DNA of 52,123 nucleotides from Patescibacteria group bacterium. Lineage in GTDB: Bacteria > Patescibacteriota > Minisyncoccia > Phycocordibacterales > WO2-35-19. Position numbers and translations under genes: made by a program. The DNA lies in NCBI GenBank assembly GCA_038065655.1, contig JBBTQO010000013.1, forward strand, positions 1 through 52,123, written 5' to 3'. Below are positions 1 through 52,123 of this stretch, one piece after another; the first letter of the stretch is position 1, and the number at the start of each line of letters is the position of its first letter. The notes beneath the pieces are model-generated. The model ran no database searches. It was not told the origin of the DNA and saw only the letters and a program-made list of their open reading frames with translations.

Positions 1-77
1 CGACCGGCGGAAGCTATCTCCAAAACAAATGTCTATGTGAGTGCGAACCGCCGGCCACGCCACAACACATTTATATA

Positions 78-112
78 ATAACTCACCCCACCCTCTCTTA
101 CAACAAGAAAGG
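78..112. repeat. Palindromic element family A, short copy
   Basis: ATAACTCA followed by hairpin CCTCTCTT-ACAAC-AAGAAAGG; same motif as 27771-27830, 39208-39265 and 39284-39330. Confidence 0.6.
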
Positions 113-125
113 TTTTTAATAAACG

Positions 126-146
126 AAAAACCGCCATTGCTGGCGG
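126..146 (-). terminator. Intrinsic terminator
   Basis: Stem CCGCCA/TGGCGG (131-136/141-146) followed by a U-run on the minus strand. Confidence 0.6.
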
Positions 147-200
147 CCTTTCGCAGACATTCATTTGTGCTGAAGGTTGCCCTTTAGCACTCACATATAG

Positions 201-228
201 AGTATAGCATATTACAAAAATAATGCAA
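201..228 (-). promoter_or_regulatory. Sigma70-type promoter
   Basis: Minus strand TTGCAT-N16-TATACT with TG extension (TGcTATACT). Confidence 0.5.
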
Positions 229-237
229 CAAAATCTT

Positions 238-284
238 GAGGGTGACCATTTGGGGCATGGTCTTCAAGGGTCACCCTCTGGAAA
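238..284. repeat. Inverted-repeat element family B
   Basis: GAGGGTGACC/GGTCACCCTC arms; minus strand reads TTTTCCAG-arm...GCCCCAAA-arm, like 40507-40557 and 51222-51269. Confidence 0.75.
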
Positions 285-300
285 AGGTCACCTTTGGCTT

Positions 301-2496
301 TTAGGGATTTCTCCCGGCTTTTATTTCATTTATATAGTATTCCCCCTTTTCTTTGAAGTCAGGATTTAATCTTATGATTTCTTCCAAAGTCTGGATGGCT
401 TCTTGCCTTCTCCCCGCCTGCAGATAAGCCGCCGTTAAAGTAATTCTGTGTTGCAAATTTGTTGGATCAAGTTGGATTCTTCTTTGAGCTATATTTATTA
501 CTTCTTGATATTGATTGATGGCGATGAGGATTGCGATATATCTGTCGTCAAAAATAATTTTAGATTCTGGTATGCCTTGCATAAGTTCGTTTGCCAGAGA
601 CTTGTTGCCGGAAGCCAACAAAGTTAAACTGTAAACAAATTTGGCTTCTTCATAAGACGGTTCAAGTTCATAAGCAGTTTTGGCCGCCTGCACCGCTTCT
701 GTCACTTTGCCATCCATAAGAAAATTGCTTGTGAGTTCAAAATATATTTGTTGTTTTTTAGGAGAAAGTTTTTGAGCCTCTTTCAACTGTTCAACCGCTC
801 GTCCATACCAACCAAATCGAGAAAGGAAAGTGCCGTAGAAAATATGATAACGAGCATCGTTGGGCACTCTGGCAATATGTTTTTTAAAAGCGTTATCTAC
901 AGTATCAAACAATTTTTGCTTTAGCTCTGGAGAAGCATTTTGATTAGTGGCTACATTTATAGCAGTCTGAGATATATGTTCCAAAGCTTCAGAAAATCCC
1001 ATGCCATAACCAGAAAGAGGTTTAGTATATTCTTCAATCGTGCCTATCTTGCCTTCATTATTTAAGCTCAAAACGGCCAACAAATTTTTATTTTGTTGCC
1101 ATGGCAGATAAATAATAAAATACAAAATGGCTACTAAAAATATAAAAACGAAAGCTTCAATAATTGGTTTTGTTTTTTCGCTTTCAAACATGCCTTTAAG
1201 TTTAATTGAAATTTTATCCCAAAGAGCAAACTGGGTCTCCGATGCGTGAGAATGTATGTAGGCAAGAATAGTAAAGAATAAAATGTAACTGCTTATCTGA
1301 TCAAAAACAAAAAGATTGTTAAAAACGTAAGCAGAGATGAGGCCGAGCATTACCGCCTTTTCATTCTTGGTCAAATTTTCTTCTTTAGATTTGAAAATAT
1401 AAAAAAGTAGAGCAAAAAAGATGGAAGCGTAAGAAAGAAAACCAAGAGCTCCCCCGGCAATGAGCCAATCAAGCGGAGTGTTGTGGGCTCGGTCAAACCA
1501 TGGCTCCTGATTATACATTCGAGGATCATAATATTTATTGAAAACAAAGTTAAATCCTTCCTGACCCCAACCAAAAATTGGTTTTTCAATAAAACCTTTC
1601 ATAGCCATCGGCCAAACAAAATACCTGCCTTGAGTTTTAATTTCAGAAAATGAAAGAGTGGCAAATCGGCTCAAAACCGGACTATTTTTTACATAAGAAG
1701 TATTTTTAATAGCCAAAAACAGACCCACAAAAACAACCAAAACAATGACTCCAATACCCGCAATTTTCCTTATTTTCTGACCTTTTTCAGACCTCAGAGC
1801 TAAAAAGGCAAAAGTGACCAGGGCGCCGCCGAAAAGGCCTAAAATCGCCCCCCTAGTGGCCGTAAAGTAAAGTACAGTGATATTCATCAGAGTTACCACT
1901 ACAAGCAATATCCTTTGCCACAACTCCTTAAACCTAAAGAAAAGCAGACCAGCAAAGAAAATGTGGAAAACCATATATATACCAAGATATGAGGCATTGC
2001 CAAGTGTCCCGTCCACTCTCACCCCACCCTGATTGATAGCGACCTTGCCAGCAATTTGAAAGAAAGAATAGACCGCCATCATAGCCGAGGCGCCAATGCT
2101 AGTAGCCAAAAGTTTGTTCCATAGACTTTGAACATTTAGCACAGAACCCATCACTACGAAATAGGCGCCAAGGTGGAGAAGGGTGATATAGCCTTCCATT
2201 CTTTCATAGTTGCTCCAAAAAGCTTTGAAAGGATTTTGAGCAAAAATATCAGCCAACCCCATCACTATCAAAAATGTAAGCACCGCTCCTAAAATCCAAG
2301 AAAACTTAGGCCTATAAGTTTCGTCCCTCACTGCCAGTATCAAATAACAAGCCAAAATTATTTCAACAATAACTCTAAAAACAAAGGCTTTGCCTGTAAT
2401 AAAAGGAAAGAAAAGCGAGGAACTAACAATAAAAGGCACAAACGGTATGGCAAAAAGGCCGGCTAGGATAATGTATTTAAGCTGGTTATTGGACAT
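301..2496 (-). CDS. O-antigen ligase (Wzy_C) family membrane protein with C-terminal TPR repeats
   Basis: Multiple TM segments, GTLGN...YL motif, RAHN...LD motif, TPR-like C-terminus. Confidence 0.85.
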   Translation of the reverse strand: MSNNQLKYIILAGLFAIPFVPFIVSSSLFFPFITGKAFVFRVIVEIILACYLILAVRDETYRPKFSWILGAVLTFLIVMGLADIFAQNPFKAFWSNYERMEGYITLLHLGAYFVVMGSVLNVQSLWNKLLATSIGASAMMAVYSFFQIAGKVAINQGGVRVDGTLGNASYLGIYMVFHIFFAGLLFFRFKELWQRILLVVVTLMNITVLYFTATRGAILGLFGGALVTFAFLALRSEKGQKIRKIAGIGVIVLVVFVGLFLAIKNTSYVKNSPVLSRFATLSFSEIKTQGRYFVWPMAMKGFIEKPIFGWGQEGFNFVFNKYYDPRMYNQEPWFDRAHNTPLDWLIAGGALGFLSYASIFFALLFYIFKSKEENLTKNEKAVMLGLISAYVFNNLFVFDQISSYILFFTILAYIHSHASETQFALWDKISIKLKGMFESEKTKPIIEAFVFIFLVAILYFIIYLPWQQNKNLLAVLSLNNEGKIGTIEEYTKPLSGYGMGFSEALEHISQTAINVATNQNASPELKQKLFDTVDNAFKKHIARVPNDARYHIFYGTFLSRFGWYGRAVEQLKEAQKLSPKKQQIYFELTSNFLMDGKVTEAVQAAKTAYELEPSYEEAKFVYSLTLLASGNKSLANELMQGIPESKIIFDDRYIAILIAINQYQEVINIAQRRIQLDPTNLQHRITLTAAYLQAGRRQEAIQTLEEIIRLNPDFKEKGEYYINEIKAGRNP

Positions 2497-2540
2497 ATTT
2501 TTATATTAACATAAAGAAATAAATATGCTAAGGTTGTCTT

Positions 2541-4449
<1,909 letters not shown>

Positions 4450-4456
4450 AAAAAAT

Positions 4457-4497
4457 CTCTTATTTCTGCTATTATATTTCATATTATGAAAACAGCA
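4457..4497 (+). repeat. 41-bp direct repeat, copy 1 (promoter plus start codon)
   Basis: CTCTTATTTCTGCTATTATATTTCATATTATGAAAACAGCA; 3 mismatches to 5459-5499. Confidence 0.9.
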
Positions 4498-5445
4498 CTA
4501 GTATGCGGGGCCGGAGGATTTATAGGTAGTCATCTTGTAAAAAAACTTAAAAAAGAGAAGTTTTGGGTTAGGGGTATAGACCTGAAGATGCCCGAGTACA
4601 GCAAAAGCTCTGCCGACGAGTTCATCGTCGGCGACTTAAGAAAACCAGAAGTGTGCCAGAAAATTTTGAATAAGTCTTTTAACGAAGTGTACCAGTTGGC
4701 AGCTGATATGGGAGGTGCTGGGTATATTTTTACTGGGGAACATGATGCGTGTGTTATGCACAATTCAGCAACAATCAACCTTAACATTGCGCACTATGGA
4801 CAAAAAGCGGGAATCAAGAAAATTTTTTATTCTTCATCTGCTTGTATCTATCCAGCCGAAAACCAAACTGATCCAAATAACCCAAATTGCGCTGAAAATT
4901 CTGCCTATCCAGCTAACCCAGACAGCGAGTACGGGTGGGAAAAACTTTTTAGCGAGAGGATGTATTTATCTTTTTATAGAAATTACGGATTGCAGGTAAG
5001 AATTGCGCGCTTTCATAACATTTTTGGACCAGAGGGTACATGGAAAGGTGGTAAAGAAAAAGCTCCCGCCGCGATTTGTCGAAAAGTGGCAGAGACTCCA
5101 GAGAGCGGAGAAATAGAGATTTGGGGTGACGGCAAACAAACCAGGTCATTTCTATATATTGATGAATGTCTTAATGGCATCAGACATTTGATGGATTCCA
5201 ATTTTACAGGACCTGTAAATATCGGGTCAGAAGAAATGATATCCATAAACGATCTGGCGAAAATGATTATGAAAATTGCAGATAAAAAGTTAAAGATTAA
5301 ACACATAAAAGGCCCTTTGGGGGTTAGGGGCAGAAATTCAGACAACAAGCTGATTTTTGAAAAACTTGGGTGGAAACCGTCAAAACCCCTTATAGAAGGA
5401 ATAAAAAAAACTTACAAATGGATAGAGGAACAAATCTGTAAATAA
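4486..5445 (+). CDS. GDP-mannose 3',5'-epimerase-like extended SDR (copy 1)
   Basis: GAGGFIGSH, LAADMGG, SSACIYP, YGWEK, RFHNIFGPEGTWKGGKEKAPAAICRK, GVRGRNSDN match plant GME signatures. Confidence 0.85.
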   Translation: MKTALVCGAGGFIGSHLVKKLKKEKFWVRGIDLKMPEYSKSSADEFIVGDLRKPEVCQKILNKSFNEVYQLAADMGGAGYIFTGEHDACVMHNSATINLNIAHYGQKAGIKKIFYSSSACIYPAENQTDPNNPNCAENSAYPANPDSEYGWEKLFSERMYLSFYRNYGLQVRIARFHNIFGPEGTWKGGKEKAPAAICRKVAETPESGEIEIWGDGKQTRSFLYIDECLNGIRHLMDSNFTGPVNIGSEEMISINDLAKMIMKIADKKLKIKHIKGPLGVRGRNSDNKLIFEKLGWKPSKPLIEGIKKTYKWIEEQICK

Positions 5446-5458
5446 TAGTGGAAAAAAA

Positions 5459-5499
5459 CTCTTATTTCTGCTATTATATTTCAGATTATGGAAACAACA
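5459..5499 (+). repeat. 41-bp direct repeat, copy 2
   Basis: CTCTTATTTCTGCTATTATATTTCAGATTATGGAAACAACA; includes the wzm start codon. Confidence 0.9.
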
Positions 5500-6306
5500 G
5501 TCATAAGGCCTCGTAAAACTTTTAGTCTGAAAGACATTAAAGAGCTTTGGCAATATCGTGAGCTCTTATATTTCTTTGTCTGGCGAGATTTAAAAGTGCG
5601 TTATAAACAAACCTTTGTAGGAGTAGCGTGGGCGATATTTCAACCATTTATTACCATGGTGATTTTTTCCATATTTTTTGGCTCTCTCGCCAAAATGCCA
5701 TCCGATGGAGTACCCTATCCTATTTTTGTTTATGTTGGTCTTTTATTTTGGCAATTTTTTTCAACCGCTCTTTCAGACACCAGCAACACTTTAATAAGCA
5801 ATCAATCCATCATAACTAAAGTCTACTTTCCTAGACTGATTTTACCTATTTCAAGTGTTATGACAAAATTCGTAGATTTTTTAATTGCCACTTTAATATT
5901 GATCGGCCTCATGTTTTATTACGGATATATGCCCCACATTTCAGGACTTTTAATTTTACCATTATTGCTTCTTATTACTTTTATGGCTTCCGTTGGGCTT
6001 GGACTTTTCCTAGCTTCTATCAACGTCAAATACAGAGATGTTAGATACGCTTTGCCATTTTTTATTCAGATTATGCTATTTCTAACTCCAGTCATTTATC
6101 CCGCTTCTATTGCCGGAAAATATTCCTTCCTCTTGGCCATCAATCCAATGACCGGAGTTATCCAAAGCGCCAGAGCTGCCATCCTTGGTACCACCCCAAT
6201 CAATTGGTTACTCATAGAAATCTCATTTATAAGCACTTCAATATTGATGATATTAGGTATATATGTATTTAAGAAAACTGAAAGATATTTCGCTGATATT
6301 ATTTAA
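5488..6306 (+). CDS. wzm: Polysaccharide ABC transporter permease
   Basis: RDLKVRYKQT..G..W...QP, KVYFPR, YRDV, NPMTGVI; six TM segments. Confidence 0.93.
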   Translation: METTVIRPRKTFSLKDIKELWQYRELLYFFVWRDLKVRYKQTFVGVAWAIFQPFITMVIFSIFFGSLAKMPSDGVPYPIFVYVGLLFWQFFSTALSDTSNTLISNQSIITKVYFPRLILPISSVMTKFVDFLIATLILIGLMFYYGYMPHISGLLILPLLLLITFMASVGLGLFLASINVKYRDVRYALPFFIQIMLFLTPVIYPASIAGKYSFLLAINPMTGVIQSARAAILGTTPINWLLIEISFISTSILMILGIYVFKKTERYFADII

Positions 6307-6310
6307 ATTT

Positions 6311-7540
6311 ATGCATGATTCAAAACCCATCATTGAAATAAAAGGTATAGGGAAAAAATATAACATCACTCATCAAAGAGGTGGTTATGTTTCTTTGCGT
6401 GATGTTTTGATGAATATATTGAAATCTCCATTTTCTTTTTTAAAAACTAAAGCCAAACAAGTGGTCGGCCTTGAAAAAAAAGAAGATTTTTGGGCTCTTA
6501 AAGATGTTTCTTTTAATGTCCAAAGAGGAGAAGTGATAGGCATCATAGGATCAAATGGCGCTGGCAAATCAACCCTCCTTAAAATACTTTCTCAAATCAC
6601 TCCGCCAACCGAAGGAGAAATAATTTTACGAGGTCGAGTGGGTTCCCTTCTAGAAGTGGGTACAGGCTTTCATCCAGAGCTAACGGGTAGGGAAAATATA
6701 TTTTTAAATGGAGCGATTTTAGGGATGAAGAAAAAAGAAATCGCAGAAAAATTTGATGAGATAGTTGCGTTTGCTGGCATAGAAAAATTTTTGGATACGC
6801 CGGTCAAATATTATTCCAGCGGTATGTATGTTCGCTTAGCTTTCTCGGTGGCCGCTCATATGGAACCAGATATTCTAATCGTAGACGAAGTCCTCGCTGT
6901 CGGCGACGCTGAATTTCAAAAAAAATGTCTCGGTAAAATGGAAGAAGTGACTCAAAAAAATGGGAGGACAATTTTATTTGTTAGCCATAATATGGGGGCT
7001 ATCCGACAATTATGCGAAAAGACAATAGTTCTAAACAAAGGGTCAATAGTAGATTTTATAGAAACAGAAAAGGCCATAGATATATATCTAAGCAAGACAA
7101 AAAGTGAAAAAATTATAATCCCCCTAAAAAACACAAACCGTGAAGAATTCAGAATAAAAAAAATAGAATTTAAAAATGATACCAATAAACCCTGGATAGT
7201 AGAATGCTTTGAAAAAATCAAAATAGAGGTTATAATGGAAATCACAGAAAATATACCCAATTTTAGGTTTGGGATTGGTATTAATTCTCTTAGTGGAGAA
7301 AGGATATCCACCGTCCATAGCGACGAAAAAACTTTAGAAAAAGGAGAATACTTGGTGTCTATTGAATTGGAAAACAGACTCGTTCCCGGCCGTTATGAAT
7401 TAGGTTTAGGTGTATTAAACAGATACCAACTGCCGGGATTTAGTATATTAGAAGTTGAAAATAACAAAAACAATGACCATAAATGGTTTAATCCCGGATC
7501 AATTGATATAAAATCGGATTTTGTAATCAAAAAAAAATAA
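6311..7540 (+). CDS. wzt: Polysaccharide ABC transporter ATPase with C-terminal carbohydrate-binding (Wzt_C) extension
   Basis: GSNGAGKST, GFHPELTGRENI, YSSGM..RLAF, DEVLAVGD; likely start at 6311 after the wzm stop. Confidence 0.93.
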   Translation: MHDSKPIIEIKGIGKKYNITHQRGGYVSLRDVLMNILKSPFSFLKTKAKQVVGLEKKEDFWALKDVSFNVQRGEVIGIIGSNGAGKSTLLKILSQITPPTEGEIILRGRVGSLLEVGTGFHPELTGRENIFLNGAILGMKKKEIAEKFDEIVAFAGIEKFLDTPVKYYSSGMYVRLAFSVAAHMEPDILIVDEVLAVGDAEFQKKCLGKMEEVTQKNGRTILFVSHNMGAIRQLCEKTIVLNKGSIVDFIETEKAIDIYLSKTKSEKIIIPLKNTNREEFRIKKIEFKNDTNKPWIVECFEKIKIEVIMEITENIPNFRFGIGINSLSGERISTVHSDEKTLEKGEYLVSIELENRLVPGRYELGLGVLNRYQLPGFSILEVENNKNNDHKWFNPGSIDIKSDFVIKKK

Positions 7541-7544
7541 TATT

Positions 7545-8570
7545 ATGAAAAACAGAGTCGCCCGATTAGTTGAAATTGGTAAAATCGAGATCTTTGAAGA
7601 AGAGCTGCCTCCTTTGCAAAAAGATGAGGTTTTGGTGGCCATAAAATCAGTTGGGATATGCGGGTCCGATATTCATTATTTTTTAGAAGGAGGGTTAGGA
7701 TCATTTAAACAAAAACTTCCTATGGAGATGGGCCACGAACCTTCGGGAGTGGTTGTAGACTCTTTAGCTGACGGAGAATTTAATGAAAGAGACAGGGTTA
7801 CCATTGAACCGGGAAGAGCCTGTTTTTTTTGTAGCTGGTGCGTAAAGGGTAAACACAACCTATGCGAGAACGTTAAGTTTATGGGGGCAAATGCCCCAGG
7901 AGCGCTGGCAGATTACGTCATAGTACATAGGAGCCAGCTTGCAAAAATCCCCGCCAAAATGTCTTACAAGATGGCCGCCTTACTCGAGCCTCTCGGTATA
8001 GGTTTGCATGCCGCGAACTTAATCCAACCCAAGAACACCGAGAGCGTCGTCATCTTCGGGGCGGGACCGATTGGACTCTGTCTTATGAAGATCTTGCAGA
8101 AAGCTGGTATGAGTGAGATATATATGATTGACATCCTGCCATACCGCGTAAAATTTGCCGAAAAGATGGGCGCTACCAAGGCATTTCTGTTTCGAGACGC
8201 GATAGCTGAAATAAAAAAGTTAACAAATAATCGTGGTACAACATATACTTTTGATGCTGCGGGTGCCCAAGACTCTATTACGGCATGCGGTGAACTAGTA
8301 AGTGTGGGTGGAACCATTGGTCTTATTGGAATTCCAACAGATGACTTTATAAAATACAATCCTCACCGACTGCGAACAAAAGAAATCCGGATTCAAAATG
8401 TAAGACGCTCAAATCAGACCATGCACGACTGCGTCAAACTATTTTCAAACGACTTTGAATTGGAAAAAATAATTACCCATTCATTTGATTTTAAAGATGT
8501 TCAAAAAGGATTTGATCTGGTAAGTGCATTCAAGGGGAATGTAATTAAATGTGTTATCACCAATGACTAA
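7545..8570 (+). CDS. Zn-dependent medium-chain dehydrogenase (sorbitol/threonine dehydrogenase-like)
   Basis: GICGSD, GHE, CxxCxxCx7C structural Zn site, GAGPIG. Confidence 0.88.
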   Translation: MKNRVARLVEIGKIEIFEEELPPLQKDEVLVAIKSVGICGSDIHYFLEGGLGSFKQKLPMEMGHEPSGVVVDSLADGEFNERDRVTIEPGRACFFCSWCVKGKHNLCENVKFMGANAPGALADYVIVHRSQLAKIPAKMSYKMAALLEPLGIGLHAANLIQPKNTESVVIFGAGPIGLCLMKILQKAGMSEIYMIDILPYRVKFAEKMGATKAFLFRDAIAEIKKLTNNRGTTYTFDAAGAQDSITACGELVSVGGTIGLIGIPTDDFIKYNPHRLRTKEIRIQNVRRSNQTMHDCVKLFSNDFELEKIITHSFDFKDVQKGFDLVSAFKGNVIKCVITND

Positions 8571-9522
8571 ACCCACTTCATTTAACAAAAAACAAGCATA
8601 CAAATTACTCTATCGTGCTCGTCGTAGCGATGAAATGCTTGGAGAAGCTGTAAAGCAAGGGCATGTCCCACTCCCCATCCACCTCTCAATCGGTCAAGAA
8701 GCTGTCTCAGTCGGAGCATGTCTGGCATTAAAACCAAATGACATTGTATTTGGTACTTATCGTGGTCACGCACTCTATATAGCAAAAGGAGGAAATTTAA
8801 AAAAAATGTTTGCCGAACTTTATGGAAAAGCTACAGGCAGTGCTAAAGGTAAAGGGGGGTCAATGCATTTAATCGATGTGGGCGCGGGAGTTATGGGTAT
8901 GTCCGCAATCGTTGGCACAGGTATACCAAATGCGACCGGATATGCGCTCGGGATGCAATACCAAAAAAAAAGAAATGTTGTGGTTAATTTTTTCGGTGAT
9001 GGAGCTACCGAGGAAGGAGCTTTTCACGAGAGCCTAAATTTTGCCGCGCTTAAAAAACTCCCTATTATTTATATTTGCGAAAACAATAAGTATGCGATTA
9101 GTACGCATCAATCTATCCGCCAGTCAGAATTAAATATAGCCGTGCGTGCAAAGTCGTATGGGATTCGAGCAAAGGTAATCCAAGGGAATGATACACTTGC
9201 GATATATCAGGAGGTGAAGAAAGCTCGAGATGAAATACTTAAAAACAATTCAGGACCCATATTCTTTGAATGTATGACTTACCGATGGAGACAACACCTT
9301 GGTCCCAATGAAGACTTCGGACCCGGTGGCAGGGATATTAGAGAGGCCGAATGTTGGATAAAGAACGATGAACTTATACGCATAGGTAAACTCCTTCCAA
9401 TAAAAACCAAGCAGAAAATTGAATTGGTAGTTGAATCAGAGATAAAAAAAGCAATTCTCTTTGCAGAGAAGAGCCCCTATCCTGCTAAAAGAGATTTGTG
9501 GACTGATGTATTTGCACCATAA
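8563..9522 (+). CDS. TPP-dependent dehydrogenase E1 alpha-like subunit
   Basis: HLSIGQEA, YRGH, KGKGGSMH, GDG...ENN TPP-binding motif; ATG overlaps the upstream stop. Confidence 0.9.
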   Translation: MTKPTSFNKKQAYKLLYRARRSDEMLGEAVKQGHVPLPIHLSIGQEAVSVGACLALKPNDIVFGTYRGHALYIAKGGNLKKMFAELYGKATGSAKGKGGSMHLIDVGAGVMGMSAIVGTGIPNATGYALGMQYQKKRNVVVNFFGDGATEEGAFHESLNFAALKKLPIIYICENNKYAISTHQSIRQSELNIAVRAKSYGIRAKVIQGNDTLAIYQEVKKARDEILKNNSGPIFFECMTYRWRQHLGPNEDFGPGGRDIREAECWIKNDELIRIGKLLPIKTKQKIELVVESEIKKAILFAEKSPYPAKRDLWTDVFAP

Positions 9523-9527
9523 AAAAT

Positions 9528-10568
9528 ATGAAGCGTATTATTTCTTACACTGAAGCAATACTTGAAGCGACTGAACAAGAAATGATTCGGGATTCTTCTG
9601 TTATATTGCTTGGTCAAGGAGTCGATTATGACCGAGGACTCCTAGGTACCACGAAAGGTCTTGTAAATAAATTCGGGTTCAGACGCGTCTTTGATACCCC
9701 CCTTTCCGAAGATGGAATGACTGGTATTTCAATTGGCGCGGCGCTTGCTGGTTTACGACCAATACATACACATGTTCGCATGGATTTTCTGACTCTCACC
9801 ATGAATCAGCTTATAAATATCGCCGCCAAAGCTCGGTATATGTACGGAGGTCAAGTCAATGTCCCTTTGGTAATCCGTACACTTATAGGAGATGGCTGGG
9901 GAGCTCAACATTCGCAGGGTCTTCATTCACTTTTTGTAAATATTCCAGGTCTTAAAATTGTTGTTCCATCTACCCCCCACGATGCAAAAGGACTTCTTAT
10001 TCAAGCAATTCGCGACAACAATCCTGTTATTTTTGTTGAACATTTTAAATTATATGCCGAGGAAGGATATGTGCCTGAAAAGCCGTATGCAATTCCCTTT
10101 GGAAAAGCCGTTGTTCGAAAAAAAGGCACCGACATAACTTTGGTTGGAATTTCATATATGAATGTGGAGTGTCTTAACGCCGCCCATTACCTTGAAAAAG
10201 TAGGGGTAAGCGCTGAAGTTATTGACCCAGTCTCGCTCGCCCCACTGGATATTGACACAATTATCAAGTCTGTCCAAAAAACTGGGAAGCTTATAGTGGC
10301 TGACACAGCATGGACATCGTGTGGTGTTTCAGCAGAAATCGTGGCTCGGGTTGCTGAATATTTTGGAGCAAGAAAACAGATATCGCTAGAGCGCATTGGT
10401 TTTGCCCCCGTTCCCTCGCCGAATACTCCGGCCCTTGAAAAATATTTTTATCCGAACGCCGAAAGTATTGCTCGTACGGCGTTAAAAATGACGCACGGAA
10501 AGGGAGCAAAGATTACTTTTGCTACTCATAAACTAGACAAGAAGTCCGGAATGACAGAGAAGGTATGA
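9528..10568 (+). CDS. TPP-dependent dehydrogenase E1 beta-like subunit
   Basis: DTPLSE, GLRPI, QHSQ, PGLKIVVPSTP.DAKGLL, DNNPVIFVEH. Confidence 0.9.
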   Translation: MKRIISYTEAILEATEQEMIRDSSVILLGQGVDYDRGLLGTTKGLVNKFGFRRVFDTPLSEDGMTGISIGAALAGLRPIHTHVRMDFLTLTMNQLINIAAKARYMYGGQVNVPLVIRTLIGDGWGAQHSQGLHSLFVNIPGLKIVVPSTPHDAKGLLIQAIRDNNPVIFVEHFKLYAEEGYVPEKPYAIPFGKAVVRKKGTDITLVGISYMNVECLNAAHYLEKVGVSAEVIDPVSLAPLDIDTIIKSVQKTGKLIVADTAWTSCGVSAEIVARVAEYFGARKQISLERIGFAPVPSPNTPALEKYFYPNAESIARTALKMTHGKGAKITFATHKLDKKSGMTEKV

Positions 10569-10588
10569 GTATGCTAGTATAAAACCTC

Positions 10589-11725
10589 ATGAAGCTTGCA
10601 ATTATTTCTACAACCATATATGGCGAAAAAGGGTATCTTCTCTATGACCGCTTAGCGAAGAAGAGTAAATTTGACAAAATTAGTTTTTTTATTGCAGGTG
10701 ATAAAAAGTCGCCACCTTTTGATACTTCAGCCTTTACTTGCGACATCGAATATTTAACCCCCAAAGCGCAGGGACGCTTTGCCTCGAGCGAAGCAATCGG
10801 ATGGAATAAGCCTGCACGACGCAATATCGCCCTCTTGCGTGCCATGGAGACAAACCCGGATTTTATACTCACAATCGATGATGACAACATCCCAAGTGAG
10901 AATTATTTTGATCAGTGGCATAAAGTAATTACTACTCCAGCAAAAAAACATGTAATAGGAGTCAAGGATATCGAACACGCGCACTGGCATAACTACCTAA
11001 AAGCCACAGACTCTGAGATTGAACTGTATACTCGAGGGTTCCCTATCCCATTTCGATACAAGGACTCAACCAAGGTTGTAAAAGCGCCACACTCTATATC
11101 TCCAGAAAAAATCGGAGTCTTCCAGGGTATTTCTCTTGGCGATCCAGATATTGATGCAAAAACGCGCATCGTCTATCCCAAACAAACACCTCTCTCTGTC
11201 GTCCATGAAAAAAATTATGTTCTCCAACATATATGGTCTCCCTATAACTCACAAAACACGATGTTCGCAAAAAAACTCTTCCCGCTCGTCTTTATGTGGT
11301 CAACCGCAGGCAGATCTGAAGACATTTATGCGTCCTATGTGTGGCAAAAGTTCCTGTTCAATAACAATATGTATGCGCATATTGGCGATGCAGTAAATTT
11401 TCAAGAGCGTGGTAAAAGAAACGATTTGCGTGACCTAACTCTTGAAATAGAGACCTATCTAAAATCGCACGAGGTATGGGAAGAAATTAACAAGATTGAA
11501 GAAAAAGACCCGCTTGAATTCATAGGTGCGCTAATCCGTTCGGAGCACGAGATTATTGTTCGTGAAAGGGCTTTTATGCATGCTTTTCATAATGATTTAG
11601 AGCGTATCCTCTTTAAACCTGTTGCTTTGAGGGAACGGCATAACGAGCTACACCCTCAAGTATCGAGTCGAGGTCGTCGCGCAGTTCCCAGCCGAGCAAC
11701 TCTTTCGAATCAGAAGAGTCGGTAG
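10589..11725 (+). CDS. STELLO/DUF288-like (GT75/RGP-related) putative glycosyltransferase
   Basis: RRNIALL, IDDDN, RGFP, GDPDIDA, NSQNT, GRSEDIYASY motifs. Confidence 0.65.
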   Translation: MKLAIISTTIYGEKGYLLYDRLAKKSKFDKISFFIAGDKKSPPFDTSAFTCDIEYLTPKAQGRFASSEAIGWNKPARRNIALLRAMETNPDFILTIDDDNIPSENYFDQWHKVITTPAKKHVIGVKDIEHAHWHNYLKATDSEIELYTRGFPIPFRYKDSTKVVKAPHSISPEKIGVFQGISLGDPDIDAKTRIVYPKQTPLSVVHEKNYVLQHIWSPYNSQNTMFAKKLFPLVFMWSTAGRSEDIYASYVWQKFLFNNNMYAHIGDAVNFQERGKRNDLRDLTLEIETYLKSHEVWEEINKIEEKDPLEFIGALIRSEHEIIVRERAFMHAFHNDLERILFKPVALRERHNELHPQVSSRGRRAVPSRATLSNQKSR

Positions 11726-12506
11726 TTAAGGAGAATGTCTGGACTGTTTTTGGCACATAGACTATCTTCCCCCCAAATTTCTTCACTACTTTCTCTGCCA
11801 AATCTTGCATTGAAATACGGTTTCCGGTAAGAAAAAATGGGTGGTACCCTCTCTCCGCCGTGGCACTCCACTCGACTGCTCTCCAAATACCGCGAGCCAC
11901 ATCAGCCACCGAGACATATTCGCGTTCGTGGAGCCCGTCCCCGAAAAGCTGAATTTCTTTACCTGATAAAATGTCTTGAACAAACTTAATTGGAGGGGTG
12001 GGTATTTTAGTGCCCTCCCCGACTACTATTGGAGGCCGGAGTACCACAATAGACATGTCTGTTTCTTGTTTAGCAAATTGCTGGAGTGCATATTCTGCCG
12101 CGGCCTTCGAAGCGCTGTATGGATGCTTCGGGGCAAATACAGAGAAGCGTCCATGGTGCTCGCCTTTTTTGTTTTCACCGTGGACAACGGTGGAACTTGT
12201 GAAAATGTAGCTCTTAGCCCCCGCCTCATGTGCCGCATATGCAACATTCAAGCTCCCCATGGTATTCGTTTTAAACATTTCTCGTACCGGAAGAGATAAA
12301 AGAAGCGTTCCTAACAAGGCCGAGAGATTGACGACCATATCCGGTTTAATTTCTTTAAGCTTCTCCGTGAACGATTCGGGTTTCCGAACATCTGCGTCGG
12401 GACGATTAAATAAAAAAATCTCATGTCCTCTAGGAGCAATTCGCACGAATGTTTTGCCGATGAATCCTCTGGCTCCGAATACTGCCACGCGCACATTTTT
12501 AGACAT
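11613..12506 (-). CDS. NAD-dependent nucleotide-sugar epimerase/dehydratase/reductase (extended SDR)
   Basis: GARGFIG, YSASK, GDGLHEREYVSV; start at 12506 lies 6 nt after TGgTATAAT. Confidence 0.85.
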   Translation of the reverse strand: MSKNVRVAVFGARGFIGKTFVRIAPRGHEIFLFNRPDADVRKPESFTEKLKEIKPDMVVNLSALLGTLLLSLPVREMFKTNTMGSLNVAYAAHEAGAKSYIFTSSTVVHGENKKGEHHGRFSVFAPKHPYSASKAAAEYALQQFAKQETDMSIVVLRPPIVVGEGTKIPTPPIKFVQDILSGKEIQLFGDGLHEREYVSVADVARGIWRAVEWSATAERGYHPFFLTGNRISMQDLAEKVVKKFGGKIVYVPKTVQTFSLTTDSSDSKELLGWELRDDLDSILEGVARYAVPSKQQV

Positions 12507-12559
12507 TCTTGAATTATACCACAAAAAGAGATGGGACAGTTTTTGCTCAAAATGTTAAG

Positions 12560-13510
12560 ATGCAGATTATGAATTATATATCTGAATGGGCAACAGCACG
12601 TCCAGGGGACCCAACAAGGTTTTTTCATTTTGAAAGATTTAATGATTTATACGGGGATTTTATTTTTATTGCCGGTATTTTTGACTTCGCCAAATTGGAT
12701 ACAATACCAAACTATAAAAAAGTTGTTTACTTTGATTTGGAAGAGCCAAATAGATTCTGTACTGCCATGAAAGAATTTAATAGGATACATCTTGAAAAAA
12801 GATTTTATAAAATATTATCAATATGTCCCTATACTACAAAATGGATTAATGAAAGAAATAATAATGATTCCCAAAAATTTGTATTTATCCCATTCAACGA
12901 AGAATTAATACCGGTGGTATTAGATAACAAAATATATGATATAAATTATTCTGGTCACATTCTCTCCAATGACATATCCAAACAAATTAGTTCTATCTTA
13001 AAATATAATTATAGATTCATATCACGTAGTAATGACCCGAGAGTTACAGATAGGAACGTATCTTACCGAGAAAAACTTGATATTATATCCAAAAGCAAAA
13101 TAACTCTCGTTCATAATTTGCTGTTTTTAAGAAAAGACCACATAAAAAATCTAAAGAAAATAAATTCTATAGACAAAAACCTTGCCTTTAAAAATGTTTT
13201 TAATAAACCTTTTTGGTCATTCTTTGGAAAATTAATACCGGCTCCTCAAATAAAAATGCGAACGTTTGAAGCGGCTTTCTGCAAATCATTAATACTATGC
13301 CGTAAGGACGATTTCAATGTGATAGAAAATTTTTTTGAAAAAGATAAGGAATTTATATATTACAAGGACAAAAAAGAACTGGAAATTATAATAAAAGATG
13401 TCTTATCTAATTACGATAAATATATACCGATTATAGAAAATGCTTTTAATAAAGCTATGAATAATTACACGACTAAAAAATTTGCCGAGAAATACTTATC
13501 ACAAATATAA
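12560..13510 (+). CDS. Putative glycosyltransferase (Glyco_trans_1_2/CgeB-like C-terminus)
   Basis: RTFEAAFCKSLIL...FFEKDKEFIYY; start uncertain (12560 or 12569). Confidence 0.55.
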   Translation: MQIMNYISEWATARPGDPTRFFHFERFNDLYGDFIFIAGIFDFAKLDTIPNYKKVVYFDLEEPNRFCTAMKEFNRIHLEKRFYKILSICPYTTKWINERNNNDSQKFVFIPFNEELIPVVLDNKIYDINYSGHILSNDISKQISSILKYNYRFISRSNDPRVTDRNVSYREKLDIISKSKITLVHNLLFLRKDHIKNLKKINSIDKNLAFKNVFNKPFWSFFGKLIPAPQIKMRTFEAAFCKSLILCRKDDFNVIENFFEKDKEFIYYKDKKELEIIIKDVLSNYDKYIPIIENAFNKAMNNYTTKKFAEKYLSQI

Positions 13511-13513
13511 AAA

Positions 13514-14251
13514 GTGGGTAAATATATGAAAATAAAAAAATTCTTTATTTTAAAAAATTACATAGATTTTTTAAAAAGTAAATTTAATAAAAGACCAAAT
13601 ATTAGTTATTCCCAATGTGGAGAGGATATAATAATTAGTTATATATTTCACTGTCTAAACATAGAAAAACCGACCTATCTTGATATAGGAGCCCATCATC
13701 CTTTTCATACAAGCAATACCGCCCTTCTTTATAAAAATGGGAGCAGTGGGGTTTGCATAGAACCACACCCAATTCTATTTAAATATATTCAAAAAAAAAG
13801 AAAGGCGGATATATGCTTGAATGTTGGTGTTGGCACAAATTCTGAAAAAAAAATATCTGATTTTTATATAATGTCTTCAAGCGGTTTAAGCACTTTTTCA
13901 AAAAGTGAGGCAGAAAGATTTTCTAAAAATGAAGGGCAAAAAATTGAATCGGTTATTAAAGTGCCCATTTTGCCTATAAATAAAATAATTTCCGAAAATT
14001 TTAAAGAAAGACCAAATTTTATATCAATAGATATAGAGGGTCTGGATTTTGAAGTTTTAAATAATTTTGATTTTAACAAATATCGTCCAGAAGTATTTTG
14101 TGTAGAAACATTAACATACACAAAATATACAAAAGAACAAAAATTAAATAACATAATAGAATTTATGAAAGAGAAAAATTATTTTGTTTATGCGGATACG
14201 TATATAAACACCATTTTTGTTGATAATAATTCATGGGAAAGAAAAAAATAG
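13514..14251 (+). CDS. FkbM family methyltransferase
   Basis: YSQCGED, YLDIGAHHP, IEP, SIDIEGLD, FCVE. Confidence 0.88.
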   Translation: MGKYMKIKKFFILKNYIDFLKSKFNKRPNISYSQCGEDIIISYIFHCLNIEKPTYLDIGAHHPFHTSNTALLYKNGSSGVCIEPHPILFKYIQKKRKADICLNVGVGTNSEKKISDFYIMSSSGLSTFSKSEAERFSKNEGQKIESVIKVPILPINKIISENFKERPNFISIDIEGLDFEVLNNFDFNKYRPEVFCVETLTYTKYTKEQKLNNIIEFMKEKNYFVYADTYINTIFVDNNSWERKK

Positions 14252-14270
14252 TAATTTATTATAAAAACAT

Positions 14271-15863
14271 ATGTATATAAAAATTCAATCTCTGGTTAAG
14301 AAACATTGTATAAAAATAAACGGCGTGGTGCATTTGGGCGCACATCAAGCAGAAGAGGCACCCGACTATCAGGAAGTGGGCGTCCCAAAAGTGATTTGGG
14401 TTGAAGGTAATCCGGAATTAATTCCAACTCTAGAAAAAAAATTAAAAGAATATCCTAATCAATTTGTTTATAACATATTGGTTTCAGACAGTGATAATCA
14501 AAAAATAAATTTTAATATTATGAATAATCTTCAATCTTCTTCAATCCTAGAATTAGGTACGCACAAAAAACATCACCCCAGCGTGAAAGTTCATCATACA
14601 CTTCCACTAAAAACGCACCGCCTAGATACTTTTTTTACAAATAATAATATAGACATTTCTGATTGTAATTTTCTAAACATTGATATTCAGGGGGCTGAAT
14701 TATTGGCAATAAAAGGTTTAGGAGATTATTTGCAGCACTTTGATTATATTTATACAGAAATAAATATAGGCAAAGTTTATAAAAATTGCCCGGTATTGTT
14801 TGAATTAGATACCTACTTGCATCAGCATGGCTTTATACGAGCAGAAACTTATCTGACACCGTGGCAGTGGGGTGATGCTTTTTATATAAAACAAAATTCA
14901 ACTTTTCTACAAAAAAAATGGAATCTGTTTTATGCATTATGCCTCCAATATTTATATCCATTTAAAAAAAATATCATTATTAAACTATATAGATTTTGTA
15001 GAAAAATATTGGGAAAAATTAAACGTTTATTTTTTAAAAAAAATATAATAATAAAAATTAGAGGAGGATTGGGCAATCAAATGTTTCAATATGCTTTTGG
15101 CAAGTCTATAGCCACACAAAGCAATAGTTCTCTTATTCTTGATTTAAGCAATTATAAGAGCTCTGTGAGAACTTTCTTAATAGATAAGTTTAATATTAAT
15201 TATGATTTTACTTTTTCAAGCACATCCTTATCTAGAATAATATTTTCTATCTTCAAATCTAGAGTATACACGGACAACAGTTCATGGGGAGAGGTATCTG
15301 AAATAATAGAGAGAAAAAACATTTTTTCTGGAAATTGGGAGTCTCCAAAACATTTTGCAAATATTGATGAATTAATAAAAAAAGAGTTTACTCTCAAAAA
15401 TTCTTCCAATCAATTCAAAAAAATGAGCGGGCAAATTCAAAAAAATTCCATCTCCGTCCATGTACGCAGAGGCGATTATCTAATTCCTCACGGAAAATAT
15501 CTAAATGGTATTGAATACTATGATTCAGCAGTAAAAAAAATACTTGAAATAAAAAATATTGAAAGTCCACAAATTACTATATTTTCGGATGACAAAGATT
15601 GGTGCAGAAGAGAAATGAGTGTTTTATCCGGCATAAAAACAGAAATATTTGATGTCCCAGAAATCGATGATGTCGAGGAACTTATGCTTATGTCCCAATA
15701 CAATCACAATGTTATATCCAATAGTACTTTCTCTTGGTGGTCCACCCATTTGAATAAAAACAGAGATAAAATTATAGTGGGCCCCAAAAATTGGTTTACC
15801 GATAAAGAAAGGAACAGAAAACAAATAGAAGATATTATGCTAGAATCCTGGGTACTAATATAA
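14271..15863 (+). CDS. Fusion: N-terminal FkbM methyltransferase plus C-terminal GT11 alpha-1,2-fucosyltransferase
   Basis: HLGAH, IDIQGAEL, YTEIN in the N-half; GGLGNQMFQYA, HVRRGDY, NSTFSWW in the C-half; one continuous ORF. Confidence 0.85.
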   Translation: MYIKIQSLVKKHCIKINGVVHLGAHQAEEAPDYQEVGVPKVIWVEGNPELIPTLEKKLKEYPNQFVYNILVSDSDNQKINFNIMNNLQSSSILELGTHKKHHPSVKVHHTLPLKTHRLDTFFTNNNIDISDCNFLNIDIQGAELLAIKGLGDYLQHFDYIYTEINIGKVYKNCPVLFELDTYLHQHGFIRAETYLTPWQWGDAFYIKQNSTFLQKKWNLFYALCLQYLYPFKKNIIIKLYRFCRKILGKIKRLFFKKNIIIKIRGGLGNQMFQYAFGKSIATQSNSSLILDLSNYKSSVRTFLIDKFNINYDFTFSSTSLSRIIFSIFKSRVYTDNSSWGEVSEIIERKNIFSGNWESPKHFANIDELIKKEFTLKNSSNQFKKMSGQIQKNSISVHVRRGDYLIPHGKYLNGIEYYDSAVKKILEIKNIESPQITIFSDDKDWCRREMSVLSGIKTEIFDVPEIDDVEELMLMSQYNHNVISNSTFSWWSTHLNKNRDKIIVGPKNWFTDKERNRKQIEDIMLESWVLI

Positions 15864-15876
15864 AAATTAAAATAAT

Positions 15877-16845
15877 ATGCAAAAAACAGCATTAGTTTGC
15901 GGAGCGGGAGGTTTTATAGGAAGTCATCTGGTTAAAAAACTTAAAAAAGAGAATTTTTGGGTTAGAGGTGTGGATCTCAAAAAGCCAGAGTATAGCGAAA
16001 GTGTGGCGGACGAATTTTTAGTCGGCGATTTGCGAGATCAAGAGGTGTGTAAAAAAATACTAGATAAGGCATATGACGAAGTCTACCAGCTAGCCGCTGA
16101 TATGGGAGGAGCTGGTTATATCTTTACGGGAGAACACGATGCTGATGTGATGCATAACTCCGCTACTATAAATCTCAATATTGCTTGTTACGGACAAAAG
16201 GCCAATATAAAGAAGATATTTTATTCTTCTTCTGCTTGCATATACCCCGCCCGCAACCAGACTGACCCAGAGAATCCAAACTGTAGCGAAGAATCCGCCT
16301 ACCCCGCTGACCCTGACAGCGAATACGGCTGGGAAAAATTGTTTAGTGAAAGATTATACCTTTCTTTTCATAGAAATTATAAAATGAATGTAAGAATTGC
16401 GAGATTTCATAATATTTTTGGTCCAGAAGGTACATGGCGCGGAGGCAAAGAGAAGGCACCCGCCGCCATTTGCAGGAAAGTAGCAGAAGCGAAAGAAGGA
16501 GGAGAAATAGAGATATGGGGAGATGGCGAACAAACACGTTCATTCCTCTATGTAGATGAGTGTCTTGAGGGAATACGCAGACTAATGGATTCAGATTTTA
16601 CGGGACCAGTAAACATAGGGTCAGAAGAGAGTATATCTATAAACAATTTAGCAAAAATGGCTATGGACATAGCAGGCAAAAAATTAAACATCAAACATAT
16701 TCTGGGACCCTTGGGAGTACGGGGAAGGAATTCTGACAACAGGCTTATAAAGGAGAAACTTGACTGGACTCCAGAGAAGTCACTCAAAGAAGGTATGACA
16801 AAAACTTATAAATGGATTGGGACACAAGTGATTAGTTCTAGATAA
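15877..16845 (+). CDS. GDP-mannose 3',5'-epimerase-like extended SDR (copy 2)
   Basis: Same signatures as 4486-5445; 50 of the first 59 aligned residues identical by hand count. Confidence 0.85.
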   Translation: MQKTALVCGAGGFIGSHLVKKLKKENFWVRGVDLKKPEYSESVADEFLVGDLRDQEVCKKILDKAYDEVYQLAADMGGAGYIFTGEHDADVMHNSATINLNIACYGQKANIKKIFYSSSACIYPARNQTDPENPNCSEESAYPADPDSEYGWEKLFSERLYLSFHRNYKMNVRIARFHNIFGPEGTWRGGKEKAPAAICRKVAEAKEGGEIEIWGDGEQTRSFLYVDECLEGIRRLMDSDFTGPVNIGSEESISINNLAKMAMDIAGKKLNIKHILGPLGVRGRNSDNRLIKEKLDWTPEKSLKEGMTKTYKWIGTQVISSR

Positions 16846-16847
16846 AA

Positions 16848-18554
16848 ATGAAAACTCCCCTACTATTTATAATATTCAATCGACCAGAACCGACCAGACG
16901 GGTTTTTGAAGAAATCAGAAAAGTTAAACCAGAAAAATTCTTTGTAGCGGCCGATGGCCCTAGGGCCGATCGACCAGAAGATGTAGAGAAGTGCAGACGA
17001 GCAAGAGAAGTTATAAAAAATATTGACTGGGCATGTGAAGTCAAAACTCTTTTCCAAGAAAAAAATCTGGGGTGCAAAATTGGCGCCACAACCGGAATAA
17101 CCTGGTTTTTTGATAATGTGGAAGAAGGAATCATACTTGAAGACGATTGCCTCCCCAGCCCATCATTTTTTAGATTTTGTGAAGAAATGCTCAATAAATA
17201 CAGAAATGAAGAAAAAGTGGTAATGGTGAGCGGATATAATATAGCTGGGGTTTATCAATCAAAATTTTCTTACATATTTTCAAAATACGGAGGATTGTGG
17301 GGTTGGGCTTCGTGGTGCAGGTCATGGAAACAATATGATGTATCAATGAAAGTTTGGGAGAGCAAGGAAAATCAAAATAAAATAAAAGACACCATAGGAG
17401 ACCGTCTGCAATGGAATTACAAGCAGAGACTTTACGAAGACACATTCCAAGGCAAAAAAGATACCTGGGACTATCAGTGGGAAACCCATAGACTGCTTCA
17501 CGGGCAGCTTTCGGTTCTTCCTTCAAAAAATTTAATTGAAAACTTGGGGTTTGGAGCAGATGCAACCCACACCACAGAGATAGAATCGCCACTAATAATC
17601 CCAACAGAACAGCTGGTTTTCCCTCTTGTTCATAACCCCGGACCGCTTGTGCCGGATGAGAAATATGACGCTCTCCTGCGCCCCAAATTCAAAGCCAGAA
17701 GCATACGGGCGAGCATGATTAAAAATCATATAGTAAATATTGCAAAAAAAATAACCCCACCGTTTATTTATGAGTTAAGCAAAAACATCATAAAGGGCAA
17801 AAAAATATACAGGCCGGTATGGAATACTATCTCTTATAAACCCATGAATGGTGTGAAAATATTTTTTGACCCGACCGGCTCTTGGCAAAGAAAGATGATG
17901 AACGGCGCTTATGATGCTTTTATTTTTGATACTCTCAAAACTATGGGGCCGGCCGGCAAAATAATTTTTGACATAGGTGCTCATATTGGTTTTCATTCTT
18001 TATATTTTGCCAAACTGGTCGGGGAAAGAGGAAAAGTGTATTCTTTTGAACCAAACCCCGCAAACTTTGAAAGGTTTAACCTGATATTGGATAAAAATAA
18101 GGATTTGAAAGAAAGAGTTAAAGTTTTCAATGTCGCCGTTTCAGACAAGACCAGTACGGAAAAATTTATGATTAATATGCAGGTCGAAAGTGGCAGAAGC
18201 ATGGGTAATTTCATAGAAAATGCGGACACTTTTTCTAATAGAGATGTATACACAGAAAAAGGATTTGTTGAGTCAAAAATAAAGACAATCCCAATAGATT
18301 CTTTTAAAGAAGAACTGGGAATAGAAGATTCTCCTGATATTATAAAAATAGATGTTGAGGGGGCGGAACATCTTCTTCTCCTCGGTGCAAAAAATACCCT
18401 TCTCACCAAAAAACCGGTTTTGTTTATAGAAATACACTCAATAATAAATATGTTCAATGTCATCTCTCTCTTGTATTCATTAAAATATGATTTGAAAATC
18501 TTGAAAAAAGAATCGACTGGCATTTGTTTTTTACAAGCCATCCCAATAAAATAA
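16848..18554 (+). CDS. Fusion: N-terminal GT-A nucleotide-diphosphosugar transferase plus C-terminal FkbM methyltransferase
   Basis: FNRPE.T, ADGPR, NLGC, ILEDDC, WGWASW, WDYQW; then DIGAHIG, FEPNP, KIDVEGAE. Confidence 0.8.
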   Translation: MKTPLLFIIFNRPEPTRRVFEEIRKVKPEKFFVAADGPRADRPEDVEKCRRAREVIKNIDWACEVKTLFQEKNLGCKIGATTGITWFFDNVEEGIILEDDCLPSPSFFRFCEEMLNKYRNEEKVVMVSGYNIAGVYQSKFSYIFSKYGGLWGWASWCRSWKQYDVSMKVWESKENQNKIKDTIGDRLQWNYKQRLYEDTFQGKKDTWDYQWETHRLLHGQLSVLPSKNLIENLGFGADATHTTEIESPLIIPTEQLVFPLVHNPGPLVPDEKYDALLRPKFKARSIRASMIKNHIVNIAKKITPPFIYELSKNIIKGKKIYRPVWNTISYKPMNGVKIFFDPTGSWQRKMMNGAYDAFIFDTLKTMGPAGKIIFDIGAHIGFHSLYFAKLVGERGKVYSFEPNPANFERFNLILDKNKDLKERVKVFNVAVSDKTSTEKFMINMQVESGRSMGNFIENADTFSNRDVYTEKGFVESKIKTIPIDSFKEELGIEDSPDIIKIDVEGAEHLLLLGAKNTLLTKKPVLFIEIHSIINMFNVISLLYSLKYDLKILKKESTGICFLQAIPIK

Positions 18555-18555
18555 A

Positions 18556-19665
18556 ATGCGTATTCTTTTTGATAACCAAATATTCTCTCACCAATCTTAT
18601 GGCGGAGTTATTAAATATTTTGAAGAACTACTAAGCAACCTGAGAAAGCGCAATAACCTTACAGTAAAAATCCCTAAGATATACCTGAGGAATGAAGCGA
18701 GTTTTTATATGAAAAATAAAAAGAATAATACCTTCCTTATATTTTATGCAAATAAAATTATAAATAAAATAAAGAGAGAAATAAAATTTATATTGGACAA
18801 AACAAGCAATGCGAGCCAGCTTAAAAAACAAGAATTTGATATATTCCACCCGACATACTACGACCCGTATTTTTTACCTTACCTGAAAGATAAGCCGTTT
18901 GTACTGACAATTTACGATATGATTCAGGAGAGGTTTCCTGAATATTTCGGGCAAAAAAATCAGACCGGTATGCAAAAGGCTCTGCTCGCAGAAAAAGCCT
19001 CTAAAATAATAGCTATCTCCCAAAACACAAAAAAGGATATTGTTAATATCCTTGGCGTTAAACCTGAGAAAATAGAAGTTATTTATCTGGCCACCACTCC
19101 GGAAAAAAATATGGAGCCAGTACCTGTACCCAATTTTTATATATTGTTTGTCGGAGGAAGGGGCAGATATAAAAATTTTTCCACCATGGCAAAAGCTTTT
19201 TCAAACTTATCCCAAAATTACCCCGACCTTTTTTTGGTCTGTACCGGCCACGACTTTAGCGAAGAGGAAAACAATATGCTGGCAGACCTCGGCATATCGT
19301 CAAAAAGCATCTCTATTACCGCAAATCCTCAACAATTGGCTTTTTTGTACTTCAATGCAAAAGTTTTTGTCTTTCCATCAAAATACGAGGGTTTTGGACT
19401 GCCTATTTTAGAAGCTTTTTCTTACAATTGCCCGGTTATATTAAGCAGGGCCAGTTGCTTTCCGGAAATTGCGGGAGAGGCGGCACTATATTTTGAAACC
19501 GAGAATTCTTTATCCTTAGAAAAAACAATAGAAATATTATTGAACGATAAAGAAATGCGAAAACAGTTAATACAAAAGGGGTTAGAAAGATTAAAATTTT
19601 TTTCTTGGAACACAACCACAAACAAGACACTATCTCTATACCAACGATGCTTAATAGCGAATTAG
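18556..19665 (+). CDS. GT4 glycosyltransferase (MtfB-like)
   Basis: HPTYY, TIYDMI, FPSKYEGFGLPILEA. Confidence 0.9.
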   Translation: MRILFDNQIFSHQSYGGVIKYFEELLSNLRKRNNLTVKIPKIYLRNEASFYMKNKKNNTFLIFYANKIINKIKREIKFILDKTSNASQLKKQEFDIFHPTYYDPYFLPYLKDKPFVLTIYDMIQERFPEYFGQKNQTGMQKALLAEKASKIIAISQNTKKDIVNILGVKPEKIEVIYLATTPEKNMEPVPVPNFYILFVGGRGRYKNFSTMAKAFSNLSQNYPDLFLVCTGHDFSEEENNMLADLGISSKSISITANPQQLAFLYFNAKVFVFPSKYEGFGLPILEAFSYNCPVILSRASCFPEIAGEAALYFETENSLSLEKTIEILLNDKEMRKQLIQKGLERLKFFSWNTTTNKTLSLYQRCLIAN

Positions 19666-19717
19666 TTCCTTCTCAAACCTTGAAATAAAATGATTTTTTA
19701 TGTAATATACTCATAAT

Positions 19718-20695
19718 ATGGCAAAAAAAGCTTTAATAACTGGTGTAACTGGTCAAGATGGTGCTTACTTGGCCCAATTTTTATTAAATAAAGGATATGA
19801 AGTTTTCGGGCTGGTAAGAAGGGCAGTAAATAGAAATTTTGAAAATTTAGAGTATTTAGGTATAGAGAATAAAATAGATTTAGTTGATGGAGATTTGACA
19901 GATGAAGCTTCGTTGATTAATGCGGTAAAAAGAATCTATCCGGATGAAATTTATAATTTAGCCGCCCAATCGTTTGTTGGCACTTCTTGGGATCAGCCAG
20001 TGGTAACTTGCGAAATAAATGGCATGGGTGTGTTGAAGTTGCTTAACGCAATAAAAATCTGTTGTCCTACGACAAAATTTTATCAGGCTTCAACTAGTGA
20101 AATGTTCGGTAATGTCAATACAAACGACACTCAAGGTGAAGAGACGCCTTTTCATCCTAGGAGCCCTTATGCTATCTCAAAACTTTTTGCCTATTGGATA
20201 ACTATTAATTACAGGGAGAGTAACAATATGTTTTGTTCTAACGGCATACTTTTTAATCACGAATCACCAATTAGGGGAAAAGAGTTTGTCTCTAGAAAAA
20301 TTACCGATGGTGTGGCTCGCATAAAACTTGGTTTAGCCAAAGAAATAAGATTGGGTAATTTAGATAGTCGCAGAGATTGGGGTTTTGCTGGAGACTATGT
20401 TGAAGCTATGTGGTTGATGTTGCAGCAAAAAAATCCAAATGATTTTATTATTTCCACAGGAAAAACGAATAGTATTAGGGATTTCCTGAATTTAGCTTTT
20501 AAGTGTGTTGGTATAAATGATTGGCAACCATATGTAAAAATAGACCCGCGATATAAAAGGCCGGCTGAATTGTTCACCTTGCAAGGAAAAAACAACAAAG
20601 CTAAAAAGATTTTGAACTGGAAACCGAAAGTATCTTTTGAGGAATTAGTTAAAATGATGGTTGTGGCCGATTTAAAAAGATTGAGCAAGAATTAA
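19718..20695 (+). CDS. gmd: GDP-mannose 4,6-dehydratase (second, divergent copy)
   Basis: ITGVTGQDGAYLA, AQSFV, YQASTSEMFG, SPYAISK, NHESPIRG.EFV. Confidence 0.93.
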   Translation: MAKKALITGVTGQDGAYLAQFLLNKGYEVFGLVRRAVNRNFENLEYLGIENKIDLVDGDLTDEASLINAVKRIYPDEIYNLAAQSFVGTSWDQPVVTCEINGMGVLKLLNAIKICCPTTKFYQASTSEMFGNVNTNDTQGEETPFHPRSPYAISKLFAYWITINYRESNNMFCSNGILFNHESPIRGKEFVSRKITDGVARIKLGLAKEIRLGNLDSRRDWGFAGDYVEAMWLMLQQKNPNDFIISTGKTNSIRDFLNLAFKCVGINDWQPYVKIDPRYKRPAELFTLQGKNNKAKKILNWKPKVSFEELVKMMVVADLKRLSKN

Positions 20696-20759
20696 GATAT
20701 TATGTCATATATATATTTTATGTTTTCCAAATTTATTATTTTTTAATCTCTTTTGTTTC

Positions 20760-20792
20760 AAAAAAAGCACCCCTACTTGGTAGCAGGGATGC
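20760..20792 (-). terminator. Intrinsic terminator overlapping the radical SAM stop codon
   Basis: 11-bp stem GCAUCCCUGCU/AGUAGGGGUGC followed by U7. Confidence 0.8.
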
Positions 20793-22329
20793 GAACGCTT
20801 ACGCGCAGAATGTTAGAAGGCAAGGGTCCCATCTGGCCCATTGAATGCTCATAGCGAGTAGACGGAGCACCAACATCGTACGGGATAGCAAGTCTATCCC
20901 GAACTTCCCGTTCCACCGCTCCGCGAATTGACACCAAGTCCTCTCTAGAGAGACCTTCTGTGAAAACGTAGGATTGGTAACCTCCATCCGGATCACCCTT
21001 ATAGTAGTCAGCGACTTCGGTAAAGTCGACTTCTACCTGAAATAGGGTGTCTCCCGTCTTTTGGTAAGTGTAGACCCAAATCCCAGGCCATTTCTGATGC
21101 GGAACAGCCAAATCGTAGTACGGTGTTCCCGGATAGCAAGTGATTATGGTCAGATCAAATGCTTCCGGCTTAACTTCAAGGAGCCAGTCTTTTGTCTCAC
21201 CTACAGTCACCATGCTTTCTCCGGGGTGGCCGATAGACATCAAAGCTTTCACTTTGAGACCATACTTTTTGGCGATTTCTACACAGCGAGTATTGTCTTC
21301 CCGCGTTGCTTTCTTGTTGATGGCTCTGAGAATACTCGGTGAACCTGACTCAAACCCCGTTAGGATCCATCGGAACCCCGCCTCATACATGGCCTCAGCC
21401 TGACTCTCGGTAAAGAGTTCAGCTTTGATGAAGCCTCGCAGACGCCATTCCACCCCCAAATCCTTTTGAGTTTTAGAGATAAGCTCCATGAGCTCGAGCA
21501 TCTTCGGATTAACATTAAGCTCGTCGTCATAAAACATAAAGCCGGAGCAGTCCATGGTCCTATGCATGTGCAACATCTCAGCAACAATGCTCTCTGAAGT
21601 ACGTGTGCGGACCCGGCGGAGCATAGGTGATTCCCTCCCACCACAGAACCCACAGTCAAATGGACAGCCGAGTTGGGCTATGAGCGAGTATGCTCGTCTA
21701 CCGTCGATTGAGTAGTGGTAACTTCCCACATCAACGAGTTCACGGGCGGGAAACGGTAGAGCAGTGAGTTTGTGGCTGGTTAGGAAAAGTGACGATTTTG
21801 GATCATCCGCATCCACTATCTTCGGAGCACCTGTTTTGTAGGCCTCAAAAATTGCTTCCTCACCATCTCCTGCCACTAAACAGTCAAATAATTTTTCGAG
21901 TGAACTCATGGCATCTACAGCCCGGCCGATTCTGCCTTCCTTGCGCTCACGCTTGAAGGCGGCATTCACAAGAGTTATGTGCGGACCACCCAGAATGATG
22001 CGAGCACCTGAACGTACAGCACGTATAGCCCTTGCAATTTTGGTTGCAGATGGAAGTTGAGGTGTTGTAGCAGTGATGCCAAAACACTTCGCCGTAGAAG
22101 ATTGTGTATGATCTGCCACGGCTTCCGTGAAATTACTGATGCCAGAGAGGTCCAGTACTTCTACCGGCACCCTCGCTTGTTCAAGTACAGCGGCAATGCG
22201 TAGGACTCCAAGTGTCATAAACACTCGCTCATCCATAAGAAAAACTGACGGAGGGATGATGAGACAAACCGGTCCCATCTTCCATTCGTGTTGAAGTAGA
22301 GACGGTAATACAATTTGTGTCAATCCCAT
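20773..22329 (-). CDS. B12-binding-domain radical SAM protein
   Basis: LGVLRIAAVL, GITATT, LGGPH, GDGEE, CPFDCGFC, YDDELN, GFESGS; likely start 22329 after SD GAAAGGAAGG. Confidence 0.88.
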   Translation of the reverse strand: MGLTQIVLPSLLQHEWKMGPVCLIIPPSVFLMDERVFMTLGVLRIAAVLEQARVPVEVLDLSGISNFTEAVADHTQSSTAKCFGITATTPQLPSATKIARAIRAVRSGARIILGGPHITLVNAAFKRERKEGRIGRAVDAMSSLEKLFDCLVAGDGEEAIFEAYKTGAPKIVDADDPKSSLFLTSHKLTALPFPARELVDVGSYHYSIDGRRAYSLIAQLGCPFDCGFCGGRESPMLRRVRTRTSESIVAEMLHMHRTMDCSGFMFYDDELNVNPKMLELMELISKTQKDLGVEWRLRGFIKAELFTESQAEAMYEAGFRWILTGFESGSPSILRAINKKATREDNTRCVEIAKKYGLKVKALMSIGHPGESMVTVGETKDWLLEVKPEAFDLTIITCYPGTPYYDLAVPHQKWPGIWVYTYQKTGDTLFQVEVDFTEVADYYKGDPDGGYQSYVFTEGLSREDLVSIRGAVEREVRDRLAIPYDVGAPSTRYEHSMGQMGPLPSNILRVSVRIPATK

Positions 22330-22573
22330 AAAAACCTTCCTTTCATTCCATAACATGTCGAAGAACTATCTTCTTTATTAATAATACACGAAATATGCAG
22401 ATATGGTCTATTGATTTATTTGGAAAAGTATTTTTTAAAACGGTAATTGCATATGCCAAATAATATCTGAAATATTTTGAATACTGGGGTAGTGATGAAA
22501 TCAAACTTATTTTTACCAAAAAACCGCACTATTTTTTTTAGAAATAGGGCACTCTACCGACAGATCCAGATTT

Positions 22574-22610
22574 AAGAAGCTTCGTGGGATGTTCCGAAGC
22601 TTCTTTTTTT
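22574..22610 (+). terminator. Terminator-like hairpin
   Basis: AAGAAGCTTCG/CGAAGCTTCTT 11-bp inverted repeat plus T-run. Confidence 0.6.
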
Positions 22611-22624
22611 GCTAGTATAATTAA

Positions 22625-23335
22625 ATGAGAGTAAATATAATTCGAAAAATTATCCAAAAAACAGGTTTTGACTTGCATCGTTATCGGTCAGCACCAGATA
22701 GGAATAAGTTTTGGCAGAGTTTTAATATCAAGACAATTTTAGACATTGGAGCAAATATTGGGCAATTTGCAAGAGAGATAAGAGAAGTACTACCAAAAGC
22801 TCAAATATACTCCTTTGAACCCTTAAAAGAGGCTTTTGGGACCCTAGAGGGTAACTTCTATAAGGACCCAAAATTTAAGGCATTTAACTATGCTTTAGGG
22901 GATAAAGAGGAAGAAGTAGAGATGCATAAAAGCGCTTATACCCCAAGCTCTTCTATATTAAAAATGGCAGAAGTCCATAAAACGCTTTTTCCTCATACCA
23001 AAAACAGCCAACCCGAAAAAATAATCGTCAAAAAACTAGATGATGTGGCCAAAGATTTAAATCTAGATACGAATGGATCAATTTTAATAAAAGTAGATGT
23101 GCAAGGGTTTGAAGACAAAGTTATAGCGGGTGGGATAGAAACTTTCAAAAAAGCCAGTGTAGTTATAATTGAAAATTCTTTTGTAGAGTTATATAAAAAT
23201 CAACCTCTTTTTGATGATATTTATCAAAAATTAAAAACCTTAGGTTTCGTTTACAAAGGTGGATTGCAAGAAAAATTAAATAAAAAAACCGGTCAAATCA
23301 TATCTGAAGATTCTCTTTTTATTAAGTCTCTATGA
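22625..23335 (+). CDS. FkbM family methyltransferase
   Basis: DIGANIGQF, SFEP, KVDVQGFE, LYKNQPLF. Confidence 0.9.
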   Translation: MRVNIIRKIIQKTGFDLHRYRSAPDRNKFWQSFNIKTILDIGANIGQFAREIREVLPKAQIYSFEPLKEAFGTLEGNFYKDPKFKAFNYALGDKEEEVEMHKSAYTPSSSILKMAEVHKTLFPHTKNSQPEKIIVKKLDDVAKDLNLDTNGSILIKVDVQGFEDKVIAGGIETFKKASVVIIENSFVELYKNQPLFDDIYQKLKTLGFVYKGGLQEKLNKKTGQIISEDSLFIKSL

Positions 23336-23549
23336 CATTTATAGCTTGAGCCGGGCAACCGACGCTCGCCTCTTTTGCTTTAGTCAATTGTTCAGCTGTT
23401 AATTCAACTGAAACTGCCTCAACCAAATTGCCATCAGATTTTAGCTTACCTTTAAAATTTTCCTCATCATATTTAAATAGTTCTGGAAAACAATTCATAC
23501 AAAAACTGCAACCGATACATTCTTTTTGATTAATAGTTATTTTAGGCAT
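23322..23549 (-). CDS. Single-cluster ferredoxin
   Basis: CIGCSFC...CP near the N-terminus and CPAQAI at the C-terminus; 75 aa. Confidence 0.85.
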   Translation of the reverse strand: MPKITINQKECIGCSFCMNCFPELFKYDEENFKGKLKSDGNLVEAVSVELTAEQLTKAKEASVGCPAQAINVIET

Positions 23550-25011
23550 GAATTGATTTTAATTTATTTTTTAACCAAACAATAGTATAAATTTCAATCG
23601 GCCAACGCCAAAAATTATTTTTAAACCTAATAATAATAAAAAACCTAAAAAATTTGATGGCCAAATGCCGAATCACACTCCTGAAAGATTTGTGGTTTAA
23701 ATCTTTCAATTTTTTACTATACCAAGCAAAAGGACTGAGTTCGTGAATAATTTCATATTCACTCTGATTTTTAAGCCAAGGCAAATATGCTTTACCCCAA
23801 AAATAACTGCCCCATGCTCCTAAACTCTGCGGTGGATTGAAACCTAAAGTTAAAGCTTTTATAAATAAAGCAGTGCCCGGATAAGGAATATAAATCCACA
23901 AAGGATAGACCGAGGCTTGGCTATAAATTTTTTGAATTTTCAATATTAAATCTATAGTTTTCTGTCTTTCTAGTATGGTCTCCGTCGGCCAACCAATCAC
24001 AAATGAAAGCATCAATTTTAGATCCAAAGATTTAGCCACCTCAACCGCTTTGATGGTTTGTTCCACCGTAATACCTTTTTGGATAACTTCTTTCAAAACT
24101 CTGTTAGAGCCACTCTCACAACCCACCCGCAATTCACAAAGTCCACTGGTTTTTAAACTTTGTAAAAATTTAAAATCAAAATAATCTACTCTAGCATCAA
24201 CCGAATATTTGATTTTCAAATTTTGATTATTTATTAATCTAGCAAACTCTAAGGCTCGCGCACGATCTACCACAAAATTGTCGTCATGAATAATAAAATA
24301 ATTTATATTATAATTTTTATGCAAAAATTCTAATTCCGCAAAAGCTTTTTCGGCCGTTTTGGCTCGCCATTTCTTTTTATTAAAGTTCAAATTGTAACAA
24401 AAACTACAAGGGAAAGGACAACCTTTGCTAGTATAAAAATTGATAACTCGTTCGTCCGAATTAGGTGACAAAACCTTAACATACCGCTCTACTTCAATTA
24501 AATCCCAAGCTGGCATAGGTAATTCGTTCATATCCAAAAAATCATCAGTAATTTTATTGGTTCTTAATTTCCCATTTTCTTTCCAACCCAAATTATCTAT
24601 TTCTTTTAGGGAAGTATTGTTTTCTAAAGCTAAGAGCAGAGATTTGAGAGGTTTTTCCCCTTCACTTACTATCACAAAATCAATCAAGGGATTTGCTAAA
24701 GTTTGTTCAGGGAAAAAGGTAGGGTGGATACCACCAGTTATTATATTTATACTTGGGTCGATAGTTTTTATTTTTTGACTAACCGCAATTACTTGCAAAA
24801 TACAACTACCAGTTAGCATACTAAACCCAACAGCTAAAGGTTTCTCTTTTTTAATCAGGTTATAAAGTTCGTTTTCTGAAGTCAAACGTAAATCCACAAT
24901 CTTCACATCAAAATCAGCCCAAATATAAGCAGCCAAACTCATTAAACCTAACGGGGCATAAGTGGTAGAATTTAAACCATTTTCAGGTTGTACTAAAATA
25001 ATTTTTTTCAT
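23542..25011 (-). CDS. B12-binding-domain radical SAM protein (class B methylase-like)
   Basis: PLGLMSLAA, GGIHPT, SEGE, GCPFPCSFC, HDDNF, GCESGS. Confidence 0.9.
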   Translation of the reverse strand: MKKIILVQPENGLNSTTYAPLGLMSLAAYIWADFDVKIVDLRLTSENELYNLIKKEKPLAVGFSMLTGSCILQVIAVSQKIKTIDPSINIITGGIHPTFFPEQTLANPLIDFVIVSEGEKPLKSLLLALENNTSLKEIDNLGWKENGKLRTNKITDDFLDMNELPMPAWDLIEVERYVKVLSPNSDERVINFYTSKGCPFPCSFCYNLNFNKKKWRAKTAEKAFAELEFLHKNYNINYFIIHDDNFVVDRARALEFARLINNQNLKIKYSVDARVDYFDFKFLQSLKTSGLCELRVGCESGSNRVLKEVIQKGITVEQTIKAVEVAKSLDLKLMLSFVIGWPTETILERQKTIDLILKIQKIYSQASVYPLWIYIPYPGTALFIKALTLGFNPPQSLGAWGSYFWGKAYLPWLKNQSEYEIIHELSPFAWYSKKLKDLNHKSFRSVIRHLAIKFFRFFIIIRFKNNFWRWPIEIYTIVWLKNKLKSIHA

Positions 25012-26111
25012 TTCATTAAATCTTCAAAAGATTTTTTATACCACGCTAAATTTTGTTCCAAATTTGGTAATGCTAATACTAGTTTTTTAGCATCAGTTAC
25101 TATTTTTGAATTAAAATCTTGATCAAGAATTATTCTGAGCATGGCGGATGTCAAAGCCTCTTTGTCGCCAATTTTTATAACTGCCCCGCTCTCTTCATTC
25201 TTTATAATTTCTCCCGCACAACCAACATCGGTCATAATAATCGGCAAATCGAAACTAACGGCTTCAATCACCACCACTCCCCAACCTTCATAATTTGAAG
25301 TCAACAAAAAAGCATCTGCTCCTCCATAAAACTTTTCCAAATCATCTTGCCAGCCCCAAAATTTAATATTATCAGATATTTTTAATTGCTGACTTAATTT
25401 TTTTAACTTATTTTTTTCTGGACCATCACCTACAATCCAAAGTTCAGTTTGGGGATTAGTTTTTAAAATTTCAGCCATAGCCTCAATTTGCAAAGCTATA
25501 TTTTTAACATTAACCAACCGGCCGACAGTTAAAAAAATGAACTTGCCTTCGGTTTTAATTTTTTTAATCTCCAAACTTTTATCACTAATTTGAGCATAAA
25601 CCGGTATAACCACTATTTTTGAGGCCGATAAGCCTAGTTTAATAAGACTTTCTTTAGTTCTTTGACTAACCACTCGGACTCCATCGGCCTTTTTGATTAA
25701 AAATTTACCCAGATAAAATTTTAGTCTATTAAAAAAATGTTCTTCCAACCAATAGCGAGAACCAAAATAATCTCCATGCATTTGAACCTGTAATTTTAAT
25801 CCGTATCTTTTGGCTAAAAGCCAAGCCAAAAATCCCAATTCAAAAGGGTCTTGAGAACTAATCACATCATATTTATATTTTTCAATTAGCTTTTTACCCA
25901 AAAAATAAGCATCTACTAAATAATTTAATTTACTAAATGAATTGGTCGGAACAATTTGCATATTGCCAGACTGGATAGTTTGCTTACTTTTTTTAGTCAA
26001 AACAATGAGGTCATATCTTTCAAATAAAGGAGCGTAGTTTACAACTCTTTCTCGAGACTTAGAATTTTCTTCAAATAATTTTTTTTCTAAACTGATATTT
26101 AAAATTTTCAT
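25008..26111 (-). CDS. GT4 glycosyltransferase
   Basis: TVGRL..VKN, TSNYEGWGVVVIEA. Confidence 0.88.
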   Translation of the reverse strand: MKILNISLEKKLFEENSKSRERVVNYAPLFERYDLIVLTKKSKQTIQSGNMQIVPTNSFSKLNYLVDAYFLGKKLIEKYKYDVISSQDPFELGFLAWLLAKRYGLKLQVQMHGDYFGSRYWLEEHFFNRLKFYLGKFLIKKADGVRVVSQRTKESLIKLGLSASKIVVIPVYAQISDKSLEIKKIKTEGKFIFLTVGRLVNVKNIALQIEAMAEILKTNPQTELWIVGDGPEKNKLKKLSQQLKISDNIKFWGWQDDLEKFYGGADAFLLTSNYEGWGVVVIEAVSFDLPIIMTDVGCAGEIIKNEESGAVIKIGDKEALTSAMLRIILDQDFNSKIVTDAKKLVLALPNLEQNLAWYKKSFEDLMK

Positions 26112-27148
26112 AAAATTATATTTAAAATATCTTTAGCTAGTATTTTGGGAGTAAATTTTTCTTGGTAGAGCTTATAGCCATTCTCCCCTATTTTATTTCT
26201 TAATTCTGCATTTTCTTTTAATAAGAGTATTTTATTTTTTAAATCTTGTGGATCTGCCGAATTTACAAACAAAAGACTTTCTCCGTCTTTTAAAATTTCG
26301 GTAATCGGTGCTGTGCGAGCTGTGATATAAGGTAGTCCTAAAGCAAGTGACTCAAAACATTTGTGGGGAATAGTGCGCTTTAGCCTCTCATGATATTCAA
26401 ACTGCCCTAAAGAAACATGGCATTCTAGCATTTTTGTTCTCAACTCATTATATGATAAATTTCCTGAAATAAATTCTAAATTTTTTAATTTAAAATTTTG
26501 TATTTGTTTTTTTATATTTTTCTCTAACCATCCATTACCTACAATCAAAAAATCTACATTTTGATCTTCAAGTAGTTTGACAGTTTCTATTATATATTTT
26601 ACTCCGGCTTCAGGCAAAAACTTGCCTCTAAATAGTACAGTAAATATCTCTCTTTTTTTAATACTGGGATTAGGGTAAAACACCGAATTATCCGCTCCAG
26701 TATAAACAACTTTGTATTTAGAATTTTTACCAAATTTATTTTCAAAATATTTTCTTTGTTCTTCGCTTTCAACTAGCACAATATCAGCACATTTCACTGC
26801 CAGCCAATCTATAAATTTTATATAATAATACTTAATACTTAATACATTATACTGTTGTCTGGAGATCATCACTCCCTCTTCCATAGTGCAAAGCGCGTCA
26901 AAAATAACCTTTTTATTTGATAAGAGTTTTGCAAACCAGACGACCGCATGACCGGGATAACCAACTATTAAAAAATCATAGAAATTTTTGGTTTTAGAGT
27001 GTTCTTTAAACAACTTCCAATATTTTAAAAAGCCTTTTGAATCATCTCTACATTCTAATATTTCTACTCCATTTTTTTTGAGTCCTTTTATATATATTCT
27101 GCTTCTTCCCCATTCAGAGTTATATGTACCAAAATAACAAATTTTCAT
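26108..27148 (-). CDS. GT4 glycosyltransferase
   Basis: FRGKFLPEAG, IPHKCFESLALGLP. Confidence 0.82.
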   Translation of the reverse strand: MKICYFGTYNSEWGRSRIYIKGLKKNGVEILECRDDSKGFLKYWKLFKEHSKTKNFYDFLIVGYPGHAVVWFAKLLSNKKVIFDALCTMEEGVMISRQQYNVLSIKYYYIKFIDWLAVKCADIVLVESEEQRKYFENKFGKNSKYKVVYTGADNSVFYPNPSIKKREIFTVLFRGKFLPEAGVKYIIETVKLLEDQNVDFLIVGNGWLEKNIKKQIQNFKLKNLEFISGNLSYNELRTKMLECHVSLGQFEYHERLKRTIPHKCFESLALGLPYITARTAPITEILKDGESLLFVNSADPQDLKNKILLLKENAELRNKIGENGYKLYQEKFTPKILAKDILNIIL

Positions 27149-28815
27149 TTTATTTTTGCATTATTACAGTCTAGTACTTGAGCTGTTATGTATCCATCTT
27201 TTCTTTCATATATATTTTTGCAGGAATTTAGATAATTATAATAAAAATTATTATCCCCTATTTTTGGTATATTTATGTAAAGAATTTGGCCTGAAAAAGT
27301 TTTGAAAAAATCTTTATACGTATCTTCAAACTGGGGTGCTGCGTATAATCTTCTTTCATACTTTCCCAGTTTTTGAATTTCATAACCTCCTATATCGTTA
27401 TAAACTAACACCAATTTTATATTTTGATCTTTAATAATAAATTCTTTCGCATCTCGAAAGAGATCATAAGGACTACCATTAATTTTACCGAACAAATATT
27501 CTTCGATAAATACAGCATTGTATAAAATTCCTAAAACTAAAATACCAAGCAATAATTTTTTTCTGACTAAAATTAAAGAAGTTACCCAGATAAGAGCAAT
27601 AAACAAAAAAGAAATATAAAATCCAGTTGGCCCAGAACCACCGGTAAAGGGGAACAAGAAGTCCCATTTTAATGACACCAATCTTGCTAGCCACTCTGTC
27701 TTTGGATAAAGAGGCGGTACAAAGTGATTTAAAAATTGGAGAGAAAATATTATTATAGTAATAACTCCAATGGCAATCCCCTCTCTTGTAATAAGAGAGG
27801 GGCCAAGCGGAGCGAGAGAGGGTGAGTTATTTGATTTAGAGAAATTTTGCGAGAAAATAGATCCAGCAATAATACAAAGTGGAATAATGAGAAATTGAAA
27901 ATATCTATCCAAAGCTCCGATAGAAAAATCAAACAAAACCAAATAAAACAATAAACCTAAACCGATAAAAATAAAAAAGACTCTCATTTTTTTAAATATC
28001 TCTTTATCTACAAAAATAATTGATAAAACAAGGAGGGGTGAAGTATACATCATAGATTTGGCAAACTGAATAAATGTCTGGAGCCAGCCCCTGCCACCCA
28101 ATTTAAAAAAATGTTCCCAATATTTTACTGATGCTTCTAGGTTAAAAAATGGGAATATCAATTTTGCTAACAGGAGTAACAGTCCAAGAGCAATAGCCCC
28201 ACCAATCATAAAAAGTAAGTATTTTAAAATTTTCTTTCTGTCACTAAAAACATTTTTCTCAAAGGCAAAATCCAGCGCCAGCGCCCCTATTGCTATTACA
28301 AAACTGGCCTTTACAAAAAACCCCCCAATAGCCCCGATAATTAATAGACCTATCCAAATTAAATTTTGAAAATTGAAAATTCTAAATTGAAAATTCATTT
28401 TTCTTAATCTAAAATATCCTATCAACATAATTAAGAAAAATGACGGCATCACTGCTCCATCAATATCAACCATTAAACTCGCGAGGACAGAATAAAAAGA
28501 AATAGCAAAAAGTCCCACGCTCCAGAGAGCAGTTTTTGTGTTAAAAATTATCTTTACTAAATAAAACAAAAGAAAAAGATTTATAAAAGAAAATAGAAGT
28601 GGAATCAATCTAAAATTATCTGGCCCAAAAACTTGACCTAGATTTTTGTATATAAACTGCCCTACTGGAGGATGTGGTATATAACCATTGTCACTCAAAA
28701 CAATATTCGGCCACTTATACTCATCTTGATGATAAAGGTGGTTGATAGCGGGCAAACGCAGTGCAAGAAAAAGAACTACTATTCCAGCAAAAATAAAAAT
28801 TTCTTTTTTATTCAT
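27145..28815 (-). CDS. GT-C (PMT_2/ArnT-like) polytopic membrane glycosyltransferase
   Basis: HQDE, HPP, many TM helices, DRYF; start MNKKE at 28815 overlaps the upstream gene end. Confidence 0.7.
   Translation of the reverse strand: MNKKEIFIFAGIVVLFLALRLPAINHLYHQDEYKWPNIVLSDNGYIPHPPVGQFIYKNLGQVFGPDNFRLIPLLFSFINLFLLFYLVKIIFNTKTALWSVGLFAISFYSVLASLMVDIDGAVMPSFFLIMLIGYFRLRKMNFQFRIFNFQNLIWIGLLIIGAIGGFFVKASFVIAIGALALDFAFEKNVFSDRKKILKYLLFMIGGAIALGLLLLLAKLIFPFFNLEASVKYWEHFFKLGGRGWLQTFIQFAKSMMYTSPLLVLSIIFVDKEIFKKMRVFFIFIGLGLLFYLVLFDFSIGALDRYFQFLIIPLCIIAGSIFSQNFSKSNNSPSLAPLGPSLITREGIAIGVITIIIFSLQFLNHFVPPLYPKTEWLARLVSLKWDFLFPFTGGSGPTGFYISFLFIALIWVTSLILVRKKLLLGILVLGILYNAVFIEEYLFGKINGSPYDLFRDAKEFIIKDQNIKLVLVYNDIGGYEIQKLGKYERRLYAAPQFEDTYKDFFKTFSGQILYINIPKIGDNNFYYNYLNSCKNIYERKDGYITAQVLDCNNAKIK
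27771..27830. repeat. Palindromic element family A, in frame inside the GT-C gene
   Basis: Perfect 10-bp inverted repeat CCCCTCTCTT/AAGAGAGGGG; reverse complement closely matches intergenic 39208-39265. Confidence 0.85.
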
Positions 28816-28819
28816 AATT

Positions 28820-29467
28820 TTATTTTTTCTCCCCCACAAAAAGCATCTGACCAGCGAAAGGTTTAAATGGGGAATAAATGTAAGTGCGAACAACGTATGG
28901 TAAGAGAAAATTGGGAATAAGAGAAGAATTAGAACGCATTGAAAATGGCAAGAAACGCGACATTTTCAATAAAATTTTAAAATTATAAGAAAGAAGAAAA
29001 CTTTCCAAAGCAAAATCGCTAAAAACTTTTTTATGAGTTGGGTCATCAAAATAATTTTTATATGATAACCTATAATTCGGTTGCATTAGTATCAATTTGC
29101 CATCCTTTTTTAATACTCTATTTATTTCCTTCATAACCTTTCCAAGCTCTTCATCAGTAAAATGCTCAAATAAATTACTGGCGTGCATTACATCTACCGA
29201 ATCATTTTTGATTTCAAAAAGATTCCAAGCCGGTTGATTTATCTGGATTGTATCTTTATTTGCAAACTTTGAAAGTTCTGGCGAAATATCTACCGCATAC
29301 TTTTTATCGGCTTTAATATTGTTTATAAAATCACAATAACCTGCGCCCAAATCAATAATCACTCCGTTTTCTGGGATATATTTTTTTAAGAATTTTACTA
29401 TTTCTTTCCACACAATAGAACGTGATGGATTGAATGTAAATCTGGATTCGTAATATTTATCTTTCAT
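28820..29467 (-). CDS. Class I SAM-dependent methyltransferase
   Basis: IDLGAGYC, SNLFEH, VLKKDGKLI, DDPTH. Confidence 0.85.
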   Translation of the reverse strand: MKDKYYESRFTFNPSRSIVWKEIVKFLKKYIPENGVIIDLGAGYCDFINNIKADKKYAVDISPELSKFANKDTIQINQPAWNLFEIKNDSVDVMHASNLFEHFTDEELGKVMKEINRVLKKDGKLILMQPNYRLSYKNYFDDPTHKKVFSDFALESFLLSYNFKILLKMSRFLPFSMRSNSSLIPNFLLPYVVRTYIYSPFKPFAGQMLFVGEKK

Positions 29468-30177
29468 ATTTTTTTAAATCTATATTTAATAATTACCGGC
29501 AACATTTTTAATCCCAGTTTGGCCGCTCTCCAGACACTACCAGTATATCCAGATTTACCAATTCTCTCTTGGTATATTACTGGTATTTCTATAATCTTCT
29601 TATCATGCTTCAGAAGCCATATCATAAGCTCAGGACTAAAAGTACCATCTCCGCGGGAATAATCAAAATATTTTTTAATTTCTTCCAAAAGCTTTCTATT
29701 TATAAGTTTATAAGTACAACCCACATCTGTGAGTACTGGCCCGTTAAAAAGAATTTCCACCGCCTTAGCCCACAGCCAATTACCGAAACGCACCGGGAAC
29801 GGCATAAAAGCTCCCGAGTAAATCGCTGCTCGAGAAGTACGCGTACCCAGTACCGCTTCAAAATCAAAACTATAAGCGAGAAATTTTTCTATATCTCTCG
29901 GTCTAAAAGTGCCGTCTGCTTCAGTCATTACTATCAAATCGCCTTCTGCTTCTTTCAACCCTTTCATAATTGCGTTGCCGTATCCTTGTTTGGACTCATA
30001 GATTAAGCGAGCTTTCGTCTTCTTCACTTCCTCATCAGTATTTTCTAATGCATTATTATTAACCACTACCACCTCATCCACCAAACCAGTTTCAAAAAAT
30101 CCGTCAATAACAGATCTGATACTTTGGGCTTCATTATACGTTGGTATAACTACACTGACTTTTTTGCCTTTATACAT
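29464..30177 (-). CDS. GT2 polyprenol-phosphate glycosyltransferase (DPM1-like)
   Basis: VIPTYNE, QGYGNA, EADGT, LGTR, DVGCTYK. Confidence 0.88.
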   Translation of the reverse strand: MYKGKKVSVVIPTYNEAQSIRSVIDGFFETGLVDEVVVVNNNALENTDEEVKKTKARLIYESKQGYGNAIMKGLKEAEGDLIVMTEADGTFRPRDIEKFLAYSFDFEAVLGTRTSRAAIYSGAFMPFPVRFGNWLWAKAVEILFNGPVLTDVGCTYKLINRKLLEEIKKYFDYSRGDGTFSPELMIWLLKHDKKIIEIPVIYQERIGKSGYTGSVWRAAKLGLKMLPVIIKYRFKKI

Positions 30178-30238
30178 AGGTTAACATTATTAGAATATTC
30201 AAATAATTACAAGGCTGTTTTTATGCTATTATTCTGGA

Positions 30239-30943
30239 ATGCCAGAAAAATTTAAAAAGATTTCAATCATTATCCCCGCTTATAATGAGGAGAGAACTCT
30301 CGCCCAAATTATAGAAAACGTTAAGAAAGTAGATTTATTTCCCCTTGAAGTAGAGGTCATAGTGGTTGATAATAATTCAACAGATAAAACTCTTGAAATT
30401 GCCAAAAATCTCCGAAAAAATAATCCAAGTATCAAAGTTTTTGTAGAAAAAGAAAAAGGTAAAGGATCCGCCGTTAAAAAAGGTTTAAGTGAAGCGACTG
30501 GAGATCTTATCTTAATTCAAGATGCAGACCTAGAATATAATCCAGCTGATATTCCAAAATTATTAGAGAAAGCTACTTCAGAAAAAGTAATCGTCTATGG
30601 TTCACGAAATTTAAATCCAGAACAAAAACGAAAAGGAGGTCTCTTAGCCCACCTAGGAGTATGGTTTTTAACCAAAGAATTTAATCTTTTATTTGATACA
30701 AATCTTACCGATTTATGGACTTGTTATAAGTTATTCCCAAAAGAAGCTTCTGTTTATTTTAAAAATGGCGGATTTGAATCAGAACTTGTCTTTGCTACAG
30801 AAATTGTAAAAAATGGCTTCCAAATAGTTGAAGTTCCGATTTCTTACAATAATCCGCGCACAAAAAAAGAAGGCAAAAAGATTACATACAGCGATGGAAT
30901 TGCGGGTATATTTATTTTACTTCGCGAGAAATTTAGGAAATAA
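30239..30943 (+). CDS. GT2 polyprenol-phosphate glycosyltransferase (DPM1-like)
   Basis: IIPAYNEE, DNNSTD, GKGSAV, QDADLEY, YGSR, KEGKKI. Confidence 0.88.
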   Translation: MPEKFKKISIIIPAYNEERTLAQIIENVKKVDLFPLEVEVIVVDNNSTDKTLEIAKNLRKNNPSIKVFVEKEKGKGSAVKKGLSEATGDLILIQDADLEYNPADIPKLLEKATSEKVIVYGSRNLNPEQKRKGGLLAHLGVWFLTKEFNLLFDTNLTDLWTCYKLFPKEASVYFKNGGFESELVFATEIVKNGFQIVEVPISYNNPRTKKEGKKITYSDGIAGIFILLREKFRK

Positions 30944-30944
30944 A

Positions 30945-32078
30945 TCAAATTGGCAGATTAACAAAATCCAGTATGTAAGCATTCATGAGATAGCTTGATA
31001 CAAAATATAAAATAAAAATTGGGATAATTATATAAAGAAATCTATCTTTCTTTATTCTTTGAACAAAAAGGCTTGAGACTATTACTGCCGCTGGCATAGT
31101 GATAAACAACACTCTTGTAACGACAGGCCAAAGAAGTACGGAAAATGAGGAAAGGATGACAAGCCAAATAAACACAATATTATTTTTTAGATCTTTATCT
31201 AAAATCTTATTTTGCAATATTTCTTTTGTTTGTTTTAGTAATATATAAAAGCCCGGAACAAATAAAAACCAACCAAAATTATATATTGATCCAAATGACT
31301 TTATAAATTCTATAGTCCTATTTTGATAAGAATAGCCTGTCTGATTAGAGAGAAACCAATCCAAATAAGTATAACCATTGAAAGCGTAGTAAGTATAAAC
31401 ATTCATAAATAAAAACGGCATAAAAGCTAAACACCCCGTAATAAATACTTTCCAAAATATCTTTGACCATCTATCAGTTTGCAGACTCCAATTTTTATAT
31501 AGTATTATTCCAAAAATAATAACATAGGCCACGAAAGCATATTCTTTGTATAATCCACCAATGCCAATAAATGCTGCTGAAATATAAAGCCATTTATTTT
31601 CTTTGTTTTCTCCTTTATCTTCATTTTCTAAATAACGATAAGCAAAGTATAAAGAAGCTATGTATGCAGTCCAACCTCCTATATCCATGAGATAGCCAAG
31701 CCCAAAAGAAACAGCGGCATAATTTGTAACTAAAAAAAGAGTGCCTAAAAAAGCCAGCTTGTCATCTTTTATAATTTTTTTAAATAGGGAATAAGAAAAT
31801 AGACCCATTGCAATATACAATATACTATCTAATAAGAGCCAAGAGACTTCAATATTCCCAGTAAAAAGATTAAAAAACATGATGAGCCTCAATCCCAAAT
31901 AAGTACTGACGATCATCATCGGTATAAAACCTGATGGCTCTATACCAGTCTTCAGCACTTCAATACTATTAATATAAATGTAACTATCCCCTGCTATTTG
32001 AGGTTTAAGAGCATAAATAGAGAAAATCACTAAAAATATAAGTAGCACAAACAAGTATATTTTATATTTATCTTTCAT
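30945..32078 (-). CDS. Polytopic membrane protein, possible GT-C glycosyltransferase
   Basis: About 10 TM segments, GDSYIY loop, context among GT2/GtrA genes. Confidence 0.5.
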   Translation of the reverse strand: MKDKYKIYLFVLLIFLVIFSIYALKPQIAGDSYIYINSIEVLKTGIEPSGFIPMMIVSTYLGLRLIMFFNLFTGNIEVSWLLLDSILYIAMGLFSYSLFKKIIKDDKLAFLGTLFLVTNYAAVSFGLGYLMDIGGWTAYIASLYFAYRYLENEDKGENKENKWLYISAAFIGIGGLYKEYAFVAYVIIFGIILYKNWSLQTDRWSKIFWKVFITGCLAFMPFLFMNVYTYYAFNGYTYLDWFLSNQTGYSYQNRTIEFIKSFGSIYNFGWFLFVPGFYILLKQTKEILQNKILDKDLKNNIVFIWLVILSSFSVLLWPVVTRVLFITMPAAVIVSSLFVQRIKKDRFLYIIIPIFILYFVSSYLMNAYILDFVNLPI

Positions 32079-32091
32079 AATTCTATCTATT

Positions 32092-32991
32092 TTACTTCTT
32101 TCTACCCAAAATATAAAGGTGAGCGGCGACAGCTTCTGCCCCGGGCATTTTCATAAAAAAATAATCTAAATATTTTAAAGGTCCGAGTATAAGCATAAAA
32201 ACATGAGCGAGAAATGGCGCCAATTTTTTTGAACCCAAAGCAAAAATAACTCCTAACCAATAAGCAAGGAACATCAAAAATGCACTCCACGGCCCCGAAC
32301 GAACTCCAGATTTCACTATTTCAAGATCTGGGAATAAATGTTTTAGTCCAGATATTGTCCAACGATTAAAGTCATCAGGCGATGCGTGATATGGGTGTAT
32401 AAAAGGCACACTAATATAAATATACCCACCCGATTTGACCACGCGTATCATCTCATGAGCAACTTTGTATGCATCAGCCACATGTTCAAAAACAGATTCA
32501 GATACTGCTCCATCTATAGAATTATCGCGAAAAGGTAACTCTGTTGCGCTAGCTACAATATCTACTTCAGGAAATGGGAAAATATCAATATTGATAAATT
32601 CTTTACCGAGTCTTTCGGGACCCGAACCGATATCTATAACTACTGCGTTTTCTTTAGTGTATTTCAAAATCATCCGAGGACCATTTACCAGCATCATCAC
32701 CGGACAAAAAACATGCCAGATAGAATAATAAAGTTTAGGAAATTGCTTTAAAAATGATTTAAGCCAGTTAATACCAGATTCATGCTCGGTAGTATTCTTT
32801 GCAAGAATTTTTTCTTCAACCAATAATGGCCTATTGGAATTGTCTGTTTTAAATATGCCATGAGTAATACAAAAGTAGTCTCTGCCCCTCCTTTGAAAAC
32901 TAGATTTACAAAACGGACAACATATAATACGAGAGTGATCGCCCATCTGGTGTGTTTGTGGTTTCCTTAATTTAAGTAATTTATTTGTCAT
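32092..32991 (-). CDS. Class I SAM methyltransferase with N-terminal Zn-ribbon-like motif
   Basis: CCPFC..C, DIGSG, ESVFEHV, PFIHPYH..P.DFNRW. Confidence 0.82.
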   Translation of the reverse strand: MTNKLLKLRKPQTHQMGDHSRIICCPFCKSSFQRRGRDYFCITHGIFKTDNSNRPLLVEEKILAKNTTEHESGINWLKSFLKQFPKLYYSIWHVFCPVMMLVNGPRMILKYTKENAVVIDIGSGPERLGKEFINIDIFPFPEVDIVASATELPFRDNSIDGAVSESVFEHVADAYKVAHEMIRVVKSGGYIYISVPFIHPYHASPDDFNRWTISGLKHLFPDLEIVKSGVRSGPWSAFLMFLAYWLGVIFALGSKKLAPFLAHVFMLILGPLKYLDYFFMKMPGAEAVAAHLYILGRKK

Positions 32992-34033
32992 TTTTATTAA
33001 AAATAATTACCAATTTGTCTATTAAAACATCCAGACTATGATTTTCCGAAACATATTTTTGAAGTCTTTTTTTTACCTTTTCAATCTTTTCTAAGTCAGC
33101 ATTCAACCAAAATTCTATTTTAGTCGATAAATCACTTGGACTTTCTGATACTATCATCTCTGGTTCAAAAATATCTTTAAAATAATCGTTGACAACTATG
33201 GGTATACATCCACTAGAAGCTGCTTCCAATATGGTTTTATCCATACTACCAGACGGAGTTAAATTTACAAAAATATCATGCTCACTATATATTTTCGGAG
33301 TCTCATAATTTGGTACCGCTCCATAAAATTTCACATTATTCTGTAAATCATATTCTTTTACTTTATTTTTCAAATTTTCAAAATATTCTTTATCTTTTGG
33401 TAGTGCCTCACCATAAAAATCGCAAATAAAATTTATATTTTTATCTTTCAAATTGTTGAGAGCTTCTATTAACAAATCAGATCTTTTAATAGGAGAAATT
33501 CTACTTAAAAACAAAATTTTATTTTTCTTTTCTTGGTTTGAAAATTGAAATTTGAAAATTGAAAATTTATCCGTATCTATCCCCACTGGCATTAAAATAG
33601 TTTTGGCAAATCTTTTAGTAAAGGCCTTATCGGAAGTACAAAATACTTTGCTTGATAATAAAACCGCAACCCTTGTTAAGATATTACCATAATGATGGTT
33701 CCTCCACATAAAAACTTTCTTGTTCAAAATCTTCCAAAACAACCCTCCAAGCAAAACATACTCTTGATTCATGTGGACAAAGACAGCGTCATATTTAAAA
33801 GAAGAAAAGAAGCAAAGATGGAAAAATTTAAATATATATTTCAACTTACTTCTACCTTCCTCTTTTCCTAGAGAAAACACCTTCACATTTGAAGGTAAAT
33901 CATATTCTCCCTTCTGTAAACAAACAACAATAATACTTTCAAATTTTTCGGAAAGTTTTAAAACCCAATTATGGAAAAAACCTAAAATCGGATCACTTTT
34001 GTTTATTTTTTGAGTAAGTATTAGTAGTCTCAT
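32981..34033 (-). CDS. GT4 glycosyltransferase
   Basis: HMNQEY, SRISPIK, GSMDKTILEA. Confidence 0.85.
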   Translation of the reverse strand: MRLLILTQKINKSDPILGFFHNWVLKLSEKFESIIVVCLQKGEYDLPSNVKVFSLGKEEGRSKLKYIFKFFHLCFFSSFKYDAVFVHMNQEYVLLGGLFWKILNKKVFMWRNHHYGNILTRVAVLLSSKVFCTSDKAFTKRFAKTILMPVGIDTDKFSIFKFQFSNQEKKNKILFLSRISPIKRSDLLIEALNNLKDKNINFICDFYGEALPKDKEYFENLKNKVKEYDLQNNVKFYGAVPNYETPKIYSEHDIFVNLTPSGSMDKTILEAASSGCIPIVVNDYFKDIFEPEMIVSESPSDLSTKIEFWLNADLEKIEKVKKRLQKYVSENHSLDVLIDKLVIIFNKNDK

Positions 34034-35532
34034 TATTTATTATTAAATATAAAAAATTTATAGAGAATAAAATTTTGAATCATTACAAAGAAGCCGGCGA
34101 TAATTTGGGAAAATACATACCAAATGCCCAATATTTCTACACAAAATAATATAAGCACAGTATTGGTGACTACTCCCAAAATCGCGACTATAAAAAATTT
34201 GGAAAATTGATAACTTATTTTATTAGTTTGTACATCTTTAAAAACAACAAATTTTTGCAACCCAAAACTTACAAGTAAAGATATGAAGAAAGCTAAAATA
34301 GAGGAGTATAAATACCAAATACCAACAACATCTGTAAATATATATATTGCAACTATATTAGTTGCCGCGGCCGTAATTCCACAAACAAAATAACGCAGTA
34401 AAATATTATTTATAAAAATACCAGGTTTCCAATTTTGAGTTAAAGAAATAATAATCTCGGAAGTTTTGGTCATAGTTTTTTCTATGGAGAATAAGGAGGC
34501 TTTATTTTTAGCCTGAGTTATTATTTTGGCTCTTAAAGCAGAATCTGCTAATTTTTTTACAGCTCCCAAAATTGCCTCTTTATTATTTGGTTCTACCAAC
34601 AAACCTTCTGCTCCATCATCTATAATCTCACTTATATTACCTATGTTGGTTGAAATCACTGGCACTCCGGCAAACATCGCCTCTACAATTTGGAATGAAA
34701 AACTTTCAAAAGTGGTATTGAGTACGAAAATTTCACATTTTTGCATTTTATTTATCAAATCTTTTCTATCCATTTTTCCTAAAAGAAAAACTTTATCTTC
34801 CAGACTTTTATCATTTATAAGTTTTGAGAGTTTGTCTTTATCAGACCCATCACCCGCAATAAAAAGTTTCCAATCCGGCAAATCTCGCATAATCTCTATC
34901 AGACAATCAAAACCTTTCCACGGTACCAACCGGCCAGCAGAGATAATAGTTTTGGATTCAAAATCACCATCATTATTTGCTATGTCAGAAAAATCTATAC
35001 CATTGTAAATAGCTTGTGATTTTATTTTTTCTGGCCACCAACCCGATACTAATTTAGCAAAATACTGGCTAGGACTTATAACCGCGTCTGCCATACCAGC
35101 CGTAGTCTTTTGCAACAATCGCATTAATTCAGTTTGAAAACCATATTTTTTATTTTGAAAATCATCAATACTATCGGTTATGCCAAATCTCTGAGTAGCT
35201 TGCTCCCAGGCATAATCACCAGCGATACGTACCAAAAAAGGTTTACCTAAAAATAATTTAGCAGAGAGCATTGTAGGAAAACCGACACTCAAAGGATCTT
35301 GGGAATATAAAAGATCTACTTTCCGGCCCCGATTCAATACTTTAAACAAAAAAACCAAATGCCTGATCCATCTCGGTAAATGTCTAACTGTACTAAAAGG
35401 CAAAACTTCTACTTCAATGCCAAATTTGGGAAGCTCTTTTTGAAGCAAAGCACTATAGGTAGCTGGTCCGCCGATTTCAGGTGGGAAAATACCAGTCGTC
35501 AAAAGTATTTTTTTATTTTTAACGGGATTCAT
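34033..35532 (-). CDS. GT4 glycosyltransferase fused to C-terminal GtrA-like flippase domain
   Basis: PPEIGGPATY, GRLVPWKG, ESFSFQIVEAM; 4-TM tail LRYFVCG...FGLQKFVVF. Confidence 0.85.
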   Translation of the reverse strand: MNPVKNKKILLTTGIFPPEIGGPATYSALLQKELPKFGIEVEVLPFSTVRHLPRWIRHLVFLFKVLNRGRKVDLLYSQDPLSVGFPTMLSAKLFLGKPFLVRIAGDYAWEQATQRFGITDSIDDFQNKKYGFQTELMRLLQKTTAGMADAVISPSQYFAKLVSGWWPEKIKSQAIYNGIDFSDIANNDGDFESKTIISAGRLVPWKGFDCLIEIMRDLPDWKLFIAGDGSDKDKLSKLINDKSLEDKVFLLGKMDRKDLINKMQKCEIFVLNTTFESFSFQIVEAMFAGVPVISTNIGNISEIIDDGAEGLLVEPNNKEAILGAVKKLADSALRAKIITQAKNKASLFSIEKTMTKTSEIIISLTQNWKPGIFINNILLRYFVCGITAAATNIVAIYIFTDVVGIWYLYSSILAFFISLLVSFGLQKFVVFKDVQTNKISYQFSKFFIVAILGVVTNTVLILFCVEILGIWYVFSQIIAGFFVMIQNFILYKFFIFNNK

Positions 35533-36199
35533 TTTTTATAAAATATGCTCGGCCAAATGGATAAGTGATGATAGCTGGAGCGATACCTTGAGTTTGAAAA
35601 AAATCATACAAGGCTTGTCGACAACCTTTGAAATCGTAAAAATCGTCTACTACCACTACTCCTCCGATAACTACATTATCATAAAGTGCTTCTAAAGCCT
35701 CCAAGGTAGAACTATAAGTGTCCCCATCCAAACGCAATATGGCAATTGGTCCTATTTTTTCTTTATTTTTTATTAATGTCTCATTGAACCAACCTTTAAT
35801 GATACGAGGTTTGGTGCCCAATTTGAAAGCAATTTGCTTGGCATTTTCTTCGGAAACGGCGATATAACCGGTTTTTTGATGCAAAGCCAAACCCTTGGGA
35901 ACAGCTATTTCCTCATCTTTTTCTGTCATTTCTGGTAAACCTTCAAAGGAATCAAAAAGCCAAGTTTCCAAACCAAAAGAAGCCATATAAGCCCCCAGAC
36001 CCCCTTTCCAACAGCCGGTTTCTACAATTGCTCCTTTTATATTATTTTTTTTAATTTCTTGAATATGATCTTGCATTTGATAAACCCCAGCGATAGTTTG
36101 CATGGTATAGCCTCTGATGCGACGAATATTAAATATCTCAAAAATAGCTCGTGGTTTGAGTATAAAAAACTGTACTAAATTAATAAATCTTTTTACCAT
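35519..36199 (-). CDS. TylF/MycF/NovP-family sugar O-methyltransferase
   Basis: GAIVETGCWKG, FDSFEGLP, KGWF.ETL, LRLDGD.Y, DDFY. Confidence 0.9.
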   Translation of the reverse strand: MVKRFINLVQFFILKPRAIFEIFNIRRIRGYTMQTIAGVYQMQDHIQEIKKNNIKGAIVETGCWKGGLGAYMASFGLETWLFDSFEGLPEMTEKDEEIAVPKGLALHQKTGYIAVSEENAKQIAFKLGTKPRIIKGWFNETLIKNKEKIGPIAILRLDGDTYSSTLEALEALYDNVVIGGVVVVDDFYDFKGCRQALYDFFQTQGIAPAIITYPFGRAYFIKNESR

Positions 36200-36207
36200 T
36201 TTGTCTG

Positions 36208-37371
36208 TTAAATAATATTATTAAACACCACCCGCATTTGTTGGGCGACCAAATCCCAATCATATTTTTCTTTGACCATATTAAAGGCGTTATTTATTAT
36301 TTGATTTTTATTGGGATCGGTAATAACTTTTTGGATAGTCTTGGCGATACTCTGTGGATTTTGGGGCTCACAAAAATAACCTGTCTTTTCATCTATTAGA
36401 AAATCAACAATGCCACCAACTGAGGTTGCTATAACAGGGATTTTACAAGCCATTGCTTCTATAAAAGAATTACCAAACCCTTCCGAAAGCGAGGCTCTAA
36501 TAAAGATATCACAAGCTTCTAAATATTTTGGCATATCCTCGTGCGAAACAAAACCTTTGAAAACAACTTTCTCTGAAACATTAAGATTTTTAGCGAGCTC
36601 TTGTAATTCTTGTTTCAATTCACCCTCTCCAAATATTACAAATATAATATTTTGATTTAACTTAGGTAAAGCTTTTATAACATCCCCTACTCCGTTTTTT
36701 AAAACAAGTCTTGAAGTAGTTATAAGCGCAGTATCTCCTTCTTTTACTCCCAATTCTTCTCTTATTTTATTTTTTTCTTCTTGATTTATTTCCTTTTCAA
36801 ATTTGGACATATCCACTCCGTTTGGAATTATTTTTATTTCGCTAAGATAGCCAAATCTTTTAGCCCGTTCGGCTAAATATGAACTTAAAACTGTCAAAAT
36901 GCTTGTATTTTTCAGCGCTAACCACCAAGATAAATTTATGAGTCCAAATCGACTATTTTTAAAATGTTCTTCTGAATCTCCTTCTTGCAAGGTTAAAATT
37001 ATTGGTACTGGTTTCCAAAATCTTAAAATATTAGCTATAAAACCTGCGCCACTTGCATAAGTCACCATCATGCACCAATAAAAATTATAATTATTTTTAT
37101 TATTTAATTTTATCGCCTTCAACGCTCCCCAAAAAGGTAGAAGTAGTTTGTCTAAAATAGGTACACCAAATCCTAATCTGTAAACATTTACATTGCCGAC
37201 TCTCTCTGGCATGTCAAAGGGCATCTTTGACACTTTACTATTCAGTCTGGCGGTGATTAAATCAAATTCAATATCAGGAATTCTGTCAGTAATTTCTTTA
37301 ATAGCCACTTCCGCCCCGCCCACCAACGGATAATACGCTGTTGAAAATATGAGTATTTTTTTAGTTTTCAT
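36208..37371 (-). CDS. GT4 glycosyltransferase
   Basis: PLVGGAE, TLQEGD, SRLV.KNG, SEGFGNSFIEAM; ATG at 37371 lies 6 nt after TGcTATATT. Confidence 0.88.
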   Translation of the reverse strand: MKTKKILIFSTAYYPLVGGAEVAIKEITDRIPDIEFDLITARLNSKVSKMPFDMPERVGNVNVYRLGFGVPILDKLLLPFWGALKAIKLNNKNNYNFYWCMMVTYASGAGFIANILRFWKPVPIILTLQEGDSEEHFKNSRFGLINLSWWLALKNTSILTVLSSYLAERAKRFGYLSEIKIIPNGVDMSKFEKEINQEEKNKIREELGVKEGDTALITTSRLVLKNGVGDVIKALPKLNQNIIFVIFGEGELKQELQELAKNLNVSEKVVFKGFVSHEDMPKYLEACDIFIRASLSEGFGNSFIEAMACKIPVIATSVGGIVDFLIDEKTGYFCEPQNPQSIAKTIQKVITDPNKNQIINNAFNMVKEKYDWDLVAQQMRVVFNNII

Positions 37372-37406
37372 CCTCAAAATATAGCAAAAAACAAGCCTTT
37401 AAGCCA

Positions 37407-39197
37407 CTATTCTCCTTTTAGAATTTTCCTTAGCGTTTCCTCAGGCACTTCCTTTGTTTTTTCTGTTTTTTTAACTTCTTCCTTTTTTTCTTCTTTTTTG
37501 CTCTCAGCTTTTAGTTCTAAGCTTTTGGCTTTTTGTATCGCCTCCCTCAACGCGCTTACATTTTCTATAGTAGGTTCTTTGTTTTTATTTTTCTCCCCAT
37601 ACCTCAATTCTTGTAACGACACTGTCTCTTTTTTTTGCTCTGATTTTATCTCATCCCTTTTTTCTTCCCTTGCTACTGGCTGCTTGCTACTGGCTGCTGG
37701 TTTTTGTTTTACCGCTTCTTCTATCGCTTTTGCCAAAAAATTATTTTCTTTTTTGGGTTCTGCTTTTATTTCTTTTGGTTTATTTTGTTCATATCTTATC
37801 TCTTTTTTTGTCTCTGTGGGTTTTTCTTCTCTTCGTATTTCATGCTTCATATTTCTCCCTTCGATTTTTTCTGGTTCACCCACCCGCAATGGCTTCGCTA
37901 TAAGCGAGTCGGGCAGGTGCCATTCCTTAATAACCCTTTCTACTTCTGCTTTTGGAGAAGTATAATTTTTCCTAGACATTTCTAGAGCCTTATCTCTAAA
38001 AGAAATTTCTGGTTTTGGAAAAGGAGGTAAAGTGGTCGCTGAAAACGGCTGCGAAGCCACTCCATTTATCATTAGTTTTAAATAAACCTGAACAAATCCT
38101 AAATTAACGATATCTTCCATAGTAAAAGTCGGAGCAAATTCTTTTTCCAAAACTTCAGCATCATAGGAACCAACCCTAAAAGTAATCATAGTGCCAACGT
38201 TGCCAAACACGGCAGCTCTCACCTCTTCAGCCATCTGTTCAATATATTGATGAGTAATATTTAAACTTAATTTGTATTTTCGAGCCTCAGATAAAATATC
38301 AGCAAAACTTTTGTTAGCAAAAGATTGAAACTCATCTACATACAAATAAAAATTAGGCAATTTTTTAAGCTCTTTTGGGTCAGCATCCGCTCTAGACATC
38401 GCCGCTAAATATATTTTAGTGACAAGCATTGCTCCCAAAAGATTGGCATTGCCTTCTCCCACTAGCCCTTTAGATAGATTCACTATTAATATCTTCTTCT
38501 CATCCATTATTTTCCTGACATCAAAAGAAGATTTGGGTTGACCAATAATATTTCTAATAAGCGGATTAGATACAAATTGACCGACTTTGTTTTGGATAGC
38601 CGGAGTAGCCTCGGCCGCATATTTGTCCGTATATTTAGCAAATTCTTCTGTCCAAAAAGCCTTGGTGGTTGGGTCTTTGACATTGTCCACCACTTTATTA
38701 CGATAAGCTTTGTCAGTAAGCATCCTATTTATACTAAGCATTGTTGCTCCCGGATATTCAAGGAGTGCTGCCAGAGTATTTTGTAAAATGTAAGCCATTC
38801 TGGATGACCATTGATCCTCCCAAATCTTTTCAAAAGCGCTCATCAATCCTGAAACCACCAAGTGTCTTCTTTCCGGTCCAACATCCTCCATCACATTAAA
38901 CGAGATAGGAAATTCAGTATCAAAAGGAGCAAAATAAATAACATCTTTGATGCGATGTTCTGGAATATAATCAAGCAAGAGATCAGCAGTTTTGCCGTGC
39001 GGGTCTAAAAAGGCCACCCCCTCACCATTTTGAATATCTTGGATAGCCATATTTTCCAGCATCGTAGATTTACCCATACCAGTTTTGCCGATGGAATAAA
39101 TATGGCGAAGACGATCTTCAGCTTTAATACCAAACTTCACTCGCTTGTTGCGTGAGTCAGTCTCGGCAAAATAAGTTATCTTATCTTTCTCGTCCAT
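37407..39197 (-). CDS. VirD4/TraG-like (T4SS DNA-binding domain) P-loop ATPase with charged C-terminal tail
   Basis: DR.RHIY.IGKTGMGKS Walker A, LYVDEFQ Walker B, EARKY, HQY. Confidence 0.8.
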   Translation of the reverse strand: MDEKDKITYFAETDSRNKRVKFGIKAEDRLRHIYSIGKTGMGKSTMLENMAIQDIQNGEGVAFLDPHGKTADLLLDYIPEHRIKDVIYFAPFDTEFPISFNVMEDVGPERRHLVVSGLMSAFEKIWEDQWSSRMAYILQNTLAALLEYPGATMLSINRMLTDKAYRNKVVDNVKDPTTKAFWTEEFAKYTDKYAAEATPAIQNKVGQFVSNPLIRNIIGQPKSSFDVRKIMDEKKILIVNLSKGLVGEGNANLLGAMLVTKIYLAAMSRADADPKELKKLPNFYLYVDEFQSFANKSFADILSEARKYKLSLNITHQYIEQMAEEVRAAVFGNVGTMITFRVGSYDAEVLEKEFAPTFTMEDIVNLGFVQVYLKLMINGVASQPFSATTLPPFPKPEISFRDKALEMSRKNYTSPKAEVERVIKEWHLPDSLIAKPLRVGEPEKIEGRNMKHEIRREEKPTETKKEIRYEQNKPKEIKAEPKKENNFLAKAIEEAVKQKPAASSKQPVAREEKRDEIKSEQKKETVSLQELRYGEKNKNKEPTIENVSALREAIQKAKSLELKAESKKEEKKEEVKKTEKTKEVPEETLRKILKGE

Positions 39198-39207
39198 TTT
39201 GTTTATT

Positions 39208-39330
39208 ATAACTCATCCCCTCTCGCTTTGCTCGGCCCTTCTCTTATTACAAGAGAAGGGTTGCCTTCGTTCAAGCCTAGATTACCTCTCTTGTTGTAAG
39301 AGAGGTCGAGACGTAGTCCGTGTGAGTTAT
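39208..39330. repeat. Two inverted copies of palindromic family A
   Basis: 39208-39265 and 39284-39330 each start ATAACTCA and carry a CCT(C/T)TCTT...AAGA(G)AGG hairpin. Confidence 0.75.
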
Positions 39331-40505
39331 TTCCCAAGAATGGCTTCTCTCGTATAAACATTACTCGGATCCCAGAGCATCCAGGAAGTTAAACCCACAT
39401 CATAAGTGGCTTGGATTTGTTTGCGAACCATATCGGCTGTGTAATGCACGGGGTAATCATTGTCTTGAAGCCAAGGACGGAGTTGCAGCTGGTTTATCCT
39501 TTTCAAGACCGGAGCATTAGGGGTGCTCGAAGCAATTTCATTATGCAAGAAATTTGCTCTAGCCACCGCCGCATCCATACTAAACTTAACAATCTCATAA
39601 GGCACTTTATTTGGATCAGGCCAACCATTAAATGTTGGTGGATAATGTGATGGATAAACCATCGGGGAAACATAATCAAAATTTAGAAGCGCATATTCCA
39701 AAACTTGTCCGATATTCATATCGTCAGTGTTAGTAGTTGTCATACCAAACAAATCAGCTGAGGTAACAATGCCCGAGGAAGCAAGTTTAGAGTCAAGATA
39801 TTCAAAAAATTGCCTGAGCATCTCTTTTTTAGTAGTAGTGCCAGTATGCGCAAAATAAATATCTTTCATATCGCCATCCGATGGGAAACGGATATAATCA
39901 TAATTAATTTCATCAAAACCAACAGCATATGAAGAAGTAGAAATAGAAATTATATAATCCCAAAACGGTTTTGCCCCAACATCAATAAAAGAAATACCTT
40001 TCCTATCTTTCCAAACACCACCATCACTTTTTCTTTTAACGGCCAATTCCGGATGAGCTTTAGCATAAAGCGGATCTTGAAAGACGGTTACTCGGCCAAT
40101 TACATAAATATTTTTATTATGCAATTTTTCCACAAAATCCTGCATATCAGAAACTTTGCAACCAGTCCCGCTCAACTTATCAATCTCATCATTACCAGTC
40201 AAAAAAGAAACTGTGCCAGTATAATCTTTAATATCTATAACTACAGCATTGATTTCCGTTTCTTCTATAAGTTTTACAACTTTGTTCCTAAATGAAGGTG
40301 TGCCAGCCACACATTGAGTCATATAAATACCCTTAAGTGGCTCTGGGGTCCCCAGATGCTTTACTACTTTTAGTTCAGGTGTGCTAGAAGCCACCTCAGC
40401 CGAACGACTATTATAAGAAACTTCTGAAGAAAAAGTAAAAGAAGAAATAAAAAAAAGAACGATAATAACTATGATTCCTCCCAGTAAATAATTTTTTAAT
40501 TTCAT
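39327..40505 (-). CDS. Putative glycoside hydrolase (DUF4015-like TIM barrel), membrane-anchored
   Basis: KGIYMT, VIDIKD, FQDP, DYIRFP, DYVSPMVYPSH, PWLQD; start MKLKNY. Confidence 0.75.
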   Translation of the reverse strand: MKLKNYLLGGIIVIIVLFFISSFTFSSEVSYNSRSAEVASSTPELKVVKHLGTPEPLKGIYMTQCVAGTPSFRNKVVKLIEETEINAVVIDIKDYTGTVSFLTGNDEIDKLSGTGCKVSDMQDFVEKLHNKNIYVIGRVTVFQDPLYAKAHPELAVKRKSDGGVWKDRKGISFIDVGAKPFWDYIISISTSSYAVGFDEINYDYIRFPSDGDMKDIYFAHTGTTTKKEMLRQFFEYLDSKLASSGIVTSADLFGMTTTNTDDMNIGQVLEYALLNFDYVSPMVYPSHYPPTFNGWPDPNKVPYEIVKFSMDAAVARANFLHNEIASSTPNAPVLKRINQLQLRPWLQDNDYPVHYTADMVRKQIQATYDVGLTSWMLWDPSNVYTREAILGK

Positions 40506-40506
40506 T

Positions 40507-40605
40507 TTTTTCCAGAGGATGACCCTTGAACTGCCCCTGCCCCAAAGGGTCATCCTCAAATTCCGACCTCACCCCCAACCCCCTCTCCTTGCGAAGGAGA
40601 GGGGG
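40507..40605. repeat. Composite element: family B inverted repeat plus GCG-loop hairpin
   Basis: 13-bp IR (40515-27/40545-57) plus 12-bp IR (40579-90/40594-605); colinear with 51222-51337. Confidence 0.8.
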
Positions 40606-40870
40606 CTTCAGAAAATTTTAGTTCTTCTCTCTCCTCTATCTTCTCTTTTATTTCCCCCTTAAGATAAGGGGGATTAGGGGGGTTATTTTTTTTAGTTTTA
40701 ACTTTTGGTTTTGATTGCAGCTTTCTTAAAATGGCTGGACCAAAAGAAACAAGTAATAAAAATAAGCCAGAAAGAAAAACTAAAGCATCTCGCCAAACGA
40801 TTGGCACTCCAAGTAAAGGAATAATAACGAGCCAAACACCAAATGAAATATAGAAATTATTTTTATTCAT
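40556..40870 (-). CDS. Small two-TM membrane protein with a palindrome-derived tail
   Basis: GVWLVIIPLLGVP TM hairpin; TGcTAGTAT-N6-ATG. Confidence 0.7.
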   Translation of the reverse strand: MNKNNFYISFGVWLVIIPLLGVPIVWRDALVFLSGLFLLLVSFGPAILRKLQSKPKVKTKKNNPPNPPYLKGEIKEKIEEREELKFSEAPSPSQGEGVGGEVGI

Positions 40871-40905
40871 ATGAATATACTAGCACAAGAATCGCGAATC
40901 AAGAA

Positions 40906-40958
40906 AAAACCAAAGGGAACCCTTAAAGAATTTGCCCCAAAGGGTTCCCTTTGGTTTT
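40906..40958. repeat. Family B variant, 19-bp perfect inverted repeat
   Basis: AAAACCAAAGGGAACCCTT / AAGGGTTCCCTTTGGTTTT with GCCCCA in the loop. Confidence 0.85.
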
Positions 40959-40966
40959 AAAAGTGA

Positions 40967-40995
40967 AAGCCCCCGTCGCTTGCGCGCGGGGGCTT
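40967..40995 (-). terminator. Intrinsic terminator
   Basis: AAGCCCCCG/CGGGGGCTT stem followed by U-rich sequence on the minus strand. Confidence 0.75.
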
Positions 40996-41020
40996 GATTT
41001 GGACCGTTTGGTCCGAAGAA

Positions 41021-41962
41021 CTAGTTGACCGTCACAGTAGGGGCTTCAGTCATTTCCTGGAGCTGATCCAGCTTGTGGTCAACCGAAGACGGTGCCTTCA
41101 TGGCCGCAACCTTCTGGACCAGCCAATGGTCGGGTTCAATGAACCCCATCTGTTTCATCCGGTTAACTGCATGTTTGCAGTTGTCCAAAAGATTCTTTGC
41201 CTCCTTTCCAACCACACCGCATGCGTCAATGACGAATGCAACATGGAAGGGAGAGCTCTGGTTGGCCTCCCTTTCAATCCTGATGTCTTCAATGAGAGCC
41301 CACAAGCCGTCATCGGCCAAAAGCAGGTCCGCGACCCCTTCCTTGGGACATTGGGCAAGAAACGCCCCGCCATTTTTGCCGCCAAAGAAGAGATTCTTCT
41401 TGGCCTTAGCGACCAGGAGCTTCCAGTCGGAAACTTCCTGAATCGCCTTTTTCTGAAGAACGACTTCGAGAAGACCCCGGAGTTCGGCCCAGTACGAGCC
41501 AACCTGACGCCCCTCCATTTTGAGAAGTTGGCGGAACCTGGCTAAAGGGGTGTGGTCCTCAAGACCAATCCCTTTGGCCGCCCCATTCAACTTATCAGCG
41601 AAGTCGCTAGTTCCCGCCACTGCCGGCTGAACCCTGAGTGTCCGCGCTTGGGCCGTGGCCGCGACGAGCTTGGCCGGTGTAGGTCGCGCCACCATCGAAA
41701 CGGGCGCTTTCTGAACCACAACCACATTGGTGGCTGTGATCGGTTCAGCCTTCGCCTGAACAACATCGGCCTTGGTAGCCTTCTTGCTGTGCTTGGAGGC
41801 CAAGGCCCTTCTGGCGATCTCCTCCCAGAATTTCGGCTCATGACCGAGAATAGTAGAGAGGACCTTCCCCTTCTCTTCCTGAGAAGCGATGGGGTTGTCC
41901 CACACCGCGATCATCGAGCGGATACTTTCGATTTTCTCCGCAACCAGCTTCTTGATACTCAT
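41021..41962 (-). CDS. Hypothetical protein (GC-rich orphan)
   Basis: SD AAGGAG before ATG at 41962, own promoter and terminator; no recognisable motif. Confidence 0.75.
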   Translation of the reverse strand: MSIKKLVAEKIESIRSMIAVWDNPIASQEEKGKVLSTILGHEPKFWEEIARRALASKHSKKATKADVVQAKAEPITATNVVVVQKAPVSMVARPTPAKLVAATAQARTLRVQPAVAGTSDFADKLNGAAKGIGLEDHTPLARFRQLLKMEGRQVGSYWAELRGLLEVVLQKKAIQEVSDWKLLVAKAKKNLFFGGKNGGAFLAQCPKEGVADLLLADDGLWALIEDIRIEREANQSSPFHVAFVIDACGVVGKEAKNLLDNCKHAVNRMKQMGFIEPDHWLVQKVAAMKAPSSVDHKLDQLQEMTEAPTVTVN

Positions 41963-42046
41963 GTGAATCTCCTTGTGATTCGTTTCAAAGTTCGTAAACG
42001 CAACGCTTTTGTTTGCTTTCAAAAACACCGCAATTTCCTGTTGTAT

Positions 42047-42075
42047 AGTATATCAAACTCTGTATAAAAAGTCAA
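42047..42075 (-). promoter_or_regulatory. Near-consensus sigma70 promoter
   Basis: TTGACT-N17-TATACT. Confidence 0.8.
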
Positions 42076-42106
42076 GAGCCCACCTGCGCAACGCGCGGAT
42101 GGGCTC
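42076..42106 (-). terminator. Intrinsic terminator overlapping the stop of 42105-42791
   Basis: GAGCCCA...TGGGCTC stem followed by TTGACTTTTT. Confidence 0.65.
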
Positions 42107-42791
42107 ATTTGTAGCTCTGTTGAGCCGTTTTTCGTTTCTGACCAAACACCTTGCTAGCAAGGTATCTGGCCACCATCCGAGCGAATTCTCTCCTGTGTTC
42201 GTGGGTACCAATGTTTGTCGGCGTCAGAACAAAGTGATTTTCTGGACGACCATAAGCCGTGTAATTCCGAAAATCTGCTGGTAGGGGAAGAATCACTTTC
42301 TCTGCCAGAAGCATTTTGGCATCTTTTTTCCATCTTGCGAATCCGACCTTATACCTAAATAGATCGGACTGAAAATCTGAAATTGTATAGATAGTTTCCT
42401 CAAAACTATCAATCCAAGAATCTCTCAAGAATAAAAGTTCTTTCCAGTCAATATTGAACGCATCAACTGTGATTGGAAATGTTGGGATTGATGGAAGGAA
42501 GAAAACACCATCGGCGAAATGTCGCAGGTCAACTTTGGTATCGATCGCCGATAAAAAGACTAATCCCTTAGGATTTACACCAATCAGACTTAACCACTTC
42601 TCAACCAACAAAAACAGAGATCTCCCAATTGGGGTATCAGGATGTCTATCAAATCCTTCCATAATTAGACGCTTCACGTCTTTGTCAAAATCAGGCCTTT
42701 GGCCCCAAAATTTTGCAATCAGTTCTTCACCACTAGAGTGGCGACCGAAGATTGCATCTTCGAGGTCATGACCACTCCGATATGTTTTCAT
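42105..42791 (-). CDS. Hypothetical protein
   Basis: SD AAGGAG and own promoter; acidic/His motif SAIDTKVDLRHFADGVF...TVD. Confidence 0.75.
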   Translation of the reverse strand: MKTYRSGHDLEDAIFGRHSSGEELIAKFWGQRPDFDKDVKRLIMEGFDRHPDTPIGRSLFLLVEKWLSLIGVNPKGLVFLSAIDTKVDLRHFADGVFFLPSIPTFPITVDAFNIDWKELLFLRDSWIDSFEETIYTISDFQSDLFRYKVGFARWKKDAKMLLAEKVILPLPADFRNYTAYGRPENHFVLTPTNIGTHEHRREFARMVARYLASKVFGQKRKTAQQSYK

Positions 42792-42809
42792 ATGTACTCT
42801 CCTTTTTAT

Positions 42810-42838
42810 AGAGTACCAAATGTATGTTTAGAAGTCAA
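42810..42838 (-). promoter_or_regulatory. Sigma70-type promoter
   Basis: TTGACT-N17-TACTCT with TG extension. Confidence 0.6.
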
Positions 42839-42841
42839 GAG

Positions 42842-42886
42842 AACCAAGGGTAACCCTTAGAAAATTTTCAAGGGTTACCCTTGGTT
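42842..42886. repeat. Family B variant, 17-bp perfect inverted repeat; supplies the secF stop
   Basis: AACCAAGGGTAACCCTT / AAGGGTTACCCTTGGTT; secF ends ...AAC CAA GGG TAA inside the right arm. Confidence 0.85.
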
Positions 42887-43780
42887 ATTTTTCCAGTTAT
42901 TTATAGTCACCAAAAGAGTTGAACCAATAAATATTGATGAATACGTCCCGATGAAAATACCTATGAGGAGGGCGAGTGTAAAATTCTTGATTGTCTCCGG
43001 CCCAAATATATAAAGTACAAAAACTGCGAGCAAAACTGTTAGGGATGTGTTGATGGAACGGACAAATGTTTCGTTGATACTCTCCCCCACTATTGTCATA
43101 AAATCTTTTTTACTACCATAATCCTCATTTTTGTGCAAATTTTCCCTAACTCTATCAAAAACAACAATAGTATCGTGAACGGAAAATCCGAGTATGACCA
43201 GAAGCGCAGTTACAAACAAAGTGTCAACCTCAAATCCATAAAAATGCCCGAGGATGGCAAAGATGCCAGTCGGCACCAAAACATCATGGAGCAAAGCCAA
43301 GACTGTGACAATACCATAAACCCAAGATGATATTGGCCGCGAAACCTTTCTGAAAGCAAAAGCGATAAACAAAACAATTGCTAATAAAACTAAAAATATA
43401 GACACCAAAGATTTTTGCAAAGCTTCTTTACCCAAAACTGGCCCAATGGTGCTAAATGTTTTTTCTGTCGGAGTGTACTCTCCACCCAAAGAAAGCCCCC
43501 CAATTATAGAATCTTTTTCAGTTTGTGATATTTCTTTTAATCTGATTATATAGCCCTCGCCAGAAGATCTAATAGAGGCGTCTTTAAAATTTAAATCATT
43601 TAAAACTTTGCCTACTTCTTCACTGGTTGGTTTGCTACCAACAAAAGAAACATCAAGTAAACTACCGCCCGTAAAATCAATACTTGGGTTTAAGCCCCAA
43701 AAAAATATTGAAAAAATGGAAGCCAAAATCAAAACGGCCGAGAAAGTATAAAATATTTTTCTGTATTTGACTATAAACAT
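42875..43780 (-). CDS. secF: Protein translocase subunit SecF
   Basis: IDFTGG, IGP.LG.E, HD, GFSVHDTIVVFDRVRE, RSINTS, GTYSSIF. Confidence 0.96.
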   Translation of the reverse strand: MFIVKYRKIFYTFSAVLILASIFSIFFWGLNPSIDFTGGSLLDVSFVGSKPTSEEVGKVLNDLNFKDASIRSSGEGYIIRLKEISQTEKDSIIGGLSLGGEYTPTEKTFSTIGPVLGKEALQKSLVSIFLVLLAIVLFIAFAFRKVSRPISSWVYGIVTVLALLHDVLVPTGIFAILGHFYGFEVDTLFVTALLVILGFSVHDTIVVFDRVRENLHKNEDYGSKKDFMTIVGESINETFVRSINTSLTVLLAVFVLYIFGPETIKNFTLALLIGIFIGTYSSIFIGSTLLVTINNWKNNQG

Positions 43781-43782
43781 AT

Positions 43783-45078
43783 CTATTCTTTTTCAGAACT
43801 TAAAGCGAATAATATAGTACGGGAAGCGGTAATGGCAGAAAACATTGAAACCAACACGCCGATTAAGAACACTAGTGCGAAACCTTTGATAACCGGGGTG
43901 GAGGCAAAGTAATACAAAATAACAGCGGTTATAATACTGGATGAATTGGAATCACGAATAGAGCTCCAGGCTCGGTGGAAACCTTCCTTCAGAGCATCAT
44001 ATTTATTTTTACCTCTCTTTAATTCCTCCTTAGTTCTCTCAAAAATCAAAATGTTGGCATCTACAGCCATACCAATGGAAAGAATAAAACCAGCGATGCC
44101 AGTAGCAGTAAGTGTAACCGGTATGAGTTTAAATAAAACCAAATTTATAATTGTATAAATAGCCAAGGCCAAAACCGCTACCAATCCTTGGAAACGGTAC
44201 CAACCAATCAAGAAAAGAGCGACTACAATAAAGGCGTAAATTCCTGCTTTAACGCTATCATTAACGGCTTTATCTCCCAAAGTAGCACCAATAGTTTCAG
44301 TACTGACCAAATTAATAGGCATTGGCAAAGCGCCATAATTTAGATCACGCACTACTTGTTTGGCTTGTTCTGGTGTAAAATCACCTGTGATAACCGCTTC
44401 TCCGCCACTTATTTCTTCTCTGATGTAAGGCGCTTCTACTAAATTTCCATCCAAGAAAATGCCCAGCACACTACCAACATTTTCCCGAGTAATTTTAGCG
44501 AAAAGTTGCGAACCTTCCTCATTAAATTTCAAACCAATGATAGGTTTGTTAGCAAAATTTTGGTCAAACTGAATACTGGCTTTTTGAAGCATTCTACCAG
44601 TGAGTCCGGTTTCCAAAAACATTCCTGAGGAATCCGTTACATCGGTGGTAGCTTCGCCGGTTTTTACTTTTACTTTTCCTTCTTTAGATAAAAGTTTGAA
44701 TTCCAAAATGGGGGTTTCGCCTATTTTTTTTATTGCCTCATTTACATCTGTCACTCCAGGTAATTCAACAATCAATCGCTGTTCTGTACTGTCACCACCA
44801 AAAACACCACCTTGTTCAACTTGTATAATTGGTTCTGATACCCCAAAAAGATTTATACGTCTTTCTATGATATCTCGTAATGATTGCATTGCTGAAGAAA
44901 TATCTCCGCTTTGAATCTGAGAAATATCAGCTTTGTAAACCAAATGAGTGCCACCTGAGAGGTCAAGTCCCAATTTGAATTTGCGCACAGAATCAGCCTT
45001 TTGGGTGTTCCAGACAAAAAAACCAAAGGCTATCGCCATTGCTACAATTATAATTGCCCAGAACCTGTATTTGGCCAT
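43783..45078 (-). CDS. secD: Protein translocase subunit SecD
   Basis: LGLDLSGG, IERRIN.FGVSEP, VELPG, GMAVDANILIFER, GFA. Confidence 0.96.
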   Translation of the reverse strand: MAKYRFWAIIIVAMAIAFGFFVWNTQKADSVRKFKLGLDLSGGTHLVYKADISQIQSGDISSAMQSLRDIIERRINLFGVSEPIIQVEQGGVFGGDSTEQRLIVELPGVTDVNEAIKKIGETPILEFKLLSKEGKVKVKTGEATTDVTDSSGMFLETGLTGRMLQKASIQFDQNFANKPIIGLKFNEEGSQLFAKITRENVGSVLGIFLDGNLVEAPYIREEISGGEAVITGDFTPEQAKQVVRDLNYGALPMPINLVSTETIGATLGDKAVNDSVKAGIYAFIVVALFLIGWYRFQGLVAVLALAIYTIINLVLFKLIPVTLTATGIAGFILSIGMAVDANILIFERTKEELKRGKNKYDALKEGFHRAWSSIRDSNSSSIITAVILYYFASTPVIKGFALVFLIGVLVSMFSAITASRTILFALSSEKE

Positions 45079-45116
45079 ATTAGCTATAGGATATATGAAG
45101 TTAACCAAAAAAACAA

Positions 45117-46454
45117 CTAAACCCCATTTCTCGACAAAAGGGCTTTGATAGTTTTAAGAGCGATTTTGAGGTCGAGCATAAAAGAACGATTTTTGATGTA
45201 ATAAAGGTCATAAGAAAGTTTGCGACGAGTCTTTTCACTATCAGCATTTACTTTTGGGGGGTCATTATGATAAAGCTGGGCCCAACCCGAAAGCCCCGGT
45301 TTTATTAAATGACGAATATTATAATATGGTATTTTTTCTTCATAATGTTTAACTAATGTTGGAATTTCTGGGCGAGGGCCAATCATTGACATATCACCTT
45401 TAAAAACGCTCCACAGTTGAGGCAACTCATCTATTCTTAATTTTCTTAGCCATTTCCCTATCTTGGTTATTTTTTTACTAGACATGTCAGCGGAAATATC
45501 TTCCATCGTTCTAAACTTTTTTACTTTTATTATTTTATTATTCTTGCCAATTCGCTCTTGTTCAAAAAAGATGCTACCCCCATCATCTAATTTTATTAAA
45601 ACGTAGGCAAAAGGATAAAAAATTAAAGAAACTATCCCAACAACAAAAGATAACATTATATCGGTTATTCTTTTAATAACATCATAAGTAATCCTACTTT
45701 CAGTAGAAATATTTTCCAAAAACCAATTATAACGAACTAAAGAAAGAGGAATACGGTCAAAAAGATCCTCATAAATCTTATACATATCTATAAATTTCAC
45801 TCGTGAAAAAATAAGATTGTAGAGATGGGGCAAGATTGGTTCCACTTTTTCACTTTTTAGATCAATGGCGATAATCTGCACTTCTTCAGAATAAACCCGG
45901 GAAAGTATTTCGTCTTGAAAATTCATTCCAGCAATGCGATTAAGATCTACCGAGGAGATAAATTCCAATCCGTATCTGGGATTATGATTCACTTCTTCTA
46001 AAAGTTCTTTCATTTCTTCCCCGCTGCCGACAATAATACCTTTTTGTTTTGAGAGCGGATGTAAAAACCGATCACCATATATTCTCCAAAGAAGAATGAG
46101 GCCAAAAGAAATTACTAAATAAATAAAAAGGTTGGTTTTGGGAGTAATGCCAAAATAAGAAATAAAATAAAAAAATAAAACGGCAATAAAACTATTAGCA
46201 ATTTGGGTATTAAAAACAGTAGAGGGTAAGCGACTTTTTAAAATTAAGGTGTGTTTTTCGTAAAGTCCCGAAATAAAAAAGACCAAAACCCAAACACCAA
46301 TAATTATGGTAAACGGCCAAAAGTGCAGATCCCAATAATCACTTGAAGGGATTCCCCATTCTCGGAGAGCTAGGGCAGACCAAAGAGAAAGATACAGGAG
46401 CGCAATATCGCCTAAAAACAAAGCCAAAGTTTCCTTTTTACCAGATATAGTCAT
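45117..46454 (-). CDS. Polyprenyl-phosphate glycosylphosphotransferase (WcaJ/WbaP family)
   Basis: IKR..DI, KFRTM, RKLRIDELPQL, GPRPE, KPGLSGWAQ, YDLYY. Confidence 0.92.
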   Translation of the reverse strand: MTISGKKETLALFLGDIALLYLSLWSALALREWGIPSSDYWDLHFWPFTIIIGVWVLVFFISGLYEKHTLILKSRLPSTVFNTQIANSFIAVLFFYFISYFGITPKTNLFIYLVISFGLILLWRIYGDRFLHPLSKQKGIIVGSGEEMKELLEEVNHNPRYGLEFISSVDLNRIAGMNFQDEILSRVYSEEVQIIAIDLKSEKVEPILPHLYNLIFSRVKFIDMYKIYEDLFDRIPLSLVRYNWFLENISTESRITYDVIKRITDIMLSFVVGIVSLIFYPFAYVLIKLDDGGSIFFEQERIGKNNKIIKVKKFRTMEDISADMSSKKITKIGKWLRKLRIDELPQLWSVFKGDMSMIGPRPEIPTLVKHYEEKIPYYNIRHLIKPGLSGWAQLYHNDPPKVNADSEKTRRKLSYDLYYIKNRSFMLDLKIALKTIKALLSRNGV

Positions 46455-46517
46455 ATTAAACTAAGATGATACAACAACTGGTAATTTATATCAATTTATG
46501 CAAGAATTTTATATCGT

Positions 46518-47702
46518 ATGCAGGAAAAGAAAAAAATTTTATATGTCATAACCAAAGGCAATTTTGGCGGAGCCCAGAGATATGTTTATGATTTGGCTAC
46601 TTCCCTGCCCAAAGACAAATTTGAGACAGTAGTGGCTTGTGGAATAAAAGAAGGGAGAATTTTAATAGAAAAATTAAAAGAAAAAGAAATAAAAACGATA
46701 GAACTTGAAAGCTCAGAAAGAGAAATAAATCTAAAAAAAGATTTTAAAACTTTTAAGGAATTAATAAAAATAATAAAAAATGAAAAACCAAATATTGTCC
46801 ATCTCAACTCTTCTAAAATCGGCCTTATCGGATCTCTCGCAATTTTGTATTTTGGAATTTTAAATTCTTTTTCTTTCATAACTCGTACCTCGGACCTCGG
46901 ACCTCGTTGTATTTTCACCTCTCATGGCTGGGCATTTAATGAACCGAGCCGCTCGGCTTTTTCGAAAATAATCTTTTATTTAGGCCATTATTTGACAATA
47001 CTTTTTTGCGATATTACTATCGCTGTATCAGAAAAAGCCAAAAAAGATGTTTCTTGGTTTCCCTTTGTACAAAATAAAATAAAAGTGATTTACAACGGTA
47101 TTGCAATTTTTGATTTACTACTAAAAGAAGAATCGAGATTAATTTTAGCCAGTAAAGATTCAAAAAAAATAATTATTTTTTCTATTTCAGAACTTCATAA
47201 AAATAAAGGGGTTGATGTTGCTTTAAAAGCATTGTCTCTTTTACCAGAAGAAACAAAGGAAAAAATAATTTACTGTGTGGCTTCTCCCGGCGAAGAAAGA
47301 GAAAATCTGGAAAGATTAGCTGAGGAATTAAATATTAGTAACATCATAAGATTTTTGGGTTTTATACCAGATGCTAAAAAACTTCTCTCTGGAGCTGATA
47401 TTTTCCTGCTTCCCTCTCGCACCGAAGCCTTTCCGTATTCTATTCTAGAAGCCGGTGTGGCGGGACTTCCTGTTATAGCGACGAATGTAGGCGGCGTACC
47501 CGAAGTTATACACGATATGCAAAACGGAATTTTAGTTCATCCTCAAAATCCAAAAGAAACAGCCGAGGCTATTTTATATCTTTTAGACCATAAAGAAAAA
47601 CAAAAAGAATTTGGCGAAGAAATTAAAAAGACTATCACGAACTTCTTTTCATTAGAGAAGATGTTGGGTGAGACGATAAATTTGTATAATAAATTGACCT
47701 AA
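46518..47702 (+). CDS. GT4 glycosyltransferase
   Basis: GGAQRYV, FTSHGW, ELHKNKG, PSRTEAFPY.ILEA. Confidence 0.88.
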   Translation: MQEKKKILYVITKGNFGGAQRYVYDLATSLPKDKFETVVACGIKEGRILIEKLKEKEIKTIELESSEREINLKKDFKTFKELIKIIKNEKPNIVHLNSSKIGLIGSLAILYFGILNSFSFITRTSDLGPRCIFTSHGWAFNEPSRSAFSKIIFYLGHYLTILFCDITIAVSEKAKKDVSWFPFVQNKIKVIYNGIAIFDLLLKEESRLILASKDSKKIIIFSISELHKNKGVDVALKALSLLPEETKEKIIYCVASPGEERENLERLAEELNISNIIRFLGFIPDAKKLLSGADIFLLPSRTEAFPYSILEAGVAGLPVIATNVGGVPEVIHDMQNGILVHPQNPKETAEAILYLLDHKEKQKEFGEEIKKTITNFFSLEKMLGETINLYNKLT

Positions 47703-47729
47703 TTGTTCTAATTATTCTAAGTACCCTAA
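47701..47729 (+). repeat. 9-mer tandem array, left
   Basis: AATTGTTCT AATTATTCT AAGTACCCT. Confidence 0.75.
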
Positions 47730-47732
47730 AAA

Positions 47733-48101
47733 ATGATTAACGAAGAAAATCCCAAAAAGAAAATCTATGATTTGGAAGAGAGAACTGCTAAGTTTGGAGA
47801 AGAAGCCATTAAGTTTTGTAGAAGTTTGCCCAAGAGTGAGCTGACAAGAAGAATAATAGATCAATTAGTTGGTTGTTCAACTTCAGTCGGAGCAAATTAT
47901 TGCGAAGCTGATGATGCTGAAAGCCCAAAAGATTTTAGGCACAAAATCGGCATTTGCAAAAAAGAATCTCGCGAATCAAAACACTTTTTGCGAATGTCTG
48001 CTGTCGCTGTTCCCGAAAAAGCAGACGACGCCAGAAAATTGTGGATTGAAGCAAAAGAATTAAATCTGATATTCAATTCAATTTACAAAAAGGTAAAATA
48101 G
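47733..48101 (+). CDS. Four-helix-bundle protein (23S rRNA IVS protein-like, TIGR02436 type)
   Basis: YDLEERT, QL...STSVGANYCEA, DF.HKI.IC.KE..E, EA.EL..IF. Confidence 0.9.
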   Translation: MINEENPKKKIYDLEERTAKFGEEAIKFCRSLPKSELTRRIIDQLVGCSTSVGANYCEADDAESPKDFRHKIGICKKESRESKHFLRMSAVAVPEKADDARKLWIEAKELNLIFNSIYKKVK

Positions 48102-48102
48102 A

Positions 48103-48570
48103 ATGAGATTATCTACTAAACAAAAAATAATAAAATTTTTGACTCCTATATTGTTACCAATTGTTAAATTGTATTGGAAAACTTTCAAACCAGAAACCTT
48201 TGGTGTTAAAGTTATTATAGAAAATGATGGAAAATTTCTATATGTAAGAAATGATTACGGACACAGAAGTATAACTTTTCCGGGTGGCAGCATAGAAAAA
48301 GGAGAAAATGCAGAACAAGCTGCAATTAGAGAAGTTAAAGAAGAAGTTGGAATTATACTGACCAATATAAAAATAGTGGGGTCATTTACTTCTACAGAAG
48401 AAGGTAAAAAAGACAATATCACGATATTTTATGGGCAGAGTAATACAGGTAATTTTATTTTGGATCACTTTGAAATTGCTGAGGCTGCTTGGTTTACTAA
48501 GGATAATTTACCAAAATTTAGCAACTTGTCCAAAAAAATTTGGGACATTTTTGTTGAATGTAATTTTTAA
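48103..48570 (+). CDS. NUDIX hydrolase
   Basis: GGSIEKGENAEQAAIREVKEEVG Nudix box. Confidence 0.92.
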   Translation: MRLSTKQKIIKFLTPILLPIVKLYWKTFKPETFGVKVIIENDGKFLYVRNDYGHRSITFPGGSIEKGENAEQAAIREVKEEVGIILTNIKIVGSFTSTEEGKKDNITIFYGQSNTGNFILDHFEIAEAAWFTKDNLPKFSNLSKKIWDIFVECNF

Positions 48571-48591
48571 ACCGGAAATTGGGATTTGTTT

Positions 48592-48627
48592 AGAATAATT
48601 AGGGTAATTAGAACAATTAGAATAATT
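48592..48627 (-). repeat. 9-mer tandem array, right (inverted relative to the left)
   Basis: Minus strand AATTATTCT AATTGTTCT AATTACCCT AATTATTCT. Confidence 0.75.
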
Positions 48628-48630
48628 TCC

Positions 48631-49767
48631 TTAACTTATACCAATAATTTCGTTTTTGGCTTCCTCTTTATTTATAGCTCTAGCATAGGAATATTGCCCC
48701 ATTAAAATACCAATACCCAAAAACTCGGCTAACATATGAGAACCCCCATAACTCATAAAAGGCATCGTAATACCGGTGACTGGTAGGAGCCCCACGTTCA
48801 TGCCAACGTGAATAATAAAGTGGGTAAAAAACATAGCACAAAGTCCTAAACCATAAAGAGTTTCAAAATTGGTTGCTCCCCTTTTAGAAATATGAATAAT
48901 CCTCCAAAAAACAAGCCCGTATAGACCAAACATAACTACCACCCCAACAAACCCCCATTCCTCACTAAAAGCGGCAAAAATAAAATCAGTCTCATACTCT
49001 GGTAAAAATTTTAATTTTGATTGGCTACCCAACCCCACTCCTTTGCCCCAAATTTCTCCCGAGCCAACAGCGATGGTAGATTGATAAGCATTATAGCCAG
49101 CTCCACGAATATCAGTGAGAGGATTAATAAATGATATGATTCTCTGTTTTTGGTAATCCTTAAAAACAAAAAACCACAGACCTCCAAAAGCAAGGAGGCC
49201 TGAAAGAAACACCACCAATAAATGTTTTTTTGATATACCCGAAAACAAGACCATGGCCAACCAAATAAAGAAAATGATAATGGCTGAACCAAAATCAGGT
49301 TGCAAAAAAACTAAAATAAAAATTATAAAAGTATAGAATCCGGAGGTTAAAATATGTCGAACATTGGCAATTTCAATATGTCTTCTTGAAAAATATTTAG
49401 AAAGAAGCAGTATCAATACTATTTTTGCAAAGTCTACCGGCTGAAAGGCAAAGGCCCCAAGATCAAACCAACTTTGTGCCCCCTTAAAAATGGAACCGGC
49501 AATAAATAAAAATAAAAGAACGGCACAAGACACTACAAATAAAAAAACAACTGAGCTACTGCGTCTTAAAAACCTCCAATCAACCAGACTGGCAACAAAT
49601 AAGGCGACCACTGAAACAGAAAACCAAATTGTTTGTTTAAGAAATAAACCACTTTCCTCGGTAAAGGAATTCATAGTTAAAATACCAGCCACTGATATAA
49701 AAAATAAAGCCCCAAAAAGAAGCCAGTCAAAAGAATAGCTGAATCTTTTAATAAAGTTAGAAATCAT
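48631..49767 (-). CDS. rodA: Rod shape-determining SEDS protein
   Basis: GAQSW, FQPVDFAK, QPDFGS, YQ..RI, LPEYETDFIF, EEWG, G.TMPFMSYGGS. Confidence 0.88.
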   Translation of the reverse strand: MISNFIKRFSYSFDWLLFGALFFISVAGILTMNSFTEESGLFLKQTIWFSVSVVALFVASLVDWRFLRRSSSVVFLFVVSCAVLLFLFIAGSIFKGAQSWFDLGAFAFQPVDFAKIVLILLLSKYFSRRHIEIANVRHILTSGFYTFIIFILVFLQPDFGSAIIIFFIWLAMVLFSGISKKHLLVVFLSGLLAFGGLWFFVFKDYQKQRIISFINPLTDIRGAGYNAYQSTIAVGSGEIWGKGVGLGSQSKLKFLPEYETDFIFAAFSEEWGFVGVVVMFGLYGLVFWRIIHISKRGATNFETLYGLGLCAMFFTHFIIHVGMNVGLLPVTGITMPFMSYGGSHMLAEFLGIGILMGQYSYARAINKEEAKNEIIGIS

Positions 49768-49770
49768 AAT

Positions 49771-51183
49771 TTATATTGAATCACCAAATATTTTGTAAGT
49801 TATTTCAATTCTAGCTGGTACTTCCTCACAGATATCAGATGATATATTTTTATAGATAGTTTCTAGATTGGCGGTCGTTGGCGCGAAGAAATAATTATTT
49901 GTCTCTGAGGCAATATCTTTTAGAAAAGATTCATTTATTTTATTTCCGAGACCAATCACATATATAACCAAACCATCATTTTTAATATCTACAGCTTCTT
50001 TTGTGGCTAAGCCCTCGGCGTATTTTATATCATCGGCCTCAGTGCGACCTTGCGGATCTCTAGGATTATTGGCCACCCCATCAGTCAGCAAAATTACTAT
50101 TTTTGAGGATTCATTTTGGCCTCTAGCCGAAATCAACTCTTGCCAGGCCGAGTGTAGTGCTTCAAATATGTTGGTATATTGAGTACTACCGGTTTCAATA
50201 CTGACCCCTTCAATTGTCTGCTTGGCCAAATTTAAATCAGAAGACAAAGTTAGATCTATTGGGTCTTTTACTTTAGAAGCAAAGGAAGCAAAACCAATTT
50301 TATCTTTAACCCCCAATTGTTCTGCAAAAGAGATCGCCGCTTTTTTGGCGCCACTCAATGGTTCTGGAGGATTATCCCCCAGAGAGGCCATGGAGCCAGA
50401 TCTGTCTAACAGGAGCATTACATCAGATGACTTTTCACAAGCTTTAGAGCCCAACTCAAAAGGTTTGGGCCAAGTGAAAAAAACATTTGTATTTTCATCC
50501 TTTTTTATTTTTTCTACAAACGTTCTTGAAGCCGCAATAACATTATCTGCCCCATCAAAAATAGCGACTATTAATTCAATATTTTTTATTTCTTTAATGC
50601 TATTATTTTTTATACTTACCTCAACTCTCGGAGCGCTGTCTAATTTAAAAAGTGGACTGTGAGTTATTTTTAATTTTTCTACCGCTTCTTCATTTTTCTT
50701 CCAAACGATATTGCTGCCAAGTTCAAAAACCGCTCTCCTTGGTCTTACTCCATTTTCTATTGAAATTGAGCCTTCAAAAACACCTACTATTTTATTTTTT
50801 GGTAGAATAGTAGCTCCTTTTCTCTCTACTAAAATTTCGTTGTTTTCATCATACAAAGTAAAAGTATAAGGAACATAAATCGCATCAGCACTTGTGTTTT
50901 GATTTTCCACATAAACAATCGCGCTCCAAACTCCGGGCATCACTTCAAACAACCTCGGGTCCCATCTGACAATTGGTTTGATAACTCCACTACTACAAAT
51001 AAGTGAACATGAACCGCCACAGTCAACACCGCCCTCGTCTCCATTTTTTACATTATCAAAACAAGTTGGCGTTCTATACCAATATTTCCAAAATATGGCA
51101 AAAGAAACGCTAGATAGTACCAAAACTATCACTACTAAATAAATTGTTTTTCTGCGAGATGCCCACGGGCTCATTTCGTTCAT
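49771..51183 (-). CDS. Membrane-anchored Cys-rich protein with a VWA domain
   Basis: TM helix, CFD..KNGDEGGVDCGGSC, MIDAS LLDRSGS, T, LTDG; TATAAT-N6-ATG at 51183. Confidence 0.8.
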   Translation of the reverse strand: MNEMSPWASRRKTIYLVVIVLVLSSVSFAIFWKYWYRTPTCFDNVKNGDEGGVDCGGSCSLICSSGVIKPIVRWDPRLFEVMPGVWSAIVYVENQNTSADAIYVPYTFTLYDENNEILVERKGATILPKNKIVGVFEGSISIENGVRPRRAVFELGSNIVWKKNEEAVEKLKITHSPLFKLDSAPRVEVSIKNNSIKEIKNIELIVAIFDGADNVIAASRTFVEKIKKDENTNVFFTWPKPFELGSKACEKSSDVMLLLDRSGSMASLGDNPPEPLSGAKKAAISFAEQLGVKDKIGFASFASKVKDPIDLTLSSDLNLAKQTIEGVSIETGSTQYTNIFEALHSAWQELISARGQNESSKIVILLTDGVANNPRDPQGRTEADDIKYAEGLATKEAVDIKNDGLVIYVIGLGNKINESFLKDIASETNNYFFAPTTANLETIYKNISSDICEEVPARIEITYKIFGDSI

Positions 51184-51221
51184 ACGATAATTATAACGCA
51201 ATTTAAAAATAACTCACCTTC

Positions 51222-51337
51222 TTTCCCAGAAGATGACCTTTGAAGATTCTGCCCCAAAAGGTCATCTTCGAATTCCTAATCCGACCCCACCCCACTTTCC
51301 TTCGGAAAGTCGCCCCTCACCTTGCGAAGGTGAGGGG
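51222..51337. repeat. Composite element (family B IR plus GCG-loop hairpin), copy 2
   Basis: 13-bp IR 51229-41/51257-69 and 11-bp IR 51313-23/51327-37, with compensatory changes versus 40507-40605. Confidence 0.8.
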
Positions 51338-51388
51338 AAAAATGAAAAATTATGCGTGACCGGATGTGACCAATTTGATTAAATTTTT

Positions 51389-51527
51389 TGTGCTGGCGAC
51401 TAGCTACTTCCCTTACAGGGACTGTCCACTCATTGGACTTTTTGTTTCGTTGCACTCACAAAAACCCTCAATGAGTCTTGCGCTTGGGGCCCCTACCCCA
51501 AGCTCACCCCCAAAAGAGTATCATCGG
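51389..51527 (-). pseudogene. 3' half of a divergent 5S rRNA copy with a ~97-nt hairpin insertion
   Basis: TGTGCTGGCGACTAGCTACTT and CCCCCAAAAGAGTATCATCGG are colinear with 51561-51603 of the intact 5S. Confidence 0.75.
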
Positions 51528-51560
51528 AATTAAAATAGAAATTTAAAAAGTTGAGAACTC

Positions 51561-51672
51561 TGTGCTGGCGGCTACCTACTTTCCCCCAAAGGAGTATCAT
51601 CGGCACTACCGGGCTTAACTTCCGTGTTCGGAATGAGAACGGGTGTGACCCCAGCGTTAAACCACCAACACA
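51561..51672 (-). rRNA. rrf: 5S rRNA (intact)
   Basis: Conserved CCCG..CTCATTCCGAACACGGAAGTTAAG, CCGATGATAC, GAAAGTAGG; 12-bp terminal helix I. Confidence 0.95.
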
Positions 51673-51702
51673 TAACCCTCAACTTTTTACTTTTTAAATT
51701 TC

Positions 51703-51853
51703 ACAGAACTTAACTTCCGTGTTCGGAATGAGCTGAAATGCGAATACTTGGAGCATTTCAGAGCCGGAGCACGACGGTGCGAGGTGGGGTCGCGCAAATT
51801 TTCAGCAGAAAATTATGCGTGACCGGGTGTGACCTCTGCGACAAATCACCAGA
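51703..51853 (-). pseudogene. 5' half of a divergent 5S rRNA copy with a 91-nt hairpin insertion
   Basis: 24-nt identity to the intact 5S (51709-32 = 51614-37); CGGGTGTGACC resumes at 51824. Confidence 0.75.
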
Positions 51854-51950
51854 ACTAAATTTTTAATAAACAAAATTAGAAACCATCAATCAAGATAGTC
51901 CCATAAGGCAGGATGAAAAATTACTAGAAAAAAATAAGTGAATTTTCAAA

Positions 51951-52123
51951 TTTCCTAATAGAATCGGAAAATTAGTACGCCTTGGCTTAATACATTACTG
52001 TACTTACACCTAGCGCCTATCAACGTGATCATCTCTCACGATCCTTAACGATTCCTAATCTTGGGGCCGGCTTCCCTCTTATATGCTTTCAGAGGTTATC
52101 CAAACCCGACTTAGCTACCCTGC
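51951..52123 (-). rRNA. rrl: 23S rRNA, 3' end (partial; 3' boundary approximate)
   Basis: ATTAGTAC...CTTACAC...CCTATCAACGT...ATGCTTTCAG..GTTATC...TTAGCTACC matches the reverse complement of the bacterial 23S 3' domain. Confidence 0.95.

What the first reader, a model, noticed from the sequence alone, without database searches (positions are those of the whole stretch)
7545..12506. Probable branched-chain sugar module: E1alpha/E1beta without E2/E3 inside the glycan locus
A Zn-dehydrogenase, TPP E1alpha, E1beta and a STELLO-like GT are tightly coupled directly after wzt, with a convergent SDR. This block is visibly GC-richer than the block that follows. No lipoyl E2 or E3 gene is in the window. 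TPP enzymes are known to transfer a C2 unit from pyruvate to NDP-4-keto sugars (YerE for yersiniose; PDH-like AviB1/AviB2 for avilamycin eurekanate). The dehydrogenase could reduce the acetyl branch. The inferred product is a C-branched, possibly GDP-linked sugar in a CPR surface glycan.
Basis: partly seen in the sequence, partly recalled or inferred. Interest (0 to 1): 0.7.

Follow-up and report, generated by a model that had tools for sequence, protein, structure and literature searches.

The report
Stand-alone thiamine enzyme sugar-branching cassette
A five-gene block in the surface-sugar locus of a tiny Saccharibacteria-like bacterium carries a pyruvate-dehydrogenase-like thiamine enzyme with no dehydrogenase partners; it most likely adds a two-carbon branch to a GDP-sugar, chemistry known so far mainly from antibiotic sugars.

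Summary
Directly after wzm/wzt lie a Zn-alcohol dehydrogenase, E1alpha, E1beta and a fourth gene, tightly packed, with a convergent SDR. The block has 43.1% GC against 36.9% for the genome.

The genome has no E2, lipoyl or E3 domain, and none of 60 relatives has an E2. Only this genome among the 61 carries the E1.

In a 77-row tree, a 99/92 split separates all 15 E2-adjacent E1alpha genes from 51 sugar-locus ones. An AU test rejects joining the window's clade to the canonical group (p = 0.0065).

The window's clade is nested among operons reading kinase, 4,6-dehydratase, E1alpha, E1beta, ColD-type 3-dehydratase. That is the yersiniose logic. An E1 pair from an actinomycete natural-product cluster falls in the same E2-free group.

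One correction: the "STELLO-like GT" is a homologue of MtdL, a GT75 GDP-sugar pyranose-furanose mutase (TM 0.76; profile E = 7e-38).

Best reading: an E2-independent ThDP carboligase of the alphaKADH2 kind adds an acetyl branch from pyruvate to a GDP-keto-sugar, and the dehydrogenase reduces it. The acceptor carbon and the mutase's place in the pathway are unresolved. This is a new variant of a known kind, and no biochemistry has been done.

The parts
2541..3536 (+). gmd, GDP-mannose 4,6-dehydratase. Probable source of GDP-4-keto-6-deoxy-D-mannose, the candidate acceptor.
   Evidence: PF16363, 451.9 bits. A second copy, 51% identical, lies at 19718-20695.
3520..4449 (+). fcl-like GDP-L-fucose synthase. 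Would supply GDP-L-fucose, a known substrate of MtdL-type mutases.
   Evidence: NF047922 GDPFucSynFcl, 287.5 bits, below the 500 cut-off. Epimerase domain, 193 bits.
5488..7540 (+). wzm/wzt ABC exporter for the glycan. wzt carries a Wzt_C carbohydrate-binding domain.
   Evidence: PF01061, PF00005 and PF14524.
7545..8570 (+). Zn-dependent medium-chain dehydrogenase of the polyol/threonine/butanediol-dehydrogenase type. Proposed reductase of the acetyl branch to 1-hydroxyethyl, or oxidase that makes the acceptor ketone.
   Evidence: PF08240 + PF00107. Best NCBIfam hit is threonine 3-dehydrogenase at 188 bits, below cut-off. PDB matches: 5vm2 185 bits, then xylitol, threonine, sorbitol and (R,R)-butanediol dehydrogenases. 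Read from the sequence: Cys39, His64-Glu65, four structural Cys (93, 96, 99, 107), GAGPIG, Asp196.
8563..9522 (+). E1alpha, the ThDP-binding subunit. The ORF is open from GTG 8551; the likely start is ATG 8563.
   Evidence: PF00676, 202.7 bits. TIGR03182 scores 272, below the 393.85 cut-off. GDG...NN motif, His44 and His249 are kept. Tree and AU test. Group signature residues P42, R190, D255.
9528..10568 (+). E1beta, with pyrimidine-binding and C-terminal domains and a ~22-aa C-terminal extension ending GMTEKV.
   Evidence: PF02779 + PF02780. NF006667 scores 296, below the 321 cut-off. 240 bits to Geobacillus E1beta, with the cofactor-activating Glu and active-site His kept. Tail comparison.
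10589..11725 (+). GT75-type NDP-sugar pyranose-furanose mutase homologue (MtdL/Hyg20-like).
   Evidence: AF2 model with pLDDT 89.2. Foldseek to MtdL 7xpr/7xps: TM 0.75-0.76, E 1e-22. Profile against MtdL: E 7e-38. DXD (D97-99), R149, D187, S221, Q222, R242 and D245 are kept; His287 becomes Q272.
11613..12506 (-). Convergent extended SDR of reductase/epimerase type with no 4,6-dehydratase signature. It belongs to the conserved core ADH-E1alpha-E1beta-[mutase]-SDR.
   Evidence: PF01370 121.8 bits and RmlD_sub_bind 52.6 bits. GxxGxxG and YxxxK are present. Orthologues 60-63% identical occupy the same position in L089 and L090.

Best explanation
The E1alpha/E1beta pair is an E2- and E3-independent ThDP carboligase of the alphaKADH2 kind. 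This is the class of AviB1/AviB2, Plm8/Plm9 (also called Pau11/Pau12) and KbDH-alpha/beta.

Proposed steps:
1. The enzyme decarboxylates a 2-oxoacid, most likely pyruvate, to hydroxyethyl-ThDP.
2. Instead of passing the unit to lipoamide, it adds it to the carbonyl of a nucleotide-activated keto-sugar. The product is a tertiary alcohol carrying an acetyl branch.
3. The most likely acceptor here is GDP-4-keto-6-deoxy-D-mannose made by the Gmd enzymes of the same locus.
4. The co-translated Zn-dehydrogenase, or else the convergent SDR, reduces the acetyl carbonyl to a 1-hydroxyethyl branch.
5. The MtdL-like mutase interconverts pyranose and furanose forms of a GDP-sugar in the same pathway.
6. 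The product is built into the Wzm/Wzt-exported glycan.

Shown: gene content, absence of E2/E3/lipoyl, phylogenetic separation from E2-linked E1 enzymes, conserved catalytic residues, conserved synteny, the fold of the fourth protein.

Inferred: donor, acceptor, branch position, order of steps, which reductase acts on the branch.

The cassette looks horizontally acquired, from its GC content and its absence from 60 relatives.
For: 1. No partner for oxidative chemistry. PF00198, PF00364 and PF02852 are absent from the complete genome. E2 is absent from all 61 genomes of the order sampled.

2. Phylogeny. In the careful tree, a 99/92 split puts all 15 E2-adjacent E1alpha genes on one side and all 51 sugar-locus ones on the other. 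E2-adjacent and sugar-gene-adjacent loci are mutually exclusive. The AU test rejects window clade plus canonical group (delta lnL 75.8, p = 0.0065).

3. Outgroup operons. The window's clade is nested (100/96) in a clade whose standard operon is [GmhA]-HddA-like kinase, 4,6-dehydratase-like SDR, E1alpha, E1beta, ColD-type 3-dehydratase. The dehydratase assignment rests on 204 bits to ColD 2gms. His stands at the His188 position in every copy 1-2 genes from an E1 gene in the window's major clade (the 25-row group). This is the enzyme set that makes the 3,6-dideoxy-4-keto acceptor in yersiniose synthesis.

4. Link to the known family. An E1 pair inside an actinomycete natural-product cluster (NDP-hexose 2,3-dehydratase, iterative PKS, KASIII) falls in the same E2-free group.

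5. Catalytic machinery is intact. GDG...NN and both active-site His in alpha; the cofactor Glu and His in beta.

6. Group-specific changes. Signature residues sit in the two active-site-channel loops (R190 and D255 at 100%). E1beta carries a C-terminal extension where canonical enzymes bind E2.

7. Conserved core. ADH-E1alpha-E1beta-[mutase]-SDR recurs in L008, L089 and L090. The ADH belongs to the subfamily that interconverts acyloin/1-hydroxyethyl groups.

8. Precedent from papers. Plm8/9 add a pyruvate-derived C2 chain at C4 (PMC4802897). The acetyl branch is then reduced by a separate ketoreductase (PMC4753412). KbDH-alpha/beta does ketone carboligation with pyruvate in vitro (PMC12247030).
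Against: - No enzyme of the window's clade, nor of the wider clade of sugar-locus E1 pairs it is nested in, has been assayed. The function is assigned by context and analogy.
- The window lacks the ColD-type dehydratase and heptose genes of the outgroup operons, so the acceptor may differ.
- Close relatives L008 and L089 show no gmd within about 20 kb.
- The mutase is linked to this E1 subclade (window, L008, L089, L148, L002). A 4-C-branched pyranose with a tertiary C4-OH is an awkward substrate for ring contraction.
- Two reductases are present but only one reduction is needed in the simple scheme.
- The genome has no PF00483 nucleotidyltransferase, so the source of GDP-mannose is unexplained.
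- The natural-product anchor (L130) is identified only by its gene context. It joins the other major sugar-locus clade (the one rich in acetolactate-synthase-like ThDP genes), not the window's.
Confidence: 0.62

Rival explanations
1. Same enzyme class but a different acceptor: the mutase acts first.
1. GDP-L-fucose (from Gmd + Fcl) or GDP-L-galactose (from the GME-like SDRs) is converted to the furanose by the MtdL-like mutase.
2. The ADH or the SDR oxidises the now exocyclic C5-OH (or C6-OH) to a carbonyl.
3. The E1 pair adds the C2 unit there.
4. The second reductase finishes the product.
The result would be a GDP-activated side-chain-branched or chain-extended eight-carbon furanose.
For: - The mutase homologue keeps the catalytic residues and GDP-type base contacts of MtdL.
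- It is linked to exactly this E1 subclade: the window, L008, L089, L148 and L002 all lie in one 7-row clade.
- Matching contig lengths in the two homologue lists point to about ten further shared contigs.
- This scheme gives all five genes of the module a role.
- MtdL converts GDP-L-Fucp to GDP-L-Fucf (PMC9937993).
- From my own knowledge: hygromycin A carries a 5-keto-L-fucofuranose made with the mutase Hyg20 and a dehydrogenase.
- The outgroup's heptose substrates also carry an exocyclic diol side chain.
Against: - L090 has ADH-E1alpha-E1beta-SDR without the mutase.
- Two of three randomly checked mutase homologues lie in loci with no E1 pair.
- The outgroup operons (4,6-dehydratase + ColD-type dehydratase) point to a ring C4 ketone.
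- The Mn2+ ligand His287 of MtdL is Gln here, so mutase activity itself is unproven.
Confidence: 0.2
2. The pair acts like DXP synthase or transketolase on sugar phosphates, not on nucleotide sugars. It would make an unusual (deoxy)ketose phosphate. The Zn-ADH would reduce this, as TarJ does, to an alditol phosphate for a teichoic-acid-like substituent.
For: - E1alpha shows weak DXP_synthase_N and Transketolase_N similarity.
- The ADH resembles polyol-phosphate dehydrogenases such as galactitol-1-phosphate 5-dehydrogenase.
- Some relatives have a small cytidylyltransferase (L089), TagF-like Glyphos_transf genes (L002) or CTP_transf_3 (L148) nearby.
Against: - The window has no cytidylyltransferase or glycerophosphotransferase.
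- The genome has no PF00483 enzyme.
- The immediate, translationally coupled partners in the outgroup are nucleotide-sugar enzymes: a 4,6-dehydratase and a ColD-type dehydratase.
- The genome has an ordinary transketolase elsewhere.
Confidence: 0.07
3. The pair is a plain non-oxidative 2-oxoacid decarboxylase, or an acyloin-cleaving enzyme of the acetoin type, acting on a sugar-borne 2-oxoacid or acyloin side chain. It would shorten or remodel the sugar rather than branch it. The aldehyde formed would then be reduced by the ADH.
For: - Decarboxylation is the native first half-reaction of E1 enzymes.
- Some pipelines annotate homologues as acetoin:DCPIP oxidoreductase.
- An ADH next to the pair could reduce a released aldehyde.
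Against: - No enzyme that would oxidise a sugar side chain to a 2-oxoacid is present in the module.
- Cleavage next to a ring-oxygen-bearing carbon is chemically unfavourable (my inference).
- All characterised E2-free relatives are carboligases (PMC12247030).
Confidence: 0.06
4. The pair is a remnant or moonlighting part of ordinary pyruvate or acetoin catabolism, and lies in the glycan locus by chance.
For: The closest curated models are the PDH E1 subunits.
Against: - Scores fall below the curated cut-offs.
- No E2, E3 or lipoyl domain exists in this genome or its relatives.
- The tree and AU test separate the pair from E2-linked enzymes.
- Synteny with sugar genes is conserved across phyla.
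- The genes are intact and translationally coupled to wzt and the ADH.
Confidence: 0.03

Closest known systems
alphaKADH2-type sugar C-branching enzymes of actinomycete antibiotics: AviB1/AviB2 (avilamycin eurekanate), Plm8/Plm9 = Pau11/Pau12 (paulomycose), KbDH-alpha/beta (kibdelomycin), and the aldgarose and kosinostatin enzymes
   Same: - Two-subunit PDH-E1-like ThDP enzyme.
- No E2/E3 partner.
- Encoded among NDP-sugar 4,6-dehydratase, epimerase and reductase genes.
- A separate ketoreductase acts on the acetyl branch.
- A natural-product-cluster E1 pair (L130) falls in the same E2-free group of the tree.
   Different: - The context is a Wzm/Wzt-exported cell-surface glycan locus of a 0.6-Mb Saccharibacteria-like genome, not an antibiotic cluster.
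- The sugar is probably GDP-linked rather than dTDP-linked.
- The partners are a Zn-ADH and a GT75 mutase.
- E1beta has its own C-terminal tail (GMTEKV).
- The best match among 401 sampled Actinomycetes genomes is only 44% identical.
- The named enzymes themselves could not be fetched for direct comparison.
Heptose/ColD-type E1alpha-beta cassette: kinase, 4,6-dehydratase, E1alpha, E1beta, ColD-like 3-dehydratase. It occurs in many phyla and, as far as I could find, has not been characterised.
   Same: - E1alpha is 55-60% identical.
- The window's clade is nested inside this clade.
- It is E2-free, and the same signature residues are present.
   Different: - The window has no ColD-type dehydratase, GmhA or HddA anywhere in its genome.
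- It has ADH, mutase and SDR instead.
- The E1beta tail lacks the FxGPF end.
YerE (yersiniose A) and YerE-like enzymes (ErwE; MMAR_2332 for caryophyllose)
   Same: - Proposed reaction: a 2-oxoacid-derived acyl anion is added to the C4 ketone of a nucleotide-activated deoxy sugar destined for a cell-surface polysaccharide.
- The branch is then reduced to 1-hydroxyethyl.
   Different: - YerE is a single-chain enzyme of the acetolactate-synthase-like decarboxylase superfamily (PF02776/PF00205/PF02775) and acts on CDP-sugars.
- The window enzyme is a split E1alpha/beta of the 2-oxoacid dehydrogenase superfamily.
- It works like YerE but is not a member of that family.
MtdL (A201A pathway) and Hyg20 (hygromycin A): GT75 GDP-sugar pyranose-furanose mutases. 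This comparison is for the fourth gene.
   Same: - Same fold (TM 0.76).
- DXD motif, nucleophilic Arg, Asp195/Asp260, Arg257 and Ser228/Gln229 equivalents are kept.
- GDP-type base contacts (Thr, Asp) are kept.
   Different: - Only 22-23% identity.
- The Mn2+ ligand His287 is Gln, His292 is Arg, and the sugar-contacting Asp87 is Pro.
- There is a disordered C-terminal tail that overlaps the convergent SDR gene.
- It sits in a glycan locus next to a ThDP enzyme.
Canonical PDH, BCKDH and acetoin dehydrogenase E1 (alpha2beta2)
   Same: - Same fold and domains, ThDP motif and catalytic His/Glu residues.
- 138 bits to human E1alpha and 240 bits to Geobacillus E1beta.
   Different: - No E2, E3 or lipoyl domain.
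- Scores fall below the curated family cut-offs.
- It lies on a separate branch of the tree.
- The active-site-channel loops are altered, and E1beta is extended at the C-terminus.

Membership tests
alphaKADH2-type sugar C-branching E1alpha/beta (AviB1/B2, Plm8/9, KbDH) | Separate E1alpha (E1_dh) and E1beta (Transket_pyr + Transketolase_C) subunits with an intact ThDP motif and catalytic residues | tested here: met
   Domains. GDG...NN, His44 and His249. Beta-subunit Glu and His.
alphaKADH2-type sugar C-branching E1alpha/beta (AviB1/B2, Plm8/9, KbDH) | No E2/E3/lipoyl partner in the cluster or the genome | tested here: met
   for the own genome; 0 of 61 relatives have E2.
alphaKADH2-type sugar C-branching E1alpha/beta (AviB1/B2, Plm8/9, KbDH) | Encoded with nucleotide-sugar genes that can provide a keto-sugar acceptor | tested here: met
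   Two gmd genes, fcl-like and SDR genes in the window. A 4,6-dehydratase and a ColD-type dehydratase stand next to the E1 genes in the outgroup.
alphaKADH2-type sugar C-branching E1alpha/beta (AviB1/B2, Plm8/9, KbDH) | Groups phylogenetically with natural-product branching enzymes and apart from E2-linked E1 | tested here: inconclusive
   Separation from E2-linked E1 is clear (99/92; AU p = 0.0065). The only natural-product representative is L130, identified by context. It lies in the same 51-row group but joins the other major sugar-locus clade (the one rich in acetolactate-synthase-like ThDP genes). Sequences of AviB1, Plm8 and KbDH were not available.
alphaKADH2-type sugar C-branching E1alpha/beta (AviB1/B2, Plm8/9, KbDH) | Pyruvate-dependent transfer of an acetyl unit to a sugar ketone | not testable with these tools
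   Needs an enzyme assay.
Canonical PDH/BCKDH/acetoin dehydrogenase E1 | Works with a lipoylated E2 and an E3 | tested here: not met
Canonical PDH/BCKDH/acetoin dehydrogenase E1 | Reaches the curated equivalog score | tested here: not met
   TIGR03182: 272.1, below 393.85. NF006667: 296, below 321.
Canonical PDH/BCKDH/acetoin dehydrogenase E1 | Clusters with E2-adjacent E1alpha in a tree | tested here: not met
GT75 NDP-pyranose mutase (MtdL/Hyg20/plant RGP-UAM), for ORF 10589-11725 | GT-A + core + helix fold of MtdL | tested here: met
   Model pLDDT 89.2. TM 0.75-0.76, E 1e-22. Profile E 7e-38.
GT75 NDP-pyranose mutase (MtdL/Hyg20/plant RGP-UAM), for ORF 10589-11725 | DXD motif, nucleophilic Arg159, Asp195, Asp260, Arg257, Gln229 | tested here: met
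   D97-D99, R149, D187, D245, R242 and Q222 are invariant or nearly so in 35 homologues.
GT75 NDP-pyranose mutase (MtdL/Hyg20/plant RGP-UAM), for ORF 10589-11725 | His287 as Mn2+ ligand | tested here: not met
   The aligned residue is Gln272, nearly invariant in the family. I therefore call it an MtdL-like homologue, not a proven mutase.
GT75 NDP-pyranose mutase (MtdL/Hyg20/plant RGP-UAM), for ORF 10589-11725 | Interconverts NDP-pyranose and NDP-furanose | not testable with these tools
   Needs an assay.
STELLO glycosyltransferases (PF03385) | Matches the family model above its cut-off | tested here: not met
   The window protein has no hit even at E <= 10. The L002 homologue scores 16.3 bits, below 27.8, over 46 residues only.
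YerE-like ThDP lyases (decarboxylase superfamily) | Single chain with TPP_enzyme_N/M/C domains | tested here: not met
   The window enzyme has the E1_dh / Transket_pyr architecture. Acetolactate-synthase-like genes occur in other E1 loci (cluster 1), not in the window.

The most novel reading that the evidence does not exclude
The ADH-E1alpha-E1beta-mutase-SDR cassette may make a GDP-activated eight-carbon furanose. In this reading a hexofuranose has its exocyclic side chain oxidised and then branched or extended by a pyruvate-derived C2 unit. No such sugar is known from any glycan.

More broadly, E2-free E1alpha/beta enzymes are credited in the literature mainly to antibiotic pathways. They would instead be a common tool of cell-envelope glycan synthesis across many phyla, mobile enough to be acquired by a single Saccharibacteria lineage.
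Probability: 0.2. Interest if true: 0.75.

Novelty: new variant of a known kind. Interest (0 to 1): 0.56.

Why it matters
A 2025 review (PMC12247030) assigns ThDP-dependent sugar branching in cell-envelope glycans to YerE-like enzymes. It assigns the E1alpha/beta (alphaKADH2) type mainly to antibiotic pathways, and notes that no alphaKADH2 structure exists.

This locus, with its many relatives, indicates that the alphaKADH2 type is also used for surface glycans. That includes an ultra-small episymbiont-type bacterium whose surface is its interface with a host cell.

The cassette is compact, appears mobile, and has clear sequence signatures. These are the separate tree branch, R190/D255 in E1alpha and the E1beta tail, all of which could improve annotation of genes now mislabelled 'pyruvate/acetoin dehydrogenase'.

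It also offers new ketone-accepting carboligases for making tertiary alcohols. It predicts an undescribed branched, possibly furanose, sugar.

Tried and rejected
- Canonical PDH or acetoin dehydrogenase. Rejected: no E2, E3 or lipoyl domain; below curated cut-offs; tree and AU test against it.
- STELLO-type glycosyltransferase for the fourth gene. Rejected after the Pfam scan and the fold and profile searches.
- The 'DegT' genes next to E1beta in relatives as aminotransferases of the branch ketone. Rejected: they are ColD-type, with His in place of the Schiff-base Lys.
- Obligatory coupling of mutase and E1 pair. Not upheld: L090 lacks the mutase, and two of three sampled mutase homologues lack a nearby E1 pair.
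- Fetching named natural-product enzymes (AviB1, Plm8, KbDH). No tool gave their sequences. A scan of 401 Actinomycetes genomes gave mostly E2-linked or fused E1 genes, plus two sugar-type loci (L129, L130).
- Literature searches for E1 genes in O-antigen, capsule or heptose clusters. Nothing relevant turned up.
- An orthologous Zn-ADH in the second sugar-locus clade. ADHs are there (L033, L061), but at only 24-28% identity, so they were recruited independently and count as weak support only.
- A polyol-phosphate/CDP route. Considered because of cytidylyltransferase and TagF-like genes in some relatives. The window and genome lack such genes.

Full report
**What is there.** The window is contig C13 of a 603-kb, 21-contig genome rated 100% complete. 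Its closest E1alpha relative in a named genome is from an uncultured Saccharibacteria MAG, at 75% identity. Almost the whole window is a glycan locus:
- a Wzy_C/TPR protein, gmd, an fcl-like gene, a GME-like SDR, and wzm/wzt;
- then the finding's block;
- then glycosyltransferases, FkbM and other methyltransferases, a GT11 fusion, a second GME-like SDR, a second gmd, and two B12-radical SAM genes.

The block itself contains five genes:
- Zn-ADH, 7545-8570;
- E1alpha, ATG 8563 (open from GTG 8551) to 9522;
- E1beta, 9528-10568;
- a 378-aa ORF, 10589-11725;
- a convergent SDR, 11613-12506.

The spacers are 4, -8, 5 and 20 nt, so the four plus-strand genes are probably co-translated with wzt.

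The block has 43.1% GC against 36.9% for the genome. No other 5-kb window of the genome is as GC-rich. The genome has no 2-oxoacid_dh, Biotin_lipoyl or Pyr_redox_dim domain, while control genomes give hits. It has a single E1_dh gene. Among 61 genomes of the same genus, family and order, only this one has the E1alpha gene, and none has an E2. With the GC shift, this suggests the cassette was acquired horizontally.

**The E1 pair is not a canonical dehydrogenase component.** Both subunits score below the curated PDH cut-offs. I took 80 E1alpha loci from one-genome-per-species contigs, plus loci from metagenome assemblies and an Actinomycetes sample. I then marked each by its neighbours.
- Loci with an adjacent E2 have no sugar genes, and loci with sugar genes have no E2.
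- In the careful maximum-likelihood tree of 77 E1alpha sequences, a branch with 99/92 support puts all 15 E2-adjacent genes in one group of 26. All sugar-locus genes fall in the other group of 51.
- Forcing the window's six-member clade together with the canonical group costs 75.8 log-likelihood units (AU p = 0.0065).

**What the relatives say about the chemistry.** The window groups (100/99) with L089, L090, L008, L088 and L148, with L002 as sister. This set is nested (100/96) in a 27-row clade. The usual operon of that clade reads [GmhA], HddA-like kinase, 4,6-dehydratase-like SDR, E1alpha, E1beta, 'DegT'.
- The 'DegT' protein matches ColD, the GDP-4-keto-6-deoxymannose 3-dehydratase, at 204 bits. 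The best aminotransferase reaches 126 bits.
- Every copy within two genes of an E1 gene in the window's major clade (the 25-row group) has His where ColD has His188 and aminotransferases have Lys.
- A 4,6-dehydratase plus a 3-dehydratase makes a 3,6-dideoxy-4-keto nucleotide sugar. That is the acceptor YerE uses in yersiniose synthesis (PMC12247030).

The E1 pair sits between these two enzymes, so a ThDP-dependent addition to the C4 ketone is the natural reading for that clade. By descent it is also the natural reading for the window's enzyme.

**Link to the known family.** Papers describe PDH-E1-like pairs that add a pyruvate-derived two-carbon chain to deoxysugars of antibiotics:
- Plm8/9 (PMC4802897);
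- AviB1/B2 and Pau11/12, with a separate ketoreductase, Pau7, for the branch (PMC4753412);
- KbDH-alpha/beta, shown in vitro (PMC12247030).

I could not obtain those sequences. One Actinomycetes locus, L130, is clearly a natural-product cluster, with an NDP-hexose 2,3-dehydratase, KASIII, an iterative type I PKS and an aromatic hydroxylase. Its E1alpha lies in the 51-row E2-free group, and its E1beta ends in a variant of the FxGPF tail.

**Sequence features.**
- Catalytic equipment is intact: GDG...NN, His44 and His249 (human His63 and His263), and the beta-subunit Glu and His.
- The E2-free group differs from canonical enzymes at P42, Y76, F164, R190, P252, D255 and G259 of E1alpha. R190 and D255 are present in all 51 rows. 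Most of these lie in the two loops that line the active-site channel in PDH E1. That placement is my inference from the alignment to human E1alpha.
- E1beta of the sugar-locus clades carries a ~25-residue C-terminal extension ending FxGPF, which E2-linked enzymes lack. In the window's subclade the extension ends GM(T/V)(E/D)KV instead. From my own knowledge, the C-terminus of E1beta in Geobacillus PDH is part of the E2-binding site.

**The fourth gene.** It has no Pfam or NCBIfam hit.
- An AlphaFold model built from 35 homologues (pLDDT 89.2) matches MtdL with TM 0.75-0.76 and E = 1e-22, then rice UDP-arabinopyranose mutase. Ordinary GT-A transferases follow far behind.
- A sequence profile finds MtdL at E = 7e-38.
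- Against the MtdL structure paper (PMC9937993), the DXD motif, the nucleophilic Arg159 and Asp195, Ser228, Gln229, Arg257 and Asp260 are all kept.
- The GDP-type base contacts Thr13 and Asp40 are also kept.
- The Mn2+ ligand His287 is Gln, His292 is Arg and Asp87 is Pro.

It is therefore best described as an MtdL-like GDP-sugar pyranose-furanose mutase homologue of unproven activity, not a transferase. It is linked to this E1 subclade (window, L008, L089, L148, L002). The link is not obligatory.

**The two reductases.**
- The ADH has full catalytic and structural zinc sites and an Asp that suggests NAD(H) use.
- Its nearest characterised relatives are xylitol, threonine, sorbitol and (R,R)-butanediol dehydrogenases. 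These enzymes interconvert a 1-hydroxyethyl or vicinal-diol carbon and the ketone, which fits reduction of an acetyl branch.
- The SDR has the Ser/Tyr/Lys triad and no dehydratase signature.
- ADH-E1alpha-E1beta-SDR is the conserved core (L089, L090, L008).

**Most likely mechanism (confidence 0.62).** The proposed steps are:
1. The E1 pair decarboxylates pyruvate to hydroxyethyl-ThDP.
2. It attacks a GDP-keto-sugar, probably GDP-4-keto-6-deoxy-mannose from Gmd.
3. One reductase turns the acetyl branch into 1-hydroxyethyl.
4. The mutase and the other reductase adjust ring form or stereochemistry.
5. The sugar enters the ABC-exported glycan.

The main rival (0.2) keeps the enzyme class but lets the mutase act first, so that the ketone attacked is on the exocyclic side chain of a GDP-hexofuranose. 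Sugar-phosphate chemistry, plain decarboxylation and a catabolic remnant are each unlikely.

**Open problems.**
- The genome has no PF00483 nucleotidyltransferase, so the origin of GDP-mannose is unclear.
- Close relatives lack gmd near the cassette.
- Nothing has been tested at the bench.

Earlier notes of this scan on other genomes describe the heptose/ColD cassette and the FxGPF tail. I had reached the same points independently and treat those notes as agreement, not as evidence.

**Verdict.** This is a real, well-delimited cassette. It is a new variant of a known enzyme kind in a new biological setting.

Noticed in passing
whole genome (G000): No PF00483 nucleotidyltransferase (ManC, RmlA or GalU type) is detectable anywhere in the 100%-complete genome, although the window has two gmd genes and many GDP-sugar enzymes. 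The source of GDP-mannose is unexplained. It could be import from a host, a divergent enzyme or an assembly gap.
   Followed up: partly
window 11613-11725; also L089 13044-13156: The 3' ends of the mutase-like gene and the convergent SDR overlap by 113 nt, and the same overlap occurs in a relative. The mutase's last ~23 residues are predicted disordered (pLDDT below 50). More distant homologues of 338-350 aa lack this tail, so it may be a read-through of the SDR's antisense strand.
   Followed up: partly
E1beta C-termini in L002-L087: Both major sugar-locus clades in the E1alpha tree have E1beta subunits with a ~25-aa C-terminal extension ending in a conserved FxGPF. E2-linked enzymes have none. 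The window's subclade has a different conserved end, GM(T/V)(E/D)KV, and L088 and L148 have no tail.
   Followed up: yes
L088 9196-18751: An E1alpha 69% identical to the window's lies in a different setting: a short-chain dehydrogenase, a carboxylic-acid-reductase-like A-PCP-R protein, a radical SAM/SPASM enzyme, an EryCIII-like glycosyltransferase and a Zn-ADH. This looks like a small-molecule glycoside cluster rather than a glycan locus.
   Followed up: no
L048, L052, L068, L070, L039 and others (14 loci): Acetolactate-synthase-like ThDP enzymes (the YerE architecture, one fused to a methyltransferase) often sit in the same loci as E1alpha/beta pairs of the other major sugar-locus clade (not the window's). 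Some glycan loci therefore carry two different ThDP carboligase types.
   Followed up: no
window 20773-22356 (-) and 23542-25011 (-): The same glycan locus holds two B12-binding radical SAM genes. B12-rSAM genes also recur near E1alpha/beta pairs in relatives (L008, L010, L014, L018, L027, L045, L072).
   Followed up: no
window 4486-5445 and 15877-16845: Two paralogous SDRs match GDP-L-fucose synthase (Fcl) and heptose-epimerase models only weakly, far below their cut-offs. If they make GDP-L-galactose, that is the natural substrate reported for MtdL-type mutases (from my own knowledge of the A201A pathway).
   Followed up: no

What the first reader, a model, noticed from the sequence alone, without database searches (positions are those of the whole stretch)
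27771..27830. Intergenic palindromic element inserted in frame into a membrane glycosyltransferase
The reverse complement ATAACTCACCCTCTCTCGCTCCGCTTGGCCCCTCTCTTATTACAAGAGAGGGGATTGCC closely matches intergenic 39208-39265. Shorter relatives occur at 78-112 and 39284-39330. In the GT-C gene it encodes the loop NSPSLAPLGPSLITREGIA between TM helices without breaking the frame. This resembles Rickettsia palindromic elements, which add peptide segments to proteins. The 39208 copy also abuts the TATAAT -10 box of the VirD4-like gene, and the 39284 copy overlaps the glycoside hydrolase stop.
Basis: partly seen in the sequence, partly recalled or inferred. Interest (0 to 1): 0.7.

Follow-up and report, generated by a model that had tools for sequence, protein, structure and literature searches.

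The report
Hairpin repeat translated inside membrane glycosyltransferase
A 70-base hairpin repeat, a gene-less relative of small nuclease-gene cassettes and of the unexplained E. coli BoxC "triplex" repeats, sits in frame in a loop of a membrane glycosyltransferase and in several housekeeping genes of an ultra-small bacterium, much as palindromic elements do in Rickettsia.

Summary
Window 27778-27830(-) matches 39208-39260(+) over 53 nt at 87%, and no shuffle gave any core match. The full insert is 27761-27830, 70 bp with both termini. It encodes NNSPSLAPLGPSLITREGIAIGVI in a GT39/PMT_2 protein.

It belongs to a family of about 63 units in this 603-kb Patescibacteria genome. A unit is an ATAAC-TCAC pyrimidine tail, a spacer and a GC pyrimidine/purine hairpin. 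The tail mirrors the hairpin arm, which is the architecture of E. coli BoxC/PIT "triplex" repeats, with a near-identical tail sequence.

Other copies are in frame in SecA, MetRS, KsgA, a beta-CASP RNase and a glycerate-kinase-like protein, as in Rickettsia palindromic elements.

The RAYT idea fails. Seven RAYT-like genes exist, but three of them are flanked by a different palindrome family and none by this one.

Instead, inverted units bracket DUF559 (Vsr-like nuclease) genes. DUF559 and unit counts correlate across 41 genomes (rho 0.87-0.89). The 91-bp gene-less pairs are the two ends of a 546-bp DUF559 cassette. E. coli ycjD and 67 of 71 relatives show the same pairing.

In GT39 orthologs the element DNA is far better conserved than synonymous sites, yet it is patchily distributed. 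Whether DUF559 moves the repeats is inferred, not shown.

The parts
27761..27830 (-). The in-frame 70-bp gene-less element. On the minus strand it reads: tail/terminus ATAACTCAC (27830-27822); long-form segment CCTCTCTCGCTCCGCTTGG (27821-27803); hairpin CCCCTCTCTT-ATTAC-AAGAGAGGGG (27802-27778); ATTGCCATTG plus second terminus GAGTTAT (27777-27761). It encodes residues 329-352, NNSPSLAPLGPSLITREGIAIGVI.
   Evidence: R1 hits 27778-27830(-) at E 1e-8 and 27761-27802(+) at E 1e-6; residues 329-340 are the only long stretch with pLDDT below 50, lying between helices 303-327 and 340-362.
27145..28818 (-). Host gene: a GT-C/GT39 (PMT_2) membrane glycosyltransferase of 557 aa from the ATG at 28818 (582 aa from the TTG at 28893), inside a cluster of glycosyltransferase genes.
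   Evidence: PF13231, E 3.4e-6. (451 homologs of about 555 aa). (invariant residues kept on both sides of the insert). (pTM 0.87).
39208..39330 (.). Intergenic compound gene-less element with outward-facing termini. The left long-form unit is 39208-39260(+), the closest relative of the GT39 copy. The spacer 39261-39283 resembles by eye the 3' end of DUF559 cassettes in relatives. The right unit is 39284-39330(-), whose TAA is the stop codon of the DUF4015 glycoside-hydrolase-like gene. The left terminus lies 10 nt from the ATG of the TrwB/VirD4-like gene.
78..112 (+). Solo unit with one arm mismatch: ATAACTCAC-CCCA-CCCTCTCTT-ACAAC-AAGAAAGG.
   Evidence: E 2.4e-7.
40653..40690 (-). Unit of the ATAACCCCC subfamily, read in frame (NNPPNPPYLKGE) in the small ORF 40556-40870(-).
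40566..40605 (+). BoxC-like unit of another subfamily: ACCTCACCCCCAA-CCCCCTCTCCTT-GCG-AAGGAGAGGGGG. It has the same type as the SHORT form in GT39 orthologs L031 and L032. It overlaps the 3' part of ORF 40556-40870(-) and has a relative at 51249-51307.
   Evidence: (family D12).

Best explanation
The insert is a gene-less copy of a lineage-specific repeat family.

SHOWN:
- A unit is a pyrimidine tail (ATAAC-TCAC-CCC), a 2-4-nt spacer and a 9-12-bp GC-rich pyrimidine/purine hairpin.
- The tail is a mirror image of the adjacent hairpin arm. This is the three-block layout of E. coli BoxC/PIT/TM intrastrand-triplex repeats, with an almost identical tail-spacer-arm sequence.
- Units occur alone, as 84-123-bp inverted pairs with sharp ATAAC...GTTAT ends, and as the two ends of about 480-580-bp cassettes. 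The only gene in a cassette is a DUF559 (Vsr-like PD-(D/E)XK) nuclease.
- The gene-less pairs are the cassette ends with the gene missing.
- One reading frame of the unit is open (N-S-P-x-x-P-L-L-x-x-E-R-G). Copies therefore persist inside genes as extra loop residues. Here they give 12 disordered residues plus the start of the next membrane helix of a GT39 enzyme.
- Copies whose TAA falls in frame end the upstream gene exactly at its stop.

INFERRED:
- The DUF559 nuclease recognises or cuts the folded ends (hairpin, possibly triplex) in trans. Host repair or replication then copies elements into new sites or over resident copies.
- That would explain the copy-number swings among congeners, the 99%-identical pair, and the unusually high nucleotide conservation and patchy recurrence of the element in this one GT39 loop.
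For: Family and structure:
- About 63 full units in 603 kb.
- 99.7% of stem cells pair, with 42 double-sided changes.
- Tail/arm mirror covariation is 6.34 against 5.90 +/- 0.11 (0 of 2000 shuffles) in this genome. Phylum-wide it is 0.758 against 0.647 +/- 0.013 (0 of 1000).
- The E. coli pattern CCCTCACCCTAACCCTCTCCCC occurs 21 times in MG1655. Here the sequence is CTCACCCCTAACCCCTCTC.

In-frame copies:
- GT39, SecA, MetRS, KsgA, beta-CASP RNase and DUF4147/MOFRL. In MetRS, DUF4147/MOFRL and SecA Pfam matches lie on both sides of the insert; in KsgA and the beta-CASP RNase the domain match stops just before or at it.

Mobility:
- 2-74 hits among 16 congeners and 0 in 16 other families of the order.
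- Present or absent at the orthologous rplJ leader.
- Two pairs at different loci are 99% identical, with similarity ending exactly at ATAAC and GTTAT.

DUF559 link:
- rho = 0.87-0.89 between DUF559 and unit counts, against 0.54-0.59 for Y1. It stays at 0.76 after removing 3 units per gene.
- 3 of 4 DUF559 genes here and about 16 of 27 in relatives carry R1 units within 150 nt. The rest carry other Py/Pu hairpins.
- Hairpin density near the gene is 3.9/kb against 0.2/kb elsewhere across the phylum. It is 3.4 against 0.23/kb in 71 loci from Proteobacteria, Melainabacteria and others, with 67 of 71 positive.
- E. coli's single DUF559 gene, ycjD, ends in a BoxC-like half and has a full BoxC 168 nt away.
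- The 91-bp pairs align to cassette C1:79135-79680 positions 1-33 and 488-546 at 91-92% identity.

GT39 site:
- Element nucleotide identity is 85-89% and third-codon identity 83% over the 24 element codons (up to 96% in the best overlapping window), against 47-49% gene-wide.
- AlphaFold puts it in a loop with pLDDT below 50.
Against: - No nuclease activity, cut site or target duplication is known. Six gene-less pairs show no duplication longer than 2 nt.
- The DUF559 paralogs in this genome are old (46-78% identical), so no recent cassette movement is seen.
- Genome G024 has 10 units with one DUF559 gene, and G014 has 9 units with none.
- Unit orientation around the gene differs between this family and most other lineages.
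- Many of the 71 cross-phylum loci are syntenic enterobacterial orthologs and are not independent.
- My first unit set required perfect stems, so the absence of G-T pairs is partly by construction.
- Triplex formation is inferred from sequence only.
- Translation of the insert is inferred from frame conservation, not observed.
- In GT39 the element replaces about 11-17 ancestral loop residues rather than simply interrupting them. A simple insertion model does not predict that.
Confidence: 0.6

Rival explanations
1. The nuclease is a passenger or parasite. The hairpin-plus-tail repeats spread or persist by some other means, such as host replication or repair at folded DNA, or an unidentified enzyme. 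DUF559 genes are homing-endonuclease-like cassettes that preferentially settle inside resident repeats. The pairing would then reflect habitat, not mobilisation.
For: - In cassette C1:79135-79680 the gene is flanked by a short direct repeat of the hairpin's 3' arm (AGAGGGG / AGAGGGT). This fits insertion into a pre-existing pair as well as deletion out of a cassette.
- The DUF559 copies are old while the gene-less pairs are young.
- Units outnumber genes by about 15 to 1.
- Vsr-like proteins include a homing endonuclease (PMC3424549, table entry for the VSR/DUF559 clade).
Against: - Gene-less elements keep about 16-20 nt resembling the DUF559 3' end next to the hairpin (window 39261-39283 against L069, compared by eye).
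- DUF559 reading frames regularly end inside the unit, in organisms as far apart as E. coli and this lineage. This points to long co-evolution of gene and ends.
Confidence: 0.25
2. This is a REP/REPIN-type element moved by a RAYT (HUH Y1) transposase.
For: - Seven PF01797 genes with HUH (HFHLL) and YIHxNP motifs lie in a 603-kb genome. Their best NCBIfam match is REP-associated tyrosine transposase, at 41-53 bits, below the 80-bit cut-off.
- Unit layout (conserved 5' tag plus hairpin, single or in inverted pairs) resembles REP/BIME.
- A second family shares an AACTCA tag.
Against: - No Y1 gene here or in 20 loci of relatives is flanked by this family: one weak hit in 103 kb.
- Three of the Y1 genes here are flanked by a different palindrome, CAAAGGGCACCTTTG.
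- Y1 genes are common in 9 of 16 sister families that have no units.
- The correlation with unit counts is weaker (rho 0.54-0.59).
Confidence: 0.07
3. This is a non-mobile functional motif, such as a gene-boundary signal, terminator, promoter or mRNA-stability hairpin, that arises and is kept in place. The GT39 peptide would then be an ordinary lineage-specific loop.
For: - 12 of 63 units start exactly at a host stop codon, and many abut start codons.
- The nucleotide sequence is conserved in GT39 orthologs beyond protein needs.
Against: - There is no T-run terminator and no full promoter consensus.
- PIT elements had no promoter or terminator activity in E. coli (PMC4666352, citing its reference 41).
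- Copies lie in frame in at least seven genes in both orientations.
- Similarity ends sharply at the element termini, and one pair at unrelated loci is 99% identical.
- The element is present or absent at orthologous sites.
- Counts range from 2 to 74 among congeners.
Confidence: 0.08

Closest known systems
Rickettsia palindromic elements (RPE; Ogata et al. 2000 and 2002, as reviewed in PMC10969869)
   Same: A dispersed palindromic repeat in a reduced genome. It is inserted in frame into unrelated housekeeping genes, adding a peptide in tolerated regions. No transposase is encoded in the element.
   Different: - It is much shorter (35-123 bp against about 100-150 bp).
- The sequence family and the phylum are different.
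- It has a pyrimidine/purine hairpin with a mirror tail.
- It shares its ends with a nuclease-gene cassette.
- Many copies sit exactly on stop codons.
E. coli BoxC / PIT elements / TM-ECO intrastrand-triplex motifs (Holder et al. 2015, PMC4666352)
   Same: - The same three-block layout: tail, spacer, Py/Pu hairpin with a mirror tail.
- A nearly identical tail-spacer-arm sequence: CTCACCC(C)-TAA-CCC(C)TCTC.
- Units occur singly and as inverted pairs.
- Copy number and position vary between relatives.
- In E. coli one copy lies next to, and one half-copy overlaps, the only DUF559 gene.
   Different: - Here the arms are AT-richer and a conserved ATAAC end is present.
- Copies are far denser: about 1 per 9 kb against 21 in 4.6 Mb.
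- Copies are often inside coding sequence and in frame.
- The published work found no mobility gene near TM-ECO sites.
REP/BIME/REPIN with RAYT transposases (PMC3116915, PMC3337134)
   Same: A short hairpin unit with a conserved flanking tag. Units are single or in inverted doublets. A small nuclease-type gene is bracketed by inverted units. Persistence is lineage-specific.
   Different: The bracketed gene is a PD-(D/E)XK Vsr-like DUF559, not an HUH Y1 protein. The RAYT-like genes of this genome pair with another palindrome family.
MITEs and their autonomous partners (for example Correia elements; PMC10969869)
   Same: Terminal inverted repeats, sharp ends, and gene-less copies that equal the two ends of a longer gene-bearing copy.
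   Different: The partner gene is not a known transposase. No clear target-site duplication was found.

Membership tests
Rickettsia palindromic elements (RPE) | Dispersed palindromic repeat inserted in frame into protein-coding genes without disrupting them | tested here: met
   GT39, SecA, MetRS, KsgA, beta-CASP RNase and DUF4147/MOFRL. In MetRS, DUF4147/MOFRL and SecA Pfam matches lie on both sides of the insert; in KsgA and the RNase the match stops at it.
Rickettsia palindromic elements (RPE) | Sequence homology to RPE-1 to RPE-10 and a length of about 100-150 bp in Rickettsia | not tested
   No RPE sequence was compared. Length (35-123 bp), composition and host phylum differ, so I claim only that it works like an RPE, not that it is one.
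REP/REPIN-RAYT | Cognate RAYT gene flanked by the repeat | tested here: not met
   One weak R1 hit in 27 Y1 loci. Three of the seven Y1 genes are flanked by another palindrome family.
REP/REPIN-RAYT | Conserved GTAG or CGTC tag at one end of the palindrome (PMC3733652) | tested here: not met
   The tag here is ATAAC-TCAC.
BoxC / PIT / TM intrastrand-triplex motif | Three consecutive blocks: a homopyrimidine/homopurine hairpin plus a third block that mirrors one arm | tested here: met
   Stem covariation. Mirror covariation exceeds every shuffle.
BoxC / PIT / TM intrastrand-triplex motif | Sequence resemblance to the E. coli consensus | tested here: met
   E. coli has CCCTCACCC-TAA-CCCTCTCCCC (21 copies). 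Here the sequence is (AA)CTCACCCC-TAA-CCCCTCTCTT, including the same A interruption in the tail. This was compared by eye and by pattern, not by a joint model.
BoxC / PIT / TM intrastrand-triplex motif | Formation of an intrastrand triplex (CD, NMR, footprinting) | not testable with these tools
   Only sequence symmetry is available.
MITE with an autonomous partner | Terminal inverted repeats and a longer copy sharing both ends | tested here: met
   The ends are ATAACTCAC...GTGAGTTAT. The 91-bp pairs equal positions 1-33 plus 488-546 of the 546-bp DUF559 cassette at 91-92% identity.
MITE with an autonomous partner | Target-site duplication | tested here: inconclusive
   No duplication longer than 2 nt at six copies. 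A TA or AT duplication cannot be separated from the palindromic termini.
DUF559 / Vsr-like PD-(D/E)XK nuclease (the partner gene) | Pfam PF04480 match and conserved acidic and His residues | tested here: met
   E 1e-35. PDB 3hrl at E 6e-19. D55, E66, D68 and H72 are invariant in 15 sequences including YcjD.
DUF559 / Vsr-like PD-(D/E)XK nuclease (the partner gene) | Nuclease activity on the repeat | not testable with these tools
   This needs biochemistry.

The most novel reading that the evidence does not exclude
DUF559 nucleases are the missing enzyme partners of BoxC/PIT-type triplex repeats throughout bacteria. They recognise the folded hairpin-plus-tail ends and trigger copying of elements into new sites and over resident copies ('homing to hairpins'). 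In ultra-small Patescibacteria this process would reach into reading frames. It would keep rewriting particular protein loops, such as this GT39 loop, SecA, MetRS and KsgA, with translated repeat DNA. This would explain why the element is the best-conserved DNA of the gene, why two element forms recur at one loop on separate branches, and why the ancestral loop is replaced.
Probability: 0.27. Interest if true: 0.9.

Novelty: new variant of a known kind. Interest (0 to 1): 0.72.

Why it matters
[quoted passage not shown] This locus ties such repeats to a concrete partner, the DUF559/YcjD nuclease. Simple tests in E. coli K-12 could confirm or refute that partnership.
- Genomes regarded as streamlined (about 600 kb) tolerate, and may maintain, dozens of selfish or semi-domesticated hairpins. 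Some lie inside essential genes. That is a second, independent case of the Rickettsia phenomenon of translated repeats.
- For annotation, these units create or overlap stop codons, extend C-termini and insert about 12-30 residues into proteins. They also mislead start-codon calls.
- The nucleotide-level conservation of an element inside a coding loop, across species whose synonymous sites are saturated, is unusual. It points to selection or conversion acting on DNA or RNA structure within a gene.

Tried and rejected
- RAYT/HUH partner: searched, flanks read and the model run on 27 loci. Rejected for this family; it fits a second palindrome family instead.
- Known RNA families: Rfam at gathering threshold gave only 5S and 23S rRNA in the window.
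- Promoter or terminator role: the consensus scan of 39100-39400 found none.
- Ordinary conserved loop: rejected. 105 of 120 homologs and all 13 readable orthologs in related species genomes lack it.
- Single ancient insertion: the protein tree forces at least 2 origins or losses for each form.
- Target-site duplication: none longer than 2 nt.
- The search for related loci with a 15-sequence DUF559 alignment failed because it had no conserved 7-10-column stretch. I used YcjD alone instead.
- One malformed Pfam call.
- Literature: searches for RAYT or REP with candidate phyla radiation or Patescibacteria, for DUF559, and for ycjD found no paper describing these elements in Patescibacteria or linking DUF559 to BoxC. 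The library is limited to open-access papers and preprints.
Full report
**1. The observation**

On the minus strand, window 27830-27761 reads ATAACTCAC CCTCTCTCGCTCCGCTTGG CCCCTCTCTT ATTAC AAGAGAGGGG ATTGCCATTG GAGTTAT.

- Its first 53 nt match 39208-39260 at 87%. This is the longest inverted pair in the window.
- The 20-nt hairpin core occurs 6 times in the window, against 0.00 expected in 100 shuffles.
- The ORF 27145-28818(-) is unbroken and encodes a 557-aa protein with a PMT_2 (GT39) domain.
The insert is 70 bp long and has two inverted termini, ATAACTC...GAGTTAT.
- 39208-39330 is a single two-hairpin element with the same termini.

**2. The family**

The genome holding the window has 603 kb, 21 contigs and 36.9% G+C. 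Homologs of its proteins are named Patescibacteria or Parcubacteria.

- A pattern search and then a covariance model (R1, built from 32 units) find about 63 full-length units at E below 1e-4. That is one per 9 kb.
- A unit is ATAAC-(T/C/G)(C/A)(A/C/T)(C/T), a C-rich run, a 2-4-nt spacer and a 9-12-bp stem with a pyrimidine 5' arm and a purine 3' arm.
- The stem covaries. 99.7% of cells pair and 42 cells carry changes on both sides, while no shuffle reached the covariation score. My first unit set required perfect stems, so the lack of G-T pairs is partly built in.
- Units occur alone, tail-to-tail, or as 84-123-bp pairs with outward tails.
- Six pairs at unrelated loci lose similarity exactly at ATAAC and GTTAT. 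Two of them (C5:39296-39386 and C20:13786-13876) are 99% identical.

**3. Distribution**

- R1 hits occur in all 16 species of the same genus (2-74 per genome). They occur in 7 of 8 other genera of the family and in none of 16 other families of the order.
- At the rplJ leader the window's genome has a 95-nt tail-to-tail pair. The two closest congeners, with 80-81% identical L10, lack it. The rplJ-rplL spacer carries different units in each genome.
- The family is therefore lineage-specific and turns over in position.

**4. Coding copies**

One frame of the unit is open and gives N-S-P-x-x-P-L-L-x-x-E-R-G.

In-frame copies lie in these genes:

| Gene | Position of the insert |
|---|---|
| SecA | between the scaffold domain and the C-terminal SEC-C zinc motif |
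| Methionyl-tRNA synthetase | a double unit inside tRNA-synt_1g |
| KsgA/RsmA | aa 203-215, just after the RrnaAD match (which ends at aa 197) |
| Beta-CASP RNase | inside RMMBL |
| DUF4147/MOFRL glycerate-kinase-like protein | reverse orientation |
| A large surface protein | not characterised further |
| The small ORF 40556-40870 | element read as NNPPNPPYLKGE |

- Twelve of 63 units begin exactly where a long ORF ends, so the host's stop codon is the TAA of ATAAC.
- AlphaFold2 on the GT39 protein gives pLDDT 85 and pTM 0.87. Residues 329-340, the first half of the insert, are the only long segment with pLDDT below 50. They lie between helices 303-327 and 340-362, and the second half of the insert starts the next helix.
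- Translation itself is inferred, not observed.

**5. The GT39 orthologs**

- Of 120 homologs, 105 have a plain loop of 50-59 residues carrying a recurrent KLxKxDF-like motif.
- Three, including the window's own sequence, carry the long form (NSPxLAxLGPSLxxREG).
- About nine to twelve carry a short form (SPLxPLLDKERG...WGE). This is the ordinary unit with both termini in the same frame.
- None of the 13 readable orthologs in related species genomes has it.
- On a maximum-likelihood tree the carriers are scattered. Well-supported branches force at least two changes for each form, and close pairs differ, for example P0016 against P0017 and P0009 against P0003.
- Where the element is present, it replaces about 11-17 ancestral loop residues.
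- Between the window and the two long-form orthologs (62-68% aa identity) the 24 element codons are 85-89% identical in DNA and 83% identical at third positions, rising to 96% in the best overlapping 24-codon window. Gene-wide the third-position figure is 47-49%. This is the best-conserved stretch of the gene.
- An ordinary decaying insertion does not behave like this. Selection on the nucleotide sequence, conversion from other copies, or repeated insertion are the options, and I cannot separate them.

**6. Which protein goes with it?**

- The genome has seven PF01797 genes with HUH and Y motifs. Their NCBIfam match to the RAYT model is weak.
- Three of them are flanked by a second palindrome family, (GTG)TCAAAGGGCA(C/T)CTTTGA(CAC). 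It has 27 copies, about half of them inside genes.
- R1 finds one weak hit in 27 Y1 loci of this and related genomes.
- Y1 genes are common in sister families that lack the units.

The DUF559 genes were noticed because one small ORF was bracketed by units. They behave differently.

- Across 41 genomes their count tracks the unit count: rho is 0.89, or 0.87 within the family. It stays at 0.76 after subtracting three units per gene. For Y1 it is 0.54-0.59.
- Three of the four DUF559 genes here, and about 16 of 27 in relatives, have R1 units within 150 nt. Eight have units on both sides in inverted orientation.
- The remaining genes are flanked by other pyrimidine/purine hairpins.
- The 91-bp gene-less pairs align to positions 1-33 and 488-546 of the 546-bp cassette C1:79135-79680 at 91-92% identity. 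They are the cassette without its gene.
- Long-form ends like those of the GT39 copy bracket DUF559 genes in two relatives. By eye, the spacer of window 39261-39283 resembles the 3' end of such a gene.

**7. Beyond this lineage**

- In 29 DUF559 loci sampled across Patescibacteria, such hairpins are 20-fold denser next to the gene than elsewhere in the same loci. Fifteen loci have them on both sides.
- Their tails mirror the adjacent arm: 0.758 against 0.647 +/- 0.013 in shuffles. The same mirror covariation holds in the window's genome.
- This three-block layout is that of E. coli BoxC/PIT/TM-ECO repeats (PMC4666352).
- MG1655 has 21 matches to a BoxC pattern and exactly one DUF559 gene, ycjD.
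- The ycjD reading frame ends in a BoxC-like half (..TCACCCTCTCCC TGA). A full BoxC lies 168 nt downstream. The chance of one of 21 copies lying within 200 nt of a given gene is about 0.003, by my own arithmetic.
- Of 71 full-length YcjD-like loci from Enterobacterales, Alpha-, Beta- and Gammaproteobacteria, Melainabacteria, Elusimicrobiota and others, 67 have such units at the gene ends. The density is 3.4/kb against 0.23/kb elsewhere. Many enterobacterial loci are syntenic and therefore not independent.
- Holder et al. state that they never found mobility functions near TM-ECO sites.
- I found no paper linking DUF559 or ycjD to BoxC.

**8. Relation to earlier notes of this scan**

- After I read a note on this genome (e1-1058789) proposing the triplex/BoxC reading of the same family. 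I then tested the mirror covariation myself.
- I reached the DUF559 link from my own data. Only afterwards did I find that several earlier notes on other genomes make the same claim.
- Later checks of those notes accepted the observation but priced the claim that the nuclease moves the repeats at about 25-27%. These notes are not independent evidence.
- My data add the count correlation, the RAYT negative control, the cassette-to-pair alignment and the GT39 evolutionary pattern.
- I share the checkers' caveats. The DUF559 paralogs here are old (46-78% identical), and no cut site or target duplication is known.

**9. Verdict**

The element is real and is inserted in frame, and very probably translated as a disordered loop. 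It behaves like a Rickettsia palindromic element and is built like a BoxC/PIT repeat. It is a gene-less relative of DUF559 nuclease cassettes. That DUF559 is the enzyme that spreads or maintains it remains an inference.

Noticed in passing
window 37212-37232; genome-wide 27 copies (for example C1:5164 and 5871, C6:12918 and 13584, C15:12708): A second palindrome family, (GTG)TCAAAGGGCA(C/T)CTTTGA(CAC), also occurs in double long-hairpin forms. About half of its copies lie inside ORFs. Here it lies in frame in gene 36208-37377(-), encoding SKVSKMPFDMP. Copies flank three of the seven RAYT-like Y1 genes, a classical REP-RAYT layout in a 603-kb genome.
   Followed up: partly
genome contigs C1:5206-5865, C15:12022-12678, C20:2895-3584, C6:12943-13623, C18:4504-5157, C4:11982-12668, C1:57468-58208: There are seven RAYT-like (PF01797) genes of about 220-250 aa with HFHLL and YIHxNP motifs. 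One is interrupted by a TAA. Relatives carry 0-10 copies per genome. This is unusually many for such a small genome.
   Followed up: partly
window 238-286, 40520-40560, 51221-51269: A third repeat is a long palindrome of the type GAAGATGACCTTTGAAGATTCTGCCCCAAAAGGTCATCTTC. It is usually joined to a BoxC-like unit, and at 51209 it is preceded by the same ATAACTCAC end.
   Followed up: no
window 40556-40870 (-): A 104-aa ORF with an N-terminal membrane-like segment. Its C-terminal half is read from two repeat units (NNPPNPPYLKGE... and ...PSPSQGEGVGGEVGI). It is either a protein tail built from repeats or a miscalled ORF.
   Followed up: no
genome C12:19903-19989 (MetRS), C21:2933-2971 (SecA), C3:2456-2492 (KsgA), C9:62225-62261 (beta-CASP RNase), C1:109411-109451 (DUF4147/MOFRL): In-frame copies of the same family lie in essential genes. 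MetRS carries an inverted double unit that adds about 30 residues inside the catalytic domain.
   Followed up: partly
L144 (E. coli K-12 NC_000913.3) 1351205-1351430: Between the full BoxC and ycjD lies a roughly 35-nt duplicate of the ycjD 3' end (ccgaatattctccagcaccgtctcc). A 16-bp-arm AT-rich palindrome covers the ycjD start region.
   Followed up: no
P0004, P0010, P0028 (GT39 orthologs): Some orthologs have still longer loops of 74-94 residues. These show signs of nested or additional insertions at the same place, for example TSALTPLLRPDDSVGRVDKERGKK in P0028.
   Followed up: no
DUF559 proteins of many lineages: The C-terminal residues of DUF559 proteins are often encoded by the flanking repeat (..GSLPLS..NNPLNPPYNKGE....QQSPPP; YcjD ..RRSPSP). 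The reading frame regularly ends inside the unit.
   Followed up: partly
window 2544-3293 vs 19724-20452; 4489-4788 vs 15883-16182: Paralogous gene segments, 73-77% identical in DNA, lie within the sugar-nucleotide and glycosyltransferase cluster. I took them for ordinary paralogs and did not examine them.
   Followed up: no

What the first reader, a model, noticed from the sequence alone, without database searches (positions are those of the whole stretch)
40906..42886. Palindrome-bounded cassette of two self-contained orphan genes
Two related perfect inverted repeats (19 bp and 17 bp) bracket ~1.9 kb with two unknown genes. Each gene has a TTGACT-N17 promoter, an AAGGAG SD and its own terminator. 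Many neighbouring genes instead look leaderless and AT-rich; sampled 60-mers in 41021-41962 are >=50% GC versus ~30% in flanks. The upstream gene's terminator abuts the -35 box of the next promoter. The right repeat provides the secF stop codon, as expected for an insertion at a gene end. This could be a cassette-acquisition system using these palindromes as recombination sites.
Basis: partly seen in the sequence, partly recalled or inferred. Interest (0 to 1): 0.65.

Follow-up and report, generated by a model that had tools for sequence, protein, structure and literature searches.

The report
Swappable two-gene module after secF
The two unknown genes are a real optional gene module that related ultra-small bacteria carry, lack or swap at one fixed chromosomal spot, but the flanking palindromes are unrelated copies of a genome-wide mini-repeat.

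Summary

The cassette idea is half right.
- In this one family of Zambryskibacteria-like candidate-phyla-radiation bacteria, 22 of 39 genomes carry gene A (228 aa).
- In about 45 loci (some are the same genome from different collections), A lies directly after secF wherever upstream sequence is available. The one exception is a weak A-like match elsewhere in G014.
- A is followed by one GC-rich gene (slot 2, here B, 313 aa).
- Nine relatives have a clean empty site, with secF running straight into the small membrane-protein gene.
- Slot-2 proteins are mosaic, and some show no detectable similarity to one another.
- The A tree rejects the flanking-gene tree (AU p = 1.7e-12).
- Between two near-identical species, identity falls from about 95% to 40-70% inside A and B. 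It returns to 96-97% at the promoter and terminator junction blocks.

The palindromes are not the recombination sites. They belong to a family of at least 33 dispersed hairpins, some inserted in frame in housekeeping genes. At the module boundaries I found such a hairpin in only one other carrier.

The functions of A and B remain unknown. A shows only a weak nuclease-fold hint. The GC-richness of slot 2 in every lineage is unexplained.

The parts
42875..43780 (-). secF, the conserved left flank. Its last two codons and TAA stop lie inside hairpin R.
   Evidence: Pfam SecD_SecF_C, E = 1.4e-49. Relatives end secF 2-8 nt before the -35 box of P_A.
42842..42886 (.). Hairpin R: 17-bp perfect palindrome with an 11-nt loop. 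A copy of the dispersed mini-palindrome family, inserted in the secF-A spacer.
   Evidence: The same stem core CAAGGGTAACCCTT occurs at C5:12815. R is absent from this spacer in most other carriers.
42810..42838 (-). Promoter P_A: TTGACT, 17 nt (with TGG), TACTCT. This is the left end of the module.
   Evidence: Read from the sequence. Conserved in relatives as TTGACTTAAAACA..CATTTGGTACTCT. Not tested experimentally.
42105..42791 (-). Gene A (228 aa), an orphan alpha/beta protein and the slot-1 gene of the module.
   Evidence: 42 homologue clusters, all from candidate-phyla-radiation bacteria. 118 representatives in 1.84 billion proteins. AlphaFold2 pLDDT 92.4. No Pfam, PHROG, PADLOC or NCBIfam hit.
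42076..42106 (-). Terminator of A: 9-bp GC stem (one G-U pair), 13-nt loop. It overlaps A's TGA stop by 2 nt and abuts the -35 box of P_B.
   Evidence: The stem is kept in relatives through paired base changes.
42047..42075 (-). Promoter P_B: TTGACT, 17 nt, TATACT (TG-extended). Part of the conserved junction block between the two slots.
   Evidence: CTTGACTTTTTATACAnnATTTGCTATACT is nearly invariant in most of the 19 carriers shown. This block stays 97% identical where the gene bodies drop to 40-70%.
41963..42040 (-). 5' leader of B, about 80 nt, with partly conserved TTTGCG...CGCA and TTTGAAAC elements.
   Evidence: No Rfam match at E <= 1. Structure not tested.
41021..41962 (-). Gene B (313 aa), the GC-rich slot-2 gene: N-terminal three-helix domain, disordered Ala/Pro/Val-rich linker (55-118), all-helical C-terminal domain.
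   Evidence: GC3 is 0.66 and even along the gene. Slot-2 genes in all relatives are GC-rich and mosaic.
40967..40995 (-). Terminator of B: AAGCCCCCG, 11-nt loop, CGGGGGCTT, then TCACTTTT. This is the right end of the module.
   Evidence: Conserved in L002 and L019. The CAAATCAA lead-in is shared with two other GC-rich genes.
40906..40958 (.). Hairpin L: 19-bp perfect palindrome with a 15-nt loop. A second copy of the dispersed family, inserted between B's terminator and the next promoter.
   Evidence: Near-copies at C12:11092, C9:67258, C1:90751 and C2:47865. Absent from this spacer in the other carriers examined.
40874..40902 (-). Promoter of the small membrane-protein gene, with an extended -10 box a few nt before the ATG. 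It belongs to the flank, not the module.
   Evidence: The same extended -10 box precedes the gene in empty-site genomes.
40556..40870 (-). Small membrane-protein gene (104 aa), the conserved right flank.
   Evidence: Present directly after secF in 8 of the 9 empty-site genomes (none detected in L034) and after slot 2 in carriers.
40515..40557 (.). Third family hairpin: 13-bp stem, 17-nt loop TGGGGCAGGGGCAGTTC on the minus strand.

Best explanation
Window 40967-42838 is an optional two-slot gene module. Its order is P_A, gene A, terminator of A fused to P_B, leader, gene B, terminator of B.

**Shown**
- The module sits at one fixed site, immediately after the secF stop codon and before the promoter of a small membrane-protein gene.
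- It occurs in one family of Zambryskibacteria-like candidate-phyla-radiation bacteria.
- Some members carry it and others have a clean empty site.
- Slot 1 always holds an A homologue.
- Slot 2 always holds one GC-rich gene. Its protein is a mosaic of swapped domains, and some slot-2 proteins show no detectable similarity to the others.
- Carriers do not inherit the module strictly vertically.

**Inferred**
- Whole modules and single gene bodies are exchanged among lineages by homologous recombination.
- The crossovers fall in the conserved flanking genes and in the three conserved promoter/terminator junction blocks.
- Each gene is its own insulated transcription unit. In that respect the module works like a phage 'moron', but it sits in a bacterial chromosome.

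**The palindromes**
- The two flanking palindromes are later, lineage-specific insertions of a dispersed mini-palindrome family. That family resembles the Rickettsia palindromic elements.
- They landed in the two boundary spacers. The right one extended secF by two codons.
- They play no part in defining the module.

**Function (low confidence, about 0.3)**
The module may be a conflict or host-interaction pair. In that reading A is a divergent restriction-endonuclease-fold enzyme and B is a fast-diversifying partner.
For: **Fixed site**
- A follows secF in 19 of 20 other family genomes.
- It does so in the other loci found by protein look-up.
- It does so in 19 of 20 metagenome loci; the twentieth contig is too short to show.

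**Presence and absence**
- 22 of 39 family genomes carry A, including 11 of 17 in the window's own genus.
- Outside the family, only 7 of 247 other genomes of the order have even a partial match.
- Nine genomes have empty sites. In eight, secF is followed after a 7-85-nt spacer by the small gene, then DUF4015 and the TrwB-like gene. In L034 no small-gene match was found and the DUF4015 match starts 18 nt after the secF stop.

**Scattered distribution**
- On the flanking-gene tree, presence/absence needs 5-7 changes. It is no more clustered than shuffled labels.

**Exchange between lineages**
- The A tree rejects the flank tree: AU p = 1.7e-12 for the 8-genome clade and 0.004 for window + L041.
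- L056's A groups at 100/99 support with the distant L053/L054 and carries their slot-2 type.
- L056's nearest relative switches at the module boundaries, within about 150 nt.
- L049 and L048 are 90-98% identical in the flanks, 57-70% in A's body and 38-48% in B's 5' half. They are 96-97% identical at P_A and at the A-B junction block.
- In that pair, four-fold synonymous differences are 0.40-0.42 in A and B against 0.07-0.20 in the flanks.

**Fast divergence**
- Flanking proteins are 61-91% identical between lineages. A is 25-58% and B 12-65%.

**Regulatory blocks**
- Promoters and terminators are conserved, with compensatory stem changes.

**Palindromes**
- At least 33 family copies are spread over the genome.
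- 11 of the 19 canonical-loop copies lie in frame inside housekeeping genes.
- They are absent at these junctions in nearly all other carriers.
Against: - Three family hairpins fall within 2.4 kb here, where about 0.13 would be expected from 33 copies in 603 kb (my Poisson estimate, P about 3e-4).
- One other carrier (L047) has a family hairpin, close in sequence to hairpin L, in its secF-A spacer. Some attraction of these hairpins to the module's boundaries is therefore not excluded.
- Recombination is inferred only from tree conflict and mosaic identity. No recent transfer with sharp breakpoints was seen.
- Part of the divergence could be very fast evolution in place.
- Ancestral presence with repeated loss cannot be told apart from repeated gain.
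- All six same-species assemblies are identical here and show no polymorphism.
- Promoters and terminators are consensus matches only.
- The function rests on Foldseek hits far below significance (E >= 0.1).
Confidence: 0.8

Rival explanations
1. Palindrome-bounded cassette. The two hairpins act as att- or attC-like sites, and a recombinase uses them to insert or excise the two-gene block.
For: - Two related perfect palindromes bracket the block.
- Empty sites and different cargo exist in relatives.
- Hairpins cluster locally: three in 2.4 kb.
- L047 has a related hairpin at the left junction.
- The genome holds 7 Y1 (HUH) transposase-like genes that could act on hairpins.
Against: - Both hairpins are missing from the same junctions in nearly all of the other carriers examined.
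- The module ends are defined instead by P_A and B's terminator, 2-8 nt after the secF stop.
- The hairpins belong to a family of at least 33 copies found after many genes and inside housekeeping genes.
- The two hairpins differ in stem and loop, so they are not a target duplication.
- No recombinase gene is nearby. The only PF00589 gene is on contig C9.
- The closest carrier, L041 (flanks 91% identical), has a different short hairpin at the left junction.
Confidence: 0.05
2. Ancient resident genes. A and B were in the family's ancestor, were inherited vertically, were lost cleanly several times, and simply evolve very fast. No exchange between lineages is involved.
For: - The module is at the same site in every carrier, in both deep clades of the family.
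- It is family-specific.
- No mobility gene is present.
- The regulatory blocks are conserved.
Against: - The AU tests reject the flank topology for A (p = 1.7e-12 and 0.004), and L056's A and slot-2 type match a distant clade.
- Identity switches abruptly from 96% to 40-60% and back between the sister species L049 and L048.
- Synonymous differences in A and B are about twice those of the flanks in that pair.
- Slot-2 proteins are domain mosaics.
Confidence: 0.12
3. Remnant of a phage or other mobile element. The module is a moron or cargo pair left by a GC-richer virus or plasmid of these bacteria, and that element keeps reseeding it.
For: - Moron-like build: own promoter and terminator, atypical GC, present or absent between the same neighbours.
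- GC-richness persists in all alleles, which would fit a separate gene pool.
- A few other GC-rich orphan genes in this genome share the same 3'-end motif.
Against: - No relative of A or B was found in 2.9 million viral contigs.
- No meaningful PHROG hit.
- There are no phage or integrase genes nearby. The neighbours are core envelope genes in every genome.
- The module is never seen at another site, apart from one weak A-like gene in G014.
Confidence: 0.08

Closest known systems
Phage 'morons' (independent promoter-gene-terminator units inserted between conserved genes of lambdoid phages; named from my own knowledge)
   Same: Own sigma-70-type promoter and intrinsic terminator for each gene. 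Base composition unlike the surroundings. Present in some genomes and absent between the same two neighbours in others.
   Different: The module sits in a bacterial chromosome between secF and envelope genes, not in a phage. It always occupies one site and has two slots. The same gene family (A) always fills slot 1. No phage relative was found.
Variable loci held between conserved flanking genes and exchanged by homologous recombination, such as capsule or O-antigen loci and chromosomal hotspots of gene turnover (from my own knowledge)
   Same: Fixed position, conserved flanks, divergent or non-homologous alleles, a tree that conflicts with the flanks, and empty alleles.
   Different: Only two small genes of unknown function. 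Conserved promoter/terminator blocks inside the locus seem to serve as extra crossover points. The slot-2 cargo is GC-rich in every allele.
Integron gene cassettes (attC plus IntI)
   Different: No integrase nearby. No palindrome between the two genes. The genes carry their own promoters. The palindromes are not shared by other carriers.
Rickettsia palindromic elements (RPE), and REP/RAYT repeats of proteobacteria: comparison for the two flanking hairpins only
   Same: Short, dispersed palindromic repeats found between genes and inserted in frame into housekeeping genes. Y1 HUH transposase-like genes are present in the genome.
   Different: Much shorter (43-71 bp). Stems are always perfect but differ between copies. 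The loop is conserved (TGGGACCGGGGCAnTTC). No sequence relation to RPE or REP was tested. A link to the Y1 genes is not shown.

Membership tests
Integron gene cassette | IntI-type tyrosine recombinase with attI next to the cassettes | tested here: not met
   The genome has one PF00589 match, at C9:10227-10757 on another contig. None of the neighbouring genes is a recombinase.
Integron gene cassette | An attC-type imperfect palindrome at the 3' end of every cassette, shared across carriers | tested here: not met
   No long palindrome lies between A and B. Hairpins L and R are absent at these junctions in nearly all other carriers.
Integron gene cassette | Cassettes usually lack promoters and are read from a common Pc promoter | tested here: not met
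   Each gene has its own conserved TTGACT, 17 nt, TAnnnT promoter-like site. This is sequence evidence only.
Moron-like insulated accessory unit | Present in some genomes and absent between the same two neighbouring genes in related genomes | tested here: met
   22 of 39 family genomes carry it. Nine genomes have empty sites.
Moron-like insulated accessory unit | Own promoter and factor-independent terminator | tested here: met
   Consensus promoters and GC-rich hairpins followed by T runs, conserved with compensatory changes. No transcript data.
Moron-like insulated accessory unit | Base composition unlike the host genome | tested here: met
   B is 55% GC with GC3 0.66, against 37% and 0.31 genome-wide. 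This holds for slot 2 in all relatives.
Moron-like insulated accessory unit | Located in a phage or prophage genome | tested here: not met
   The neighbours are secDF, DUF4015, a TrwB-like ATPase and glycosyltransferases in every genome. No viral contig encodes A or B.
Dispersed mini-palindromes (RPE-like), for hairpins L and R | Many dispersed copies of one palindromic design | tested here: met
   33 copies have perfect stems of at least 13 bp ending in C[CT]TT[TC]. Shuffled genomes give 0-1 perfect hairpins of any kind.
Dispersed mini-palindromes (RPE-like), for hairpins L and R | Copies inserted in frame into protein-coding genes | tested here: met
   11 of the 19 canonical-loop copies lie inside long open reading frames whose products read like LepA-, IscS- and RecG-type housekeeping proteins (my own reading; no family search was run), with the frame kept. 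L and R themselves are intergenic.
REP/RAYT system, for hairpins L and R | A Y1 HUH transposase (RAYT) gene flanked by its own repeats | tested here: inconclusive
   The genome has seven PF01797 matches. By comparing coordinates, none is directly flanked by a family hairpin. No detailed test was made.
PD-(D/E)xK (restriction-endonuclease-fold) nuclease, for protein A | The alpha-beta-beta-beta-alpha-beta core fold | tested here: inconclusive
   The model is confident (pLDDT 92.4). Foldseek hits to EcoRV, splicing endonuclease, HamA, Mrr, VRR-NUC and Holliday resolvases are all weak (E >= 0.1, TM about 0.15).
PD-(D/E)xK (restriction-endonuclease-fold) nuclease, for protein A | Catalytic D ... 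(D/E)xK residues on strands 2 and 3 | tested here: inconclusive
   D88, D94, T108 and D110 are invariant, and E11 and K148 nearly so. No lysine lies two residues after D110.
Known anti-phage defence or toxin-antitoxin systems | A match to a catalogued defence or toxin-antitoxin protein family | tested here: not met
   No PADLOC, Pfam, NCBIfam or PDB-sequence hits for A or B.

The most novel reading that the evidence does not exclude
The slot after secF is a family-wide conflict or host-interaction locus of a kind not yet described. It would work as follows.
- It is a two-gene module whose alleles are shuffled among these episymbiotic bacteria, using conserved promoter/terminator blocks as built-in crossover points.
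- Its second gene is a hypervariable mosaic protein kept GC-rich (GC3 0.44-0.80) in AT-rich genomes by some dedicated cause. Candidates are a separate gene pool, biased gene conversion at a recombination hotspot, or selection on the mRNA.
- A would be a divergent nuclease-fold effector.
- B would be its specificity or immunity partner, or an effector handed to the neighbouring TraD/TrwB-like coupling ATPase.
Probability: 0.2. Interest if true: 0.7.

Novelty: new variant of a known kind. Interest (0 to 1): 0.45.

Why it matters
Candidate-phyla-radiation bacteria have tiny, streamlined genomes, and little is known about how they gain and swap accessory genes.

This locus is a clear, well-sampled case of that process:
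- one fixed slot;
- clean empty alleles;
- two unannotated protein families;
- exchange between lineages that seems to use conserved regulatory blocks rather than a dedicated recombinase.

The second gene stays at 46-60% GC in genomes of 30-43% GC across alleles that share almost no sequence. Ordinary mutational drift towards the host's base composition should have erased that difference. It therefore offers a concrete test case for what keeps base composition local.

The result also warns that the abundant mini-palindromes in these genomes can mimic cassette boundaries.

Tried and rejected
- **Overlapping antisense gene as the cause of B's GC-richness.** The codon-aligned antisense frame has only one stop in the window. 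It has 1-7 stops in relatives, exactly as many as synonymous shuffles give, so it is a by-product of GC3.
- **Known RNA families.** No Rfam match at E <= 0.05 in 39000-44000.
- **Family and structure look-ups.** Pfam, PHROGs, PADLOC, NCBIfam and PDB-sequence searches found nothing usable for A, B, five other slot-2 types or ten distant A-like proteins. Foldseek on B gave only generic helical matches such as 14-3-3, with TM about 0.2.
- **Viral origin.** No A or B relative was found in viral contigs. The B alignment was too divergent to scan with.
- **An apparent deletion of B in L015.** This is a run of N in the scaffold, not a deletion.
- **Within-species polymorphism.** Six assemblies are identical over the region apart from two single-base differences in secF.
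- **Literature.** Three searches found no description of this locus or of these palindromes.
- **The one off-site A-like gene (G014).** Its neighbours gave no functional clue.
Full report
**1. What is in the sequence**

The window is contig C13 of a 603-kb, 21-contig genome with 36.9% GC. Protein homologues carry names such as Candidatus Zambryskibacteria and Paceibacterota. All genes from 36208 to 46454 run on the minus strand. Read 5' to 3' on that strand, the order is:

| Feature | Window coordinates |
|---|---|
| secD | 45108-43783 |
| secF | 43780-42875 |
| hairpin R | 42886-42842 |
| promoter P_A | 42838-42810 |
| gene A (228 aa) | 42791-42105 |
| GC-rich terminator hairpin of A | 42106-42076 |
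| promoter P_B (its -35 box touches the hairpin) | 42075-42047 |
| leader of about 80 nt | about 42040-41963 |
| gene B (313 aa) | 41962-41021 |
| terminator of B | 40995-40967 |
| hairpin L | 40958-40906 |
| promoter, then small membrane-protein gene (104 aa) | promoter 40902-40874; gene 40870-40556 |
| third hairpin | 40557-40515 |
| DUF4015 gene | about 40502-39327 |
| TraD/TrwB-like ATPase gene | 39197-37407 |

These assignments rest.

- Both palindromes are perfect (19 and 17 bp).
- Both promoters are TTGACT, 17 nt, TAnnnT.
- AAGGAG lies 7-8 nt before each ATG.
- The secF TAA stop lies in an arm of hairpin R.
- B contains the most GC-rich 600-nt window in the whole genome (57.5%; mean 36.8%, sd 4.2).
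- B has the second-highest GC3 of 539 ORFs (0.66; mean 0.31, sd 0.064).

**2. The palindromes are not specific to this block**

A genome-wide search found 44 perfect hairpins with a stem of at least 13 bp and a loop of 8-22 nt. Shuffled genomes give 0-1.

Thirty-three of the 44 share one design:
- an arm of the type ..CAA(A)GG....CTT(T/C);
- a loop that in its canonical form reads TGGGACCGGGGCAnTTC, in either orientation;
- a perfectly complementary second arm.

The stems differ between copies but always pair. Hairpins L and R, and the third hairpin at 40515-40557, are members with slightly decayed loops. R's stem core CAAGGGTAACCCTT recurs at C5:12815. Near-copies of L lie at C12:11092, C9:67258, C1:90751 and C2:47865.

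Eleven of the 19 canonical-loop copies lie in frame inside long housekeeping genes. Judged from their sequences, the products look like LepA-, TypA-, TatD-, IscS-, KsgA-, aminoacyl-tRNA-synthetase- and RecG-type proteins. No family search was run on these frames.

Earlier notes of this scan describe the same family as resembling the Rickettsia palindromic elements. I reached the same result independently before reading them.

**3. Relatives: first impression, then correction**

Look-ups by protein first suggested that A and B are conserved, syntenic genes. In the relatives found this way, the order is Bac_transf, secD, secF, A homologue, a 300-439-aa gene, small membrane-protein gene, DUF4015, TrwB-like gene, glycosyltransferase.

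In those relatives the long palindromes are absent:
- The secF-A spacer is 36-55 nt with no hairpin in four of them.
- It holds an unrelated short CCCCTCTCC-type hairpin in two.
- The spacer after slot 2 holds only the terminator.

A later check of 17 further carriers found a family hairpin only in L047, in the secF-A spacer. So the hairpins arrived late and separately. The closest carrier, L041, has flanks 91% identical and still lacks them.

**4. The module is nevertheless accessory**

- A profile of A finds it in 22 of 39 genomes of the family, including 11 of 17 in the window's own genus.
- It is essentially absent outside the family. Seven of 247 other genomes of the order have only partial N-terminal matches.
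- Nine family genomes without A were examined. In eight, secF is followed after 7-85 nt by the small membrane-protein gene, then DUF4015 and the TrwB-like gene. In L034 no small-gene match was found, and the DUF4015 match starts 18 nt after the secF stop. Two of the nine have SecF 82-84% identical to the window's.
- In the empty sites the small gene keeps its own extended -10 promoter. That promoter therefore belongs to the flank.
- In carriers the module starts 2-8 nt after the secF stop, at the -35 box of P_A, and ends at B's terminator.
- A is directly downstream of secF in 19 of 20 other family genomes and in 19 of 20 metagenome loci. The twentieth metagenome contig is too short to tell. 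The single exception is a weak A-like gene elsewhere in G014.

**5. Slot 2 is hypervariable and always GC-rich**

- Between A and the small gene there is always one ORF of 204-463 aa. Its GC is 0.46-0.60 and its GC3 0.44-0.80. The flanks have 0.30-0.43 GC.
- Most of these proteins form one network of partial matches, with N-terminal and C-terminal domains in different combinations.
- Two groups show no detectable similarity to the rest: L053/L054/L056, and L055.
- None has a Pfam domain.
- B's codon use differs wholesale from its neighbours. AAG:AAA is 22:9 in B against 6:37 in secDF. CAG:CAA is 12:3 against 3:14. Only 12% of B's codons end in A. The bias is even along the gene.

**6. Evidence for exchange between lineages**

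- Flanking proteins are 61-91% identical between lineages, but A is only 25-58% and B 12-65%.
- On a tree of secF + DUF4015 + TrwB-like + secD (30 genomes), presence/absence needs 5-7 changes and is not clustered.
- The A tree rejects the flank tree. The AU test gives p = 1.7e-12 for an 8-genome clade and p = 0.004 for window + L041.
- L056, which sits inside that clade by its flanks, has an A that groups at 100/99 support with the distant L053/L054. It also carries their slot-2 type.
- Along L056, the nearest relative switches at the module boundaries, within about 150 nt.
- The sister species L049 and L048 give the sharpest picture:

| Region | Nucleotide identity |
|---|---|
| secD/secF | 90-98% |
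| P_A and the start of A | 96% |
| A's body | 57-70% |
| A's end plus terminator of A/P_B block | 97% |
| B's leader and N-terminal half | 38-48% |
| B's C-terminal domain | 67-85% |
| from just after B's terminator onward | 95-98% |

- In that pair, four-fold synonymous differences are 0.40-0.42 in A and B against 0.07-0.20 in the flanks.
- P_B (CTTGACTTTTTATACAnnATTTGCTATACT) is almost invariant across most carriers.

I infer that the three regulatory blocks and the flanking core genes provide the homology for swapping gene bodies and whole modules. This is inference from patterns. No recent event with sharp breakpoints was seen.

**7. What A and B might do**

- **A.** The model is confident (pLDDT 92.4): an alpha/beta protein with invariant D88, D94, T108, D110, W126, Q141, R182 and N185. 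Foldseek against PDB and against viral models returns only weak hits (E >= 0.1). They are thematically consistent: EcoRV, splicing endonuclease, HamA, Mrr, VRR-NUC, Holliday resolvases and PD-(D/E)xK nucleases. I treat a restriction-endonuclease-like core as a lead, at about 40%.
- **A's wider family.** A profile search of 1.84 billion representatives finds 118 proteins. About 70 are full length. The rest are shorter proteins matching only the N-terminal half, and the ten of these that I scanned have no Pfam domain.
- **B.** It has a three-helix N-terminal domain, a disordered Ala/Pro/Val-rich linker (55-118) and an all-helical C-terminal domain. There is no credible fold match.
- Neither protein shows an obvious signal peptide or membrane helix by eye; no predictor was run.
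- **Tentative reading.** Patchy distribution, fast and mosaic evolution, and exchange between lineages fit a conflict or host-interaction pair. This is a low-confidence reading (about 0.3).

**8. What remains unexplained**

- **Why slot 2 stays GC-rich in every lineage.**
  - An overlapping antisense gene is rejected.
  - A foreign phage pool has no support.
  - Biased gene conversion at a recombination hotspot is attractive. It does not explain why A, which is exchanged too, is only mildly enriched.
- **Other GC-rich genes.** Two other GC-rich orphan genes of this genome (C1:42132-42974 and C17:18898-19404) share B's 3' end design: a short hairpin, CAAATCAA, then a large-loop terminator. This hints at a wider class.
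- **Hairpin clustering.** Three family hairpins lie within 2.4 kb where about 0.13 would be expected. This is also not explained.

**9. Limits**

- Promoters and terminators are sequence matches only.
- Six same-species assemblies show no structural variation.
- Three literature searches found no description of the locus.

**10. Verdict**

It is best described as a moron-like two-slot variable locus. That makes it a new variant of a known kind, built from two unannotated protein families.

Noticed in passing
Genome contigs C1:5398-5658, C15:12229-12495, C20:3108-3341, C6:13126-13407, C18:4696-4956, C4:12216-12452, C1:57744-57995; also locus L004:1521-2735: This 603-kb genome has seven Y1 (HUH) transposase-like genes (PF01797). 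In another assembly of the L002-type relative, two such genes lie directly downstream of the B homologue. They are candidates for moving the mini-palindromes, but none is directly flanked by a family hairpin.
   Followed up: partly
Genome contigs C1:42132-42974 and C17:18898-19404 (outside the window): Two other GC-rich orphan genes (GC3 0.58-0.59, N-termini that look like signal peptides by eye) have strong own promoters. They share B's 3' end design: a short hairpin, CAAATCAA, then a large-loop GC terminator. The first 70 aa of the C1 gene's product match no other genome of the family.
   Followed up: partly
Genome contigs C12:27006-27641 and C21:7792-8466: Two GC-rich paralogues (GC3 0.64-0.67, shared F(L/N)RKEPCW motif). 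About 125 nt of their upstream sequence, promoter plus leader, is identical between them.
   Followed up: no
window 40556-40700 (3' part of the small membrane-protein gene) and 40579-40605: The C-terminal tail of the 104-aa protein seems built from other repeat families: a CCCCCTCTCCTT hairpin and a PPNPPYLKGE-coding motif. Both recur at many loci in the genome, and the motif also occurs in the small gene of L014.
   Followed up: no
window 41963-42040 and the matching regions of L039-L051: B's 5' leader (80-140 nt) keeps TTTGCG...CGCA stem-like and TTTGAAAC elements across many carriers. It has no Rfam match. It may be a cis-regulatory RNA.
   Followed up: no
window 40515-42886: Three copies of the mini-palindrome family occupy three consecutive intergenic spacers within 2.4 kb, where about 0.13 would be expected from 33 copies in 603 kb.
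   Followed up: partly
Genome G028, C8:21876-22770 (locus L035): secF matches in two overlapping pieces in different frames. This suggests a frameshift or an assembly error in that genome.
   Followed up: no
window 20773-22356: A 527-aa ORF with raised GC (0.49, GC3 0.48) is another compositional outlier in the window.
   Followed up: no

What the first reader, a model, noticed from the sequence alone, without database searches (positions are those of the whole stretch)
51389..51853. Intact 5S rRNA gene nested inside a second, split 5S gene
On the transcribed strand the order is 23S end, 5S 5' half (51853-51703), intact 5S (51672-51561), 5S 3' half (51527-51389). The outer halves appear to come from one molecule. 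Helix I reads CUGGUGAU/GUCGCCAG versus UUGGUGGU/GCCGCCAG in the inner gene, a G-C to A-U compensatory pair spanning the nested gene. Helix II reads GCAGAG/UUCUGU versus GCUGGG/CCCGGU. Only ~4 nt at the three-way junction (loop A) are missing, and that is where the inner gene sits. The inner gene is bounded by its own long stem (51538-51555 pairs with 51678-51702, with a 7-nt duplication bulge). Helix V of the outer copy is broken, so it is probably a relic. This suggests replacement of a 5S gene by insertion of a stem-bounded 5S cassette, or processing of two 5S-like RNAs from one precursor.
Basis: partly seen in the sequence, partly recalled or inferred. Interest (0 to 1): 0.85.

Follow-up and report, generated by a model that had tools for sequence, protein, structure and literature searches.

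The report
Working 5S gene inside dead 5S
In this ultra-small (Parcubacteria/Zambryskibacteria-like) bacterium the working 5S rRNA gene sits, with its own processing stem, inside the pieces of an older 5S gene that is also split by two small dispersed hairpin elements. The same "Russian-doll" layout recurs in related bacteria and I found no published description of it.

Summary
On the minus strand, after the 23S end, the order is:
- older 5S, positions 1-30
- 90-nt hairpin module E1
- older 5S, positions about 34-62
- a 33-nt leader arm, the intact 5S (78 bits, the only Rfam hit) and a 25-nt trailer arm
- a 10-nt linker
- 5S positions 66-86
- 97-nt three-hairpin module E3
- the 5S 3' end

The shell's 5' part, with its leader, is 100% identical to the working 5S ("type B") of five sister species. 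The inner gene ("type A") is 90-96% identical to the working 5S of other species.

Sister genomes with nearly identical flanking proteins carry different 5S types, so 5S alleles move horizontally.

The same nest junction occurs in another genome of the genus and in a metagenome contig that is a three-level doll. Other Parcubacteria carry nests at four or more other positions.

E1 and E3 are dispersed, structured repeats that also sit in partial tRNA copies.

The shell is a mosaic relic: helix V is broken, and its leader and trailer no longer pair.

Best reading: a resident 5S gene was replaced by a stem-bounded 5S cassette and then decayed and was colonised by hairpin modules. How the cassette was inserted is unknown.

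The parts
51951..52123 (-). 3' end of the 23S rRNA gene. The contig ends inside it.
   Evidence: RF02541 129 bits, model positions 2740-2925
51854..51950 (-). 23S-5S spacer, ending in the type-B 5S leader (..TTTATTAAAAATTTAGT).
   Evidence: Nearly identical to the spacer of G008. The same leader precedes the working type-B 5S of G009 and G014.
51824..51853 (-). Shell (older, type-B 5S) piece a: positions 1-30 (helix I 5' strand, helix II 5' strand, start of helix III).
   Evidence: 30/30 identical to the working 5S of G013, G009, G014, G001 and G005
51734..51823 (-). Hairpin module E1. E1a is 51823-51763 and the E1b hairpin with CUCCAAGUAUUCG loop is 51762-51734. It is inserted in helix III/loop C of the shell with a 2-3 nt deletion.
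   Evidence: 92-94% identical copies lie in the 5S shells of G006, G011 and G023. Dispersed copies lie next to partial tRNA copies and at gene ends in many genomes of the family. No Rfam match.
51703..51733 (-). Shell piece b: positions about 34-62 (loop C, helix III 3' strand, loop B, helix II 3' strand).
   Evidence: One difference in 30 from type-B genes. Contains a 24-nt exact repeat of the inner gene.
51670..51702 (-). Left arm: leader of the inner 5S. It forms the processing stem with 51562-51538.
   Evidence: 14-nt perfect inverted repeat. Duplex -22.8 kcal/mol. Homologous, covarying arms in G007, G015, G011, G047 and L106.
51563..51669 (-). Working 5S rRNA gene (type A).
   Evidence: RF00001 78.1 bits, the only 5S hit in the 603-kb genome. 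33/33 consensus pairs. 96% identical to G015 and 94% to G007.
51538..51562 (-). Right arm: trailer of the inner 5S (CAGAGTTCTCAACTTTTTAAATTTC).
   Evidence: The trailer core CACAGAGTTCTCAAC is invariant in G000, G007, G015, G016, G047 and L106-L111.
51528..51537 (-). 10-nt linker TATTTTAATT of unclear origin.
   Evidence: The same TTTTAATTCC is seen in front of the decayed shell remnant of G015.
51507..51527 (-). Shell piece c: positions 66-86 (helix V/IV 5' strand). It is type-A-like, which makes the C.C mismatch in helix V.
   Evidence: 20/21 identical to the inner gene, 21/21 to the type-A gene of L107, and 18/21 to type B.
51410..51506 (-). Three-hairpin module E3 (subfamily E3a), inserted in loop D of the shell.
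   Evidence: Family alignment A1 has 14 copies and 29 pairs, 18 of them with compensatory changes. E3 lies at the same loop-D site in G023, L106 (both levels), L093, L094 and L102. It lies in reverse orientation in loop B of the G008, G017, L090-L103 and L106 shells. It also lies inside 5' partial copies of tRNA-Asn, Ile and Glu.
51389..51409 (-). Shell piece d: 5S 3' end (AAGTAGCTAGTCGCCAGCAC).
   Evidence: GCTAGTCGCCAG is the type-B helix I/V 3' strand. The terminal CAGCAC and the following trailer AAAAAATTTAAT match G004/G019-type genes, so this piece is a mosaic.
51346..51371 (-). Third 5S fragment (positions 20-30, GGTCACATCC) fused to the first 16 nt of E1. It is the truncated remnant of another E1-bearing shell.
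   Evidence: 26-nt repeat, 96% identical to 51834-51809. The same unit, starting exactly at GGTCACACCC, lies downstream of the working 5S in G006, G023 and L107 and upstream of it in G011.
51214..51337 (-). Dispersed intergenic repeat modules CL and M2, with a terminator-like hairpin (51236-51214) before the next gene.
   Evidence: At least 12 copies in the genome. This is the only terminator-like site downstream of the 5S complex.

Best explanation
What is there (shown by sequence comparison): the locus is a two-layer 'Russian doll'.
- The working 5S rRNA gene (type A) carries its ordinary leader-trailer processing stem.
- It lies at the three-way junction (loop A) of an older resident 5S gene. 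That older gene is of the type still used as the working 5S by sister species (type B).
- The older gene is dead. It is cut into four collinear pieces by the inner gene and by two dispersed hairpin modules, E1 in helix III/loop C and E3 in loop D.
- It has also lost loop A, has a broken helix V, and has been patched with sequence of other 5S types.

How it most likely arose (inferred):
- A stem-bounded 5S unit (leader, gene, trailer) from another lineage was inserted into the resident gene and took over its function.
- The disabled shell then decayed, recombined with other alleles, and was colonised by hairpin modules. These modules repeatedly target the same loops of 5S and tRNA genes and are tolerated only in dead copies.
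- The whole region is probably still transcribed as the tail of the rRNA operon. The inner pre-5S would be released at its own stem and the shell pieces discarded.

The enzyme or process that inserts the unit is not known.
For: Identity of the two genes:
- Shell piece 1-30 plus its leader is identical to the working type-B 5S of five sister species. The spliced shell is 92% identical to them and 86% to the inner gene.
- The inner gene is 90-96% identical to the working 5S of G015, G007, G003, G004, G047 and G045.

Horizontal movement of 5S types:
- On the tree of the syntenic downstream VWA protein, type A appears in about six separate places.
- The near-identical host pairs G015/G009 and G047/G053 carry different 5S types.
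- G015 keeps a type-B 3' end with type-B trailer and a decayed E3. This remnant is orthologous to the 3' end of G009's working gene.

Recurrence of the nest:
- The same nest junction (..TGT|GAAATTT.. and ..AAATTTC|) is present in G011 and in metagenome contig L106.
- In L106 the type-A gene is itself split by a third cassette and by an E3. Each of the three levels has its own self-complementary helix I: 9/9 pairs, against 7/9 when levels are swapped.
- Other nests lie at other positions: G008, L090, L093, L094, L102, L103 and L104.
- Rfam sees only the innermost gene in each nest scanned with Rfam: G000, L106, L093 and L094.

Evidence of decay:
- Helix V has a C.C mismatch.
- The outer leader and trailer pair no better than shuffles, 196/500.
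- The shells are truncated in G011, G015 and G008.

Modules:
- E1 and E3 are dispersed, occur in both orientations, and are structured.

Transcription:
- There is no terminator-like site between the inner 5S and the outer 3' pieces.
Against: - Transcription, processing and the assembly itself are therefore supported only indirectly.
- The insertion mechanism is unknown. There is no target-site duplication and no associated enzyme gene at this locus.
- The shell's 5' half differs from working type-B genes at only 1 of 60 positions. So either the event is very recent, or the shell is refreshed by recombination, or it is under selection. This conflicts with a simple 'old orthologous nest' shared with G011 and L106.
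- The 3' pieces are a mosaic, so 'one former gene' is an idealisation.
- At tRNA genes the same modules sit in tandem 5' partial duplications that include upstream flank. That points to a duplication process rather than a cassette insertion.
Confidence: 0.6

Rival explanations
1. Local partial duplications rather than cassette insertion. In this reading the hairpin modules (E1, E3), or the repair of breaks they or homing nucleases cause, generate tandem partial duplications of the 5' and 3' ends of structured-RNA genes. The order AB-ABCD-CD then looks like a nest. The type difference between shell and inner gene would arise later, by horizontal allele exchange and gene conversion.
For: - At tRNA-Asn, Ile and Glu the E3-bearing 5' partial copy includes up to 19 nt of upstream flank. 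It lies in tandem before the intact gene, and no 3' piece was seen downstream.
- In G023 and L094 the E3-bearing 3' piece is of the same type as the working gene.
- G000 piece 51527-51507 is type-A-like.
- G006, G017, G023 and G038 have tandem rather than nested second copies.
- A GIY-YIG nuclease ORF sits between a 34-nt tRNA-Gly 5' copy and the intact tRNA-Gly in this genome.
Against: - In G000 the 5' shell piece has a different leader (type B) from the inner gene and is identical to foreign working genes. It is not a diverged copy of the inner gene.
- In L106 three levels each have their own leader-trailer pair and their own helix I variant, with a type-A layer between two similar layers. 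Local duplication cannot produce that order.
Confidence: 0.25
2. The outer RNA is functional. One precursor would yield the normal 5S and a second, fragmented or expanded 5S-like RNA, with pieces held together by helices I and II and with E1 and E3 acting as expansion segments or excised intervening sequences.
For: - Inserts lie in or next to loops (helix III/loop C, loop A, loop D), where functional rRNA expansions and intervening sequences are tolerated.
- Outer helices I and II are intact and the 465-nt RNA folds as a closed nest (z = -5.5).
- The shell's 5' half is almost unchanged from working genes.
- Expanded but functional 5S rRNAs exist in other prokaryotes (PMC7812874).
Against: - Helix V is mismatched, loop A is missing, and leader and trailer do not pair.
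- Orthologous or related shells are truncated or decayed in G011, G015, G008 and L106 level 1.
- E3 occurs in both orientations in shells.
- Most species of the genus have no shell at all.
Confidence: 0.07
3. Assembly artefact: a chimeric join of 5S reads from two co-occurring strains (type A and type B) in a metagenome.
For: - rRNA operons are often mis-assembled in metagenome bins.
- The window ends inside the 23S gene.
- G008 and G006 have runs of N in their 5S regions.
- Reads could not be checked.
Against: - The longest repeat shared by the inner and outer genes is 24-26 nt, shorter than usual assembly k-mers.
- The same junctions occur in independently assembled, 10-20% diverged sequences (G011, L106).
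- The related G015 locus is identical in two further metagenome assemblies.
- The pieces are collinear and separated by specific modules. They are not simple alternative paths.
Confidence: 0.03

Closest known systems
[quoted passage not shown]
   Same: - 5S-like sequences with large insertions and missing parts lie beside a normal 5S gene at the operon end.
- They are interpreted as pseudogenes.
- The insertions are shared between remnants and appear to move horizontally.
   Different: - Those remnants lie downstream of the normal gene. Here the normal gene lies inside the remnant, in up to three layers in a relative.
- Here the inserts are members of dispersed hairpin-module families that also sit in partial tRNA copies.
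- The lineage is different (Parcubacteria). A survey of 645 CPR 5S genes reported no insertion of >=100 bp (PMC11270868).
Intervening sequences (IVS) of bacterial 23S rRNA, excised at a stem by RNase III without religation (e.g. Coxiella, PMC4990558; Salmonella and Leptospira from general knowledge)
   Same: A stem-bounded insert in a loop of an rRNA gene. The bounding stem is a likely processing site. The host RNA would be left in pieces.
   Different: - In an IVS the host gene stays functional and the insert is discarded. Here the insert is the functional gene and the host gene is the relic.
- Excision was not tested.
Integrative elements that insert into tRNA genes and restore the gene (phages, ICEs, genomic islands)
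   Same: Insertion into a structured-RNA gene leaves a displaced partial copy while a working copy is kept.
   Different: - No integrase and no att-type direct repeat.
- The inserted unit is about 165 nt and consists only of the RNA gene with its leader and trailer.
- The displaced pieces lie on both sides.
Small structured dispersed repeats (REP/BIME, Correia, Rickettsia palindromic elements)
   Same: E1 and E3 are short, non-coding, hairpin-rich and dispersed. They occur in both orientations and are conserved in structure with compensatory changes.
   Different: - No terminal inverted repeats or target duplications were seen.
- There is a strong preference for particular loops of 5S and tRNA gene copies.
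- Conserved loops are combined with variable stems.
- No partner enzyme has been identified.

Membership tests
5S rRNA (RF00001): inner gene | Scores above the Rfam gathering threshold, with helices I-V | tested here: met
   78.1 bits against a cut-off of 38. 33/33 consensus pairs.
5S rRNA (RF00001): outer gene | Recognisable as 5S by the covariance model | tested here: not met
   No hit on the outer pieces even at E<=10 on 761 nt. The spliced sequence could not be given to Infernal with these tools.
5S rRNA (RF00001): outer gene | Collinear 5S sequence and base-pairing after removal of the inserts | tested here: inconclusive
   92% identical to working type-B genes. Helix I pairs 8/9 and helix II 6/6. 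Loop A is missing, helix III has lost 2-3 nt and helix V has a C.C mismatch.
Functional expanded 5S rRNA (Stepanov & Fox type) | It is the only 5S type in the cell, or is intact apart from the expansion | tested here: not met
   A canonical 5S is present. The shell lacks loop A and has a broken helix V.
rRNA intervening sequence (IVS) | Insert bounded by a stem in a loop of the host rRNA gene | tested here: met
   The 14-bp perfect terminal stem extends to about 30 bp with the inner helix I. It lies at loop A.
rRNA intervening sequence (IVS) | Excised from the transcript, with the host rRNA remaining functional | not testable with these tools
Group I / group II introns and self-cleaving ribozymes | Match to a known intron or ribozyme covariance model | tested here: not met
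   No Rfam match to E1, E3 or the arms at E<=10.
MITE / REP-like dispersed repeat (for E1 and E3) | Many dispersed copies in both orientations | tested here: met
   Dozens of hits across 37 of 39 family genomes, on many contigs and in both orientations. In G000 itself there are only one E3a, one E3b, one E1 and two E1 fragments.
MITE / REP-like dispersed repeat (for E1 and E3) | Terminal inverted repeats and a target-site duplication | tested here: not met
   None seen at the 14 E3 junctions listed.
Integrative element at an RNA gene | Integrase gene and att direct repeats flanking the insert | tested here: not met
   No ORF with a function in 51200-51960. The flanks are collinear gene pieces, not repeats.

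The most novel reading that the evidence does not exclude
Parcubacteria would harbour a protein-less, self-replacing class of mobile unit: a complete structured-RNA gene (5S here, tRNAs elsewhere) held at the tip of its own leader-trailer hairpin.
- The unit inserts site-selectively into loop-coding parts of the resident gene of the same kind, kills it and takes over its job, so the host cannot lose the unit.
- Successive invasions build Russian-doll genes.
- The E1 and E3 hairpin modules would be companion elements that recognise the folded loops (as RNA or single-stranded DNA) of the same genes.
Probability: 0.3. Interest if true: 0.9.

Novelty: new variant of a known kind. Interest (0 to 1): 0.75.

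Why it matters
- A single-copy, essential rRNA gene appears to be replaced horizontally and repeatedly in ultra-small bacteria, leaving layered fossils of earlier genes. These fossils give a rare readable record of rRNA gene turnover.
- 5S types scattered across the host tree caution against treating 5S and neighbouring rRNA sequence as vertically inherited in these lineages.
- Standard rRNA annotation with Infernal sees only the innermost gene, which explains why surveys reported no insertions in CPR 5S genes.
- The recurrent use of the same loops by the cassettes and by two hairpin-module families points to a structure-guided insertion or repair process. It may be shared with the nested and partially duplicated tRNA genes of these bacteria. 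That process is not yet described and could be tested.

Tried and rejected
- **Infernal on the outer halves:** nothing at E<=10. The in-silico spliced gene cannot be submitted to Rfam with these tools, so I used alignment and pair counts instead.
- **Metagenome scan for the exact G000 junction** (GTTAAGTTCTGTGAAATTTAAAAAG): 0 hits, and own records may be hidden.
- **Introns or ribozymes for E1 and E3:** no Rfam match.
- **Coding potential:** only short spurious ORFs across the region.
- **Promoter scan:** none found. Terminator scan: none between the inner 5S and the outer 3' pieces.
- **The helix I compensatory pair as evidence of function:** rejected. It reflects type-B ancestry, and swapped pairings are almost as good in G000.
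- **The bounding stem as cassette-specific:** rejected. All 5S genes of the group have one.
- **Simple tandem duplication of the inner gene:** rejected for the 5' piece, because its leader and type differ.
- **Presence/absence polymorphism of an E1 copy between the close pair G015/G009:** the copy tested is shared, so it was uninformative.
- **Non-CPR hits of the double loop-C pattern:** mostly scaffold-join artefacts with an N at the joint.

Full report
**1. What is in the sequence**

The region reads as follows on the minus strand.
- 23S 3' end, 52123-51951 (RF02541, 129 bits).
- A spacer ending in ..TTTATTAAAAATTTAGT.
- 5S positions 1-30, at 51853-51824.
- A 90-nt insert, E1, at 51823-51734.
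- 5S positions about 34-62, at 51733-51703.
- A 33-nt left arm, 51702-51670.
- An intact 5S, 51669-51563.
- A 25-nt right arm, 51562-51538.
- A 10-nt linker.
- 5S positions 66-86, at 51527-51507.
- A 97-nt insert, E3, at 51506-51410.
- The 5S 3' end, 51409-51389.

After this come:
- a third small 5S fragment fused to the first 16 nt of E1 (51371-51346);
- two dispersed intergenic repeat modules (51337-51214);
- a terminator-like hairpin;
- the next gene, a VWA-domain protein.

Infernal finds only the inner 5S (78.1 bits). This holds in the window, in the whole 603-kb genome, and at E<=10 on the 761 nt alone. The arms end in a perfect 14-nt inverted repeat. The 465-nt RNA folds as a closed nest at -170 kcal/mol, z = -5.5.

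**2. Identity of the two genes**

I extracted the working 5S of 38 related genomes.
- The outer 5' piece, together with its leader, is 30/30 identical to the working 5S of five species of the same genus (G013, G009, G014, G001, G005). I call this type B.
- The spliced outer gene is 92% identical to type B and 86% identical to its own inner gene.
- The inner gene is type A. It is 96% identical to G015, 94% to G007 and about 90% to G003, G004, G047 and G045.
- The 'compensatory' A-U pair in helix I and the helix II differences are simply the type-B state.

The shell is not one clean former gene.
- Piece 51527-51507 is type-A-like: 20/21 to the inner gene and 21/21 to the type-A gene of L107. This produces the C.C mismatch in helix V.
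- The last bases and the trailer match a third kind of gene, seen in G004 and G019.
- The outer leader and trailer pair no better than shuffled sequence (196 of 500 shuffles do as well). Working type-B genes give -11 to -14 kcal/mol.
- In G000 helix I discriminates the two layers at one position only.

**3. The bounding stem**

Every 5S gene in this group, nested or not, has a leader-trailer stem that extends helix I. The stem sequences differ and covary between genomes. The stem is therefore the normal pre-5S processing stem. In nests it is longer and runs right up to the shell pieces.

**4. Comparative evidence for replacement and horizontal movement**

The downstream VWA protein is syntenic across the family, so I built its tree.
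- Type A appears in about six separate places on that tree.
- G015 and G009 are almost identical in the flanking protein and in the 23S end. G015 nevertheless has type A and G009 has type B.
- G047 (type A) and G053 (type B) are likewise near-identical hosts with different 5S types.
- G015 still carries a decayed E3 and a type-B 3' end with type-B trailer, about 370 nt downstream of its type-A gene. This remnant is orthologous to the 3' end of G009's working gene.
- Together, G000 (type-B leader and 5' part) and G015 (type-B 3' part and trailer) outline a complete type-B shell around a type-A cassette.
- The G015 locus is identical in two further metagenome assemblies.

**5. Recurrence of the nest**

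- G011 (same genus) has the same left and right junctions (..GTG|AAATTT.. and ..AAATTTC|T..). Its arms covary with those of G000 and its shell is more decayed.
- G008 is the closest relative. Its record is titled Candidatus Zambryskibacteria. It shares the spacer and shell positions 1-19 with G000. It has a different cassette at a different position, between GGAAG and UUAAG, and an E3-family element in reverse orientation.
- A scan of 185,579 species genomes for two loop-C motifs 55-85 nt apart found further true nests. They are in Nomurabacteria (L090, L093, L102, L103), in an unclassified bin (L094) and in Kaiserbacteria (L104). Cassettes sit after GAAGUU, after GAAGUUAAG or in loop C.
- Most non-CPR hits of that scan were scaffold-join artefacts.
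- A metagenome contig (L106, Ga0209542_10082275) is a three-level doll.
  - An outermost 5S contains the type-A cassette at the same junctions as G000.
  - That type-A gene is itself split, after GUUAAGCC, by a third cassette carrying the working gene. It also has an E3 in its loop D.
  - Each level has its own leader-trailer pair.
  - Each level has a self-consistent helix I: 9/9 pairs, against 7/9 when levels are swapped.
- In the four nests scanned with Rfam (G000, L106, L093, L094), only the innermost gene is detected.

**6. The two inserts are dispersed hairpin modules**

- A DNA search of the 39 genomes of the family showed that E1 and E3 occur on many contigs and in both orientations.
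- Fourteen E3 copies align as three hairpins. Of 29 predicted pairs, 18 show compensatory changes. The loops are conserved (GCAAG, CUGUAAG).
- E3 sits at the same loop-D site in nearly all shells. Different E3 subfamilies occupy that site in different shells. In reverse orientation it sits in loop B of other shells.
- Away from 5S, E3 sits inside 5' partial copies of tRNA-Asn, tRNA-Ile and tRNA-Glu placed just upstream of the intact tRNA. One of these copies is in this genome.
- E1 sits in the T-loop of 3' partial tRNA copies and at the ends of protein genes.
- In this genome a GIY-YIG nuclease ORF (Pfam, 49 bits) lies between a 34-nt 5' copy of tRNA-Gly and the intact gene.
- Neither module matches any Rfam family.

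**7. Interpretation**

Shown:
- a working 5S with its normal processing stem lies inside collinear pieces of a 5S gene of another type;
- the shell is damaged and is a mosaic;
- the layout recurs at several positions and in up to three layers;
- 5S types are distributed against the host tree;
- E1 and E3 are dispersed, structured modules with recurrent target sites.

Inferred:
- a stem-bounded 5S unit was inserted into the resident gene and replaced it;
- the dead shell was then colonised by modules and patched by recombination;
- the shell is co-transcribed and discarded.

The main rival is that module-associated or nuclease-associated partial duplications create the flanking pieces, as seems to happen at tRNA genes, with later allele exchange. 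That rival fits the tandem cases (G006, G017, G023). It does not fit the foreign leader and type of the G000 shell or the alternating layers of L106.

A functional shell RNA is unlikely, given the damage and the decay in relatives.

An assembly artefact is unlikely. The longest inner/outer repeat is 24-26 nt, and the same junctions occur in independent, diverged assemblies.

One point is unresolved. The shell's 5' half is almost unchanged from working genes (1 difference in 60). This means a very recent event, refreshment by recombination, or independent site-specific insertions in G000, G011 and L106.

**8. Comparison with the literature**

- Two surveys of CPR rRNA genes used the same covariance model. 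They reported one 5S per genome and no insertion of >=100 bp in any of 645 5S genes (PMC9297842, PMC11270868). That is what one expects if only the innermost gene is detected.
- Stepanov and Fox (PMC7812874) describe 5S remnants with insertions downstream of normal 5S genes in Peptococcaceae and Pseudoalteromonas, and horizontal spread of the insertions. This is the closest published parallel, but it is not nested and not in these bacteria.
- I found no paper describing a working rRNA or tRNA gene nested in its predecessor.
- Earlier notes of this scan report analogous nested tRNA genes and a three-hairpin element in other CPR genomes. I treated them as leads. My own data agree with them for the 5S locus, the E3 structure and the GIY-YIG/tRNA-Gly locus.

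**9. Limits**

- No reads and no RNA data.
- Genome handles are anonymous except where collection scans gave record titles.
- G008 and G006 contain runs of N in the region.
- The histories proposed rest on a single flanking-protein tree and on short sequences.

Noticed in passing
window 51214-51337 (minus strand); also window 40537-40604: Two dispersed intergenic repeat modules. One is CCCCTCACC-loop-GGTGAGGGG, then a variable hairpin, then GGGGTGGGGTCG. The other is a GAAGATGACC..GGTCATCTTC hairpin. There are at least 12 full or partial copies across the genome. In one copy (C17) a 5' CGACCCCACCCC strand closes the element into a cloverleaf-like fold.
   Followed up: partly
G000 contig C1 12837-13250 (outside the window): tRNA-Gly(CCC) is preceded by a 34-nt copy of its own 5' part, then hairpins, then an 89-aa GIY-YIG nuclease ORF (Pfam PF01541, 49 bits).
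   Followed up: partly
G000 contig C19 about 787-1010 (outside the window): tRNA-Glu(CTC) is preceded by a 5' partial copy of itself that carries an E3b-type three-hairpin module. The same arrangement is present at tRNA-Glu in G023.
   Followed up: partly
L006 (G003) about 1735-1830, downstream of its 5S: A hammerhead-like core (CUGAUGA ... GAAAC, with two closed stems) is visible by eye. The Rfam gathering search reported no ribozyme there, so this is unverified.
   Followed up: partly
L039 (G047), L059 (G053), L058 (G052), L010 (G004): These relatives carry a tRNA or a long tRNA-like gene between the 23S and 5S genes. The window's genome does not.
   Followed up: no
L086 (Vicinamibacterales MAG); L089, L097 and L100 (Cyclobacteriaceae MAGs): Outside the CPR, a 5' partial 5S copy lies directly upstream of the intact 5S. 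In Cyclobacteriaceae it carries a small insert. Partial 5S duplication is therefore not confined to Parcubacteria.
   Followed up: no
L112 (G015 C4), L113 (G009 C43), L072 (G053 C2): An E1-like module sits at the 3' end of the same conserved protein gene in three genomes. Some copies are therefore old and fixed rather than recently mobile.
   Followed up: partly
L085 = CAYICK010000001.1 (G011): The public record is titled 'uncultured Candidatus Saccharibacteria bacterium'. It groups in the same genus as a Zambryskibacteria record (G008 = MHWW01000008.1), so the label is probably wrong.
   Followed up: no
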